Virus record (IMG/VR): IMGVR_UViG_2693429557_000018
Source: a virus
Lineage: Duplodnaviria; Heunggongvirae; Uroviricota; Caudoviricetes
DNA: 8,225 nucleotides
Direction: 5' to 3' (one strand)
Part shown: piece after piece, positions 1 to 8,225 of the stretch
Layout of the letters: every line of letters starts with the position of its first letter
How positions within the stretch are numbered: position 1 is the stretch's first letter
The notes under the pieces: generated by a model
Told to the model about the DNA's origin: nothing
Database searches by the model: none
What the model saw: the letters and a program-made list of their open reading frames with translations, nothing else
Position numbers and translations under genes: made by a program

Positions 1-65
1 GGTAGTGTCCGCTATTGCCAGTACACCTCATACTGAGGGTACTACGTGATAAGAAAGTAGTTACC

Positions 66-1025
66 ATGAAGATTATCGATAACCTCACCTTTGAACGGGC
101 TAATGAGAAGTTATCGCGGAATGGTATAGCTAATCGTATCCGTAAGGACATTACCATTGCTCAGGATGATTACATTACTAACCTCTTCCCGAAGATGCTG
201 AAATGCGGTCACTGTGGGGGCAATATTGCAATTCACTATAATCATGTACGAACTAAGTATGTTATTTGTCGTAACAGGGAAGAAAAGAAGATCTGCGATG
301 CTAAATCTATCCAGTACATGAGAATTGAAAAGAACATTCTACAGCTTGTCAAAAATGTAGACTTCAATAAATTGATGATGGAAGGTAAGTCGGATTCAGA
401 TTCATTGCTTGCATCATTGCGAGAAGAGTTAAGTACTTTACAGAAAGAGGCAGAAACCTATCAGGTTAAAATTAATGAACGTAAGGCAGCAGGTAAGAAA
501 GCCTCGTTACCATTAATGACGGGTTTAACTGAGGTACAGGATAGAATTGAAGAAATAGAATCTGAGATATTAAATTCAAAGAACATCAAAGAAATCCCTG
601 TATTTGATTTCGATATTAATAAAGTACTTGATCCATTGAATGTCGAGTTACGTGCAAAGTTACGGAAAGAAGTAAGATTAGTACTGAAATCTGTTAAGTA
701 CTGGGTTTTTGAAAAGCGTATATTTGTACAGTTGGAATACTTCAATGATGTCCTATCCCATACGCTTGTGATTGATAACAAGCGGGGCGGGGGTGAAGTA
801 CTACATGAGATCGTAATCTCTGAAACAAGCGGCGAGCGTGTCTACACTGTCAATGAAGAGGGCAAAACCGTTTTCATTGCCTCCGTTACATCTGGTACTG
901 ATATGTGGTCGCTTGCCATTAGCCGTACCAAAATACTTGATGATGTTGGATTGTATCTTAATCTTCTCAAGCGTGAAAAATTTGAGATCATTGTTAATGA
1001 AGATATGATTGATTGGATGGATTAA
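66..1025 (+). CDS. Large serine recombinase, C-terminal zinc-ribbon plus coiled-coil portion; N-terminal catalytic domain not encoded in frame in this window (split, frameshifted or truncated gene)
   Basis: Translation has the recombinase-type zinc-ribbon motif (FPKMLKCGHCGG ... YVICRN ... KKICD, i.e. CxxC...C...C) followed by a long coiled-coil-like stretch (LREELSTLQKEAETYQVKINERK...), the C-terminal module of large serine recombinases. First ATG is at 66 (a TTG at 15 has no RBS). There is an in-frame TAG at 3-5 and stops in the other two forward frames at 34-36 and 47-49, so no upstream reading frame continues into this ORF. Confidence 0.6.
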   Translation: MKIIDNLTFERANEKLSRNGIANRIRKDITIAQDDYITNLFPKMLKCGHCGGNIAIHYNHVRTKYVICRNREEKKICDAKSIQYMRIEKNILQLVKNVDFNKLMMEGKSDSDSLLASLREELSTLQKEAETYQVKINERKAAGKKASLPLMTGLTEVQDRIEEIESEILNSKNIKEIPVFDFDINKVLDPLNVELRAKLRKEVRLVLKSVKYWVFEKRIFVQLEYFNDVLSHTLVIDNKRGGGEVLHEIVISETSGERVYTVNEEGKTVFIASVTSGTDMWSLAISRTKILDDVGLYLNLLKREKFEIIVNEDMIDWMD

Positions 1026-1140
1026 AAGCTAATGAGAATTTATGGTCTTGTAGAATGAATTATGCGAGTTAATATTTGAACAATATATCTACGATGTCGA
1101 AATCTAACGGCATTGTAGATAGAGCAATAAAAGAGGGATT

Positions 1141-1230
1141 ATGAATTTTGGATATAACTACGCACCCGATGGGTTTAAGATTTCCGTGCAAAATACAGCA
1201 AATCATTTATATCAGCGTGTGTTAGAATAG
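1141..1230 (+). CDS. Small ORF (29 aa, MNFGYNYAPDGFKISVQNTANHLYQRVLE) of unknown function
   Basis: ATG at 1141 is preceded by a strong Shine-Dalgarno-like AAGAGGG with about 5 nt spacing; stop TAG at 1228-1230. Too short for the supplied ORF track. No similarity recognised. Confidence 0.2.
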   Translation: MNFGYNYAPDGFKISVQNTANHLYQRVLE

Positions 1231-1320
1231 TCAAGGGTAAAATTAACTTTTTTGACTTTTCAACGTTAAACCAGTACCATAGCGTCATTCACTAACGAAT
1301 AGGAGCGATGAAACCATGAG

Positions 1321-1722
1321 ATGAATTCTAAAGAGAGGATTGCCAAAATGCGTAAGAAAGAAAATAAAGCAAAAAAAGAAAAATTCCGTCAATTTTTCCC
1401 TGAGAATTATGATATTGGGATCTCATTGAATGAAGAGAATCAATTAAGGCTTTTTTCAAAGCGGAATGATTCTCAAGATGAGAGCTTATGCAAGTACGAA
1501 TTTTCCAACAAAATTAAAGTTCAGTACATTTTTTTGCCGTATTCTTCTGAAATTCAAGTTATAACAGATGAGTTTCCGCTAACGGAGGCAGGCTGTCAGG
1601 AGTGTACTCAAGCTTTCAAACATCCAATATCAATGGAACTAATTGAAGAGATAAAAGAAGCAAAATGTTCAGTTACTGGACTTGTCATTTATTCGAAACC
1701 TATACTAAAACTTATTAGCTAA
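1321..1722 (+). CDS. Hypothetical protein (133 aa) with a lysine-rich N-terminus
   Basis: Intact ORF on the same strand as its neighbours; AGGAG at 1301-1305 upstream of ATG 1321 (an alternative ATG at 1348 has GAGAGGA upstream). No recognisable motif. Confidence 0.5.
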   Translation: MNSKERIAKMRKKENKAKKEKFRQFFPENYDIGISLNEENQLRLFSKRNDSQDESLCKYEFSNKIKVQYIFLPYSSEIQVITDEFPLTEAGCQECTQAFKHPISMELIEEIKEAKCSVTGLVIYSKPILKLIS

Positions 1723-1798
1723 CACATCCAAATTGTTACGTTTTAAGTACTCCCTCACTAAATACTATAAAGTTGAATGTGAATGGGGGTACTTCAAA

Positions 1799-1972
1799 AT
1801 GGAATGGTTTACTAAATTACTTTACGAGATAGTAGGCTTTGTACTTTACATCTTTCTGATAATCCCAATATATATAGTGCTCATGTTTTTATCTATGATT
1901 TTAGTACTATTGCTTTCCCCATTAAAAATCAAATCGATAAATAAATACGTAGTAAGAAAAATGAAACGCTAA
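1799..1972 (+). CDS. Small hydrophobic (membrane) protein, about 57 aa
   Basis: The ORF track gives 1733..1972, but 1733 is a TTG with no RBS; the first ATG is at 1799 (MEWFTKLLYEIVGFVLYIFLIIPIYIVLMFLSMILVLLLSPLK...), preceded by a G-rich stretch. The product is almost entirely one or two predicted transmembrane helices with a basic C-terminus. Confidence 0.35.
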   Translation: MEWFTKLLYEIVGFVLYIFLIIPIYIVLMFLSMILVLLLSPLKIKSINKYVVRKMKR

Positions 1973-2082
1973 AAGTTTTGGTGCTATACTAATAGTATCA
2001 GAACGATAATGCGTTTTGCCTTCCGCTCCAGCTTTGAACATAAATAATATAGCGACAATAAATTTCCTTTTTAATTAAGATT

Positions 2083-2110
2083 GCCTCTCTTGCGAGAGAG
2101 GTATCTTTTT
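2083..2110 (+). terminator. Candidate rho-independent terminator
   Basis: Hairpin with 7-bp stem CCTCTCT / AGAGAGG (2084-2090 / 2095-2101) and 4-nt loop TGCG, followed immediately by TATCTTTTT; lies between the 1799..1972 ORF and the next gene. Confidence 0.5.
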
Positions 2111-2160
2111 AATTTGGATTTATAAATACAGTATACAAATACACCTATAAGGATATAGAA

Positions 2161-2346
2161 ATGAAAAAAGTAACTTTAAAGGAACGCAAACATCATGTAG
2201 TAACCGCACGTCTTAATGACGATCAAGTACTTGTACTTAACCAGCTAATTAGTAGTGGGAAGGTACAGAAAGATTCATTATCAGCCTGTGTTCAGTACTT
2301 AATTAATCAGTACATGATTTTACAGGGCGGTGGTAATGAAGAATGA
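2161..2346 (+). CDS. Small DNA-binding protein, ribbon-helix-helix-like (CopG/Arc/MobC-type fold predicted)
   Basis: 61-aa ORF with good RBS (AAGGA, 7-nt spacing). The pattern of a basic N-terminus, a short beta-strand-like segment (HHVVTARL) and two helices (DDQVLVLNQLI; SLSACVQYLINQY) is typical of RHH regulators and antitoxins. Assignment is from sequence pattern only. Confidence 0.5.
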   Translation: MKKVTLKERKHHVVTARLNDDQVLVLNQLISSGKVQKDSLSACVQYLINQYMILQGGGNEE

Positions 2347-2638
2347 CTTTGATTTAGTACAATATTTTGATGATTACACAATAGTAGGGGATATGGATTA
2401 TCACTATTTCTATTGTGTGAAGTATCAGGAAGGTTCATTAGAAGCACATTATGAACGAATTGGTGATCCAGAAGTATTAGGTACTATTACATGGAATGGA
2501 AATTACCTAATCGACGGATTACCAATGGTAATGTTTGTACTGGCTGCTGAAGATGAACATAAGGAATGTTTAAACCGTTTGCTAATCGTATGTGAGAAGG
2601 CGAGGGATGAATATAGGCTAAATGCTACTGGCCTCTAA
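2336..2638 (+). CDS. Hypothetical strongly acidic protein (about 100 aa), translationally coupled to the upstream RHH-like gene
   Basis: ATG at 2336 overlaps the end of the upstream ORF (stop 2344-2346) in a different frame; a GTG at 2330 is an alternative start. By hand count about 19 Asp/Glu versus 8 Lys/Arg. No recognisable motif. Confidence 0.5.
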   Translation: MKNDFDLVQYFDDYTIVGDMDYHYFYCVKYQEGSLEAHYERIGDPEVLGTITWNGNYLIDGLPMVMFVLAAEDEHKECLNRLLIVCEKARDEYRLNATGL

Positions 2639-2692
2639 GTAGTAGCAGACGCGATCACATGGAGTGACGCGATAACAACAAGGACGTTTGAT

Positions 2693-3247
2693 ATGAACCC
2701 TAAAATCACTTGGAGATTAATTCCAAATTCAAAACATTACTACGTATCTGAAAATGGCGATGTTTACAATGATAAAACAAAACAGTATATAGCTACGAAA
2801 AACCCATCTAATGGATACAAAAAAGTTTCTATTAATGGCAAATCACTATATGTACATGTTTTGGTTTGTACTTTATTCAATGGTGCTAAACCCATTGGAG
2901 GAAGATACACTGTAGATCATATCGACCGCGATAAAATGAATAACAAAGCAAAAAATTTACGTTGGGTAACTCAGAAGGTTAATAATTCCAATAGAAAGCA
3001 TAAAGGTACTCGTACTCAAAAGCTTACTCTAAAGCAATGGTTAATGATTGTTGGAGAGTACCTTAAAGGACAATTATCTCAATATGCAATCACTAAATGG
3101 TTTTTAAATCAAACTGGTATTAATATTTGCCCTCAGAATATAGGTAAGTTATTCAAAGGTACTACCTATTCAAAATGGTACACAACATATCTTACGAATA
3201 AGCAAAGACAAAGAATACAAAGCCTAACCATTCAACGTAAACCATAA
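2693..3247 (+). CDS. HNH homing endonuclease (NUMOD4-like N-terminus plus HNH_3-type nuclease motif), free-standing
   Basis: N-terminal WRLIPNSKHYYVSENGDVYN (NUMOD4-like), central GYKKVSINGK...YVHVLVC...TVDHIDRDKMNNKAKNLRWVTQKVN (HNH of phage homing endonucleases), basic C-terminal tail; RBS AAGGA 8 nt upstream of ATG 2693. Confidence 0.8.
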   Translation: MNPKITWRLIPNSKHYYVSENGDVYNDKTKQYIATKNPSNGYKKVSINGKSLYVHVLVCTLFNGAKPIGGRYTVDHIDRDKMNNKAKNLRWVTQKVNNSNRKHKGTRTQKLTLKQWLMIVGEYLKGQLSQYAITKWFLNQTGINICPQNIGKLFKGTTYSKWYTTYLTNKQRQRIQSLTIQRKP

Positions 3248-3250
3248 AAA

Positions 3251-3274
3251 ATGCCAGTATTCCAGTACTGGCAT
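3251..3274 (+). terminator. Perfect 9-bp inverted repeat hairpin directly after the homing endonuclease gene; weak terminator candidate
   Basis: ATGCCAGTA (3251-3259), loop TTCCAG, TACTGGCAT (3266-3274), 4 nt after the stop codon; followed by CTATTC, which is not a clean U-tract. Confidence 0.3.
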
Positions 3275-3368
3275 CTATTCAAAACTCAATGGCAATGAAG
3301 CCAAACTTATTAAATGGCCTGTAATCACTACGGGTCACGATTAATTAATTTATACAGGATTATTTATC

Positions 3369-3830
3369 ATGGCAAAAACCTATTCAACTTTTGATAACAG
3401 AAACATAAAAGCACTAATTAGCCAGTACAAGCTATATAAAGATATCCCATGCGAAGACATCAAGAACATCATGAAGGACTCAGTAGCTAAACTTAAAGTG
3501 AGAGATAAGATTAGTGTATATGATGTGTTTGCAGTATTGAGTAATGAAGATGAATTACGGAATGATTTACTATTCAATACTATCAATGCTATTAAAGTAC
3601 AACAGAATAAGAAACAAGTAAAAGAACGTATGATCAGGTACTATGGGGCAGCGATCACGGATGCAGCAAAACGAATAGAGCAGTATATGTTGGCACACCC
3701 AAACGCACTGCCAGCACCAGTATATGGACAAAGAACACTAACATATAAAGAGTTTGGTAAACTATTGGAACTACAAAAACAAGGTGACTTTATTGATGAC
3801 ATGATCGAGTACTTAAAGGGCTTGCGTTAA
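3369..3830 (+). CDS. Hypothetical protein (153 aa)
   Basis: Intact ORF with ATG at 3369 and AGGA-containing upstream region; no recognisable motif. Confidence 0.55.
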   Translation: MAKTYSTFDNRNIKALISQYKLYKDIPCEDIKNIMKDSVAKLKVRDKISVYDVFAVLSNEDELRNDLLFNTINAIKVQQNKKQVKERMIRYYGAAITDAAKRIEQYMLAHPNALPAPVYGQRTLTYKEFGKLLELQKQGDFIDDMIEYLKGLR

Positions 3831-3840
3831 TTGTAACTTA

Positions 3841-3923
3841 TTACGGCATATTACGGCATGGATGTATGCCGTAATACGGCAAAAAAAGCCCCTGAAACCC
3901 GCTATTTACCATCAATACGGCAA
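3841..3923. repeat. Cluster of TACGGCA-core repeats (iteron-like): two direct TTACGGCAT copies, one inverted copy forming a 9-bp hairpin, and two AATACGGCAA copies
   Basis: TTACGGCAT at 3841-3849 and 3851-3859; inverted ATGCCGTAA at 3866-3874 (loop GGATGT); AATACGGCAA at 3873-3882 and 3914-3923; A7 run at 3881-3887. Read directly from the sequence. Confidence 0.6.
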
Positions 3924-4293
3924 CTAAGTATAGAGATACGAAATCCATTCCATTTCATTCCATGTATTTCTTTCTCTATCAGTATTCCAAGAAACTGTGA
4001 CTTGCGTCACGAATACTACTCGTCGTGAACTCCTCGTAGTATTGGTTAGTAACGTTGCGTTTTTCTCGCCAGTACTCGAAAACCCGCAAGGCGTTACTAC
4101 TCGCTTTGCTCGATAGATGTTAGTACAGCAAATGAAGTACCTAAAGTGAATTGGTAAGTACGACATGCCCCGCCAGTTCCACAACTCTCGCTCTGGTCAT
4201 TTCCACTACTATGATGCTATTGGATAGCTACATAAAGTACTGGATCAAGTAGGCATTTTTTGTGTACAAAGAGGGAATTAAGAGAGGGATACC

Positions 4294-5037
4294 ATGAACA
4301 GAAAACAATTCATCCAGTCGCATGGTGCTACTTGTAGTAACTGGACTTGGAGTTGGTCATTTGTGAACCACGACAAGAAAATGGTTATCTTTGGTGCATG
4401 GGATGTACAAAAAGAGCAAGAAAGATCAGTCATTCTGAGGGAGCGGTGGAAAACCAAAGTTGTGGAGGGAAAGGAAAGAAAAAATCTTGGATATATTCAA
4501 GCTATTGAACACATTCAATTGATAGCTGAAGGTTATGAGCTTTACACGTTTGATATGGAGCAGGGACGAAACGATGAGAATAGAGATGTAGCTGTTATCA
4601 AACGGTTCACTCCAAAACTTGAAAAACGTTACCTTCGGAAAGAAGGAACAGTTTGGTATGCAGACTTTTTACCTAATCCATTTCCAGATGAAATTACCTC
4701 ACCTGAAAACTACGCTGAGGGTGCAAAAAAGCAAGTTACAGTAAACTCCTACGAGCGTGATCCAAAAGCACGACAGGCTTGTATTGACCATCATGGTACT
4801 TCCTGCGGGTGTTGTGAGTTTAACTTTGAGAAAGTCTATGGTGAACACGCCAAGGGCTTTATACACGTTCATCATATCAAACCGCTACACACAGTAGGCG
4901 AGGATTACGAGGTAAATCCAATTACTGATATGGTTCCACTTTGTCCAAACTGTCACGCAATGGTACATCGCGGTAACGAAGTATTAAGTGTCGAAAGTTT
5001 AAAAGCACTGTTGTTTAAAGACAGCAATAAAATTTGA
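4294..5037 (+). CDS. HNH-family nuclease with an uncharacterised ~160-aa N-terminal domain (candidate restriction/defence nuclease)
   Basis: C-terminal HNH signature CIDHHGTSCGCCEF ... HVHHIKPL ... NPITDMVPLCPNCHAMVH (Cys-rich zinc site, His-His, Asn, terminal His); strong RBS AGAGAGGG 5 nt upstream of ATG 4294. The N-terminal region (QSHGATCSNWTWSWSFVNHDKKMVIFGAWD...) is not recognisable to me. Confidence 0.8.
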   Translation: MNRKQFIQSHGATCSNWTWSWSFVNHDKKMVIFGAWDVQKEQERSVILRERWKTKVVEGKERKNLGYIQAIEHIQLIAEGYELYTFDMEQGRNDENRDVAVIKRFTPKLEKRYLRKEGTVWYADFLPNPFPDEITSPENYAEGAKKQVTVNSYERDPKARQACIDHHGTSCGCCEFNFEKVYGEHAKGFIHVHHIKPLHTVGEDYEVNPITDMVPLCPNCHAMVHRGNEVLSVESLKALLFKDSNKI

Positions 5038-5050
5038 ATTTATTTTAGAC

Positions 5051-5079
5051 TTGATACGACATACTTGAAAAGTTATGAA
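5051..5079 (+). promoter_or_regulatory. Candidate sigma70-type promoter for the 5120..5593 gene
   Basis: TTGATA (5051-5056), 17-nt spacer, TATGAA (5074-5079), about 40 nt upstream of ATG 5120. Pattern match only. Confidence 0.25.
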
Positions 5080-5119
5080 TACAATATGCTTTAAATTAGA
5101 CATGTAAGTTGAGAGAAAA

Positions 5120-5593
5120 ATGAGCATAACAACAATAGCAGCTACATATAAAGATGTGTTAACTATTGCTTTTTCGGCGTTGTCATTTATTATTGCATGT
5201 ACTTCCTTATACTTCTCCGGTAGGGCAGCATGGCATGATAGATCAAGGCTAAAAATAACAGCTGACCTCGTCTACGAGTCTTTTGATGAGGAACCTTATA
5301 AAATCGAGGTGATAGTGATCAATGTTGGTAGGCGTGATGCAGTTTTGGAAGGGATGCTTTGCCATTATGAAAAAGGCATTAGGAGCCATTCATCTCCAAA
5401 AGAGAGCATTGTTATTAAAGAAAAGCAAAGAAAAAAATTTGAATTGGTAAGCTCAGACTTAGTCACGATAGATAATGAATGTGATATTTGTCATTTAGAA
5501 GATATAACTATTTTAGATGTGGAGGGGAATGAACATAAAATCCCTAACTCTCACAGACTCATTGCATTACTTAAGCAAGATAAAAAGACTTAA
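5120..5593 (+). CDS. Membrane-anchored hypothetical protein (157 aa; one N-terminal transmembrane helix)
   Basis: Intact ORF 82 nt downstream of the HNH nuclease gene; N-terminal hydrophobic segment (LTIAFSALSFIIACTSLYF), then a soluble domain with a CDICH motif; GAGAG upstream of the ATG. Confidence 0.55.
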   Translation: MSITTIAATYKDVLTIAFSALSFIIACTSLYFSGRAAWHDRSRLKITADLVYESFDEEPYKIEVIVINVGRRDAVLEGMLCHYEKGIRSHSSPKESIVIKEKQRKKFELVSSDLVTIDNECDICHLEDITILDVEGNEHKIPNSHRLIALLKQDKKT

Positions 5594-5632
5594 GAATAAT
5601 ATTTTTTGGAATGTAAGGTAAATGTTAGATGC

Positions 5633-5673
5633 CACTATAGATTGAGGGTTAGAACTACTAACCCACTATAGGG
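5633..5673 (+). promoter_or_regulatory. Two copies of a T7-class phage promoter core (CACTATAG / CACTATAGGG) flanking a 7-bp inverted repeat
   Basis: CACTATAG at 5633-5640 and CACTATAGGG at 5664-5673 (identical to T7 promoter positions -7 to +3); between them GGGTTAG (5646-5652) / CTAACCC (5658-5664) form an inverted repeat with loop AACTA. The -17 to -8 region does not match T7 itself. Confidence 0.2.
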
Positions 5674-5849
5674 TTTACGAGATGATAAGAATGGAATTTA
5701 ACACCTACGATGGTGATATATATTACTTCCTCTATTTATATAGGAGGTACGAAAGGGGGAGTACTTTAATGAAGACCTTATAAATCTTAATGTTGAGATG
5801 TTAGTTATAGCGGTGAGGATACCCCACCGTCTATTGGGAGTTGTGGACT

Positions 5850-6518
5850 CTAATTAGAGAAAACGAATAAGTTATTCATGTCCTTTTTCAAGGTTGCATG
5901 TGCTTCTATTAAACTATCAAATGTATCTACTAATAACTTTCCATAGCTGACATTGTAATGATATCTATCATGAATGTCATTTATATCAAAACTTATCGCT
6001 TCCCTCAATGTTCCTAAAGCAATTTGATTACTGAAGAAATAATTATTGAATATAGCTTCATCTTTTGGCGATACTTTCCAAAAGGTAAGTGATTGCAATT
6101 CGCTTTTTAATGAGGCTAACTTAATGTTTAATAGATCGATAACTTCTCGTTCAGTTTTAACTAAATGTGCGAAATTTTTTGGTTCTATATCTGGTTCAGT
6201 ATTGTTAAGGTTGCATATATTTTCATATGTTTTCAACATCTCCAACGAAAAAAGATCGCAATTAGTCCAGAACTTAGTAACTTGATTTAAAGCATTTTCC
6301 TTTATTTTAGTTTGAAACCAATTTTTAGCGTTCCATGCTGCATATAGGGCTGCTCCAGCCATAATGAGATTGGCAATAGAACTAACCCAGTCACTAACCG
6401 ATCCCCACTCGAAACCTTCAGAACCAACAAAGAGTGATTTTATTAGTACTAAAATTACAACAACCAGTAATACTGCTACGGTCGATAAAAGAACGATATT
6501 TAATTTTCTACAATCCAT
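5850..6518 (-). CDS. Hypothetical membrane protein (222 aa; two N-terminal transmembrane segments, helical C-terminal domain)
   Basis: Intact minus-strand ORF, AT-rich; N-terminus LLSTVAVLLVVVILVLI plus a second hydrophobic segment VSSIANLIMAGAALYAAW. Convergent with the 5120..5593 gene. No recognisable catalytic motif. Confidence 0.55.
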   Translation of the reverse strand: MDCRKLNIVLLSTVAVLLVVVILVLIKSLFVGSEGFEWGSVSDWVSSIANLIMAGAALYAAWNAKNWFQTKIKENALNQVTKFWTNCDLFSLEMLKTYENICNLNNTEPDIEPKNFAHLVKTEREVIDLLNIKLASLKSELQSLTFWKVSPKDEAIFNNYFFSNQIALGTLREAISFDINDIHDRYHYNVSYGKLLVDTFDSLIEAHATLKKDMNNLFVFSN

Positions 6519-6592
6519 CGAAAGTAGTTCCTGAACGCATTAAAGGGGCAAATACTTTACCATCCGAAACACAATCAAGTACACTACCCGTT

Positions 6593-6645
6593 CACGTACT
6601 GCTCACATGTTGGGTTTGTTATTTTGTTGGGGTGAGCAGTACGTG
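6593..6645. repeat. Perfect 14-bp inverted repeat with a 25-nt loop containing a direct GTTGGG repeat
   Basis: CACGTACTGCTCAC (6593-6606) and GTGAGCAGTACGTG (6632-6645) are exact reverse complements; loop ATGTTGGGTTTGTTATTTTGTTGGG. Lies 6 nt beyond the stop of the 6651..6962 gene, at the AT-rich to GC-balanced transition. No adjacent U-tract on either strand. Confidence 0.7.
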
Positions 6646-6650
6646 TATCC

Positions 6651-6962
6651 TCAGAAGGGTAGTTCCCCCTGATCACAGAACCAATCACCTTCTTCACTGC
6701 TTTGATTCATCCGGTACTCAGCAGATAGATATGCTAACCCATCAATAACACTTATTAGTGGTGTTTCACAGGTAAGTACAAAACAATCTCTCTCTATAGT
6801 ACCTAACCAGTATTCCCTGTACTGATTCTGGAAGAATACCCTATCCCCATAATGAAATTCTGTTAGTGCAGATCCCCAATAACACACGGTTGCCCAGCGA
6901 CCGTTATGTGAGAACTTCTGAACCCCTCGCGTAATGGATGGATCATAGCCGTCTTTGCTCAT
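6651..6962 (-). CDS. Hypothetical protein (103 aa), probably SOS (LexA) regulated
   Basis: Minus-strand ORF with strong RBS (GAGGAGGG, about 6 nt spacing) and a near-consensus LexA box 22 nt upstream of the ATG; visibly higher GC than the upstream cargo. No recognisable motif in the product. Confidence 0.6.
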   Translation of the reverse strand: MSKDGYDPSITRGVQKFSHNGRWATVCYWGSALTEFHYGDRVFFQNQYREYWLGTIERDCFVLTCETPLISVIDGLAYLSAEYRMNQSSEEGDWFCDQGELPF

Positions 6963-6983
6963 TTGTTACCCTCCTCTATGTAT

Positions 6984-7003
6984 TACTGTATATATGTACA
7001 GTA
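6984..7003. promoter_or_regulatory. LexA (SOS) box, gammaproteobacterial type
   Basis: TACTGTATATATGTACAGTA = CTGT-N8-ACAG, 19 of 20 matches to the E. coli consensus TACTGTATATATATACAGTA; sits in the promoter region of the 6651..6962 minus-strand gene and in the divergent intergenic region. Confidence 0.7.
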
Positions 7004-7072
7004 TTGCAGTCAGTTTCCCAAAAATCCAGCACCCCTTTGTTTACCACTTTGAATGATTAATTCTATTGTAAT

Positions 7073-7089
7073 GATCAATAAAATTGATC
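7073..7089. promoter_or_regulatory. GATC-containing palindromic operator-like site (GATCAAT-aaa-ATTGATC), with a third related half-site downstream
   Basis: Perfect 7-bp inverted repeat with 3-bp spacer at 7073-7089; AATGATCAAT is repeated at 7070-7079 and 7113-7122; three GATC sites within about 47 bp, upstream of the 7155..7706 gene. Confidence 0.3.
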
Positions 7090-7154
7090 TATTTAATTGC
7101 CAATGTTTTAAAAATGATCAATTATCAATAACTTAAAGCGTAACGAGCAAAGTT

Positions 7155-7706
7155 ATGAACATTGATAATTGGGCAATACCGATAACAAGTTTGGGTGGTC
7201 AGTTGCTGGGGGTTGAGTTGGTCAGCCATGTAGAACGCGAGGGAATCAGGCAGATCGGCCTATGGGAAGAAGAAGTACTTCATGGGCAACTAATGCTTAT
7301 TGAAAGCAAGGCGGCATGGTTCAGGGATAACGGTTTGTATTGTGTGATTACTACTGGCCGTGGTGAACCATACGAGTACTTACCATTCCTTCGGCAGATG
7401 ACAAGGGATATGAAAGTACATAACCAGCAGTGGCTTGATGATCTCGGTGTACATGGTGGTTCTGCTATTCCTCTGGTTACAGGTGATTTCGAGGTTGCCC
7501 GATTAAATAGAAGGTACACAGAAGAGAACATTGACCGTCTGATCTTTCCAGTACTCATAAAAAGCATTCGCCAGTACTGCGAGAAGGTGATCGTACCCGT
7601 CAGAGATAAAACGTATTACCCAATTCTCAGAGAGGCCGGTGTATGGGCGGTACAGGGAGAGTTCAGGCCAATGCGTTTTGAGCAATGTGAAAAATTAATA
7701 GGATAA
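7155..7706 (+). CDS. Degenerate EAL-like domain protein (183 aa), probably catalytically inactive
   Basis: Motifs resembling the EAL fold in the right order: GVELVSH in place of the EAL motif, LDDLGVHGGS resembling DDFGTGYSS, GVWAVQGEFRPMRF resembling the QG-x-x-F-x-P C-terminal motif. The domain is shorter than a canonical EAL domain and key residues look substituted. Pattern match by eye only. Confidence 0.5.
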   Translation: MNIDNWAIPITSLGGQLLGVELVSHVEREGIRQIGLWEEEVLHGQLMLIESKAAWFRDNGLYCVITTGRGEPYEYLPFLRQMTRDMKVHNQQWLDDLGVHGGSAIPLVTGDFEVARLNRRYTEENIDRLIFPVLIKSIRQYCEKVIVPVRDKTYYPILREAGVWAVQGEFRPMRFEQCEKLIG

Positions 7707-7711
7707 CAATA

Positions 7712-8074
7712 ATGAAAAAATTACTAATTGGGTTACTGATTGCCCTTAGTACTGGATGTACTACTACGCACAGCTTCATGGATAAAGCTTACGTTGGCTA
7801 TGTAGATGACAAGGCCGTAGTACTGTTTGATGCAGGAACACGTAATGGGGTGAAGTACTACCGTCCTCAGTTCCAGAGTGATTGCGGTCGCATCTATAAC
7901 AAGATCTATCATGATGACAATACAAGTACTGGATGCCTCATACGAGATTCCCGCATTGCTGAACTACATCCCTATAGAGAGCATGTAAGTAAGGTAGTAC
8001 CACATCAGACCGATAGTGTTCACGATTGGTTAGAAGGGGTCAATTCACCATCCCATATCCTCGACAATCTATAG
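7712..8074 (+). CDS. Probable lipoprotein (120 aa)
   Basis: Signal peptide MKKLLIGLLIALSTGC with lipobox-like LSTGC (Cys at +1); starts 5 nt after the EAL-like gene stop with AGGAT RBS, so probably in the same operon. Confidence 0.65.
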   Translation: MKKLLIGLLIALSTGCTTTHSFMDKAYVGYVDDKAVVLFDAGTRNGVKYYRPQFQSDCGRIYNKIYHDDNTSTGCLIRDSRIAELHPYREHVSKVVPHQTDSVHDWLEGVNSPSHILDNL

Positions 8075-8081
8075 GGTACGT

Positions 8082-8225
8082 ATGGGAAAGGTAATGGTGA
8101 TTTTGTTAGTACTGGCTGGGGTACTCTTCAACATTGCAGGTGAGGATGCACCCCAGCCACAGTACACGGACAATGAGTGGATTTGCCCCTATATTTCCAG
8201 ACATCTGTTATCACTTAACCCATTA
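8082..8225 (+). CDS. 3'-truncated ORF with a hydrophobic N-terminus (signal peptide or membrane anchor)
   Basis: ATG at 8082 (second in-frame ATG at 8094) starts 7 nt after the lipoprotein stop; translation MGKVMVILLVLAGVLFNIAGEDAPQPQYTDNEWICPYISRHLLSLNPL runs open to the window end. Confidence 0.4.
   Translation, partial: MGKVMVILLVLAGVLFNIAGEDAPQPQYTDNEWICPYISRHLLSLNPL

Follow-up and report, generated by a model that had tools for sequence, protein, structure and literature searches.

The tetramer GTAC, in its optimum form (C/A)AGTACT(G/T), is probably a highly iterated palindrome that selection on the DNA itself, and not on the encoded proteins, maintains across a whole lineage of temperate phages. 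The window, which is the entire stretch of 8,225 nucleotides analysed, is part of a decayed, IS-riddled prophage of Shigella sonnei with a GC content of ~37%. The excess is real, dispersed and greater than codon usage provides, which supports the earlier suggestion of selection or a directed process made from the letters of the window.

Composition of the window

In S. sonnei assemblies, identical genes adjoin yeaG and are flanked by a 644-aa serine recombinase and by terminase, portal and capsid genes. In the window, the serine recombinase gene is truncated by the left IS end. The parts of the window are as follows, with strand where assigned and block statistics as observed versus expected counts.

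1-36: IS-element end, left boundary, outside the signature DNA (match to transposase-associated DNA in E. coli and Stx-phage records)
37-8177: signature-bearing prophage DNA (GTAC 80, 2.9x; AGTACT 24, 8.8x; GCGC 0; CTAG 0)
37-1025, + strand: 3' part of the large serine recombinase gene (Pfam Zn_ribbon_recom; GTAC 12 vs 3, AGTACT 5)
1026-4293, + strand: early small genes and an HNH_3/NUMOD4 gene (domain match; GTAC 34 vs 11, AGTACT 8)
3262-3271: the sole full 10-bp palindrome, CCAGTACTGG, in a small hairpin 3' of gene 2693-3247
4294-6518: accessory cargo, with a McrA-like HNH gene (247 aa), a 157-aa gene and a 222-aa gene (GTAC 7 vs 7)
6519-8177: densest block, around a LexA-box module of 103-aa, 183-aa and 120-aa genes (GTAC 27 vs 6, 4.3x; AGTACT 9 vs 1)
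8178-8225: IS2 end, right boundary, outside the signature DNA (100% match to IS2 in many records)

The cargo block is not enriched in GTAC. Its genes are found in just 5-13 of 33 relatives, its HNH family is common outside phages, and recently acquired cargo genes carry no motif excess. The first-pass annotation had described part of the window as host-like; however, block 6519-8177 is prophage, as is all DNA between the IS ends, and in real host DNA the motif falls below expectation.

Motif counts

An exact count gives 24 AGTACT and 81 GTAC in the window, where the first-pass annotation had counted 23 and ~75 by hand. Five of the six example coordinates given there are exact, and the sixth (7268-7273) is misplaced by a few positions. 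Its placing of nine AGTACT in the last 1.6 kb is borne out by the exact positions:

432-437
623-628
680-685
697-702
797-802
1746-1751
1903-1908
2226-2231
2294-2299
3264-3269 (inside the 10-bp palindrome 3262-3271)
3808-3813
4071-4076
4236-4241
5760-5765
6445-6450
7274-7279 (given earlier as 7268-7273)
7375-7380
7550-7555
7573-7578
7748-7753
7819-7824
7854-7859
7925-7930
8108-8113

Base composition alone predicts 2.7 AGTACT and 27.7 GTAC (order-0), in agreement with the eyeball estimate of about 3 and 25-30. Dinucleotide-preserving shuffles give 2.35±1.55 AGTACT (maximum 8, n=200) and 25.7±4.8 GTAC (maximum 42, n=1000). GTAC also exceeds the prediction of an order-2 Markov model, in which 52 are expected (z~4), and the word ranks first among the 256 tetramers. 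AGTACT is the commonest of the 4096 hexamers. An order-4 model gives 23.9 AGTACT and so matches the observed number, which indicates that the GTAC core is affected by the A(-1) flank and by the T(+1) flank independently of each other. The context is unique at every site; thus the excess is not due to a single repeated element.

GTAC falls in all three reading frames (29/15/19) and in intergenic DNA (18), with a density of 10.0/kb in coding and 9.2/kb in non-coding DNA. Synonymous-codon shuffles of the window genes predict 34.7±4.3 GTAC and 4.4±1.9 AGTACT, against 63 and 19 observed. Thus, as had been proposed, the motif is dispersed and codon usage is insufficient to account for it.

Phage lineage and host

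The lineage consists of temperate phages of Enterobacteriaceae (~35 kb, 37-40% GC). GTAC is the top tetramer in all 52 relatives, whose portal identity goes as low as 58%, AGTACT is at 3.7-12.3x across them, and GCGC is at 0 in 46 of the 52. The same signature is seen in Buttiauxella, Scandinavium, Pseudescherichia, Pluralibacter and Citrobacter. The excess is invariant across the lineage and genome-wide. In the pooled lineage, AGTACT reaches about 8.3-8.4x and CAGTACTG 32x, with graded half-sites. In L148 and L150 the AGTACT hexamer is purged, and AGTAC half-sites are still at 4-7x. The excess does not depend on coding (GTAC/AGTACT 2.4x/7.4x in non-coding vs 2.6x/8.6x in coding DNA). Each genome carries ~300 GTAC, mostly within ORFs, with one GTAC per ~110 bp and one AGTACT per ~350 bp; the sites are spaced almost as a Poisson process would place them, and no phasing points to a structural role.

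It is the phage, and not the host, that shows the excess. Prophage bins have 6-22 GTAC/kb, versus 0-4/kb in host flanks and IS inserts; in pooled host flanks, GTAC is at 0.60x, AGTACT at 0.13x (2 vs 15.9 expected) and GCGC at 1.91x. Because AGTACT is ~90x denser and GCGC ~1000x rarer in phage than in host, the two together may serve as a barcode separating phage from host DNA.

Avoidance of other palindromes

Alongside the motif excess, restriction-type palindromes are almost completely purged, and GCGC is essentially absent (3 observed vs 641 expected in the pooled lineage). Among the 64 palindromic hexamers, 28 are at <=0.25x, including most of the G+C-rich ones; GCGC, CCCGGG, GGCGCC, CTGCAG, GGTACC and others are near 0. 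GGTACC and CGTACG are purged despite their GTAC core. Avoidance of CTAG, TGCA and (in one clade) AGTACT toggles between sublineages.

Codon choice, conservation and turnover

Codon choice is steered towards the motif. The valine codon is GTA in 74% of cases when C follows, versus 38-52% elsewhere, and the tyrosine codon is TAC in 62% when G precedes, versus 26-30% elsewhere. At ~73% identity, 54.5% of GTAC sites are retained versus 27.7% for permuted controls (rank 1 of 24 in three divergence bins), and synonymous retention is 84% vs 58% for GTA and 77% vs 43% for TAC; these effect sizes are large, and the p-values are inflated because the pairs compared are phylogenetically non-independent. 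Fitch parsimony on an NJ tree, a crude basis for such counts, gives 394 gains and 504 losses, with a loss rate of 0.077 for GTAC versus 0.114 for controls. New GTAC sites have no fewer than 12 distinct neighbour words as their source, and both transitions and transversions give rise to them. At synonymous and non-coding positions, hundreds of individual sites have been kept and regained through many different mutational routes. Purifying selection on the sites could also be imitated by a repair process that restores them.

Judging from the conservation of the sites, the motif would have a functional role, and each site may confer a small benefit through a symmetric (dimeric, restriction-modification-like) DNA-recognising activity. 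The alternative offered in the first-pass annotation, that selection maintains the motif as a signal for recognition or modification, agrees with these results and is retained as a candidate role. Such an activity might protect the DNA from a nuclease, affect topology or transcription, or serve packaging or self-recognition.

Jumbo phages

The double signature recurs in Rak2/Munch-like jumbo phages, which belong to the same host family and have almost no genes in common with the temperate lineage. In Munch there are 468 GTAC vs 163 expected, 205 AGTACT vs 17 and 0 GCGC vs 48, with the same codon steering. The signature is absent from the negative controls (T4-like and RB49-like phages, DCP80, a lambdoid prophage, L174 and L190). 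The same excess in unrelated giant phages suggests a putative functional label. As these phages share signature and codon steering but almost no genes, the putative recognising factor is probably common to the host family, or convergently evolved, and less likely to be an accessory phage methyltransferase. However, the common signature could reflect a shared restriction landscape instead of a shared motif-recognising factor. A subset of the Munch sites is promoter-associated; the temperate lineage shows no such association, and function may therefore differ between the two.

Alternative explanations

The N6-adenine methyltransferase of the lineage itself is unlikely to have the motif as its target, whether for a protective or self mark or for a methylation-dependent repair ratchet of the type that Elhai put forward for HIP1. 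The search for methyltransferase and Vsr genes called for in the first-pass annotation finds in the lineage only this accessory enzyme, an M.TaqI-like gamma-class DNA m6A methyltransferase (motifs GAFFTP, LCAGIGRL and GNPPFG; best fold match M.TaqI), and no C5 enzyme or Vsr in the window or the intact relative. Its gene is the last before attR in several members (S. sonnei, E. coli AREA_C483 and Citrobacter), its small predicted target-recognition region would suit a short site, and cyanobacterial HIP motifs co-occur with cognate methyltransferases (PMC4390886). However, the enzyme is seen in ~11 of 59 right ends, without relation to GTAC or AGTACT excess, and the intact MG48 prophage has neither amino- nor C5-methyltransferase motifs, yet GTAC is at 2.15x. 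RB49-like phages with a 55%-identical homolog are GTAC-depleted with 0 AGTACT, and Munch-like phages have no homolog. Blanket GTAC methylation would also make the purging of GGTACC and CGTACG needless.

A passive origin from palindrome avoidance is doubtful. AGTACT would then be alone among G+C-containing palindromes in escaping the common enterobacterial restriction enzymes, so that sequence drifts into it, and the excess is indeed always accompanied by massive purging, in the temperate lineage and the jumbo phages alike. However, other tolerated palindromes reach just 1.0-1.7x, not 8x, and drift explains neither the better-than-control conservation nor the codon steering. Purged palindromes have no single-step mutational route to AGTACT, the intermediates GTGC/GCAC are not elevated, and GTAC half-sites are enriched even where AGTACT is purged.

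Similarly doubtful is a preference of a phage nuclease for cleaving or binding the sites. The candidate is a stand-alone GIY-YIG protein with a basic partner (low-confidence structure prediction, pLDDT 47) beside the lysis genes, which might act as a sequence-preferring resolvase and debranch DNA ahead of packaging, a step that densely placed sites would make faster. The GIY-YIG protein (PF19835, 59-62 bits) occurs in all 62 right ends and the basic neighbour in 60 of 62, no other universal non-structural DNA enzymes were found, and endonuclease VII lies at the equivalent position in DCP80. However, Munch-like phages have no homolog, although another nuclease may serve, and the absence of GCGC is left unexplained.

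A functionless inherited signature of composition or codon usage, such as a relic of a former host, is very improbable. The phage is clearly compositionally foreign (37% GC in a 50% GC host), but synonymous sites are saturated between members (58-70% protein identity) and the excess is nonetheless constant, gains roughly balance losses, non-coding DNA is also enriched, synonymous shuffles are exceeded, and the sampled host genera are motif-depleted.

Scarcely credible is the first-pass suggestion of a GTAC-specific C5-methyltransferase with Vsr-like very-short-patch repair turning T:G mismatches into the motif: it has the CCWGG/CTWGG analogy of E. coli and mildly low ATAC/GTAT (0.68-0.82, order-2) in its favour, but neither enzyme is found in the window or the intact relative, pooled one-mismatch donors are undepleted (AATACT/AGTATT 1.08, AGCACT 1.76), and GTAT/ATAC are the source of only ~20% of gains, transversion routes being common.

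Comparison with known systems

For the favoured reading, an iterated palindrome under selection, the closest analogue is the cyanobacterial palindrome HIP1 (GCGATCGC), likewise a short palindrome far above Markov expectation in non-coding and coding DNA (all frames). As in the phages, HIP1 sites are better conserved than controls when related genomes are compared, which was read as selection (Xu et al. 2018, PMC5861425), and a link with orphan methyltransferases is debated (Elhai 2015, PMC4390886). However, HIP1 is borne by a cellular phylum, whereas the bearers here are two unrelated phage lineages with depleted hosts; the GTAC/AGTACT core is 4-6 bp and A+T-rich; the excess is 2.4x, 8x and 32x (4-, 6- and 8-mer) versus 15-300x; a cognate methyltransferase is not universal; and the excess is coupled to purging of other palindromes.

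In the Dcm/Vsr system of E. coli (CCWGG up, CTWGG/CTAG down), a DNA-level process also raises a short palindrome genome-wide, but it depends on two enzymes, a C5-methyltransferase and a T:G endonuclease, and depletes the donor word; neither the enzymes nor such a depletion is seen here. Restriction-site avoidance in phages (e.g. Rusinov et al. 2018, PMC6286503) is found in textbook form in these same genomes; GTAC/AGTACT is opposite in sign, a restriction-type palindrome that is positively maintained. Chi (GCTGGTGG) and DNA uptake sequences (DUS/USS) are also over-represented short words that label DNA for a cellular machine, and Chi is itself enriched and oriented in the lineage (25 vs 1). 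These words, 8-12 bp in length, are asymmetric and polar and are enriched in the genome of the host itself, whereas GTAC/AGTACT is symmetric, much denser and anti-correlated with the host. The stoperators of cluster A mycobacteriophages are many copies of a short motif spread across a temperate genome, also within transcription units. They are 13-bp, asymmetric, transcription-oriented and bound by a known repressor, with about 25-35 per genome, whereas GTAC is palindromic, with its ~300 copies per genome lying mostly within ORFs.

Excess of GTAC and AGTACT in the window

Exact counting finds 24 AGTACT and 81 GTAC in the window (8225 bp, 37.1% G+C), where composition alone predicts 2.7 and 27.7, and dinucleotide-preserving shuffles give 2.35±1.55 (maximum 8) and 25.7±4.8 (maximum 42), respectively. 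The first-pass annotation had claimed such an excess from by-hand counts of 23 and about 75. Those figures are slightly low, and of its six example positions five are exact and the sixth is truly at 7274-7279, but the claim itself stands: the observed/expected ratios are not near 1 and the sites do not map to a single repeat. GTAC is the top tetramer of the window by both observed/expected ratio and order-2 z-score, and AGTACT is the commonest of all 4096 hexamers. The AGTACT count is matched by an order-4 model, so that A at -1 and T at +1 act on the GTAC core independently of each other.

The GTAC sites fall in all three codon frames (29/15/19), with a further 18 intergenic, at 10.0/kb in coding and 9.2/kb in non-coding DNA. 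The window genes carry 63 GTAC, versus 34.7±4.3 in synonymous-codon shuffles. Codon usage and dipeptides are ruled out as the cause by the synonymous and codon-order shuffles and by the non-coding density. A repeated element (REP, MITE or operator array) is also ruled out, since the flanks are unique at every site, at most 0.17 bit of information lies outside the hexamer, and most sites are within ORFs. Positions -2 and +2 carry no information, which excludes a relation to LexA half-sites, and GTG/CAC flank mismatches around AGTACT are distributed as expected, with G disfavoured directly before the hexamer (8% versus 19% background), which excludes SlmA-binding sites (GTGAGTACTCAC). Double deamination of GCGC to GTAC is rejected because the intermediates GTGC and GCAC are not elevated. 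An Rfam scan of the window returned no match.

The window as part of a prophage

Both ends of the window are IS fragments, the right one from IS2, and none of 5,426 complete E. coli genomes contains its interior. An exact-protein look-up places the window proteins in Shigella sonnei assemblies, beside yeaG. Positions 15-1025 are the IS-truncated 3' part of a 644-aa large serine recombinase gene lying upstream of the remainder of the window, and downstream of the window DNA in S. sonnei are GpA-type terminase, portal and protease-capsid genes. Because of this placement, the entire window is prophage, including the 7.1-8.1 kb stretch that had initially been taken as host-like. The right end of the S. 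sonnei prophage adjoins mipA and bears a methyltransferase. In 1-kb bins, prophage DNA has 6-22 GTAC, up to 9 AGTACT and no GCGC, and host genes and IS inserts have 0-4 GTAC, no AGTACT and 3-11 GCGC. A host signature is therefore rejected as the source of the motif, the host being depleted in it.

The window carries the following features:
2693-3247, plus strand: HNH_3 + NUMOD4 protein of homing-endonuclease type, found in just 8 of 33 relatives
4294-5037, plus strand: 247-aa protein, its C-terminal domain of HNH type and its N-terminal domain uncharacterised
6651-6962, minus strand: 103-aa gene with a LexA box directly upstream
6983-7002: consensus-like LexA SOS box TACTGTATATATGTACAGTA (CTGT-N8-ACAG at 6986-7001), upstream of the minus-strand gene
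7155-7706: 183-aa gene sharing with the 103-aa gene the divergent region that holds the LexA box

CTGT-N8-ACAG occurs 17 times in 24 loci of the lineage, versus about 6 expected. As no CI-type repressor is annotated in the lineage, prophage induction may be wired directly to LexA. The family of the 247-aa HNH protein is stand-alone, ranges from Pseudomonas to Verrucomicrobia and is labelled '5-methylcytosine-specific restriction protein A' by JGI; the protein is probably cargo that the prophage carries for type IV-like defence.

The approximately 35-kb element, as seen in L017 and in the E. coli ESBLEC_MG48 copy (MG48; L018/L019), encodes a large serine recombinase and a GTA-type 3-TM holin; its tail genes are RcGTA-like (DUF2163, DUF6950), and no replication or repressor genes are recognisable. 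Integration sites differ among members (yeaG|mipA, ybhA, bssR side), and the MG48 copy brings its own HAD phosphatase gene where ybhA is split.

The signature across the lineage

The same signature, with host flanks lacking it, is seen in a decayed, diverged relative that occupies the corresponding site of E. coli AREA_C483, in the intact 35.6-kb relative inside ybhA of ESBLEC_MG48, and in Citrobacter freundii remnants. A portal-based search identified 58 IMG/VR relatives (58-100% portal identity), and statistics were calculated on the 52 loci that reach 9 kb. In all 52, GTAC ranks first among the tetramers (1.83-3.21x), and AGTACT is at 3.7-12.3x. GCGC is absent from 46 and near zero in five; the last one, L030, has 22, which probably come from host flank within the locus. 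Pooled AGTACT enrichment is 8.3x over 46 loci and 8.4x over 24 non-redundant loci. In the latter set the extended palindrome CAGTACTG reaches 32x, with half-flanked forms at 2-4.5x, and in pooled family loci GGTACC and CGTACG are at 0.07x. Densities are about 2.8/kb in phage versus 0.03/kb in host for AGTACT, and about 0.006/kb versus 7.1/kb for GCGC. Representative phage-bearing genomes are all Enterobacteriaceae.

The signature is not a general trait of A+T-rich islands or coliphages, as it is absent from every control (the cdgI region, T4-like, RB49-like, DCP80, L174, L190 and lambdoid). DCP80 (L193, PQ671644.1) is also rejected as an isolated relative: its TerL is 35% identical, the signature is absent and the record looks chimeric, joining a structural module of about 25 kb with a GpA-type terminase to T4-like (Gaprivervirus) early genes, with rIIA present twice. 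GATC is absent from both halves of this record (about 90 expected).

Maintenance of the motif at the DNA level

Coding and non-coding DNA of the lineage are enriched alike, and synonymous codons are steered to the motif.

Synonymous codon choice in the lineage according to whether the codon completes GTAC
Val, GTA: 74% before C (completes GTAC); 38-52% otherwise
Tyr, TAC: 62% after G (completes GTAC); 26-30% otherwise
Gly, GGT: 75% before AC (completes GTAC); 56% otherwise

Sites are also retained between relatives. At approximately 73% DNA identity, 54.5% of GTAC are kept versus 27.7% for 23 permuted control words, GTAC ranking first of 24 in each of three divergence bins, and AGTACT is kept at 43% versus 19.6% for controls. 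The synonymous third base is kept more often where it completes GTAC than where it does not (GTA 84% versus 58%; TAC 77% versus 43%). On a tree of 43 core regions, parsimony gives 394 gains and 504 losses of GTAC, with a per-site loss rate of 0.077 versus 0.114 for controls. The conservation pairs are phylogenetically non-independent and parsimony is crude, but the effect sizes are large and concordant. At least 12 neighbour words give rise to gains, through transitions as well as transversions. What is kept is a palindrome of 4-8 bp, maintained at the DNA level, peculiar to these phages and running counter to the host bias.

Recently acquired cargo is at or below chance level for GTAC: the window block 4294-6518 has 7 (7 expected) and the MG48 OLD gene has 1 (6 expected). 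Two right-end loci that are 94% identical, L148 and L150, have 0-1 AGTACT against a family norm of about 35, yet AGTAC half-sites remain at 4-7x. This purge presumably reflects restriction avoidance, a natural experiment that points to AGTACT-specific (ScaI-type) restriction pressure in their host. Since AGTACT is dropped and AGTAC kept, the maintained unit is GTAC plus an additive preference for A at -1.

Purging of other palindromes

Restriction-type palindromes are strongly under-represented in the lineage, 28 of the 64 palindromic hexamers being at or below 0.25x. Against 641 expected, GCGC occurs 3 times in 489 kb of lineage sequence, coding and non-coding DNA being equally poor in it. 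There are none in the window (7.6 expected) or in the intact 35.6-kb MG48 relative (43 expected), and the host is at 1.9x. The whole lineage thus excludes this 4-mer absolutely, as do Munch-like jumbo phages; no GCGC-specific enterobacterial enzyme is known that would explain it. CTAG is absent from the window (28 expected), and avoidance of CTAG and TGCA varies from 0 to about 1.8x between sublineages (CTAG 0-1.0x, TGCA 0-1.8x). In MG48, segments with CTAG alternate with segments lacking it in a patchwork, which together with this variation suggests that sublineages with unlike restriction histories have recombined.

The same signature in jumbo phages

Distant lysozyme homologs lead to contigs, mostly of 354-378 kb, with the same double signature (GTAC 1.7-2.5x, AGTACT 6-8x, GCGC 0). 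The contigs belong to jumbo myoviruses of the Rak2/Munch type that infect Salmonella, Klebsiella, E. coli and Erwinia. In Salmonella phage Munch, the initial 50 kb contains 468 GTAC versus 163 expected, 205 AGTACT versus 17, and no GCGC versus 48; 27 hexamer palindromes are absent from it. Codons are steered as in the temperate lineage (Val GTA 68% versus 33-53%; Tyr TAC 58% versus 27-30%). The AGTACT-rich, GCGC-free pairing recurs in cultured phages (Munch, 7t3 and fENko-Kae01) that have essentially no proteins in common with the temperate lineage besides lysozyme. A shared enzyme is rejected for the proteins compared, since the GIY-YIG nuclease, the methyltransferase and 12 further family proteins are each confined to one of the two lineages. 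The jumbo phages have their own replication machinery, whereas replication genes are not recognisable in the temperate lineage, which makes a mutational cause common to both unlikely. The simpler reading is convergent selection within the shared host family.

No promoter association of the sites is found in the temperate lineage. In the Munch early region, two thirds of sites are in ORFs and a subset abuts sigma70-type -35 and -10 hexamers. Early promoters at 1-6 kb of Munch (L199) appear as AGTAC-TTGACn ... AGTAC-T(G/T)nTAtAAT, with AGTAC directly 5' of the -35 and -10 elements (for example 3558/3578, 5347/5367 and 1766/1787; 40 AGTACT in the first 5 kb).

Modification has been held responsible for the resistance of RaK2 DNA to restriction (PMC3622015), and a related jumbo phage is cut by restriction just as predicted in silico. 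As Munch lacks 27 palindromic hexamers and GCGC, missing sites, not modification, may explain much of the Rak2-like resistance.

Candidate explanations

The best explanation, which we hold to be rather probable, is a selectively maintained DNA motif read by a symmetric factor, which would act on the motif to the benefit of the phage. A narrower and more tentative proposal is that the motif is a 'phage-DNA label' read by an Enterobacteriaceae host factor or by convergent phage functions. Such a label would correspond to Chi but be symmetric and of high density, gathered by unmodified A+T-rich phages as a protector or activator of their DNA; the total lack of GCGC would serve as its 'host-only' complement, and two unrelated phage lineages would have reached the same two-word barcode by convergence.

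It is unlikely that an accessory m6A methyltransferase accounts for the motif. The sole methyltransferase of the lineage carries GAFFTP, LCAGIGRL and GNPPFG motifs, and its confident structural model (pLDDT 87), with M.TaqI as best match, indicates a gamma-class N6-adenine DNA enzyme rather than a cytosine-5 one. It is detectable in about 11 of 59 right ends, its presence is unrelated to the strength of the motif excess, and intact MG48 has no ORF with methyltransferase motifs (PCQ+ENV or [DNST]PP[YFWH]). The RB49/Krischvirus-like contigs L106-L108 (T4-like) carry a 55%-identical homolog and are biased in the opposite direction, with GTAC at 0.6x and not one AGTACT in 20 kb (7 expected). The occurrence in a minority of members, the absence from MG48 and the depletion in homolog-bearing phages all count against this explanation, and methylation could act at most as an accessory layer.

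Reading of the motif by a GIY-YIG nuclease and its basic partner is rather improbable. Every member (62/62) encodes a stand-alone GIY-YIG nuclease (PF19835, 129-151 aa) right after the lysozyme gene, beside the lysis genes and tightly coupled to a very basic, lineage-restricted protein of 166-202 aa (60/62). The pair is at 40251-41316 in L018 and 17339-18238 in the S. sonnei locus L001. Such universal conservation is unlike that of a mobile homing endonuclease, and the protein may be a debranching or host-DNA nuclease. However, the nuclease is absent from the jumbo lineage by shared-protein comparison. The predicted structure of the basic partner is too poor to use.

There is similarly little probability that purging of palindromes yields the excess as a side effect. 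Restriction-site avoidance covers GCGC and the G+C-rich hexamers and leaves GTAC outside. That the sites are a functionless relic is very doubtful. Generation of the motif by VSP-like repair with a cytosine-5 methyltransferase, as proposed in the first-pass annotation, is hardly credible because the enzyme is N6-adenine, patchy and absent from MG48, no cytosine-5 methyltransferase is found in the window by Pfam, no Vsr-like T:G mismatch endonuclease is matched in window proteins (Pfam, NCBIfam, PHROG) or in the PGAP annotation of two relatives (searches that remote homologs could escape), donor words are not depleted at order 0 (AATACT/AGTATT 1.08x; GTAT/ATAC 0.81-0.93x), and no T-to-C path dominates the gains.

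Comparison with HIP1

The nearest known phenomenon is HIP1 of cyanobacteria, which shares the hallmarks of excess, dispersion and conservation: a short palindrome exceeds what composition and Markov models predict many times over, is scattered over every frame and non-coding DNA, lies outside any longer repeat, and is kept between relatives above matched control words. The debate is also the same, between selection and methyltransferase-linked repair. HIP-type palindromes co-occur with a motif-specific methyltransferase (Elhai 2015); here the candidate, the m6A enzyme, is confined to a minority of members and missing from intact MG48. HIP1 has long-range periodic spacing of 10-90 kb (Xu et al. 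2018). In these genomes of about 35 kb, spacing is Poisson-like at short range, with a 3-bp periodicity only and no helical phasing or clustering. Unlike HIP1, the motif is borne by phages whose host is depleted in it, is shorter and A+T-rich, and its excess is tied to extreme restriction-site purging.

No description of the motif excess or of the prophage lineage was found in the literature. Phages are known for shedding short palindromes, whereas here one restriction-type palindrome is actively kept at 8-30x in palindrome-purging genomes. The HIP-type puzzle thereby becomes tractable with E. coli and Salmonella genetics, by recoding sites, methyl-typing phage DNA and pulling down the binder, and the signature is a simple k-mer marker for spotting lineage members in metagenomes.

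Chi (GCTGGTGG) is strongly oriented in the lineage, with 25 on the gene-sense strand and 1 on the other (2.2 expected on each; 24 non-redundant loci, 489 kb), implying exposure to RecBCD from one end. In Munch the corresponding counts are 12 versus 3 in 50 kb.

Follow-up and report, generated by a model that had tools for sequence, protein, structure and literature searches.

How does a phage-like stretch of DNA come to open with a reading frame for the zinc-ribbon part of a large serine recombinase alone, and where is the catalytic part of that enzyme? The window analysed here, a stretch of 8,225 bases, is the whole of contig CXDR01000158.1 of the Shigella sonnei assembly GCA_001260135.1. It is bounded by IS600 on the left and by IS2 on the right, and two multi-copy insertion sequence (IS) ends in these positions give it the shape of a short-read contig. 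In large serine recombinases, of which the phage serine integrases of phiC31, Bxb1 and Listeria A118/LI are examples, the serine nucleophile resides in the catalytic domain, the att half-sites are bound by the recombinase and zinc-ribbon domains, and synapsis and direction are under the control of the coiled coil. A sequence-only reading of the window had proposed that the catalytic domain, if present upstream, lies in another frame or in a separate gene, and had named a frameshifted or decayed integrase, a sequencing error or a stand-alone accessory protein as possible causes.

The recombinase reading frame at the start of the window

The stops on which that reading was built are present, with TAG at 3-5 in frame 3, TGA at 34-36 in frame 1 and TGA at 47-49 in frame 2. 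Their occurrence within 50 nucleotides is unremarkable, since about 31% of random 50-mers of the window's base composition have stops in all three frames, and it is the truncated domain architecture rather than the stops that is the informative feature of the window start. For the recombinase gene only the frame-3 TAG is relevant, and this stop is part of the IS600 right terminal repeat; the stops of frames 1 and 2 have no bearing on the gene. Frame 3 has no stop between base 6 and the terminator at 1023-1025; the list of open reading frames gives it as 15..1025 with a TTG start, and its first ATG is at base 66. The 319-aa ORF opened by this ATG matches S. sonnei protein entries exactly (WP_252859387.1) and is also the gene called on the window's own record (L007).

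The protein read from ATG 66 carries a Zn_ribbon_recom domain (Pfam PF13408) at residues 41-95, with an E-value of 5.6e-10 and a score of 39.9 against a cut-off of 25.3, and neither a Resolvase nor a Recombinase domain was detected by Pfam in the product of the window ORF. In PHROGs the window product falls on positions 342-542 of phrog_95, a phage serine-integrase profile of 651 positions (E 4.8e-19). Coiled-coil families gave sub-threshold Pfam matches only, over residues ~75-176 with E-values of 0.007-0.1, so the assignment of the frame to a zinc-ribbon/coiled-coil C-terminal part holds well for the zinc ribbon and as probable for the coiled coil. Judged by its predicted domain content, the window encodes the C-terminal module only of a large serine recombinase. 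The coordinates of this module and of the other features of the window are collected in Table 1.

Table 1. Features of the 8,225-base window, with positions counted from its first base.
Feature	Position	Strand	Basis or remark
IS600 (IS3 family) right terminal inverted repeat, last 30 bases	1..30	+	ends ...GTACACCTCA at base 30
TAC, right-hand copy of 3-bp target-site duplication	31..33	+	single TAC in intact allele
Recombinase gene, 3' 995 nt	31..1025	+	in frame from base 33; residues 315-644 and stop
Tail of second, degenerate recombinase-domain-like repeat	33..125	+	intact residues ~281-345; contains IS insertion point
ORF as in public records	66..1025	+	319 aa, WP_252859387.1, 'recombinase zinc ribbon domain-containing protein'
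Zinc beta-ribbon, four Cys, C-G-H-C ... I-C-x9-C	186..350	+	PF13408 and translation
Probable coiled-coil insert after zinc ribbon	408..593	+	weak family matches and heptad-like sequence
HNH endonuclease genes	2693-3247 and 4294-5037		HNH_3 with NUMOD4-like N-terminus, E 9e-13; HNH, E 3.3e-6
IS2 terminal 48 bases, contig end	8178..8225	-	100% match to annotated IS2 ends

The IS600 terminus at the left edge

Bases 1-36 of the window are 100% identical to the sequence that lies directly 3' of annotated IS600 transposase genes in E. coli records. When bases 1-1300 were compared by megablast with complete E. coli genomes only positions 1-36/43 were matched, in 156 genomes. The right end of IS600, reading ...CCTCA, was placed at window base 30 by means of a tail-to-tail pair of IS600 copies (L001). 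A reference copy of 1264 bp (L002) runs from TGAGG to CCTCA, with the ends TGAGGTAGCC and GTACACCTCA, and is likewise flanked by a 3-bp repeat. The terminal inverted repeats of the disrupting copy have the TG...CA form of IS600, its right end being seen in the window and its left end, TGAGGTAGCC..., at the terminus of the second contig (L008) described below. The body of this copy falls between the two contigs and the window holds its terminal 30 bases only; the orfA/orfB transposase with its programmed -1 frameshift was seen in the reference copies only.

At three IS600 sites the 3-bp duplication is followed by TGA, namely TAC followed by TGAGGG (window 31-38), TAC followed by TGATGA (L002 3031-3038) and ACG followed by TGATCG (L003 ~5915-5930). 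The TGA after the duplication resembles the TGAGG end of IS600 itself and may reflect a target preference.

The intact allele in other S. sonnei

The gene is uninterrupted across the IS600 junction in other S. sonnei contigs. Window positions 31-8177 correspond to positions 261-8407 of one of these (L004) at 99.99% identity, with a single mismatch in 8147 bases, and positions 31-549 correspond to 6180-6698 of another (L003) at 100% identity. The comparison with intact homologues that the sequence-only reading had advised thus gave an allele that is continuous through the junction, where it reads CAATG-TAC-TGAGGG with a single TAC; the uninterrupted junction without the IS is CAATGTACTGAGGGTACTACG. 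Among the S. sonnei proteins that are 100% identical to the window product, one extends further upstream (P0001) and another has the true N-terminus (P0008), and the joined pieces make up a gene of 1935 nt that encodes 644 aa. Residues 315-644 of the encoded protein match the window product at 100% identity, and the ATG at base 66 is an internal Met, residue 326. The exact 644-aa protein (P0034, an S. sonnei 'recombinase family protein') was present in 659 blocks of the collection, including the complete S. sonnei chromosome CP061367.1.

The intact protein contains a Resolvase domain (PF00239) at residues 5-158, a Recombinase domain (PF07508) at 188-266 (E 1.3e-13) and a Zn_ribbon_recom domain (PF13408) at 367-420, all by Pfam. 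This is the canonical order of large serine recombinases, with which it also shares the N-terminal Y-x-R-V-S motif, here YERVSS, and a match to phage integrase PHROG 95 (phrog_95, E 7.8e-50), as well as the location of its gene at the outer border of an integrated, prophage-like element. It differs from them in an extra segment before the zinc ribbon. Residues ~188-266 align to residues ~281-345 with 32% identity (E 2e-11), and the integrase is accordingly predicted to have a second, degenerate recombinase-domain, helix-turn-helix-like segment between the Recombinase domain and the zinc ribbon. The IS600 insertion point falls inside this second repeat. A search of solved structures by sequence with the intact protein returned no match at E <= 0.01. 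The gene is a member of the large serine recombinases and the window ORF alone is an incomplete member, since the catalytic and first recombinase domains are missing from this gene fragment.

The N-terminal half on a second contig

Looking upstream for the resolvase catalytic and recombinase domains, as the sequence-only reading had recommended, led beyond IS600 to contig CXDR01000184.1 (L008) of the same assembly, which carries yeaI-yeaH-yeaG and then a 316-aa N-terminal half with both the Resolvase and the Recombinase domain. The proposal that the catalytic domain lies elsewhere is therefore correct as regards a separate ORF and wrong as regards another frame. This contig terminates in ...CAATGTAC followed directly by TGAGGTAGCC..., the left end of IS600, and the same terminus taken at other extents reads CAATGTAC followed by TGAGGTAGCCTGAG, CAATGTAC followed by TGAGGTAGCCTGAGTTTAACGGACACTCCTTCCT, and ...ccgtcaatgtac followed by tgaggtagcctgagtttaacggacactccttcct. 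The IS600 copy has the orientation of the recombinase gene.

The sequence of the N-terminal fragment had been deduced by reading through into the IS600 left end before the databases were consulted. From the 3-bp duplication the upstream half was predicted to read ...AAT GTA C in the gene and to continue with TG AGG TAG in the IS, giving a product of 316 aa that ends in NVLR at a stop supplied by the IS600 left end. Exactly this sequence was later found in S. sonnei (P0020, which is WP_077802103.1 / CSR55032.1). The TAC triplet thus stands at both IS600 junctions and once in the intact allele, which identifies a genuine IS600 transposition.

Insertion of IS600 and alternative explanations

We consider it very probable that IS600 split an S. 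sonnei prophage integrase gene and that the window ORF is its back half, an ordinary IS-made pseudogene. IS600 would have transposed into codon 314 of the 1935-nt large-serine-recombinase gene, after nucleotide 940, duplicating its TAC target. This would have split off a 316-residue N-terminal piece, with the catalytic Ser11, the Resolvase domain, the first Recombinase domain and the NVLR-stop end, from a 330-codon C-terminal piece with the zinc ribbon, the putative coiled coil and the C-terminal region. The assembler, working with short reads, did not bridge the multi-copy IS, and the halves consequently lie on different contigs; we infer that a single IS600 copy of 1.26 kb links the two. The insertion has the terminal sequence, the TG...CA ends, the 3-bp duplication and the S. 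sonnei host of other pseudogene-making IS600 insertions in Shigella, and departs from them in nothing unusual, the 30 bases of IS600 in the window being what was left where the assembler stopped in the repeat. An expansion of IS1, IS2, IS4, IS600 and IS911 is common to all Shigella species (PMC7373316), and S. sonnei, with high recent IS activity, has many strain-specific pseudogenes (PMC7373316).

A frameshift or point nonsense mutation, with the catalytic domain immediately upstream in another frame, has next to no likelihood. Such a cause gains some plausibility from relatives of the gene in other genera, which at the same yeaG locus are divided into pieces of 284+319 aa and 227+431 aa, the 284+319 case coming from a long-read assembly in which yeaG itself is in three pieces. 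However, the sequence upstream of base 31 of the window is IS600 and holds no recombinase sequence, which in effect excludes this cause; the coding frame is unbroken as far as the IS junction, intact copies are collinear across it, and the N-terminal half terminates in the IS600 left end on another contig. The sequencing error that had been entertained, or a chimeric assembly that joined an IS600 end to a gene intact in the isolate, is very unlikely as well. The window is indeed a short-read contig with repeats at both ends, but two independent contig ends of one assembly bear the complementary ends of IS600, placed at an identical target position, together with the common duplication that is the signature of real transposition, and CXDR01000158.1 and CXDR01000184.1 are each listed under two samples. 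A somewhat larger, though still small, chance attaches to an insertion of IS600 as described that was followed by recombination between IS600 copies, through inversion or deletion, which moved the halves apart. The median of ~286 IS insertions per S. sonnei chromosome (PMC7373316) and the lack of a link between the two contigs in the assembly would allow for this, but both junctions have been kept with their matching TAC, as would most simply be expected of an insertion left in its original arrangement, and no sign of rearrangement was seen.

It is very unlikely that the ORF is an independent gene for an accessory protein made of zinc ribbon and coiled coil, such as a regulator or the partner of a recombinase encoded elsewhere. 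RefSeq does annotate WP_252859387.1 as a protein, ATG 66 is preceded by a weak purine-rich stretch, and read-through transcription from IS600 is conceivable. Against this, the 319-aa product matches residues 326-644 of the integrase at 100% identity, so that its start codon is an internal Met, the frame is open upstream of ATG 66 as far as the IS, and a consensus scan found no promoter-like site on the + strand upstream of position 346. All shorter homologues found are fragments that adjoin an N-terminal fragment at the same locus; two of them that had been considered as independent genes (P0004, 319 aa, and P0011, 431 aa) proved to be pieces of genes split at the yeaG locus. The exact 319-aa form was found on two contigs only, the second of which (L006) has no IS600 at the site. 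This 13-kb sequence was examined as a bridge across the gap and set aside, being a gapped scaffold with 3647 N in which the short ORF was called after a run of Ns.

Returning to the disruption by IS600, neither fragment would be expected, from its domain content, to recombine DNA alone. With the catalytic, DNA-binding and coiled-coil parts separated, recombination should be lost; the integrase is almost certainly dead and the element is probably no longer excisable by its own integrase and locked in place. The description of a decayed integrase in an immobilised element came near the truth in its first part, missing IS600 insertion as the cause, and its second part would be the probable consequence of that insertion.

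The prophage-like element beside yeaG

In the S. sonnei locus homology to E. coli ends 18 bp upstream of the yeaG start codon (L011 9919-10001), and the ATG of the integrase follows ~60 bp into the insert from its left edge. A gene at the extreme left edge of an insert is what is expected of an integrase next to its att site, and the genomic context is consistent with a role in attP x attB recombination. The G+C content of the whole window is 37%, a value in keeping with DNA of foreign or phage origin in an enterobacterium. The cargo of the element consists of small ORFs, mostly without a PHROGs or Pfam function, the two HNH endonuclease genes of Table 1 being the exceptions. A GpA-type terminase gene lies ~3 kb beyond the right end of the window along the element, which for this reason looks like a prophage or a prophage remnant. 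At the right end, the sequence of other S. sonnei (L004, L013) runs on past the equivalent of window position 8177 through an ORF of 85-89 aa; since this small ORF is whole there, it was cut by IS2 in the strain of the window.

Two E. coli genomes (H65, H66) have related serine recombinases at this yeaG-proximal site, as do other enterobacterial contigs (L009, L010) whose cargo differs, suggesting a family of elements directed to this intergenic position. When the window was compared by megablast with complete E. coli genomes, plasmids and phages, the two IS ends accounted for most of the matches, with weaker and short internal matches at 5759-6407 (82%) and 7838-7930 (86%). With so few internal matches, the element is absent from these collections or only distantly represented in them. 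The sole sizeable internal match in complete E. coli genomes, at 5759-6407, is to a hypothetical protein gene of strain AREA_C483, and this strain also has a related recombinase next to yeaG.

Other breaks in the integrase gene

The gene for the 644-aa integrase is also found broken, at different points, in further S. sonnei assemblies (P0014, P0021, P0022, P0050, P0051). One product reads through into the left end of IS600 (EVA-stop) after codon 227, with a partner contig that begins at codon 228, and another reads out of the right end of IS600 (VVSAIASTPH) before codon 503. IS1 lies after codon 426, as confirmed by DNA, and another element is found at codon 447. Records with such breaks include L004 1-260 and L015 4279-4325, with additional contig breaks close to codons 184-199, 342-352 and 478-493. 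Public assemblies show at least five independent insertions in the gene, with IS600 at codons ~227, 314 and ~502, IS1 at codon 426 and the other element at codon 447.

It is unlikely that IS elements inactivate the integrase gene of S. sonnei by preference or under selection. Were it true, recurrent loss of the enzyme would fix the prophage-like element beside yeaG in the chromosome, which amounts to domestication. Given the thousands of isolates that have been sequenced, the repeated breaks may be no more than the neutral decay of a dispensable gene. Still less likely is an expression of the C-terminal fragment by read-through from IS600 in which it interferes with related integrases.

Implications

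The event is of a kind already known, one strain-specific, IS-mediated gene loss in S. sonnei, and both halves of the gene were already in RefSeq. WP_252859387.1 (C-terminal, 319 aa) and WP_077802103.1 (N-terminal, 316 aa) match the two halves exactly and are annotated there as ordinary proteins, not as halves of one gene; together they represent a single integrase disrupted by IS600 and are best handled as a pseudogene. More generally, a domain-truncated ORF at the start of a draft contig calls for a search of the contig end for an IS terminus, ahead of any proposal of a frameshift or of a new split protein. For S. sonnei itself the IS600 insertion, of little importance beyond annotation, probably fixes the prophage-like island next to yeaG.

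Follow-up and report, generated by a model that had tools for sequence, protein, structure and literature searches.

Introduction

Two small overlapping genes, ORF1 and ORF2, are found in the stretch of viral DNA analysed here (8,225 nucleotides; IMG/VR record IMGVR_UViG_2693429557_000018), which will be referred to as the window. A reading of the sequence alone had proposed that ORF1 encodes a ribbon-helix-helix (RHH) DNA binder and ORF2 a small, strongly acidic protein, and that both may form an autoregulated anti-defence or regulatory pair rather than a classic toxin-antitoxin. The question raised by this locus is, then, what such a pair does in the phage that carries it. Our verdict is that it corresponds to an ordinary phage regulator followed by an accessory orphan gene. 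All positions given below are those of the window, and the genes and signals described, except for the palindrome, lie on the plus strand.

Genomic context of the pair

The window corresponds to that end of a degraded Shigella sonnei prophage which lies next to the integrase gene. This prophage belongs to an uncharacterised group of Enterobacterales phages of roughly 30-36 kb that integrate by means of a large serine recombinase. The ORF1-ORF2 pair adjoins yeaG/prkA and is located 3' of the gene for this 644-aa recombinase, while the terminase genes terS and GpA are found about 8 kb downstream of the pair. At the left end of the window, the recombinase gene is cut by a multicopy element (positions 1-36, which are multicopy in E. 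coli), and the remaining part (15-1025) encodes the C-terminal 336 aa of the prophage integrase (Pfam Zn_ribbon_recom, 6e-10; PHROG 95, integrase); the full-length gene is present in locus L001 (6756-8690). Further downstream, there is a small hydrophobic ORF (1799-1972; 57 aa from ATG 1799 or 79 aa from TTG 1733; pN/pS 0.30), and in related loci an ORF of this kind likewise lies between the recombinase and the promoter. After ORF2, the operon continues with a gene for an HNH_3/NUMOD4 homing-type endonuclease (2693-3247; Pfam HNH_3, 9e-13; PHROG 59, 2e-28; PADLOC HEase, 1e-18), whose product is very basic (pI 10.2, net charge +26) and clearly constrained (pN/pS 0.17).

An RHH gene downstream of a large serine recombinase was found in about 25 loci, and wherever 2 kb or more of upstream sequence is available the recombinase is present there, with the exception of one Pantoea plasmid. 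None of the isolated phages in INPHARED carries this recombinase or the RHH family, and the Rfam scan of the whole window gave no match. In many of the carrier prophages, the recombinase gene is broken or an IS has inserted.

The control region: promoter, leader and terminator

At the head of the operon, a conserved sigma70-like promoter (1961-1990) is followed by a short leader and then by an intrinsic terminator (2082-2112), and this arrangement (1961-2112 in the window) always precedes the RHH gene in the about 25 loci. The promoter, detected by a promoter scan, consists of a -35 element (ATGAAA), an 18-nt spacer and an extended -10 element (TGcTATACT), and its equivalent in other lineages reads TTGGGAC-N17-TATAAT. 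The -10 box is invariant in an alignment of 11 loci, and each of the 25 loci has a -10-like hexamer between -100 and -200. In the leader (1997-2081), which is estimated to begin some 7 nt downstream of the -10 element, a CU-rich box (TTTCCTT) occupies 2063-2069. The terminator, detected by a terminator scan 49 nt upstream of the ORF1 ATG, is formed by the hairpin TGCCTCTCT-TGCG-AGAGAGGTA and a T-run. All 25 loci show the same combination of hairpin and T-run at -80 to -44 and, among 19 lineages, the stem shows compensatory changes in six of its eight pairs (88% of cells paired), with a covariation score matched by none of 500 shuffles. The sequence-only reading had looked for the promoter of the pair at 2110-2160. 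This location is not supported: the interval comes directly after the terminator and is devoid of a sigma70-like site, the conserved promoter being that at 1961-1990.

Two elements of this region are candidate operators for an RHH protein: (i) a palindrome over the -10 box (1986-1998; ATACT-AAT-AGTAT); and (ii) three tandem ATACA repeats (2126-2143, starting at 2126, 2133 and 2139) between the terminator and the Shine-Dalgarno (SD) sequence of ORF1, which might also be a roadblock site. The window holds just two ATAC-N1-5-GTAT sites, one of them being the palindrome, and an ATACA-type cluster appeared in 6 of 2000 Markov simulations, both motifs having been chosen post hoc. The palindrome arms are retained in Kluyvera despite a changed spacer, and the ATACA stretch is conserved across the window lineage.

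Two other features were considered for the leader and discarded. An outer RNA helix, in which the CU box would pair with a GGAGA box and enclose the terminator, is not supported, since no more than 58% of cells are paired and covariation is almost absent. Likewise, a minus-strand peptide translated from the GGAGG-like reverse complement of the CU-rich box was rejected because no conserved ORF was seen there when the sequences were read.

ORF1 as a minimal ribbon-helix-helix protein

ORF1 (2161-2346; ATG at 2161, TGA at 2344-2346) encodes a 61-aa protein with a net charge of +2 and a pI of 8.89, and is preceded by the SD sequence AAGGA (2149-2153). Its predicted layout comprises a basic N-terminal arm, a beta-strand at about residues 11-19, two helices (20-31 and 37-56) and a short tail, QGGGNEE. 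The beta-strand plus two helices within about 45 residues that characterise the RHH fold are present in the AF2 model, the strand as an extended segment (11-19), with pLDDT values of 72-82 in the helices and 64 overall. Searches with ORF1 itself in Pfam, PHROGs, NCBIfam, PADLOC and PDB sequences returned nothing (in Pfam, no RHH_1 match at E <= 10 and no RHH threshold reached), and Foldseek found no match to the model in the PDB. Among its relatives, RHH_1 (PF01402) matches 8 of the 14 family members, at sub-threshold values (best E 2.6e-4), PHROG 4738 ("transcriptional repressor") is likewise matched by eight of the 14, and one relative bears the name of an RHH domain protein in nr. Besides, the h-x-V-x-V-K-L strand and the G-K-x-K turn are visible in the family alignment, and the family profile weakly matches the RHH domain of NikR in the PDB (E 0.06). 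The predicted secondary structure, the RHH_1 and PHROG 4738 matches of the relatives and the nr name thus bear out the initial assignment of ORF1 to the RHH-type proteins. The family is one of minimal (48-61 aa) CopG/Arc-type RHH proteins, and ORF1, under purifying selection (pN/pS 0.23; p = 1.4e-4 versus neutrality), is the conserved first gene of the operon. The name "Protein CopB", given to ORF1 in one UniRef entry, was treated as an automated name only, because there is no CopB/RepB-type family among the Pfam matches.

The closest known counterparts in layout are the CopG/Arc/Mnt/omega-type RHH repressors (PF01402), which are 45-60 aa long and have, like ORF1, a basic N-terminal arm, a beta-strand and two helices. 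CopG-type repressors are also encoded by the first gene of an operon, before the replication genes, and have AT-rich repeats in the control region: both in copG-repB of pMV158 and in copB-repA of R1, the repressor comes first and the replication gene next. Nevertheless, the window protein stays below the Pfam thresholds, the RHH_1 matches of its relatives are sub-threshold and its DNA binding is a prediction; moreover, ORF1 belongs to a serine-integrase prophage and a conserved terminator stands between its promoter and the gene. With regard to phage early operons, in those of lambda Cro, P2 Cox and 186 Apl the early promoter is followed first by the gene of a small DNA-binding protein and next by small accessory genes, before the replication genes. 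ORF1 shares this first-gene position, and the terminator close to its promoter is reminiscent of lambda tR1 or of termination control of the P4 type. But those proteins have an HTH fold instead of the RHH fold predicted here, no divergent immunity repressor gene adjoins ORF1, and there is no sign of a role in a lysis-lysogeny switch.

Overlap and coupling of both genes

The 11-nt overlap of both ORFs (2336-2346) described initially was confirmed. Inside the 3' end of ORF1 there is an SD-like G-rich stretch for ORF2 (AGGGCGGTGG, 2324-2333), conserved in 7 sequences, whose pairing with the 16S tail reaches -7.9 kcal/mol versus a window background of -2.1 +/- 2.6; the SD and the start context of ORF2 are both conserved. 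The length of the overlap is not strictly kept: it is 8 nt in Enterobacter (L042), and in Kosakonia (L041) it is replaced by a gap of 10 nt between the end of ORF1 and the ORF2 ATG. As a rule, the spacing between the RHH gene and the next gene ranges from -17 to +12 nt throughout the family. The overlap, the SD-like site of ORF2 and these short family-wide gaps together support a tight coupling of the pair, in line with the coupled expression suggested earlier.

ORF2, an acidic orphan gene

ORF2 (2336-2638; ATG at 2336, TAA at 2636-2638) was recomputed to encode 100 aa with a net charge of -11 (D10, E9, K4, R4) and a pI of 4.39, in agreement with the earlier hand count of about 100 aa and about -11; in L023, the one relative for which it was computed, the net charge is -10. 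No other of the 11 larger ORFs of the window is as acidic. Nevertheless, pI values of 4.2-4.8 are common among the small ORFs in the corresponding regions of related phages and, in consequence, the acidity of ORF2 is not exceptional here. Its predicted structure, of low confidence, consists of short beta-strands followed by a C-terminal helix (73-97). The model is unreliable (pLDDT 47), the surface charge pattern is beyond judging from it, and the structure search made with it, which returned no match, is for this reason uninformative.

No match to ORF2 was obtained in Pfam, PHROGs, NCBIfam, PADLOC or PDB sequences, toxin families included. In a word-indexed homology search, the only relatives retrieved, all of them from prophages of Shigella, Kosakonia and Enterobacter, were at least 89% identical. 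When 1.8 billion representatives were searched exhaustively with HMMER, the sole additions were a fragment and two repeat proteins, the latter spurious, and tblastn against phages and plasmids gave only noise (E >= 3), including a T4-like "thioredoxin" match that was dismissed, as it lies inside a 319-aa protein.

Judging from its sequence, ORF2 is a genuine gene and not an open frame that arose by chance. At the base composition of the window, 100 open codons would arise by chance with a probability of 5e-4; neither indels nor stops interrupt the ORF in 7 distinct sequences and about 20 cluster members, which come from three genera; its variable nucleotides are distributed 14/4/16 over the codon positions, that is, second positions are spared (p = 0.026); and it occupies the entire space between its neighbours. 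Constraint is weak (pN/pS 0.47), and the synonymous excess over the neutral expectation is not significant (p = 0.08). Since purifying selection is not statistically established, ORF2 could be an ORF in decay or without function that a degraded prophage still carries. This reading would fit the pseudogene in Kluyvera, the broken recombinase genes and IS insertions of many carriers, and the confinement of its homologs to its own cluster in the exhaustive HMMER search; we consider it improbable in view of its intactness across three genera, the spared second positions, the conserved SD and start context and the fully occupied space between both neighbours.

A variable slot behind the RHH gene

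In contrast to the constancy of the RHH gene, the slot behind it is hypervariable: among the 25 loci, it holds members of at least eight unrelated gene families or nothing at all, the occupants including HNH endonucleases and other small acidic proteins. In most other loci, an HNH gene follows the RHH gene directly, without a small partner. ORF2 is the slot occupant specific to the window lineage and was lost in Kluyvera, where it persists as a frameshifted pseudogene remnant and both ORF1 and HNH_3 are intact.

These observations speak against a toxin-antitoxin interpretation, of which two versions can be formulated: (i) a type II system, with ORF1 as RHH antitoxin and ORF2 as acidic toxin; and (ii) a system similar to omega-epsilon-zeta, with ORF1 as regulator, ORF2 as antitoxin and the HNH protein as toxin. 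The locus shares with ParD-ParE, CcdA-CcdB and RelB-RelE the arrangement of two short genes that overlap, the RHH gene preceding its partner. The RHH member of omega-epsilon-zeta works as a regulator on its own, and a small acidic protein takes the middle position; here, the acidic ORF2 lies directly upstream of the very basic nuclease. The loss in Kluyvera of the second gene with the first retained would also be tolerated in toxin-antitoxin logic. However, the RHH relatives of 48-51 aa end 0-3 residues after helix 2, so the family has no toxin-neutralising extension, and the 7-aa tail of the window protein is absent in Kosakonia L041; ORF1 is, hence, devoid of the C-terminal toxin-binding region of type II antitoxins. 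Besides, the pairing is not conserved, and ORF2 is acidic, matches no toxin family (Pfam, NCBIfam, PADLOC) and can disappear from a locus whose nuclease gene remains intact. Given the intact Kluyvera HNH_3 and the majority of loci without a small partner, ORF2 is not an obligatory immunity protein. Both versions together appear quite improbable, and the earlier opinion that a classic RHH-antitoxin/toxin pair was unlikely gains in strength from the missing toxin-binding tail, the unrelated downstream genes and the Kluyvera locus.

In relatives, the RHH-headed operon usually runs on into SF2 helicase or primase-helicase genes. Wherever a small, mildly acidic protein occupies the slot, one of these is the next gene (7 loci with 8 cassettes: L009, L015, L016a/b, L017, L019 and L032, L016 carrying its cassette twice in tandem), which hints at a replication-linked role. 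ORF2 might then be a partner, loader or regulator of the downstream phage helicase or initiator, similar in logic to P4 Cnr, and the closest intact relative, L023, has the order RHH, ORF2, HNH and a 507-aa helicase-like protein. We nevertheless regard this as unlikely: the small slot proteins belong to at least four unrelated families, to which ORF2 shows no similarity (hhalign probability 0.1%), the same helicase type occurs without a small partner in L033 and L035-L037, and ORF2 is kept in prophages without a helicase nearby (the window, L001-L006 and L041-L043).

Proposed function and anti-defence alternatives

The explanation to which most weight is given, tentatively and a little short of an even chance, is that ORF1 is the regulator heading an early operon and ORF2 a lineage-specific, dispensable accessory orphan, expression being controlled by termination and autoregulation. 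Transcription from the 1961-1990 promoter would mostly halt at the terminator, and read-through, either basal or induced, would yield the ORF1-ORF2 mRNA; the terminator may be regulated or simply leaky, or may mark the end of a separate small RNA. An ORF1 dimer might then bind AT-rich repeats of its own control region and exert negative feedback on the operon, as CopG, Arc, omega and Aca14 do, the candidate sites, both picked post hoc, being ATACTAATAGTAT over the -10 box and the three ATACA repeats at 2126-2143. By means of the 11-nt overlap and its own SD, ORF2 would be made at a fixed ratio to ORF1. ORF2 itself would be a non-essential early accessory protein, neither a toxin nor a core replication or excision factor, and most probably would act by binding another protein; a weakly supported leading guess is that its target might be a DNA-binding or defence protein of the host or of a competitor.

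A related possibility is that the whole operon serves anti-defence, ORF1 being an Aca-like repressor and ORF2 an early acidic inhibitor or DNA mimic directed against host restriction or another defence. The precedent is Aca14, an RHH-type anti-CRISPR-associated regulator that binds an AT-rich inverted repeat placed over the -10 box (bioRxiv 10.64898/2026.07.27.740549). Like ORF1, Aca14 is a small RHH protein from operons of small, variable, often acidic phage genes, and the candidate palindrome of the window also overlaps the -10 box; the alignment of the RHH family profile with Aca14 (query sequence from supplementary Table S2 of the same preprint) is weak, with 34 columns in register (hhalign P = 0.002, probability 13%). 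ORF2, for its part, is small and acidic, dispensable and fast-evolving, and sits in a hypervariable slot right behind a conserved small regulator. But aca genes are located downstream of their cargo, last in acr-aca operons, whereas ORF1 comes first in an operon that continues, in relatives, into HNH and helicase genes and, thus, into replication genes rather than forming a stand-alone anti-defence cassette; nor does the window operon hold a known acr or anti-defence gene. With the DNA mimics of the Ocr, ArdA and UGI-like kind, ORF2 shares small size, acidity and early position, but it showed no sequence similarity to them, nor any fold match with its unreliable model, and its charge (19% acidic residues, net -11) is moderate, similar pI values being frequent among the neighbouring small ORFs. 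In the light of these differences and of the lack of any family, PDB sequence or structure match to ORF2, the anti-defence operon is considered rather unlikely. A bolder version, in which ORF2 would be the founder of a new anti-defence or host-takeover family in a cargo slot under an Aca14-like RHH regulator, and the promoter-leader-terminator-RHH-cargo cassette a reusable terminator-gated module for early expression in undescribed serine-integrase Enterobacterales phages, is viewed as doubtful.

If the pair indeed consists of an RHH regulator and an accessory orphan, it holds little new biology, as the combination of a small RHH repressor at the head of a phage operon with an orphan accessory gene behind it is well known. 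The gain is instead a map of an uncharacterised serine-integrase prophage family present in Shigella, Enterobacter, Kosakonia, Kluyvera, Citrobacter, Raoultella and Pantoea, in which a conserved promoter-terminator-RHH unit, placed before a hotspot for the insertion of genes (homing endonucleases, small acidic orphans), provides a defined place to search for accessory or anti-defence genes. In any case, an RHH gene plus a small partner should not be equated with a toxin-antitoxin, nor a small and acidic protein with anti-defence, unless the conservation of the pairing has been checked.

Relation of the pair to the integrase

The known recombination directionality factors of serine integrases are small, vary widely and escape recognition by sequence. 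Such a small size and sequence diversity, together with the proximity and constant co-occurrence of the pair with the serine recombinase gene, would be compatible with ORF1 or ORF2 acting as excision cofactor of the adjacent enzyme. This reading is, however, very improbable, for the pair does not follow the recombinase: (i) the ORF1-ORF2 unit (>= 89% identity) occurs with different recombinase types and attachment sites, on the yeaG side in L001 and L041 and on the rimO side in L042 and L043; (ii) in Kluyvera, an 88%-identical ORF1 lies beside a third recombinase type, 27% identical to that of Shigella; and (iii) loci that share the same 582-aa recombinase carry differing genes after the RHH gene.

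Gene Pair and Prophage Setting

The pair under study is made up of (i) ORF1, on the plus strand from the ATG at 2161 to the TGA at 2344-2346, which encodes a putative ribbon-helix-helix (RHH) protein of 61 aa with a pI of 8.9; and (ii) ORF2, on the same strand from the ATG at 2336 to the stop codon at 2636-2638, which encodes a protein of 100 aa with a pI of 4.39 and a net charge of -11 (19 acidic and 8 basic residues), the most acidic among the larger ORFs of the window. Both share 11 nt, and the SD-like stretch of ORF2 lies within the end of ORF1 (-7.9 kcal/mol vs. -2.1 ± 2.6 for the window background). Since coordinates, overlap and charge are as measured here, the description in the sequence-only reading of two overlapping ORFs with an acidic second protein is accurate; its interpretation, in turn, holds only in part. 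The pair is a probable phage RHH regulator followed by an orphan cargo gene, an already known pattern. Of wider use is the conserved unit of promoter, terminator and RHH gene, together with the hotspot for gene insertion that follows it, in serine-integrase prophages of an as yet uncharacterised group.

An exact-sequence look-up found both proteins in Shigella sonnei chromosomes (e.g., HE616528.1 at ~1.44 Mb), and near-identical copies of ORF1/ORF2 are carried by Kosakonia cowanii and Enterobacter cloacae. The prophage is inserted beside yeaG/prkA and the locus forms its left end, with the following gene order: a 644-aa large serine recombinase, a small ORF, ORF1, ORF2, an HNH_3/NUMOD4 endonuclease and several unknown genes, with terS and GpA-type terminase genes ~8 kb further on. 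Both window ends (1-36 and 8153-8225) are insertion-sequence ends, 8178-8225 being identical to IS2. The window copy of the prophage is degraded, because its recombinase gene is cut by the multicopy element at 1-36 (up to 43 copies per E. coli genome) and an IS2 end closes the window. Neither the recombinase nor the ORF1 family of the window was found among the isolated phages of the collection searched (INPHARED).

ORF1 as a Predicted Ribbon-Helix-Helix Protein

Direct searches with ORF1 in Pfam, PHROGs, NCBIfam, PADLOC and PDB sequences returned no match, and the window sequence alone falls below every curated family threshold. A profile search seeded with a tblastn match on a Pantoea plasmid (41% identity) retrieved ~15 relatives of 48-51 aa (41-51% identity), one of them annotated in nr as "ribbon-helix-helix domain-containing protein". 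Pfam RHH_1 (best E 2.6e-4) and PHROG 4738 "transcriptional repressor" are each matched by 8/14 family members, while the family profile weakly matches the NikR RHH domain and aligns in register with Aca14, a recently described RHH regulator (P = 0.002). In the AF2 model of ORF1, two helices come after an extended segment, which fits this fold. Purifying selection is clear (pN/pS 0.23; p = 1.4e-4 against neutrality). ORF1 is accepted as a predicted minimal CopG/Arc-type RHH protein with DNA binding as a predicted property; an RHH-like DNA binder had already been proposed from its sequence.

Control Region

In all loci whose upstream sequence is long enough, with the Pantoea plasmid as the sole exception, a large serine recombinase gene is found 0.2-1.7 kb upstream of the RHH gene and on the same strand. 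These recombinases are 23-40% identical between lineages and their attachment sites differ. That the same ORF1-ORF2 unit accompanies very different recombinases speaks against a role of the pair as recombination directionality factor.

One and the same layout precedes the RHH start codon in 25/25 loci (window 1961-2112; the others among related loci L007-L043): (i) a sigma70-like promoter (1961-1990; ATGAAA-N18-TGcTATACT, in the family layout TTGGGAC-N17-TATAAT); (ii) a short leader of varying length that holds a CU-rich box; (iii) an intrinsic terminator (2082-2112), whose GC-rich hairpin and T-run occupy positions -80 to -44 relative to the ATG across loci; and (iv) an A-rich stretch, followed by the SD and the start codon. 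Across 19 lineages, the terminator stem shows compensatory changes in 6/8 pairs, with 88% of cells paired and a score reached by 0/500 shuffles. A promoter scan found no sigma70-like site between terminator and ATG, so the earlier placement of ORF1's own promoter at 2110-2160 is not supported. Most likely, ORF1 would be expressed by read-through of the terminator and, in the best account, it would act as feedback regulator of a terminator-gated early operon.

The conserved element, which has no match in Rfam (whole window searched), may serve as an attenuator or as a target for antitermination, or may represent a short RNA of ~55-115 nt. The CU-rich box 5' of the hairpin (2063-2069; ATCTCC(TCC) equivalents in other loci) and a GGAGA/GGAT box just 3' of the T-run (2116-2119) recur across lineages. 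Pairing of the two boxes into a helix finds no support, with 58% of cells paired and hardly any covariation. Candidate operators are two AT-rich repeat elements, both picked post hoc: the palindrome ATACTAATAGTAT, which lies over the -10 box, and three tandem copies of ATACA at 2126-2143.

Between the recombinase gene and the promoter there is a small hydrophobic ORF (1733/1799-1972, plus strand; 57-79 aa; pN/pS 0.30), which could encode a membrane peptide; related loci have ORFs of 52-77 aa at this place.

The Variable Slot Behind the RHH Gene

The position directly after the RHH gene is defined by a gene whose start lies -17 to +12 nt from the RHH stop codon, in some cases as far as ~130 nt away. 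Across the 25 loci it is occupied by at least eight unrelated families: ORF2, restricted to the window lineage; HNH endonucleases of two different families (7 loci each, 14/25 together); a mildly acidic family of 82-102 aa (4 loci); proteins of 72 aa; a basic protein of 101 aa; or directly a primase-helicase. Two unrelated HNH families in the same slot of different phages look like a homing-endonuclease hotspot. In the window, the HNH_3/NUMOD4 gene next after ORF2 (2693-3247, plus strand) is under strong constraint (pN/pS 0.17); a minus-strand terminator-like hairpin of 11 pairs (3249-3276) directly follows its stop codon.

The genes further downstream encode SF2 helicases or primase-helicases (460-1025 aa) or, alternatively, a family of basic proteins of ~155-170 aa, without annotation anywhere, which lies 3' of the HNH gene in many loci (e.g., 11036-11545, 6820-7293 and 4638-5123 in related loci L002, L010 and L021, respectively). 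A 153-aa window ORF (3369-3830, plus strand) resembles this family by eye, not by BLAST. In the closest intact relative (L023), the order is RHH, ORF2, HNH and a 507-aa helicase-like protein. Another locus (L016, 3800-6164) has two tandem RHH-headed cassettes, both equipped with a separate -10 box, terminator, RHH gene and 72-aa acidic partner; their RHH genes are 47% identical to each other, and the helicase at the end of the first cassette is truncated.

ORF2, an Orphan and Probably Accessory Gene

No ORF2 homolog was found outside a cluster of at least 89% identity, either in an index of 5.8 billion sequences or in an exhaustive HMMER scan of 1.8 billion representatives, and there was no match in PDB sequences, Pfam, PHROGs, NCBIfam or PADLOC, nor any profile similarity to the other small slot proteins. 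Its structure model is unreliable (pLDDT 47), which makes fold searches uninformative. Its seven distinct sequences contain no indels or stops, and variable nucleotides are distributed 14/4/16 by codon position, sparing second positions (p = 0.026). Among 96 codons, 9 vary only synonymously and 18 with amino-acid changes (pN/pS 0.47, not significantly different from neutral; p = 0.08). In Kluyvera sp. CRP (L007, 10160-10290), two internal deletions leave ORF2 as a frameshifted remnant, while ORF1 (88% identical), HNH_3 and the terminator are kept. Because of these patterns, ORF2 is regarded, at sequence level, as a real gene that is weakly constrained and dispensable.

This loss also bears on a classic toxin-antitoxin pair, which the sequence-only reading had already doubted: the nuclease gene persists without ORF2, the RHH proteins lack a toxin-binding tail, RHH and slot genes are not conservedly paired and ORF2 matches no toxin family; such a pair is therefore disfavoured. 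A replication accessory role for ORF2 draws some support from synteny: wherever a related locus has a small acidic protein in the slot (7 loci, 8 cassettes), a helicase gene comes next. But these slot proteins show no relationship to ORF2 or among themselves, helicases of the same kind are also found where such proteins are missing, and ORF2 is kept in places with no helicase nearby. The leading, albeit tentative, guess is an anti-defence protein, as proposed earlier: the charge fits, as does an early, variable position behind a small regulator, for which Aca14 offers a precedent. Nevertheless, many small ORFs of these regions have a pI of 4.2-4.8, and no finding connects ORF2 with a defence system. 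In the best account, ORF2 would be a lineage-specific accessory protein, co-translated with ORF1 and acting most probably by binding another protein.

Other Genes of the Window

A candidate defence nuclease encoded by the prophage is a 247-aa HNH protein (4294-5037, plus strand) kept in several related phages. It matches PADLOC models of type IV methyl-directed restriction enzymes (4.7e-7) and, weakly, an NCBIfam model of a phosphorothioate-DNA restriction endonuclease (1.3e-3). A 183-aa protein (7155-7706, plus strand) weakly resembles the C-terminal portion of PRK11596, a cyclic-di-GMP phosphodiesterase of the EAL type (E 2.7e-5), and its gene is broken by an IS21-type element in some S. sonnei strains (loci L003, L005 and L006).

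Follow-up and report, generated by a model that had tools for sequence, protein, structure and literature searches.

The 8,225-nt stretch of DNA analyzed here (the window) derives from a Shigella sonnei prophage whose insertion adjoins yeaG. Its HNH nuclease and the 153-aa protein encoded upstream were identified as exact matches in hundreds of S. sonnei assemblies, including that of strain 53G (HE616528.1). From left to right, the prophage comprises a gene for a large serine recombinase, small orphan ORFs, a gene for an HNH_3 homing-type endonuclease, and orf153, followed by a 463-nt gap, the nuclease gene HNH247, orf157, two minus-strand genes, and a rightward block that ends with the small and large terminase and portal genes. 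The features in and around the gap are compiled in Table 1.

Table 1. Features of the gap between orf153 and HNH247 and of the two flanking genes, in window coordinates.
Feature	Position	Strand	Remarks
orf153 (153 aa)	3369..3830	+	Divergent unannotated all-helical family; candidate sequence-specific DNA-binding protein
Proximal repeat cluster	3839..3881		Four TACGGCA copies; kept in close relatives, other motifs there in other subfamilies
A7 tract	3881..3887		A6/A7 length polymorphism among S. sonnei isolates
Distal TACGGCA copy	3916..3922	+	147 nt upstream of the hairpin anchor; followed by -10-like TATAGA (3929-3934)
CATTC/CATTT pentanucleotide run	3943..3965		5-nt insertion polymorphism in some S. 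sonnei isolates
Small hairpin GTGAC-ttgc-GTCAC	3997..4010	+	Stem kept; loop varies (TTGC/TGC/TGGC)
P1 hairpin AATACTAC / GTAGTATT	4012..4043	+	8-bp stem (4012-4019 / 4036-4043); 16-nt loop with two CUCG
P2 central long hairpin	4048..4098	+	AGTAACG-TTGCG-TTTTTCTCG / CGAAAA-CGCAA-(GG)-CGTTACT
Conserved 3' tail of the core	4099..4167	+	ACTCGCTTTGCTCGATAG ... AGTAC ... AAAGTGAATTGGTAAGTACGACATG; blastn conservation ends at ~4167
CCCCGCCAGTTCC segment	4168..4193	+	Junction zone; resembles, weakly and by eye, the ACCCGCC(A)GTCCCGCC module that recurs in relatives
HNH-cassette upstream region	4194..4293	+	Outside the conserved element; same ~100 nt before HNH247 homologues
HNH nuclease HNH247 (247 aa)	4294..5037	+	PF01844, E 3e-6; PADLOC mREase_IV, E 5e-7

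The gap has three parts, namely a set of repeats (3839-3922), a structured element (~3997-4167), and DNA of the HNH cassette (~4190-4293). As the original prediction had noted, it holds no credible ORF: the candidates of 56 aa (plus strand) and 86 aa (minus strand) are not shared by homologues, which differ from one another by 1- and 2-nt indels in the conserved core. The region is therefore not coding, and a pseudogene was likewise rejected, no reading frame being common to the homologues. The original prediction had also entertained an attachment site or the end of an insertion. However, the host-prophage junction is the interval between yeaG and the integrase gene, and the gap lies ~4.8 kb inside the element in intact copies. 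Since the region is internal to the integrated prophage, it cannot be attP or attL.

Prophage context and distribution of the element

The window is cut by insertion sequences, and both of its ends are mobile-element DNA. The right end (8178-8225) is an IS2 terminus. At the left end, positions 1-36 have a 97% match to Stx2a phages and cut short the serine recombinase gene, which encodes 644 aa where copies are intact. Directly upstream of orf153, here and in many relatives, is a gene for an HNH_3/NUMOD4 homing-type endonuclease (2693-3247). Screening of 50,697 records of isolated phages yielded nothing similar by DNA (near and distant searches) or by protein, and a tblastn search of isolated phages with an orf153 relative gave no match. 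The element family is known only from prophages and metagenomic contigs. No recognizable genes for replication, repressor, or recombination functions were identified in the ~11-kb early region (window 1-8225; locus L006, 10000-16800), where ORFs other than those for the integrase, the two HNH proteins, and the terminase lack a Pfam or functional PHROG match.

Two further properties of the prophage were observed. A near-consensus LexA box (TACTGTATATATGTACAGTA, 6984-7003) is located 22 nt upstream of the start of the minus-strand gene orf103 (6651-6962), in the divergent gap that precedes orf183 (7155-7706). This suggests that orf103 may be an SOS-controlled gene, such as one for an antirepressor; its sole match is to PHROG 2100, of unknown function. 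In addition, GTAC, and especially AGTACT, is strongly over-represented throughout the prophage family (scored in the whole window, in L002 4798-20744, and in L160, L176, L151, L156, L173, L185, and L188). The window contains 81 copies of GTAC (28 expected) and 24 of AGTACT (~2.7 expected), and the 53G prophage contains 37 of AGTACT (5.1 expected), with none in the host flank and no excess in HK022. These motifs are found both inside and outside coding DNA, in every codon phase. The window has neither CTAG nor GCGC.

Homologous loci were collected in several ways. A distant blastn search of 5,426 complete Escherichia coli genomes matched only window positions ~4040-4167, at 80-88% identity in 31 genomes. 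The matches always fell in unannotated DNA and in different integrative elements, located at thiM, at yeaG with a serine recombinase, or at ffs with a tyrosine integrase. More copies came from scans for the invariant motif TTCTCGC-N1-2-GTACTCGAAA; the first genome-wide scan returned mostly chance matches and was filtered with nhmmer. Look-ups of divergent upstream proteins added others. In total, 34 distinct versions of the hairpin region were collected, from hosts that include Enterobacter, Kluyvera, Mangrovibacter, and Kosakonia, with the rest from metagenomes. The element occurs in S. sonnei, E. coli, Enterobacter, Klebsiella, Kluyvera, Kosakonia, Yersinia, and others, and the module is also carried by small integrative islands. 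When islands with different integrases are compared, the core surpasses every neighboring protein in conservation.

These loci bear on the gene to which the element belongs. A plus-strand ORF of the orf153 family (153-198 aa) ends 230-320 nt upstream of the motif in every locus with enough upstream sequence. In contrast, the downstream gene varies: it may be HNH247 (in only some loci), another ORF, or, often, a convergent gene for a membrane protein at a distance of just 136 nt. The ~100 nt at 4194-4293 precede HNH247 after different versions of the element (L199, L200, L208, and L174) and are absent where other cargo is present. Since this segment recurs with HNH247 whichever version precedes it, it is the HNH cassette's own DNA. 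The element is thus tied to orf153, with which it is syntenic, while the nuclease is cargo, so the association with the HNH gene that was originally proposed does not hold. Moreover, a downstream gene that varies and is convergent in many loci indicates that the element is not the leader of one particular gene. HNH247 with its upstream region, often together with orf157 (window 4194-5593), behaves as a mobile cargo cassette, to which different versions of the element are connected through one common junction, with the ATG 231-240 nt after the hairpin anchor. PADLOC scores the nuclease as type IV methyl-directed restriction-like, and its N-terminal 140 aa have no family assignment.

Repeats and the orf153 protein family

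Every repeat feature listed in the original prediction is present in the gap. Cores of TACGGCA are located at 3842(+), 3852(+), 3867(-), 3875(+), and 3916(+), such that five fall within 81 bp. The window as a whole contains six copies compared with 0.55 expected, a number reached in none of 200 shuffles, and the cluster with its one inverted core is thus non-random. The inverted pair extends to a perfect 12-nt inverted repeat, TATTACGGCATA (3839-3850) and TATGCCGTAATA (3865-3876), which forms a palindromic, operator-like site. GC content across the gap ranges from 0.32 to 0.50 (window mean, 0.37). No AT-rich segment was found in the window; AT-rich or phased T-tract spacers separate the two repeat sets in some relatives only.

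Within S. sonnei, the gap varies only by the A6/A7 polymorphism, by the 5-nt insertion at 3943, and by a C>T change at 4005. The core at 4048-4167 was observed to be invariant among these isolates, in some of which IS1 replaces everything to its left. In close relatives, TACGGCA occurs at the same offsets from the stop codon of the upstream gene.

The orf153 family comprises 64 clusters, all from Enterobacterales and all annotated as "hypothetical." It is a single, very divergent family whose subfamilies share ~10-25% identity with one another. Many members have an AT-hook-like N-terminus (KKRGRK/KKRGRP, with KRGRK/RGRP in common), and the repeats of these members contain AATT. The predicted fold of the window's protein is all-helical (pLDDT 83.7), and comparison with the PDB and BFVD returned no informative neighbor. 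No DNA-binding fold was recognized among those sought (HTH and RHH), which counts against the interpretation that we favor below.

In divergent subfamilies TACGGCA is not kept, and what replaces it is informative. Ten or more protein subfamilies each have their own repeat of 7-11 nt in the same layout, including TACGGCA, AACCGTAAC (in the ffs-island type), ATTAGCCC (six copies), AATTAGTAC, GAATTAAGAC, AACTCTAC, CTTAATTCGGG, and CTTCGCA. In each case a cluster with an inverted pair directly follows the stop codon, and there is one distal copy. Among the 11 subfamily representatives that were tabulated, the copies are confined to positions -320 to -119 from the hairpin anchor, with the distal one at -119 to -147, and up to 20 kb of flanking DNA contains essentially no others. 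A search of the loci for a second operator region found none; additional copies of ATTAGCC in L162 are inside a coding region. In most subfamilies, TATAAT, TATATT, or CATAAT lies no more than a few bases after the distal copy; in the window, the hexamer after it is TATAGA.

Such co-variation of repeat and protein subfamily is the signature that would be expected of a cognate protein-site pair. Judged from the sequences, it suggests that the repeats are type-specific binding sites for the orf153-family protein. Where iterons or operators had been proposed, what stands is that the repeats behave like protein-binding sites that are replaced from one subfamily to the next in a fixed layout; which of the two they are is weighed below.

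Structure and strand of the conserved element

The structured element begins with the small hairpin at 3997-4010, which is the palindrome GTGAC-ttgc-GTCAC of the original prediction. It is limited to the window-type 5' domain, the S. sonnei C>T change falls in its loop, and a terminator scan calls it terminator-like on the minus strand. Upstream of P2, three sequence versions that are unrelated to each other were identified, and each forms a hairpin at the same place. In the commonest of these (type-II), pairing in an outer helix (P0) and an inner helix (P1) reaches 91.5%, compared with 34-37% when the partners are slid. One pair of P0 appears as G.U in 11 sequences, as G-C in two, and as A-U in two. 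Some A.C appositions occur in type-II P1, which counts against our favored interpretation. The window-type version of P1 has no covariation of its own.

The original prediction had listed TACTACTCG as direct copies at 4014-4022 and 4095-4103 with an inverted copy, CGTAGTATT, at 4035-4043. The copies and the 8-bp hairpin that they form are present. However, the exact direct repeat is not conserved; relatives carry TCTTCTCG at the second TACTACTCG site, and the part that recurs is CTCG.

The bulged stem that had been noted around 4054-4090 proved to be the inner part of the longer hairpin P2, which has compensatory changes. P2 comprises three stem segments, and its apical and internal loops are invariant (UUUUUCUCGC-N1-2-GUACUCGAAA; also UUUUUCUCGC..GUACUCGAAAA). 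Aligned with MAFFT, 20 sequences show pairing in 86% of cells, compared with 36-52% when slid, and eight pairs that change on both sides. In an alignment of 30 distinct sequences that was fitted to a covariance model, and hence leans towards the structure, 90.4% of cells pair (45-60% when slid) and 11 of the 18 pairs change on both sides; none of 500 shuffles reached any of these measures. The covariation that the original prediction had put forward as a check on homologous loci is thus present, and beats the controls. The covariance model, built from 16 canonical sequences, matches the window at 4047-4107 (85 bits, E 4e-19). It gives exactly one strong match per locus (E 1e-20 to 2e-2), and its other matches are weak and lie on the opposite strand at the same site.

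Downstream of P2, no supported helix was found in the conserved tail (4099-4167), and candidate third helices (TTTGCT/AGCAAA or AGTACT-AGTACT) were discarded when inspection by eye showed that they are not maintained across subfamilies. Many relatives have a downstream hairpin at which five different stems occur (GGCC, GGUAC/GUACC, GGCAC/GUGCC, GCCC/GGGC, and GGUC/GGCC). In several relatives (L136 880-1851, L183 4517-5381, and L030 2372-3415), the non-coding DNA after the orf153-family gene extends over 865-1044 nt, which is unusual for a phage. The additional modules of such long relatives are a covarying GGCC-type hairpin followed by CUAAAGU, UUCGUGAGUAACUACGCG, a GGGCUGUUNAAGCCC hairpin, and ACCCGCCAGUCCCGCC. 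Given gaps of ~600-1000 nt with recurring modules in relatives, the window may hold only a shortened version of a larger RNA.

Several observations bear on whether the element acts as RNA or DNA. The single-sequence folding energy is unremarkable (z of -1.35 on the plus strand and -1.24 on the minus strand), which counts against the interpretation favored here; the support for structure is therefore comparative rather than thermodynamic. Hairpin energies are alike on both strands, which also counts against it. In favor of the plus strand, wobble pairs differ between strands, with 25 G.U compared with nine A.C cells in P2; the G.U, G-C, and A-U series at the P0 pair points the same way, and the downstream hairpin of relatives has two U.G versions and no A.C. 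Likewise, CTCG occurs in six plus-strand copies within 4019-4112, where 0.12 are expected (P ~3e-9), and CGAG does not occur there; relatives keep a comparable set of YUCG motifs. With selection on the hairpins and strand asymmetry combined, a plus-strand RNA, read in the same direction as the orf153 operon, is the simplest explanation, and we favor the view that the element is such an RNA.

Known RNA families and expression signals were also sought. Rfam 15 gave no match across the whole window at permissive thresholds (E<=1), and in the loci of six relatives (51 kb) matched only the SRP RNA and a weak Thr leader, both of which lie elsewhere. A tRNA/tmRNA scan found none. No full sigma-70 promoter was found in the window, nor a consistent -35 in several subfamilies, and this counts against the favored interpretation. 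No intrinsic terminator is consistent across several subfamilies, and only the version in the ffs island has a terminator-like hairpin. A complementarity search of the loci found no conserved base-pairing target for the invariant loop. Both of these results likewise weigh against the favored interpretation. The apical loop (UCUCGCCAGUACUC, 4064-4077) has a perfect 14-nt complement in the serine recombinase mRNA of the S. sonnei prophage (L004 5413-5426), in the part of the integrase gene that is missing from the window. Other loci offer complements of at most 9 nt at non-equivalent places. This integrase match, which is not conserved in relatives, is probably due to chance, aided by the AGTACT excess. 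Resemblances to boxA, CRISPR repeats, and DnaA boxes were dropped as not conserved by eye. A full-text literature search, including sequence strings, found nothing relevant to the element.

A proposed two-part module of the upstream gene and its alternatives

Collectively, our results show non-random repeats that co-vary with the protein subfamily, hairpins with compensatory changes, and synteny with orf153 that is independent of the downstream gene. The interpretation that we tentatively prefer, at somewhat less than even confidence, is that a type-specific regulator and its operator array lie next to a conserved non-coding RNA. The gap would then be a two-part regulatory module that belongs to the upstream gene and not to the HNH gene. 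Positions 3839-3922 would form an array to which the orf153-family protein binds, the palindromic site being part of it, and the specificity of this protein would differ between related prophages as immunity types do. Positions ~3997-4167 would encode a multi-hairpin non-coding RNA read on the plus strand, whose invariant loops UUUUUCUCGC, GUACUCGAAAA, and CUCGCUUUGCUCG (repeated YUCG) may contact a partner common to all of these phages, whether supplied by the host or a conserved component of the phages themselves. Binding by the orf153 protein would control transcription into the RNA, either by acting on a weak promoter that lacks a -35 and adjoins the distal repeat, or by preventing transcription of the orf153 operon from reading through.

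The array resembles phage immunity modules, in which DNA-binding specificity and sites also co-vary between otherwise related phages, and in which a palindromic site and extra half-sites are flanked by sequence conserved across immunity types; here, too, palindromic and repeated operator-like sites are specific to the regulator type. In those modules the sites are placed between divergent promoters, whereas here they come downstream of the gene, and neither HTH or repressor homology nor a second operator region was found. As to a promoter that overlaps a site, the -10-like hexamer after the distal repeat in most subfamilies is a candidate element, but no promoter passed the scan. The predicted RNA, in turn, recalls the immunity RNAs of P4 (CI) and of P1, P7, and N15 (C4-type) and the put RNA of HK022, which are conserved hairpin RNAs in the control regions of temperate elements with loops that are invariant because they contact a fixed partner. 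It differs from P4 CI and C4 in having no Rfam C4 match and no conserved complementary targets such as P4 seqA and seqC, and from these RNAs and put in being larger and modular. An antisense RNA of the P4 CI/C4 type is not supported, given that the best loop complement is the 14-nt match confined to the S. sonnei integrase gene.

Whether the repeats are instead the iterons of a replication origin is the most substantial alternative, which we consider possible but unlikely. Here the orf153 protein would be a small type-specific initiator, and the hairpin region would serve host replication proteins either in the form of RNA (a primer or an activating transcript) or as a hairpin in the DNA. In favor of an origin are the short repeats of mixed orientation, which directly follow the co-varying gene and are unique to that place in each locus, and the conserved block that adjoins them. 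Further points in its favor are the phased T-tract (bent) or AT-rich spacers of several relatives, the presence of the module in small integrative islands, and the early region of the prophage family, which holds no recognizable replication gene. In the lambdoid origins (lambda, phi80, and 82) and in those of SaPIs and PICIs, type-specific short repeats likewise change together with the adjacent specificity protein and adjoin a block that is conserved across types, which in lambda includes a palindrome. The clustered repeats here are matched by co-variation to the adjacent protein that would bind them. In SaPIs, the repeats are immediately 3' of the initiator gene and in two sets; in lambda, the iterons are inside the O gene, are 18-19 bp long and regularly spaced, and flank a clear AT-rich segment. 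In contrast to lambda, the repeats in this family are 7-11 nt long, irregularly spaced, and partly palindromic, a combination that is more operator-like, and the window has no AT-rich unwinding region. Furthermore, the orf153 protein has no similarity to O, Rep, or winged-helix initiators, no DnaA-box-like sites are conserved (relatives do not retain the TTCCAC repeats of 4174-4210), and, unlike in the lambda and SaPI origins, the wobble asymmetry of the conserved block and its one-strand CUCG motifs point to RNA, although a primer RNA would be compatible with these. The regulator-and-RNA interpretation and an origin could both hold, were the RNA to prime or activate replication there.

A bolder proposal, which we regard as unlikely, is that the element forms the 5' core of a large, modular, and novel non-coding RNA, which would recruit a conserved host machine through its YUCG motifs and invariant loops. 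Such an RNA would be either the primer or activator of an RNA-dependent replication origin, with the orf153 protein as type-specific gatekeeper, or a novel ribozyme or protein-sequestering RNA. Individually, the parts are similar to known kinds, namely operators or iterons and phage regulatory RNAs; the RNA and protein families themselves are undescribed in the libraries searched.

A cis-acting leader that acts only on its own transcript, driving or insulating the expression of downstream cargo, appears distinctly improbable. It could operate through put-like processive antitermination, through processing or self-cleavage, or through 5'-UTR control. In its favor, cargo genes (the type IV restriction-like HNH gene and others) lie directly downstream in many loci, and the combination of covarying stems with invariant loops is characteristic of RNAs whose binding partner is fixed, for example RNA polymerase. 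The gene order is also that of the lambda Q-PR'/qut-6S RNA region (StxS in Stx phages), in which a regulator gene and a DNA site precede a short, conserved, non-coding leader transcript and a slot for cargo or morons such as stx. However, the element is fully conserved in many loci where the next gene is convergent and nothing downstream could be regulated, and the orf183-type operon has its own strong extended -10 promoter in relatives. A lambda Q/qut late leader is not supported, since the orf153 protein has no Q Pfam domain, no Q21-like fold, and no Q/AlpA homology, and no terminator follows the RNA except in the ffs-island type; the many repeats also differ from the one binding element of the Q system. 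The put RNA of HK022 consists of two hairpins just downstream of an early promoter and heads a long co-directional operon. The element is not so placed, and a put-type antiterminator is not supported, given the convergent genes and the absence of any covariance model match in the HK022 early region.

Finally, the absence of any dedicated function (a decayed gene, a recombination scar or attachment site, or repeats due to chance or slippage) is rejected as very improbable: part of the gap is indeed junction DNA that arrived with the HNH cassette (4190-4293), slippage polymorphisms occur at 3881-3887 and 3943, and the exact TACTACTCG repeat is not kept, but the core is more conserved than neighboring proteins across islands with different integrases, no control matches the compensatory changes, the repeats greatly exceed chance expectation, the indels and the lack of a shared ORF exclude coding, the region is internal to the prophage, and the 30 distinct variants from several genera are not recent copies of one sequence.

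The element is a marker for the control region in a group of Enterobacterales prophages and islands that is widespread yet uncharacterized and whose early genes are almost all orphans. A type-specific pair of protein and site, adjoining an RNA that exceeds every protein of the locus in conservation, would provide a direct experimental handle on how these elements switch or replicate. Defense-type cargo, of which the HNH nuclease is one example, collects in the downstream slot, so its expression may also be set by the module, and the RNA, if confirmed, would add a family to Rfam.

Follow-up and report, generated by a model that had tools for sequence, protein, structure and literature searches.

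A putative single-gene type IV restriction endonuclease with a seemingly undescribed N-terminal domain among the cargo of a Shigella sonnei island

Analysis of the window (the whole stretch of 8,225 nt that was examined) indicated that its 247-aa HNH protein is probably a modification-dependent restriction endonuclease (type IV) that is self-contained and encoded by one gene. That gene belongs to the cargo of a Shigella sonnei island with a serine recombinase. The gene appears to have the organisation of a type IV system, a modular sensor fused to a nuclease and a cognate methyltransferase not encoded alongside. The N-terminal domain, here called N-dom (about 125 aa, Trp-rich and beta-barrel-like), would be a very divergent SRA/PUA-like module that recognises a feature of foreign DNA missing from the host; this feature would most likely be a base with a modification or hypermodification, perhaps flipped into an aromatic pocket. 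A flexible linker of about 30 aa would connect this reader with a zinc-binding HNH domain of the McrA type, and the HNH domain would nick or cut the DNA nearby. Dam or Dcm methylation in its normal sequence context is probably not the target, because the enterobacterial hosts are themselves Dam+ Dcm+. We infer DNA binding, modification dependence, a target of this kind and an anti-phage function for the 247-aa protein. The sequence-only reading of this DNA had paired the nuclease with a membrane-anchored protein; that reading is corrected here to a one-gene system. The features are listed in Table 1.

Table 1. Position and strand of the features discussed (positions are those of the window)
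Feature	Position	Strand	Basis or remark
Large serine recombinase of the island, C-terminal part	15..1025	+	Zn_ribbon_recom E 6e-10
Conserved gene-free region, 463 nt, upstream of the HNH gene	3831..4293	.	90-92% nt identity in three other genera
N-dom+HNH nuclease gene	4294..5037	+	ORF list; 247 aa, stop included
N-dom (residues 1-125), candidate DNA/modified-base sensor	4294..4668	+	
Linker (residues 126-155)	4669..4758	+	mostly low-confidence in predicted structure
McrA-type HNH (beta-beta-alpha-Me, zinc-binding) nuclease domain (residues 156-247)	4759..5034	+	
157-aa single-pass membrane protein gene, island cargo	5120..5593	+	predicted TM helix residues 13-31
222-aa membrane-anchored protein gene, FEWGSVSDW motif family	5850..6518	-	predicted TM helix residues 8-26

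The HNH nuclease and its N-terminal domain

The product of the nuclease ORF is exactly the protein quoted in the sequence-only reading, and 484 contigs carry it unchanged under the label 'HNH endonuclease [Shigella sonnei]'. Its homologues formed 906 clusters with alignments spanning the full length. The C-terminal HNH motif noticed in the sequence-only reading was confirmed by a match of Pfam HNH PF01844 to residues 171-226 (E 3.3e-6, 27.6 bits against a cut-off of 21.4), and residues C171, C174, H193, H194, C217, N219, C220, H221 and H225 (CxxC...HH...CPNCH...H) were invariant among 44 aligned homologues. The protein, with the catalytic His/Asn/His and the CxxC...CxxC zinc ligands intact, therefore belongs to the HNH superfamily. 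Profile and PDB sequence comparisons supported the McrA type that had been proposed, the subtype appearing McrA-like rather than HNH_3.

The predicted structure indicated that the N-terminal region of about 160 aa singled out earlier, which indeed has no known-domain match, comprises a folded part of about 125 aa and a linker, of which residues 130-152 had pLDDT values <50. The C-terminal part of the linker (E142 G143 ... N151 E154 R155) contains conserved residues and runs into the HNH domain, and alignments with EcoKMcrA and ScoMcrA begin at residues 141-144.

N-dom is highly conserved and carries the signature GATCxNWxWSWSF...FGAWD; six of its Trp residues were invariant among the full-length homologues. 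No Pfam, NCBIfam or PADLOC model matched residues 1 to about 160, PADLOC and NCBIfam identifying the HNH part only. Likewise phmmer found nothing for N-dom among PDB sequences, the family profile also being empty at E<=10, and Foldseek against the PDB gave nothing significant. The claim of an undescribed domain was borne out at the sequence level, where N-dom is an undescribed family. The statement that it has no SRA hallmarks held for the sequence: PF02182 (SAD_SRA) gave no match in the 247-aa protein at E<=0.1, and when the N-dom profile was compared by hhalign with the SRA domain of a relative (P0257), the probability was 0.4%. The top structural neighbours of N-dom were overwhelmingly modified-DNA readers, and the fold match to SRA was weak. 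PF01878 (EVE) was absent from the 247-aa protein, and hhalign against the EVE domain of another relative (P0218) gave 0.3%; both hhalign comparisons are of low power because their targets were single sequences. The pI of N-dom ranged from 5.2 to 9.8 across the family, and the domain is therefore not uniformly basic. The null SRA and EVE profile comparisons, this variable pI and the restriction of PADLOC and NCBIfam matches to HNH count against a type IV assignment.

When 1.84 billion representatives were searched with the domain alone, 236 N-dom proteins were retrieved, and 28 long ones were scanned for further domains. HNH was present in 20 of the 28, three of which also carried EVE and one a bona fide SAD_SRA (E 4e-45), while three proteins carried NOV_C (PD-(D/E)XK-like), one of them with DUF3427; MUG113 (GIY-YIG-type) and VWA were found once each. 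The domain orders included EVE+N-dom+HNH, N-dom+EVE+HNH and N-dom+DUF3427+NOV_C, the last being the YenY4I layout with N-dom where EVE stands. N-dom therefore combines with three nuclease superfamilies and occurs in tandem with EVE, SRA and DUF3427. Since N-dom and SRA co-occur in one protein (P0257), N-dom is a module distinct from SRA. These fusions and the replacement of EVE support the suggestion that N-dom behaves like a type IV reader module. N-dom also occurs as many stand-alone proteins of about 120-135 aa, and these together with the VWA fusion may indicate that the ligand is not DNA.

The same observations bear on a reading, which we regard as unlikely, in which N-dom senses DNA structure, ssDNA, a nucleotide signal or a phage protein independently of modification and frees the HNH domain, possibly leading to abortive infection. 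The VWA and stand-alone forms, the weak SRA fold match, the variable pI and the defence-island or mobile context would all suit such a nuclease; however, apart from VWA, every identified partner of N-dom is a nuclease or a known modified-base reader (EVE, SRA, DUF3427), and the modified-DNA readers that dominate its structural neighbours argue in the same direction. It is conceivable, although we hold this only tentatively, that N-dom is a new class of modified-DNA reader, remotely SRA-like, with a pocket of conserved Trp residues and a specificity unlike those of SRA, EVE, YTH, wH, SBD and iEndoIII. A hypermodified pyrimidine, a 7-deazapurine or a glycosylated base would then be candidate targets, the N-dom nucleases would form a large untapped type IV family, and those N-dom proteins that stand alone would serve as free readers or as regulators.

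Literature searches found the EVE-HNH, SRA-HNH, wH, CMoRE and END nucleases and not N-dom, a full-text search for 'WSWSF' returned an unrelated context only, and no biochemical or phage-challenge evidence was found in the literature for any N-dom+HNH member.

Distribution and genomic context

The N-dom+HNH protein was identified in at least 558 species of many phyla. Full-length copies were present on 101 plasmids, mostly conjugative and many of them Klebsiella and Enterobacter plasmids, and the gene occurred in 10 of 5,426 complete E. coli genomes, while the 50,697 phage genomes searched contained no full-length copy. Its genomic contexts were entirely different between lineages; neighbours in relatives included Gabija, type I R-M, a methyl-directed REase-like DUF6998 protein, integrases and transposases, and no conserved neighbour gene was found, the best neighbour cluster being present at 7 of 82 loci. 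The distribution of the gene is patchy and mobile. The DUF6998 (mREase_II-like) protein was considered as a partner and rejected, its tight coupling being confined to the E. coli lineages and not kept family-wide.

Scans with Pfam, NCBIfam and PADLOC detected no methyltransferase within the window, and near the related genes a crude motif test detected methyltransferase motifs at 4 of 83 loci; type I HsdM was present at three. Neither a methyltransferase nor an immunity gene is a conserved neighbour, in agreement with the type IV-like setting suggested for the gene.

The recombinase C-terminus at the start of the window corresponds in position to full-length recombinases of 597-644 aa at loci L001, L084, L088 and L091. 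An IS2 end lies at 8153-8225, and in Kluyvera an island of the same type was found with msyB on one side and a gene for an MFS transporter on the other; the view of the nuclease gene as mobile-element cargo is thus upheld. Complete E. coli genomes contained no megablast match to the locus. In plasmids and phages the matches were confined to the ends of the window: the IS2 end was matched in both sets, and 36 nt at the start of the window were matched in phages. A genuine homing-type endonuclease (NUMOD4+HNH_3) is encoded at 2693-3247, 1 kb upstream of the 247-aa gene. The promoter of the HNH gene presumably lies in the conserved gene-free region that precedes it. As an ncRNA partner this region was discarded: the HNH genes of Kluyvera and E. 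coli are not preceded by it, the z-score of the region was modest, and Rfam and tRNA scans of the window gave no match.

It is highly improbable that the 247-aa protein has no role in defence and is instead a selfish endonuclease of the homing or mobile-element kind, or an HNH protein of the phage cos/terminase-associated kind. Its mobile island and the NUMOD4 neighbour would fit this, but the gene is free-standing, outside any intron, intein or other gene, its HNH domain is of the McrA-like PF01844 kind, and the phage genomes lack a full-length copy. The combination of the same N-dom with EVE, SRA and DUF3427 readers and the wholly different contexts between lineages also speak against it. 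Neither the location (intron, intein or phage) nor the domains (HNH_3 or NUMOD) of homing endonucleases and phage HNH proteins were found for the 247-aa protein.

Hardly any weight is given to a housekeeping nuclease of DNA repair or damage processing that recognises damaged bases. SRA/PUA-like and other base-flipping folds are able to read such bases, the iEndoIII sensor of END nucleases offers a precedent (PMC12191111), and the protein is highly conserved across phyla; against this, the gene is strain-specific and patchy, as its rarity in E. coli illustrates, it resides on islands and conjugative plasmids, and synteny with repair genes is not conserved.

The neighbouring membrane protein genes

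The HNH gene is followed on the same strand, after the 82-nt gap reported earlier (5038-5119), by the gene for the 157-aa protein. This is a real gene with 32 clusters of homologues, all enterobacterial, and no Pfam match, and its product has a single predicted N-terminal TM helix, as had been described. The promoter proposed for it fared less well: a -35/-10-like site, ACGACA-18-TACAAT, does lie at 5056-5085, but promoter-like sites were no commoner in the region than in shuffled sequence (7 against 9.0 +/- 3.1), and the gene's own promoter is therefore only putative.

The idea that the 157-aa protein is a partner or effector of the nuclease in a two-gene module was not supported, and we consider it very unlikely. 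The two genes are adjacent in Shigella, E. ludwigii and C. koseri with a gap of 79-82 nt, no terminator-like site was found between them, and in every lineage sampled the 157-aa family occurs in an island that also carries this HNH gene. However, a 157-aa homologue was found within 6 kb of the HNH gene at none of 83 related loci, including those with HNH homologues 87-93% identical (L001, L004 and L005; Kluyvera, an Enterobacter MAG and Leclercia), and the plasmid copies of the HNH gene also lack it at their side. Adjacency is kept only in the three hosts named, which share one island type (L088, L091-93). In E. coli (L084-87) the 155-aa member of the family follows an unrelated 227-aa gene, and the HNH gene lies 1.3 kb away, beyond a convergent gene; its tight coupling there is to the DUF6998 gene instead. 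The HNH family extends across many phyla while the 157-aa family is enterobacterial; co-occurrence of the two genes is not conserved across the family, and the 157-aa protein is best regarded as an unrelated cargo neighbour.

The convergent membrane protein noted downstream is likewise present. The 222-aa family comprises 42 enterobacterial clusters with two to three paralogues per island and no Pfam match, and the Shigella copy is named 'Phage abortive infection protein' in UniProt. Both membrane protein genes, for 157 and 222 aa, count as independent cargo.

Significance and comparison with known systems

Type IV enzymes are a major layer of immunity against DNA-modifying phages and serve as tools for mapping epigenetic bases (MspJI, AbaSI, PvuRts1I). 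To our knowledge, few type IV sensors have been described: SRA, EVE, YTH and ASCH, DUF3427, winged helix, SBD, NEco and iEndoIII. Further sensors have been stated to await discovery (PMC12191111), and the properties of N-dom fit such a sensor, as it has no Pfam or NCBIfam model and occurs in at least 558 species, on about 100 plasmids and with three nuclease superfamilies. If N-dom reads a modification, a new enzyme family would be defined, whose members could restrict the entry of plasmids and phages in clinical Enterobacteriaceae and could yield a reagent with a new specificity.

Like the SRA-HNH enzymes of the TagI and ScoA3IV/Sco5333 type (PDB 6ghs; PMC6765204; PMC4333417), the 247-aa protein would have an N-terminal beta-rich reader of about 125-150 aa, a linker and a C-terminal HNH domain, and it is likewise encoded by a single gene with the cognate methyltransferase absent. 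It differs from them in lacking PF02182, in the null SRA profile comparison and in the motif GATCxNWxWSWSF...FGAWD, which is present in no known SRA model; TagI was not recovered by sequence search of the PDB with the 247-aa protein. With no recognisable SAD_SRA, the protein does not appear to belong to this family.

The N-terminal 5mC-reading 'NEco' domain of EcoKMcrA (PDB 6ghc) was not found in the 247-aa protein, and ScoMcrA (SBD-SRA-HNH; PDB 5zmm/5zmn), a phosphorothioate- and 5mC-dependent enzyme of 561 aa, has extra domains. The ScoMcrA domain superposed on N-dom is presumably its SRA domain, since all other structural matches were SRA domains. The NCBIfam model PT-DNA_restrict (NF045808) scored 17.9 bits against a cut-off of 180, aligning residues 126-228 and only the HNH part, so the protein is apparently not a phosphorothioate-dependent SBD-HNH enzyme.

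Nor does it seem to be an EVE-HNH enzyme of the VcaM4I/TspA15I kind, as EVE is absent from it and is a separate, additional domain in some relatives. For PUA-HNH enzymes, the absence of a methyltransferase neighbour was a criterion of Lutz et al. (PMC6765204). The modular reader-nuclease logic of VcaM4I and TspA15I (EVE-HNH) and YenY4I (EVE-DUF3427-PD-(D/E)XK), described by Lutz et al. in 2019 (PMC6765204), is common to the N-dom nucleases, in which N-dom stands beside EVE or in its place while the layout is otherwise identical.

The N-terminal domain and its nuclease partner

Analysis of the HNH gene indicated that the 247-aa product quoted in the sequence-only reading is the exact translation of the ORF, and the C-terminal HNH motif described there as canonical was recovered by Pfam above the curated threshold (residues 171-226). 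The same part of the protein (about residues 141-236) was matched by PADLOC 'mREase_IV' models and, among PDB sequences, by the HNH domains of EcoKMcrA (6ghc, E 3.4e-5) and ScoMcrA (5zmm). The zinc ligands and catalytic residues C171, C174, H193, H194, C217, N219, C220, H221 and H225 were invariant in 44 diverse homologues.

Residues 1-140 had no match in Pfam, NCBIfam, PADLOC or PDB sequences, and no PDB sequence matched the family profile of the N-terminal domain (N-dom, residues 1-125) even at E<=10. By sequence the proposal of an N-terminal part without a recognised domain was borne out, but its length of about 160 aa was not, as the folded part of the predicted models comprises about 125 aa, followed by a low-confidence linker of roughly 30 aa. 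Homologues of the full-length protein formed 906 clusters at 90% identity, and N-dom, with the signature GATCxNWxWSWSF...FGAWD, is as conserved as the HNH domain. Six tryptophans (17, 19, 21, 36, 52 and 121) are invariant among the full-length homologues; once more distant stand-alone copies of N-dom were added, only F6, W21 and W36 were still invariant and W17, W52 and W121 were at least 90% conserved. Judged by its sequence, N-dom is a family for which current libraries hold no model.

A search with N-dom alone, covering 1.84 billion representatives, returned 236 proteins (161 at E<=1e-10) in which the domain is N-terminal, internal or C-terminal, and many of which are stand-alone proteins of 120-135 aa. 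Among 28 long N-dom proteins scanned with Pfam and PADLOC, N-dom+HNH was the majority architecture. Also found were EVE+N-dom+HNH (P0138 and P0149, numbered as proteins of this search), N-dom+EVE+HNH (P0218), N-dom+SAD_SRA+HNH_2 (P0257, SRA E 4e-45), N-dom+NOV_C (P0145 and P0194, the C-terminus resembling PD-T4-1 and PDC-S36), N-dom+DUF3427+NOV_C (P0187), N-dom+MUG113, a GIY-YIG-type nuclease (P0217), and VWA+N-dom (P0242). The layout of P0187 is that of YenY4I, a PUA-like+DUF3427+PD-(D/E)XK enzyme preferring 5mC and 5hmC DNA (PMC6765204), with N-dom replacing the EVE/PUA-like domain. By its fusion to three unrelated nuclease superfamilies, and its occurrence in tandem with three established readers of modified bases, N-dom shows the behaviour that defines a sensor module of type IV (modification-dependent) restriction enzymes. 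In several longer N-dom proteins (P0123, P0129, P0135, P0141 and P0221) 150-300 residues, which separate N-dom from the nuclease domain or replace the nuclease, lacked any Pfam match, and P0135 (471 aa) had no match at all; these stretches may contain further undescribed reader or effector domains.

The AlphaFold2 model of isolated N-dom, built from a 39-sequence alignment, was confident (pLDDT 91, pTM 0.85), its elements being an alpha helix, three strands, a short helix, two strands, a long helix and four strands. Fold comparison scored ScoMcrA highest (5zmm 6.6, 5zmn 6.3), followed by SUVH5 SRA (5.3), TagI (5.1), SUVH6 (4.9), PvuRts1I and AbaSI (4.6), KRYPTONITE (4.5), UHRF1 SRA (4.2-4.3), SauUSI and LpnPI (4.2), MspJI (3.9), the PUA-like YTH and Lon-N (3.2-3.5) and AspBHI (2.8), scores that are modest, at 5-9% identity. 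Hjc scored 4.5. SRA-type matches recurred with the full-length model, besides HNH matches. Foldseek with N-dom gave nothing significant (best E 0.57), and profile comparison of N-dom with one SRA and one EVE sequence was null. A very divergent SRA/PUA-like barrel is the most plausible reading of the modelled fold. Identity with NEco, the 5mC-reading domain of EcoKMcrA, was ruled out since 6ghc was missing among the structural matches of N-dom.

Distribution and neighbours

Relatives of the N-dom+HNH gene are encoded in at least 558 species genomes, and the best 80 loci, mostly with full-length copies, derive from Proteobacteria, Verrucomicrobiota, Planctomycetota, Bacteroidota, Chloroflexota, Armatimonadota, Gemmatimonadota, Myxococcota and others. 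Matches were found on 207 plasmids, mostly conjugative and many from Klebsiella or Enterobacter; 101 plasmids carry full-length copies, and the sole annotation of plasmid copies is 'HNH endonuclease'. The full architecture was present in none of 50,697 phage genomes, where matches were limited to the HNH part. The MAGs OZ252002.1 (loci L029 and L055) and Armatimonadota SZAS-3 (L021 and L065) each carry two copies at distant loci, and in Methylophaga a second N-dom-like stretch is present just upstream of the HNH gene (L038:5158-5267), possibly as a tandem, stand-alone N-dom gene.

When the ORFs lying up to 4.5 kb from the gene at 82 loci were clustered, no conserved neighbour emerged; the top cluster, a MoxR-like ATPase, was present at seven, in related taxa. 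Methyltransferase motifs were found by a crude test at 4 of 83 HNH loci and type I HsdM at three. Neighbours include Gabija GajA/GajB, an Aga/Hachiman-like REase, integrases, transposases and serine recombinases.

The membrane protein encoded next to the nuclease had been proposed as its partner. The 82-nt gap and the single N-terminal transmembrane helix are as described, and no terminator-like site was found between the two genes; the promoter suggested for the second gene corresponds to a -35/-10-like site in the gap, a kind of site no commoner here than in shuffled sequence. The partnership itself was not supported by tblastn, which found a homologue of the 157-aa protein at none of 83 HNH loci extending up to 6 kb on each side of the gene, among them 87-93% identical HNH copies in Kluyvera, an Enterobacter MAG and Leclercia. 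The 157-aa family (32 clusters, no Pfam match) is enterobacterial without exception. A homologue of the 157-aa gene directly follows the HNH gene in E. ludwigii and C. koseri, while in E. coli a 155-aa homologue is preceded by an unrelated 227-aa gene, whose product has no family match, and the HNH gene lies 1.3 kb downstream, past a convergent membrane-protein gene. That the two genes are neighbours in the window is a matter of linkage within a single island type and not of a family-wide functional pairing; an interaction of the two proteins specific to this lineage is quite improbable.

The island and its cargo

Features of the window
Feature	Position	Strand	Remarks
NUMOD4+HNH_3 homing-type endonuclease	2693-3247	+	PADLOC HEase E 1e-18
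Gene-free stretch	3831-4293		463 nt; GC 0.43 vs about 0.33-0.36 around
247-aa N-dom+HNH protein	4294-5037	+
157-aa protein	5120-5593	+	predicted transmembrane helix, residues 13-31
222-aa protein	5850-6518	-	membrane-anchored
183-aa EAL-like protein	7155-7706	+	NCBIfam PRK11596, E 2.7e-5
IS2 terminus	8153-8225		right edge; 91-100% identity to IS2 copies of many plasmids and phages

The assignment to mobile-element cargo agrees with both edges of the window, the left one carrying the C-terminus of a large serine recombinase and the right one the IS2 end, and with an island of this type that in Kluyvera is found between msyB and an MFS transporter gene. The HNH, 157-aa and 222-aa proteins are each identical to Shigella sonnei proteins (400-480 contigs). 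Since the order differs in E. coli and 0 of 83 HNH loci have a homologue of the 157-aa protein, the cargo (HNH gene, 157-aa gene, members of the 222-aa family and DUF6998) looks like shuffled single-gene cassettes.

The convergent membrane protein reported downstream is present. It belongs to a family of ~220-260-aa membrane proteins with an N-terminal anchor and the motif 'FEWGSVSDW(I/V)SS' (42 clusters, enterobacteria only, no Pfam match), with 2-3 divergent paralogues per island (L001:7144-7902, 8862-9527 and 12633-13322; L088:5895-8058); in UniProt the Shigella copy bears the name 'Phage abortive infection protein'. In E. coli a DUF6998 gene, whose product matches the PADLOC 'methyl-directed type II REase' (E 4.9e-62), lies 0-3 nt downstream of the HNH gene. 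Such a tandem of two putative modification-dependent nucleases was seen in two island types that differ from each other (positions noted: L084:6759-8279, L095:6004-7523 and L001:6304-7098); the E. coli version of the HNH gene, and likewise the pair, was found in 10 of 5,426 complete E. coli genomes.

The NUMOD4+HNH_3 endonuclease forms part of the backbone that is conserved among islands: the Kluyvera copy is 89% identical, and L006, L008 and L088 have more distant ones. The 183-aa protein, from a short stand-alone island gene, resembles the C-terminal half of an EAL cyclic-di-GMP phosphodiesterase, and its distant relative in L088 (30% identity) is PF00563 EAL. A DUF4326/DUF488/dual-OB triplet adjoins HNH-bearing cargo in two different island types (L088:8965-10474, L095:8081-9794), with mSLOG accompanying DUF4326 in L088.

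At the start of the gene-free stretch ATTACGGCAT occurs twice as a direct repeat and once inverted. Its nucleotide identity in Enterobacter, E. ludwigii and C. koseri islands is 90-92%, equal to the conservation of the flanking genes, and a core (4055-4159, 80-86%) lies upstream of different cargo in E. coli (L084:3749-3863) and Buttiauxella (L008:4490-4565). No Rfam match was found in the stretch, and its RNA fold z-scores were -2.6 and -2.1; possible roles are those of a promoter or regulatory element at cargo junctions, or of an origin.

Proposed function and comparison with known enzymes

N-dom would bind foreign DNA carrying a base modification absent from the host, the modified base possibly being flipped into an aromatic pocket, and the tethered McrA-type HNH domain would then nick or cleave nearby DNA. 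Dimeric action is probable, as in TagI and EcoKMcrA. As the host enterobacteria are Dam+ Dcm+, neither of these methylations is likely to be the target in its native context; 5hmC, glucosyl-hmC, other hypermodified bases or 5mC in other contexts would be more likely. A free-standing nuclease with neither immunity gene nor methyltransferase must itself discriminate self from non-self, a need that fits modification dependence.

A literature search found no paper describing a member of the N-dom+HNH family. The logic of joining a reader to an HNH domain is already well known; the candidate sensor family is large, unannotated and common on clinical plasmids. The proposed mode of action is closest to that of the SRA-HNH enzymes TagI and ScoA3IV/Sco5333, and of EcoKMcrA. 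The 247-aa protein falls outside the SRA-HNH, EVE-HNH and SBD-HNH groups at the sequence level and outside that of EcoKMcrA (NEco), and is best filed as a putative type IV HNH enzyme with an undescribed sensor domain.

Follow-up and report, generated by a model that had tools for sequence, protein, structure and literature searches.

What does a small gene do that stands directly behind a LexA-type box in a prophage, and does it belong together with the membrane-protein gene that follows it on the same strand? We analysed these questions for p103, a gene encoding a 103-aa protein in a stretch of 8,225 nt, which is referred to here as the window. The positions of all features are presented in Table 1. 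A sequence-only reading of this DNA had described a near-consensus SOS box just upstream of a 103-aa ORF with a strong ribosome-binding site, an AT-rich membrane-protein gene (here p222) next on the same strand, and a perfect 14-bp hairpin between both genes; all of these are confirmed.

Table 1. Features of the p103 locus, with positions in the window
Feature	Position	Strand	Remarks
p103, 103-aa soluble acidic protein	6651..6962	-	PHROG 2100 superfamily; predicted core of five beta strands and a helix (residues 72-91)
LexA (SOS) box TACTGTACATATATACAGTA	6984..7003	-	19/20 to consensus; ends 21 nt before the ATG, starts 41 nt upstream of it
Probable sigma-70 promoter over the box	6985..7029	-	read from sequence
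Promoter candidate 1	CTGACT 7013-7008, 17 nt, TACAGT 6990-6985	-	read from sequence
Promoter candidate 2	CTGGAT block 7029-7024	-	conserved block, with TACTGT as -10 element
Ribosome-binding site GGAGG	6970..6974	-	7 nt ahead of the ATG at 6962
Codons of tail residues 92-103, predicted disordered (EEGDWFCDQGELPF)	6654..6689	-	pLDDT ~61
Clamp-binding-like peptide QGELPF	6654-6671	-	last six residues of p103
Hairpin, 14-bp perfect stem and 25-nt C/A-rich loop with ACAAACC	6593..6645	-	directly 3' of the p103 stop codon; stem arms CACGTACTGCTCAC (6645-6632) and GTGAGCAGTACGTG (6606-6593)
Second, weaker predicted stem-loop	6523..6589	-	partly conserved in Leclercia; T-run absent
p222, membrane-anchored protein, 222 aa	5850..6518	-	32% G+C; own AGGA ribosome site

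The prophage locus

The window is a remnant Shigella sonnei prophage which adjoins yeaG and is interrupted by IS elements. Hundreds of Shigella sonnei assemblies, among them 53G (HE616528), encode the identical 103-aa protein. The segment in 53G begins with a large serine recombinase (644 aa) and is flanked by yeaG (PrkA kinase) and by a phage packaging/head module, which consists of TerS, a GpA-type TerL, the portal protein and an S78-capsid fusion. The setting is thus a prophage, in agreement with the sequence-only reading. Bases 31-8177 of the window are 99.9-100% identical to S. sonnei loci, while bases 1-30 and 8177-8225 are IS ends (the right one of IS2); because the window ends are IS ends, the recombinase gene is truncated in this strain. 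Further IS21, IS1 and IS3 insertions are found in other S. sonnei copies, and one of them hits the terminase gene. A megablast search with the region returned a single partial E. coli match and, apart from the IS ends, no phage or plasmid matches; tRNA scans and Rfam (E <= 1) gave no matches over the window.

Kindred elements of about 31-36 kb are found in Leclercia, Enterobacter, Scandinavium, Phytobacter, Pseudescherichia and, rarely, E. coli, and also among IMG/VR viral contigs. In these elements the stretch from the recombinase to TerS is a variable cargo region, which contains HNH and GIY-YIG nucleases, DUF3800, an OLD-like nuclease, Hcp and membrane proteins. The p103 gene is located at the edge of the cargo region nearest TerS and is oriented toward the integrase.

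The p103 family and its LexA box

The p103 protein has a mass of 12 kDa and a pI of 4.6 and is hydrophilic (GRAVY -0.46). Structure prediction gives a small beta-plus-helix core followed by a disordered acidic tail. It had earlier been described as having no recognisable family; this holds for Pfam, NCBIfam and PADLOC, none of which has a model matching p103, but not for PHROG, since the profile of PHROG 2100 (function unknown) matches residues 25-91 with an E-value of 4.8e-9. A profile-profile comparison (hhalign) of p103 with the phage members gave 97.4% and E 9e-12; based on these profiles, the p103 and phage (PHROG 2100) subfamilies are homologous. The fold search with p103 found no fold relative. 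The family is small, with 21 clusters among 5.8 billion proteins and 37 representatives among 1.84 billion, and a description of it was not found in the literature on SSB-tail mimics, LexA antirepressors, '8xMP' or SOS/prophage/DnaN.

Boxes of the LexA regulon have the form CTGT-N8-ACAG and overlap or adjoin the promoter. Concerning the upstream region, the box TACTGTACATATATACAGTA differs from the 20-nt consensus TACTGTATATATATACAGTA by one mismatch; it is the sole LexA-box match in the window (8.2 kb), and 200 shuffles gave no matches. The probable promoter over the box can be read in two ways (Table 1), and the consensus promoter scanner did not call a candidate promoter at this position. 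The CTGGAT(C) block is found 20 nt ahead of TACTGT in most close relatives, and the phage homologs have TTGAC(C/T), a spacing of 18 nt and then TACTGT.

The first 11 loci, which come from six genera, all contain a CTG-N10-CAG box 34-43 nt before the start codon (11/11) with divergent flanks, and this family box is the only or the best LexA box within each 20-kb locus. Members of about 30% identity also have the box (AACTGTATATAAACACAGGT at -32 and TACTGTGTATATAAACAGTA at -42). Among the IMG/VR sequences of the p103 subfamily, a box of at least 15/20 is found at -26 to -45 in 36 of the 39 distinct upstream regions; the remaining three comprise one with a point mutation in the box, one with a half box and one that belongs to a partial gene. 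For the phage subfamily (IMG/VR, PHROG 2100), 56/59 distinct regions have the box directly upstream or at the head of the tum/dinI SOS operon: at -36 to -42 in 20 of them, and 550-620 nt upstream, heading the operon, in 36. The background rate is 0.015 boxes per stretch of equal size, and the box is far above chance because the same position is kept across the whole protein family. The comparison strongly supports the LexA box as a trait of the gene family, across several phage types and genera, and SOS control of p103 can be considered established as far as sequence can do so. The SOS-regulation part of the sequence-only reading stands, whereas its functional guesses are largely wide of the mark. 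The list in the Salmonella SOS regulon paper contains no family member; the strength of the comparison shows that an SOS regulon member of this kind can be called from sequence alone.

The PHROG 2100 subfamily is distributed across P22-like, SSU5, Serratia and P2/186-like phages. The homologs of the P22-like Salmonella phage SE1, the plasmid-prophage SSU5 and the Serratia phage BZS1 have a 17-18/20 box at -34 to -37, which lies behind a TTGAC(C/T) -35 element. The P2/186-like phages Cartapus and Klebsiella ST13-OXA48phi12.1 have an operon in which a 62-aa gene and dinI come first and the homolog third; this gp44-dinI-homolog operon is headed by a perfect LexA box and located right after replication gene A. 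The position of these operons is that of the LexA-controlled p95-tum-orf97 SOS operon of phage 186. A non-phage island (L013), which carries a tyrosine integrase, also has a family member, and another member stands beside a HigBA-like toxin-antitoxin pair (L030). p103 is best read as a self-contained SOS cassette, comprising a LexA-repressed promoter and one small gene, which is mobile among temperate phages and islands of Enterobacterales. Since the cassette occurs in phages with differing induction circuits, its target would be a conserved host component rather than a phage-specific repressor.

The C-terminal tail and its possible docking on the sliding clamp

The main functional clue is the conserved C-terminal peptide of p103, which is absent from the sequence-only reading. 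In close homologs W94, F95, Q98, L101, P102 and F103 are invariant, and the last 10 residues hold six of the 16 invariant columns. The ending Q-x-E-L-P-F-COOH is kept in members whose cores are down to 25-30% identity. Looking at 99 distinct full-length superfamily proteins, 43 end in QxELPF, 49 in N[FYL][SP]LF (with an optional D/E) and seven in other ways, so that 92/99 follow one of the two patterns; among approximately 2200 other ORF products of the same loci, used as a control, one ends with these patterns.

The clamp-binding motifs of bacteria are the pentapeptide Q-phi-x-L-F (QL[SD]LF, consensus QLSLF) and the hexapeptide Q-phi-x-L-x-L, in which positions 1, 4 and 5 weigh most; validated hexapeptides of E. 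coli are the C-terminal QVELEF of Pol III alpha, QLSLPL of Hda and QLVLGL of Pol IV (bioRxiv 10.64898/2026.05.27.728225). All residues of QGELPF but G2 are matched, position by position, in one or another of the validated hexapeptides. Compared with the motif itself, Q1, L4 and F6 fit and G2 does not; the peptide is located in the low-pLDDT tail. The late activator MuC of phage Mu binds the clamp via QHDLF and a C-terminal QPDLF (PMC12867686). The binding of MuC through these peptides shows that the motif tolerates variation at position 2 and that clamp peptides are employed by small phage proteins. Altered initiation is seen with overproduced MuC.

Both versions of the tail resemble, in their grammar, the sliding-clamp-binding motifs of bacteria. 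Like the clamp-motif proteins (Pol III alpha, Hda, Pol IV, Pol II, UmuC and MuC), p103 has a short peptide, which in those proteins is often C-terminal; its first residue is Q, its fourth is L and its last is F or L. SOS induction is common among the clamp-motif proteins, and MuC is itself a small phage protein using such a peptide (PMC12867686); UmuD2C works via the clamp as a damage checkpoint (PMC4045847). The differences are the Gly at position 2 of p103, the Asn in place of Gln in the phage subfamily, and the core domain of p103, which is unrelated to known clamp partners; docking is putative. It is quite possible, if somewhat short of probable, that p103 is an SOS-induced phage accessory protein which docks on the sliding clamp via its tail. 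More broadly, PHROG 2100 and the p103 relatives may form a widespread, undescribed LexA-controlled family that docks on the beta clamp or on another replisome hub, a proposal that we make tentatively.

The mechanism that we propose is as follows. Judging from the comparison, LexA would sit on the box overlapping the core promoter and keep p103 repressed in undamaged cells, and DNA damage would release its transcription through RecA*-driven cleavage of LexA. The 12-kDa acidic product would then accumulate in the cytoplasm, with a flexible tail ending in the putative beta-sliding-clamp-binding peptide (Q-x-E-L-P-F-COOH for the p103 subfamily, N-[FYL]-[SP]-L-F for the phage subfamily). Once damage has occurred, this tail would fill the hydrophobic cleft of DnaN, where p103 would either vie with Hda and with polymerases III, II, IV and V or anchor its core on clamp-loaded DNA. 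The outcome would be replication, translesion synthesis or re-initiation biased toward the element, and candidate benefits to the element are fork arrest, fewer mutations in the phage genome and altered initiation. A LexA-switched cassette with a clamp-docking tail is the best explanation of the locus, and taken as a whole it has, in our estimate, slightly less than an even chance of being right.

SOS-controlled phage genes and clamp-binding peptides are each already known; a dedicated SOS-induced phage family built on a clamp peptide was not found in the literature searched. If docking is true, p103 would be a new phage-encoded player in the post-damage competition for the sliding clamp. Fork arrest, mutagenesis and re-initiation are all governed by this competition, which consequently bears on antibiotic-induced mutagenesis and prophage biology; the hosts concerned are Shigella, Salmonella, Klebsiella and E. 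coli. P2/186-like, P22-like, SSU5-like and serine-integrase phages would all bring a competitor or adaptor for the clamp into the host damage response, perhaps for stalling host forks, curbing translesion mutagenesis of the phage genome or unlocking re-initiation. The tail would also be a natural, putative ligand of the clamp cleft for comparison with antibacterial leads.

Downstream elements and alternative explanations

The N-terminal helical hairpin of p222 is conserved and bears a FEWGSVSDW motif, and the cytoplasmic four-helix bundle that follows is hypervariable; the same order of hairpin and bundle is seen in its AF2 model. The first N-terminal helix is strongly hydrophobic and the second more weakly so. 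No matches to p222 were found in Pfam, NCBIfam, PADLOC or PHROG, and the fold search returned generic four-helix bundles only. Genes of the p222 type are located downstream of p103 on the same strand in the window and in Leclercia, E. ludwigii, E. bugandensis and Phytobacter; E. ludwigii and E. bugandensis have three tandem paralogs each. Among 43 distinct IMG/VR loci, a same-strand p222-type gene follows p103 in 13 (~30%), and such genes are never found upstream of p103 or on the opposite strand. Homologs of p222 without p103 or a LexA box are present in serine-integrase prophages of E. coli and Pectobacterium, and in Kosakonia, where the homolog adjoins PAAR and Tlde1 genes. Judging from these loci, p222 is a separate, polymorphic and optional downstream cargo of p103. 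Other proteins are found in comparable places: in Cartapus, a 1-TM helical protein unrelated to p222 (gp47) comes after the homolog, and in phage 186 the last place of the SOS operon is taken by the 2-TM Orf97, annotated in its record as blocking 186 infection. Neither gp47 nor Orf97 has homology to p222. Since p222-type genes, gp47 and Orf97 all occupy such places, phage SOS operons repeatedly, though not obligatorily, end with an anchored helical protein, for which a role in exclusion or abortive infection would be plausible.

This distribution bears on a reading in which p103 and the membrane protein(s) constitute an SOS-triggered superinfection-exclusion, abortive-infection or toxin system, p103 being its regulator or adaptor and p222 its effector or sensor. 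It would agree with the fixed order of the two genes in the window, in loci L011, L013 and L016 (the last two with three paralogs each) and L018, and in the 13 IMG/VR loci, as well as with the endings of the Cartapus and 186 operons; however, the p222-type gene is absent from about 70% of p103 loci, the distant p103 members are monocistronic or beside the HigBA-like pair, and p222 homologs exist without p103 or the box. Also, each gene has its own ribosome site, a strong hairpin lies in between, p222 has no PADLOC or PHROG match, and gp47 and Orf97 are not its homologs. We regard such a system as unlikely, and the pairing of the small gene and the membrane gene into one module, as first suggested, gives way to p222 as independent cargo. 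The earlier suggestion of a toxin, lysis or bacteriocin module is likewise not upheld: neither a colicin, immunity or lysis gene nor a small hydrophobic toxin peptide is present, and p103 is soluble and acidic. In colicin operons, LexA boxes, usually two, precede the genes for toxin, immunity and lysis, and type I SOS toxins are hydrophobic peptides of <60 aa with an antisense RNA. The locus is similar to colicin/lysis operons and to type I toxins (TisB, DinQ, HokE, SymE) in having LexA control and a potentially membrane-active product in the same transcription unit, but colicin, immunity and lysis-lipoprotein genes are absent here, and p222 is an anchored four-helix bundle of 222 aa, not a short hydrophobic peptide. 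A colicin/bacteriocin SOS operon was rejected on the single box and the lack of toxin, immunity or lysis domains in any window protein, and a type I SOS toxin (TisB/DinQ/Hok) on the length and hydrophilicity of p103 and the Rfam search without a match. p103 could further be a LexA-controlled antirepressor or induction trigger of the prophage, like Tum of phage 186 or the Gifsy antirepressors. It is small, prophage-borne and, by its box, LexA-controlled; a homolog lies within the tum/dinI operon of P2/186-like phages, and a related E. coli prophage has no annotated cI/cro. The likeness to the 186 SOS operon extends to the promoter covered by a LexA box in an accessory operon of a temperate phage, to the small soluble protein first and the N-terminally membrane-anchored protein last, and to the family members that occupy exactly this operon in Cartapus and Klebsiella ST13-OXA48phi12.1. 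However, p103 is not homologous to Tum or DinI, nor p222 to Orf97, and an antirepressor role is not indicated. A Tum-type antirepressor, which would show homology to Tum or combine an N-terminal antirepressor with a DinI-like C-terminal half, was rejected because BLASTP to Tum gave E 2.1, there is no DinI domain and the family is too widely spread (P22-like phages, SSU5, the non-phage island L013 and the site beside the toxin-antitoxin pair); Cartapus-type phages already have a Tum-like gene and dinI in the same operon. The tail is kept across hosts and phage types, which suggests a conserved host target rather than a fast-evolving phage repressor. An antirepressor is thus highly improbable. 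The prophage-induction module proposed earlier is not supported either: Tum/DinI or a cleavable repressor already exists in phages that carry the p103 family, and the family is also found in a non-phage island, which speaks against a dedicated induction switch.

Two other explanations concern the partner of the tail. The tail may mimic the tip of SSB (DDDIPF) and dock in the SSB-Ct pockets of repair and replication proteins such as ExoI, RecQ, PriA, RecO and chi; SOS control and architecture would be unchanged, and SSB partners would be blocked or recruited. The SSB tip is a hub for many partners (PMC5872125). The p103 tail, predicted to be disordered, is acidic and ends in [DE]-L-P-F-COOH, within the [DE]-[IL]-P-F-COOH pattern shared with SSB; with its ELPF tip it matches D-D-D-[IL]-P-F at 4/6 positions, and certain phage-subfamily tails are MDFDEDF or QFDDDF (cf. 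MDFDDDIPF of SSB). On the other hand, p103 has no OB fold in its prediction and no SSB Pfam match, the conserved Gln at -6 and the Trp-Phe have no counterpart in SSB, and most tails of the phage subfamily are N[FYL]SLF, without Pro-Phe or an acidic triplet, for which the clamp motif fits better. As docking target, the clamp is favoured over the SSB pockets by the conserved Gln and by the tails in N[FYL]SLF; SSB mimicry is the main rival in this respect, and we consider it distinctly unlikely. The tail may also be a degradation tag or a contact with a phage partner, with a role of p103 unrelated to replication hubs, for example as a DinI-like modulator of RecA/LexA; this is rather unlikely. p103 is small and acidic like the DinI/PsiB-type modulators, which are damage-induced (as predicted for p103 from its box) and phage-borne, and dinI adjoins the homolog in P2-like phages. 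It differs from them in having no sequence, predicted-fold or Pfam DinI similarity, and two divergent tails which both fit the clamp grammar would be unlikely for a degron.

The cargo-junction hairpins with a conserved ACAAACC loop represent a second layer of these elements. The spacer between p103 and p222 is 132 nt long; taken as 135 nt it folds at -43.2 kcal/mol (z = -3.9 vs shuffled sequence). An intrinsic terminator was rejected for the hairpin, based on its 25-nt loop, the absence of a T-run and the terminator scanner, which called none; Rfam gave no match to it. Relatives carry the same stem-loop with wholly different yet always perfectly paired stems. A scan of 1.3 Mb of fetched sequence found 34 distinct hairpins of the ACAAACC type, with stems of 7-23 bp and C/A-rich loops of 16-37 nt; stem-bearing sites number 57 among 214 ACAAACC sites, vs about five expected by chance. 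They are almost confined to serine-integrase prophage and island loci, and in 8/8 loci with gene calls the hairpin closely follows the stop codon of a cargo gene that has the same orientation. By its loop, pairing and position the hairpin of the window is a member of this repeated cargo-junction family. Candidate roles are those of an mRNA 3'-end or processing element, of a loop bound by a protein or small RNA, and of a mark at cassette boundaries. Within the preferred reading, a LexA-switched cassette with a clamp-docking tail, the hairpin would be a 3' punctuation element rather than a classic terminator, and p222 would be optional cargo, possibly expressed by read-through.

Hairpins with a common loop

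A scan of the fetched loci revealed 34 distinct hairpins which form one family, and one of them is located in the window directly after the gene of p103, the LexA-box-controlled 103-aa protein (see table). The stems are perfectly paired over 7-23 bp and share no sequence between members. The loops are rich in C/A and poor in G, with an approximate sequence of CCAACAAACCnACCCA in which ACAAACC is invariant. Concerning their position, in all loci with gene calls (8/8) a cargo gene of the same orientation has its stop codon immediately 5' of the hairpin. Their hosts are almost exclusively serine-integrase prophages and islands; no hairpin of this family is found in the P2/P22/SSU5-type loci, which carry p103 homologs. 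No match was obtained in Rfam, and the ACAAACC-loop hairpins do not contain a T-run. The hairpin may act at RNA 3' ends, present a loop for recognition or mark the boundary of a cassette.

Features of the window and of the comparison loci (L-numbers: fetched loci; L013, non-phage island; L018, Phytobacter; L027, Escherichia coli ESBLEC_MG48)
Feature	Location	Strand	Remarks
157-aa ORF	window 5120-5593	+	one N-terminal TM helix
183-aa gene	window 7155-7706	+	divergent
120-aa ORF	window 7712-8074	+	lipoprotein signal LSTGC
p222 family members	window 5850-6518; L013:10747-13044; L016:10914-12742; L026:6001-6669		
Hairpin family member	window 6593-6645	-	directly 3' of p103 stop codon
Hairpin family member	L013:11504-11543		
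Hairpin family member	L015:13234-13292		
Hairpin family member	L016:11544-11583		
Hairpin family member	L018:10536-10581		
Hairpin family member	L021:3661-3699		
Hairpin family member	L026:5884-5919		
Hairpin family member	L027:25423-25472		
Hairpin family members	many across L116-L163		
SOS operons of 186-like phages	L009:5468-5900; L034:1990-2425		Cartapus; Klebsiella ST13-OXA48phi12.1

Other genes of the window

The family of p222, the membrane-anchored 222-aa protein, combines a near-invariant N-terminal anchor with a hypervariable four-helix-bundle C-terminus. Its paralogs are arranged in tandem arrays of 2-3, '8xMP' (PF24838) proteins co-occur with the family, and the Kosakonia member is located amid PAAR/Tlde1 (type VI) genes; conflict or immunity genes typically show this pattern of anchor and variable bundle, arrays and neighbours. 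The cargo region of the window also contains two HNH nuclease genes (2693-3247 and 4294-5037, both +), of which one is of the homing type (NUMOD4/HNH_3) and the other has similarity to type IV restriction enzymes that are directed to methylated or phosphorothioate-modified DNA. The 157-aa ORF is convergent to the p103 operon and keeps the same relative place in Scandinavium and Phytobacter.

The 183-aa protein shows a weak likeness to the C-terminal half of EAL c-di-GMP phosphodiesterases (NF008617, E 2.7e-5), with a degenerate ELV-type motif at its start. Upstream of its gene (7052-7130) there are repeated AATGATCAAT/TGATCA palindromes containing GATC. A possible operator or Dam-sensitive site is the upstream block TTATTGATAATTGATCATTTTTAA, which E. 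coli, Scandinavium and Phytobacter have conserved. The 120-aa ORF adjoins the 183-aa gene in several relatives too, a conserved pairing.

Window ends, related prophage and SOS variants

IS termini form both ends of the window (1-30 and 8177-8225), the latter being an IS2 end. Bases 1-30 are missing from the intact Shigella sonnei recombinase gene; thus, the serine recombinase (644 aa when intact) is reduced in the window to its C-terminal 336 codons (15-1025). A related prophage of ~35.6 kb splits ybhA in E. coli ESBLEC_MG48 (L027/L028; NZ_CM132639.1, about 3122404-3158021) and contains serine recombinase, cargo, packaging, head, tail and lysozyme genes; its annotation includes neither a cI/cro-type regulator nor a replication gene.

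In a 1.2-kb metagenome contig (L029:700-1202), inverted copies of ATATATCCGATATATTGATATATC flank a LexA box and a distant p103 homolog, which hints that the SOS cassette may move as a unit. Phage 186 has a fused Tum, whereas the SOS operons of Cartapus and Klebsiella ST13-OXA48phi12.1 contain dinI as a gene by itself, preceded by a distinct 62-aa gene. Cartapus also has a second, partial box (TGTATACAG) directly after the first.

Follow-up and report, generated by a model that had tools for sequence, protein, structure and literature searches.

A single-copy stem-loop with a covarying stem, a conserved loop and a predicted promoter at a mosaic junction of a Shigella sonnei prophage

The window, meaning the whole stretch of 8,225 nucleotides analysed here (IMG/VR record IMGVR_UViG_2693429557_000018), is part of a Shigella sonnei prophage that is carried, among others, by strain 53G (HE616528). 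A 644-aa large serine recombinase, the C-terminal part of which occupies positions 15–1025, integrated it beside yeaG, and the prophage continues rightwards through small genes of no assigned function, terS, a lambda-GpA-type terL, and the portal and capsid genes. The genes on the right of the hairpin, described as host-like in the original prediction, are thus phage genes, and both flanks of the hairpin consist of phage DNA. The prophage is widespread in S. sonnei: over 700 indexed blocks of the searched assembly collection contain the genes beside the hairpin. Its best terminase match in 50,697 phage records was 35% identical, and the lineage appears to be without a close cultured relative. 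Most of the prophage genes have no family assignment, and Pfam and PHROGs gave no matches for the 222-aa, 183-aa and other neighbouring proteins. The cargo region has two HNH endonuclease genes (2693–3247 and 4294–5037), of which one is of the HNH_3/NUMOD4 homing type and the other has its HNH domain at the C-terminus. At 8178–8225, an IS2 end is inserted after a 120-aa lipoprotein gene, and the window stops there. Other IS insertions were found elsewhere in the same prophage in other S. sonnei strains, including an IS2-like element in terL, an IS21-like element near the 183-aa gene and an IS1 in the cargo.

The hairpin lies between two minus-strand genes of 103 and 222 codons (Table 1), with the start codon of the 222-aa gene 75 nt away. 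In addition to the LexA box upstream of the 103-aa gene in the window, a CTG-N10-CAG box was present upstream of 23 of the 23 homologues checked, indicating that this gene family (phrog_2100) is SOS-controlled. SOS-controlled phage genes often encode antirepressors, and the 103-aa gene is a candidate antirepressor or induction gene. Its AlphaFold model (pLDDT 85) had no Foldseek match in the PDB. The sole cultured-phage match to the protein was a weak one in Escherichia phage Cartapus (L078, 32320–32580), with 39% identity over 66% of the length; this match is located in the cargo region of a P2-like phage, beside a DinI gene.

Table 1. Coordinates and strands of the features at the hairpin locus (window positions unless another locus is named)
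Feature	Position	Strand	Remark
5' stem arm CACGTACTGCTCAC	6593..6606	+	on the strand with the G/U-rich loop
Loop ATGTTGGGTTTGTTATTTTGTTGGG with family core GGTTTGTT at 6613-6620	6607..6631	+	
3' stem arm GTGAGCAGTACGTG	6632..6645	+	
Outer helix, left half ACTACCC	6583..6589	.	overlaps the predicted -10 region
Outer helix, right half GGGTAGT	6657..6663	.	Leu-Pro codons near the end of the 103-aa gene (..ELPF)
Predicted -35 TTACCA	6557..6562	+	17-nt spacer; reads into the hairpin
Predicted -10 TACACT	6580..6585	+	ends 7 nt before the stem
Extended -10 TGGTAAAGT	6554..6562	-	same bases as the + strand -35
103-aa gene	6651..6962	-	stop codon 5 nt from the hairpin; predicted + strand transcript antisense
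222-aa gene, N-terminal membrane helix	5850..6518	-	variable cargo gene on the other side of the hairpin
LexA (SOS) box TACTGTATATATGTACAGTA	6984..7003	.	near-consensus; 22 nt upstream of the 103-aa start codon
att sites of the serine-integrase prophage	L077 1768-1830 and 26700-26770; L236 870-930		

The two 14-bp arms are perfectly complementary and enclose a 25-nt loop with copies of GTTGGG at 6609–6614 and 6626–6631, and the repeat is confirmed just as the original prediction gave it. The loop contains no C and is G/U-rich on the + strand. No longer local inverted repeat was found within 5000–7300. When size and composition are considered, a perfect 14-bp inverted repeat with a loop of 3–60 nt is expected 0.004 times per window, and 1 of 300 shuffled windows contained one; the repeat is not due to chance. 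Beyond the stem, the sequences ACTACCC and GGGTAGT pair in an outer 7-bp helix that lengthens the fold. The stem-loop is the dominant structure in the folds predicted for both RNA strands and for + strand DNA, with z-scores of -4.1 for single-stranded DNA, -2.8 for minus-strand RNA and -1.5 for a 109-nt + strand transcript.

A canonical intrinsic terminator, already dismissed in the original prediction, was rejected. The loop of 25 nt contrasts with the 3–8 nt of such terminators, whose G+C-rich stem is followed immediately by a U-tract; no T-run is present on either strand or on either side of the hairpin, the same holds in all relatives, and a terminator scan of 5700–7300 returned 0 sites. 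An integron attC site was also rejected. In attC, the inverse core RYYYAAC and the core GTTRRRY form the paired, inverted ends of a hairpin beside an integron integrase; here, the GTTGGG copies are direct repeats within the loop rather than paired ends, and a tyrosine integron integrase was not seen among the scanned ORFs.

Homologues of the 103-aa gene were retrieved by protein similarity alone, yielding 6 genomes and 49 viral contigs (~30–36 kb). A subset of these loci carried a hairpin at the same place, with a wholly different stem sequence and a conserved loop, and further copies were identified at non-homologous sites in the same phage lineage. Altogether, the hairpins comprise ~40 distinct variants with nearly always perfect stems of 10–23 bp and loops of 16–34 nt. 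Read on the + strand, the family loop follows the pattern (A/T)(A/T)T-GGG-(T-N)-GGTTTGTT-..GG and is essentially free of C; the core GGTTTGTT, preceded by GGG, is invariant in the family. A whole-hairpin MAFFT alignment left the stems out of register, and covariation was therefore counted on trimmed arms, where 10 of 10 pairs vary on both sides, and on a model-guided alignment, where 12 of 12 do so. Pairing cells amounted to 96–98%, compared with 51–63% in shuffles (95.7% against 63% for the 12-pair alignment), although both alignments were selected or fitted for pairing and are biased towards it. Unbiased evidence is provided by the orthologous positions retrieved by protein similarity alone, which have different yet fully paired stems. 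These covarying stems in related loci agree with a structured RNA element, one of several options named in the original prediction.

A covariance model built on five other loci, with the window excluded, recovered the hairpin of the window with 21.6 bits (E = 0.03 in 711 kb), on no strand but the +, and gave exactly one match per locus; the copy number is one in each of three near-complete genomes. In an exact loop-motif search of 2.9 million viral contigs, stem-flanked matches occurred only in the same phage lineage. Rfam gave no match at the hairpin up to E = 5 (window 5500–7500) and no gathering-score match in 10 related loci, and 5,426 complete E. coli genomes contained no match to the hairpin region. 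To judge from these searches, the hairpins form a previously undescribed single-copy family in one enterobacterial prophage group. The pattern of change suggests that the stem is selected for pairing and the loop for sequence, which implies that something recognises the loop.

Several candidate functions of the loop were considered and set aside. A peptide coded through the loop was suggested by a 32-codon hydrophobic ORF that enters the hairpin in L026; its frame and start codon are not conserved, an early stop is present in L069, and the window has another frame. A G-quadruplex is not compatible with the window loop, which has just two G-runs. Motifs for IHF, DnaA, sigma-54, RfaH (ops) and LexA were compared by eye, as consensus sequences, with the loop, and none fits family-wide. 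Loop-complementary sites in the phage, searched in three genomes and in loci of up to 30 kb, were limited to chance 9–12-mers.

The strand on which the element is likely to function was addressed through stem mismatches and promoter-like sites. Among the mismatches, 16 are G·U on the + (G/U-loop) strand and 5 on the other, or ~11 against 2 when counted as independent events. One G·U event comes from an inverted copy and so speaks against a simple mutation bias linked to the strand of replication or transcription. To count as promoter-like, a site had to match 8 or more of the 12 positions and to have A2 and T6 in its -10. Such a site, with its -10 ending 3–10 nt before the stem on the + strand, was found in 29 of 37 variants, compared with 5.6% of random positions and 1 of 37 on the hairpin's other side, although the sequence variants are phylogenetically related and these counts overstate their independence. 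After the variants had been collapsed to 16 mutually non-aligning flank types, with intergenic positions as the background, the site was present in 13 of the 16, against 8.1% (p = 3e-12). The -10 ends peak at 4–6 nt from the stem and are scattered at 11–49 nt. At least eight unrelated promoter sequences are involved, such as TTACCA-17-TAYACT, TTGCAA-16/18-TAAAAT or AATAAT, TTGTCT-17-TAGAAT, GTTATA-17-TATAAT and GGGACA-18-TG-n-TATGAT. These two independent lines, the G·U bias and the promoter coupling, point to the + strand as the probable functional strand.

The promoter-like site of the window matches the consensus at 8 of 12 positions, which is under the 9/12 threshold of a separate scan. 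From the position of its -10 relative to the stem, transcription is predicted to start at ~6591–6593, the base of the stem. On the minus strand, the extended -10 that shares its bases with the predicted -35 is possibly the promoter of the 222-aa gene; orthologous loci have kept the block AGTRTAC-N16-TGGTAAAGT.

Different contexts were observed for the hairpin and its promoter-like site, together referred to as the cassette. In the commonest arrangement, which is also that of the window, the cassette is directed at the 3' end of a gene convergent with it, and the stem often lies 0–12 nt past the stop codon of that gene. The cassettes of L069 and L235 adjoin the end of a longer SOS operon. A leader context was also found, in which the hairpin is 21–39 nt upstream of a start codon (L026, L070 and L149) or 246 nt upstream (L216), and in L025 the hairpin is immediately upstream of a gene for a 77-aa membrane protein. 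Among the terL-anchored loci, the hairpin lies 1.3–5.4 kb upstream of terL, and 13 of 15 covariance-model matches are on the terL strand, the L070 and L026 types being inverted. A canonical terminator is located 25 nt past the hairpin in L073, which would give an RNA of ~135 nt; this was the only locus with a + strand terminator downstream of the hairpin, and none was found in the window. As a separate observation, the hairpin promoter in one class of relatives, L069 (4847–5005), L070 (4310–4461, minus strand), L103 and L164, belongs to a conserved module of ~150 nt. A bidirectional intrinsic terminator, GCCAGTACCGCAAAGTACTGGC with A7 and T7 on its two sides, closes this module, and the ~100 nt of conserved non-coding DNA that separate it from the promoter gave no Rfam match.

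The frequent position behind a stop codon also suggests a function on the opposite strand, as a minus-strand RNA hairpin 3' of the 103-aa mRNA or between cistrons, where it could be a U-less terminator or insulator, a 3' stabiliser against exonucleases, or a processing site; a role of this kind has been shown for the stem-loops of T4-type PeSL cassettes. The window stem begins 5 nt after the 103-aa stop codon, and its outer helix involves the last codons of that gene. In ~28 of 40 variants, the upstream ORF has the C/A-loop strand as its sense strand, frequently with the short gap mentioned above, and many of the hairpins lie between convergent genes. Where homologous loci lack the hairpin, canonical intrinsic terminators take its place; in addition, the 5' arm and loop of the minus strand are C-rich and G-poor, resembling a Rho loading site, and the stem-loops of the PeSL cassettes of T4-type phages terminate efficiently in reporter assays (PMC2839356). 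Nevertheless, no family member has a U-tract, and the stem mismatches that are G·U on the + strand are C·A on the minus strand. Canonical terminators occur beside the hairpin in L069, L103, L164 and L073, so that ordinary terminators are not lacking in these phages. A minus-strand function would also leave the + strand promoter coupling and the conserved loop unaccounted for, and we consider it unlikely. The palindrome would be transcribed both ways if both promoters fire, and this function, a + strand RNA and the DNA-level role considered below are thus not mutually exclusive.

The original prediction had also proposed that the hairpin could be a recombinase recognition site or an element end and that it may mark the boundary of an island. 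The positions of the att sites were obtained from an empty site and a related prophage remnant in E. coli, which were compared with each other. The attB sequence, ...GCCGTCCTTTCGT|TTTTTAGCACAGG, is located just 5' of the yeaG start codon, between yeaG and mipA; the att core is GTCCTTTCGT, and in the reconstructed attP this core is surrounded by the inverted repeat AAATGTTCCCAT / ATGGGAACATTT. The attL site adjoins yeaG, past the left end of the window. None of the attB, attL, attR and attP sequences shows any likeness to the hairpin, and the reading as an element end or recombinase site was therefore rejected; the prophage ends beside yeaG, and the hairpin is internal to it. A broader form of this explanation, in which the hairpin is the site of a large serine recombinase, the end of a transposon or island, or a generic REP/MITE repeat, would fit the serine recombinase gene present in the window and the position of the hairpin at a GC shift. 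Against it stand the att sites, elsewhere and unrelated in sequence, the prophage DNA on both flanks, and the results of the copy search proposed in the original prediction: one copy per phage genome with variable arms, no match in the E. coli genomes, and exact-motif matches in the viral contigs restricted to the same lineage. We regard this explanation as extremely improbable. A mobile insertion with a GTAC target duplication was rejected as well, as the inner 'terminal repeats' are different in each copy and GTAC is absent from half of the hairpins.

What the hairpin marks is an internal mosaic junction, not an island edge. In the comparison with the closest viral contig, identity is 93% for the 103-aa protein and 33% for the 222-aa protein. 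The GC content is 0.32 in the 222-aa gene, 0.36 in the cargo further left and 0.44–0.46 in the right-hand genes (0.44 in the 103-aa gene). The compositional junction of the original prediction is thus present, although the shift is modest and its right side is phage rather than host DNA. In the E. coli AREA_C483 prophage remnant (L021, 6988–12186), the 222-aa and 103-aa homologues are separated by an insert of 5.4 kb, made up of a gene for an HNH endonuclease, a hypothetical gene and an IS3 element with a group II intron inside it; there, the hairpin stays with the 103-aa homologue, apart from the 222-aa homologue. Upstream and downstream flanks also reassort at the hairpin in other relatives.

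This location raises the alternative of a DNA-level element, either a hot spot or linker for the exchange of cargo modules or a protein-binding site in which the conserved 'loop' would be an operator bordered by a palindrome, possibly acting as a single-stranded DNA hairpin. It would accord with the exact coincidence of the hairpin and the junction in identity and GC content, with the reassorting flanks and the AREA_C483 insert, and with the single copy at a limited distance upstream of terL. The PeSL cassettes have been proposed as recombination linkers (PMC2839356). The arms often contain GTAC or AGTACT, which is ~8-fold over-represented across these genomes. Only ~15–20 nt of the loop are common to the copies, however, and the arms are not conserved, so that homology for exchange is not supplied by them. 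Covariation that preserves pairing implies a folded single strand, a preference for G·U over C·A is unexpected for duplex recognition, and a 25-nt spacer disfavours cruciform extrusion. A cognate recombinase or binding protein was not found, and the serine-integrase att sites differ. On balance, we consider a DNA-level role unlikely, to the same degree as a minus-strand function.

In our interpretation, to which we give about an even chance of being correct, the element is a cassette of a promoter and a 5'-terminal stem-loop RNA at a mosaic junction, which in the window would give a cis-antisense transcript. It brings together the hairpin itself, the covariation of its stem, the conservation of its loop core, the single copy per genome, the promoter-like coupling and the + strand G·U bias. 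A sigma-70-type promoter, TTACCA-17-TACACT, would start a + strand RNA at ~6592, the first base of the stem. This RNA would open with the 14-bp helix, presenting a C-free, G/U-rich loop of 25 nt, and the hairpin would make up approximately its first 50 bases. Promoter and stem-loop would together constitute a single-copy cassette typical of one enterobacterial prophage lineage of 30–36 kb, placed where the conserved LexA-controlled 103-aa gene meets variable cargo. In the window, its transcription would run convergently against the SOS-induced 103-aa gene, and since the cassette faces the 3' end of this gene, its product would be a cis-antisense RNA accompanied by convergent transcription. In a few relatives, the reversed cassette would be the 5' leader of a cargo gene. 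We infer that the promoter at 6557–6585 fires. The terminal helix may structure and protect the 5' end of the RNA, as do helices with 0–2 unpaired 5' nucleotides in E. coli, and the conserved loop may be a surface bound by some protein or RNA.

The closest published analogue is the PeSL (promoter-early stem-loop) cassette of T4-type phages, in which a strong sigma-70 promoter and a stem-loop are located between cargo ORFans and mediate modular shuffling (Arbiol et al. 2010, PMC2839356). PeSLs are present in dozens of copies per genome of lytic myoviruses, with ~100 bp of conserved sequence, and in one subclass the stem-loop is located just 3' of the -10 box (PMC2839356; PMC4122927). Similarly, a sigma-70-type promoter, here a predicted one found in most flank types, is coupled to a stable stem-loop in our family, and the cassette lies between non-essential cargo ORFs, in a variable part of the genome, at points of module exchange. 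Unlike PeSLs, the hairpin is single-copy and belongs to a temperate lineage, its stems are not conserved and just the loop core is common to the copies; moreover, the window hairpin faces the end of a gene instead of leading into one. The concept of promoter/stem-loop cassettes at cargo junctions, known from lytic T4-type phages, is thereby extended to a temperate lineage, in which structure and loop are conserved rather than the whole sequence.

IS10 RNA-OUT, P22 sar and P1/P7 c4 are promoter-adjacent stem-loop antisense RNAs, of which sar and c4 control antirepressor genes; they overlap the 5' end or ribosome-binding site of their targets and have defined 3' ends. The predicted RNA of the window resembles them in being short, promoter-driven and opposite to its target, an SOS-controlled gene, with a long initial stem-loop. 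It differs in that the overlap involves the 3' end of the target and that no 3' end can be named, the search for a + strand terminator in the window having been negative; furthermore, conservation of the loop extends to cassettes that face other genes. The ompA leader represents a 5'-terminal stabilising stem-loop, a type of stabiliser that needs no conserved loop. Our predicted start would likewise leave 0–2 unpaired nucleotides before a long helix, but the family loop is conserved. With Rho-independent terminators and REP elements, the hairpin shares an intergenic position near a stop codon; it is distinguished from them by the lack of a U-tract, the 25-nt loop, the single copy and the non-conserved arms.

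The lambda nut boxB and HK022 put elements are promoter-proximal antitermination hairpins, and a boxB-type loop has 5 nt. As in nut/put, the hairpin is just past a (predicted) promoter, its loop is conserved over a covarying stem, it is present in one or few copies per genome, and at 13 of the 15 terL-anchored loci it points towards the terminase/structural operon. In contrast to nut/put, the loop has 16–34 nt rather than 5, the L070 and L026 types are inverted exceptions, and in the window 500 nt of an antisense gene precede the next same-strand gene. A boxA was not noticed by eye, and an N-like protein was not found among the neighbouring proteins, which lack family assignments. The likeness of the element to these hairpins, as to the antisense RNAs above, is one of geometry.

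A more ambitious proposal, which we put forward as speculative and improbable, is a new phage riboregulator: a single-copy, promoter-coupled RNA whose G/U-rich loop would recruit a host or phage factor, leading to antitermination or to an RNA safety catch. In the first case, a termination-resistant polymerase would be directed towards the terminase/structural operon by a put/nut-like device of a new type. In the second, the RNA would be a safety catch on a LexA-controlled induction gene. If the proposal were true, a hitherto unknown RNA layer would participate in the lysis-lysogeny decision of a prophage lineage common in Shigella sonnei and Enterobacter-group bacteria. With respect to the original question, the hairpin is neither an island boundary nor a recombinase site. 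It is a structured element specific to this lineage, new in itself but of a general kind already known, with a well-supported architecture, a predicted expression and a putative function of its loop. As a conserved, covarying and promoter-coupled RNA structure against an SOS-controlled gene, it offers a testable handle on prophage regulation.

Other repeats were also observed in the window and its relatives. At 3839–3876, nested TATTACGGCAT repeats form hairpins of 11–12 bp after a 153-aa gene and are followed by GGCAAAAAAAG; they are probably a bidirectional terminator. A perfect 11-bp inverted repeat, CAATTATCAAT / ATTGATAATTG (7119–7129 and 7161–7171), encloses the ribosome-binding site of the 183-aa gene together with its start codon (7155) and is kept in the related contig L172 (7323–7375); possible functions are an operator pair and a hairpin sequestering the start codon. 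Perfect inverted repeats with arms of 23–26 bp and GTAC-rich loops of 40–45 nt were found in L172 (4893–4984), L171 (2144–2234) and L219 (2959–3022), ~5–7 kb upstream of terL, and are absent from the window.

A general excess of GTAC-type sites was also detected, for which a literature search found no report. The core of the motif is presumably that of the E. coli SlmA-binding site. The window has 81 GTAC sites, against an expectation of 28. Over 323 kb of DNA from related phages, AGTACT is over-represented 8.2-fold, at 3.1–3.7 per kb, and CAGTACTG 37-fold. In the window and in L172, L199, L201 and other loci, the sites are spread throughout, including coding DNA, and were also observed in hairpin and terminator stems.
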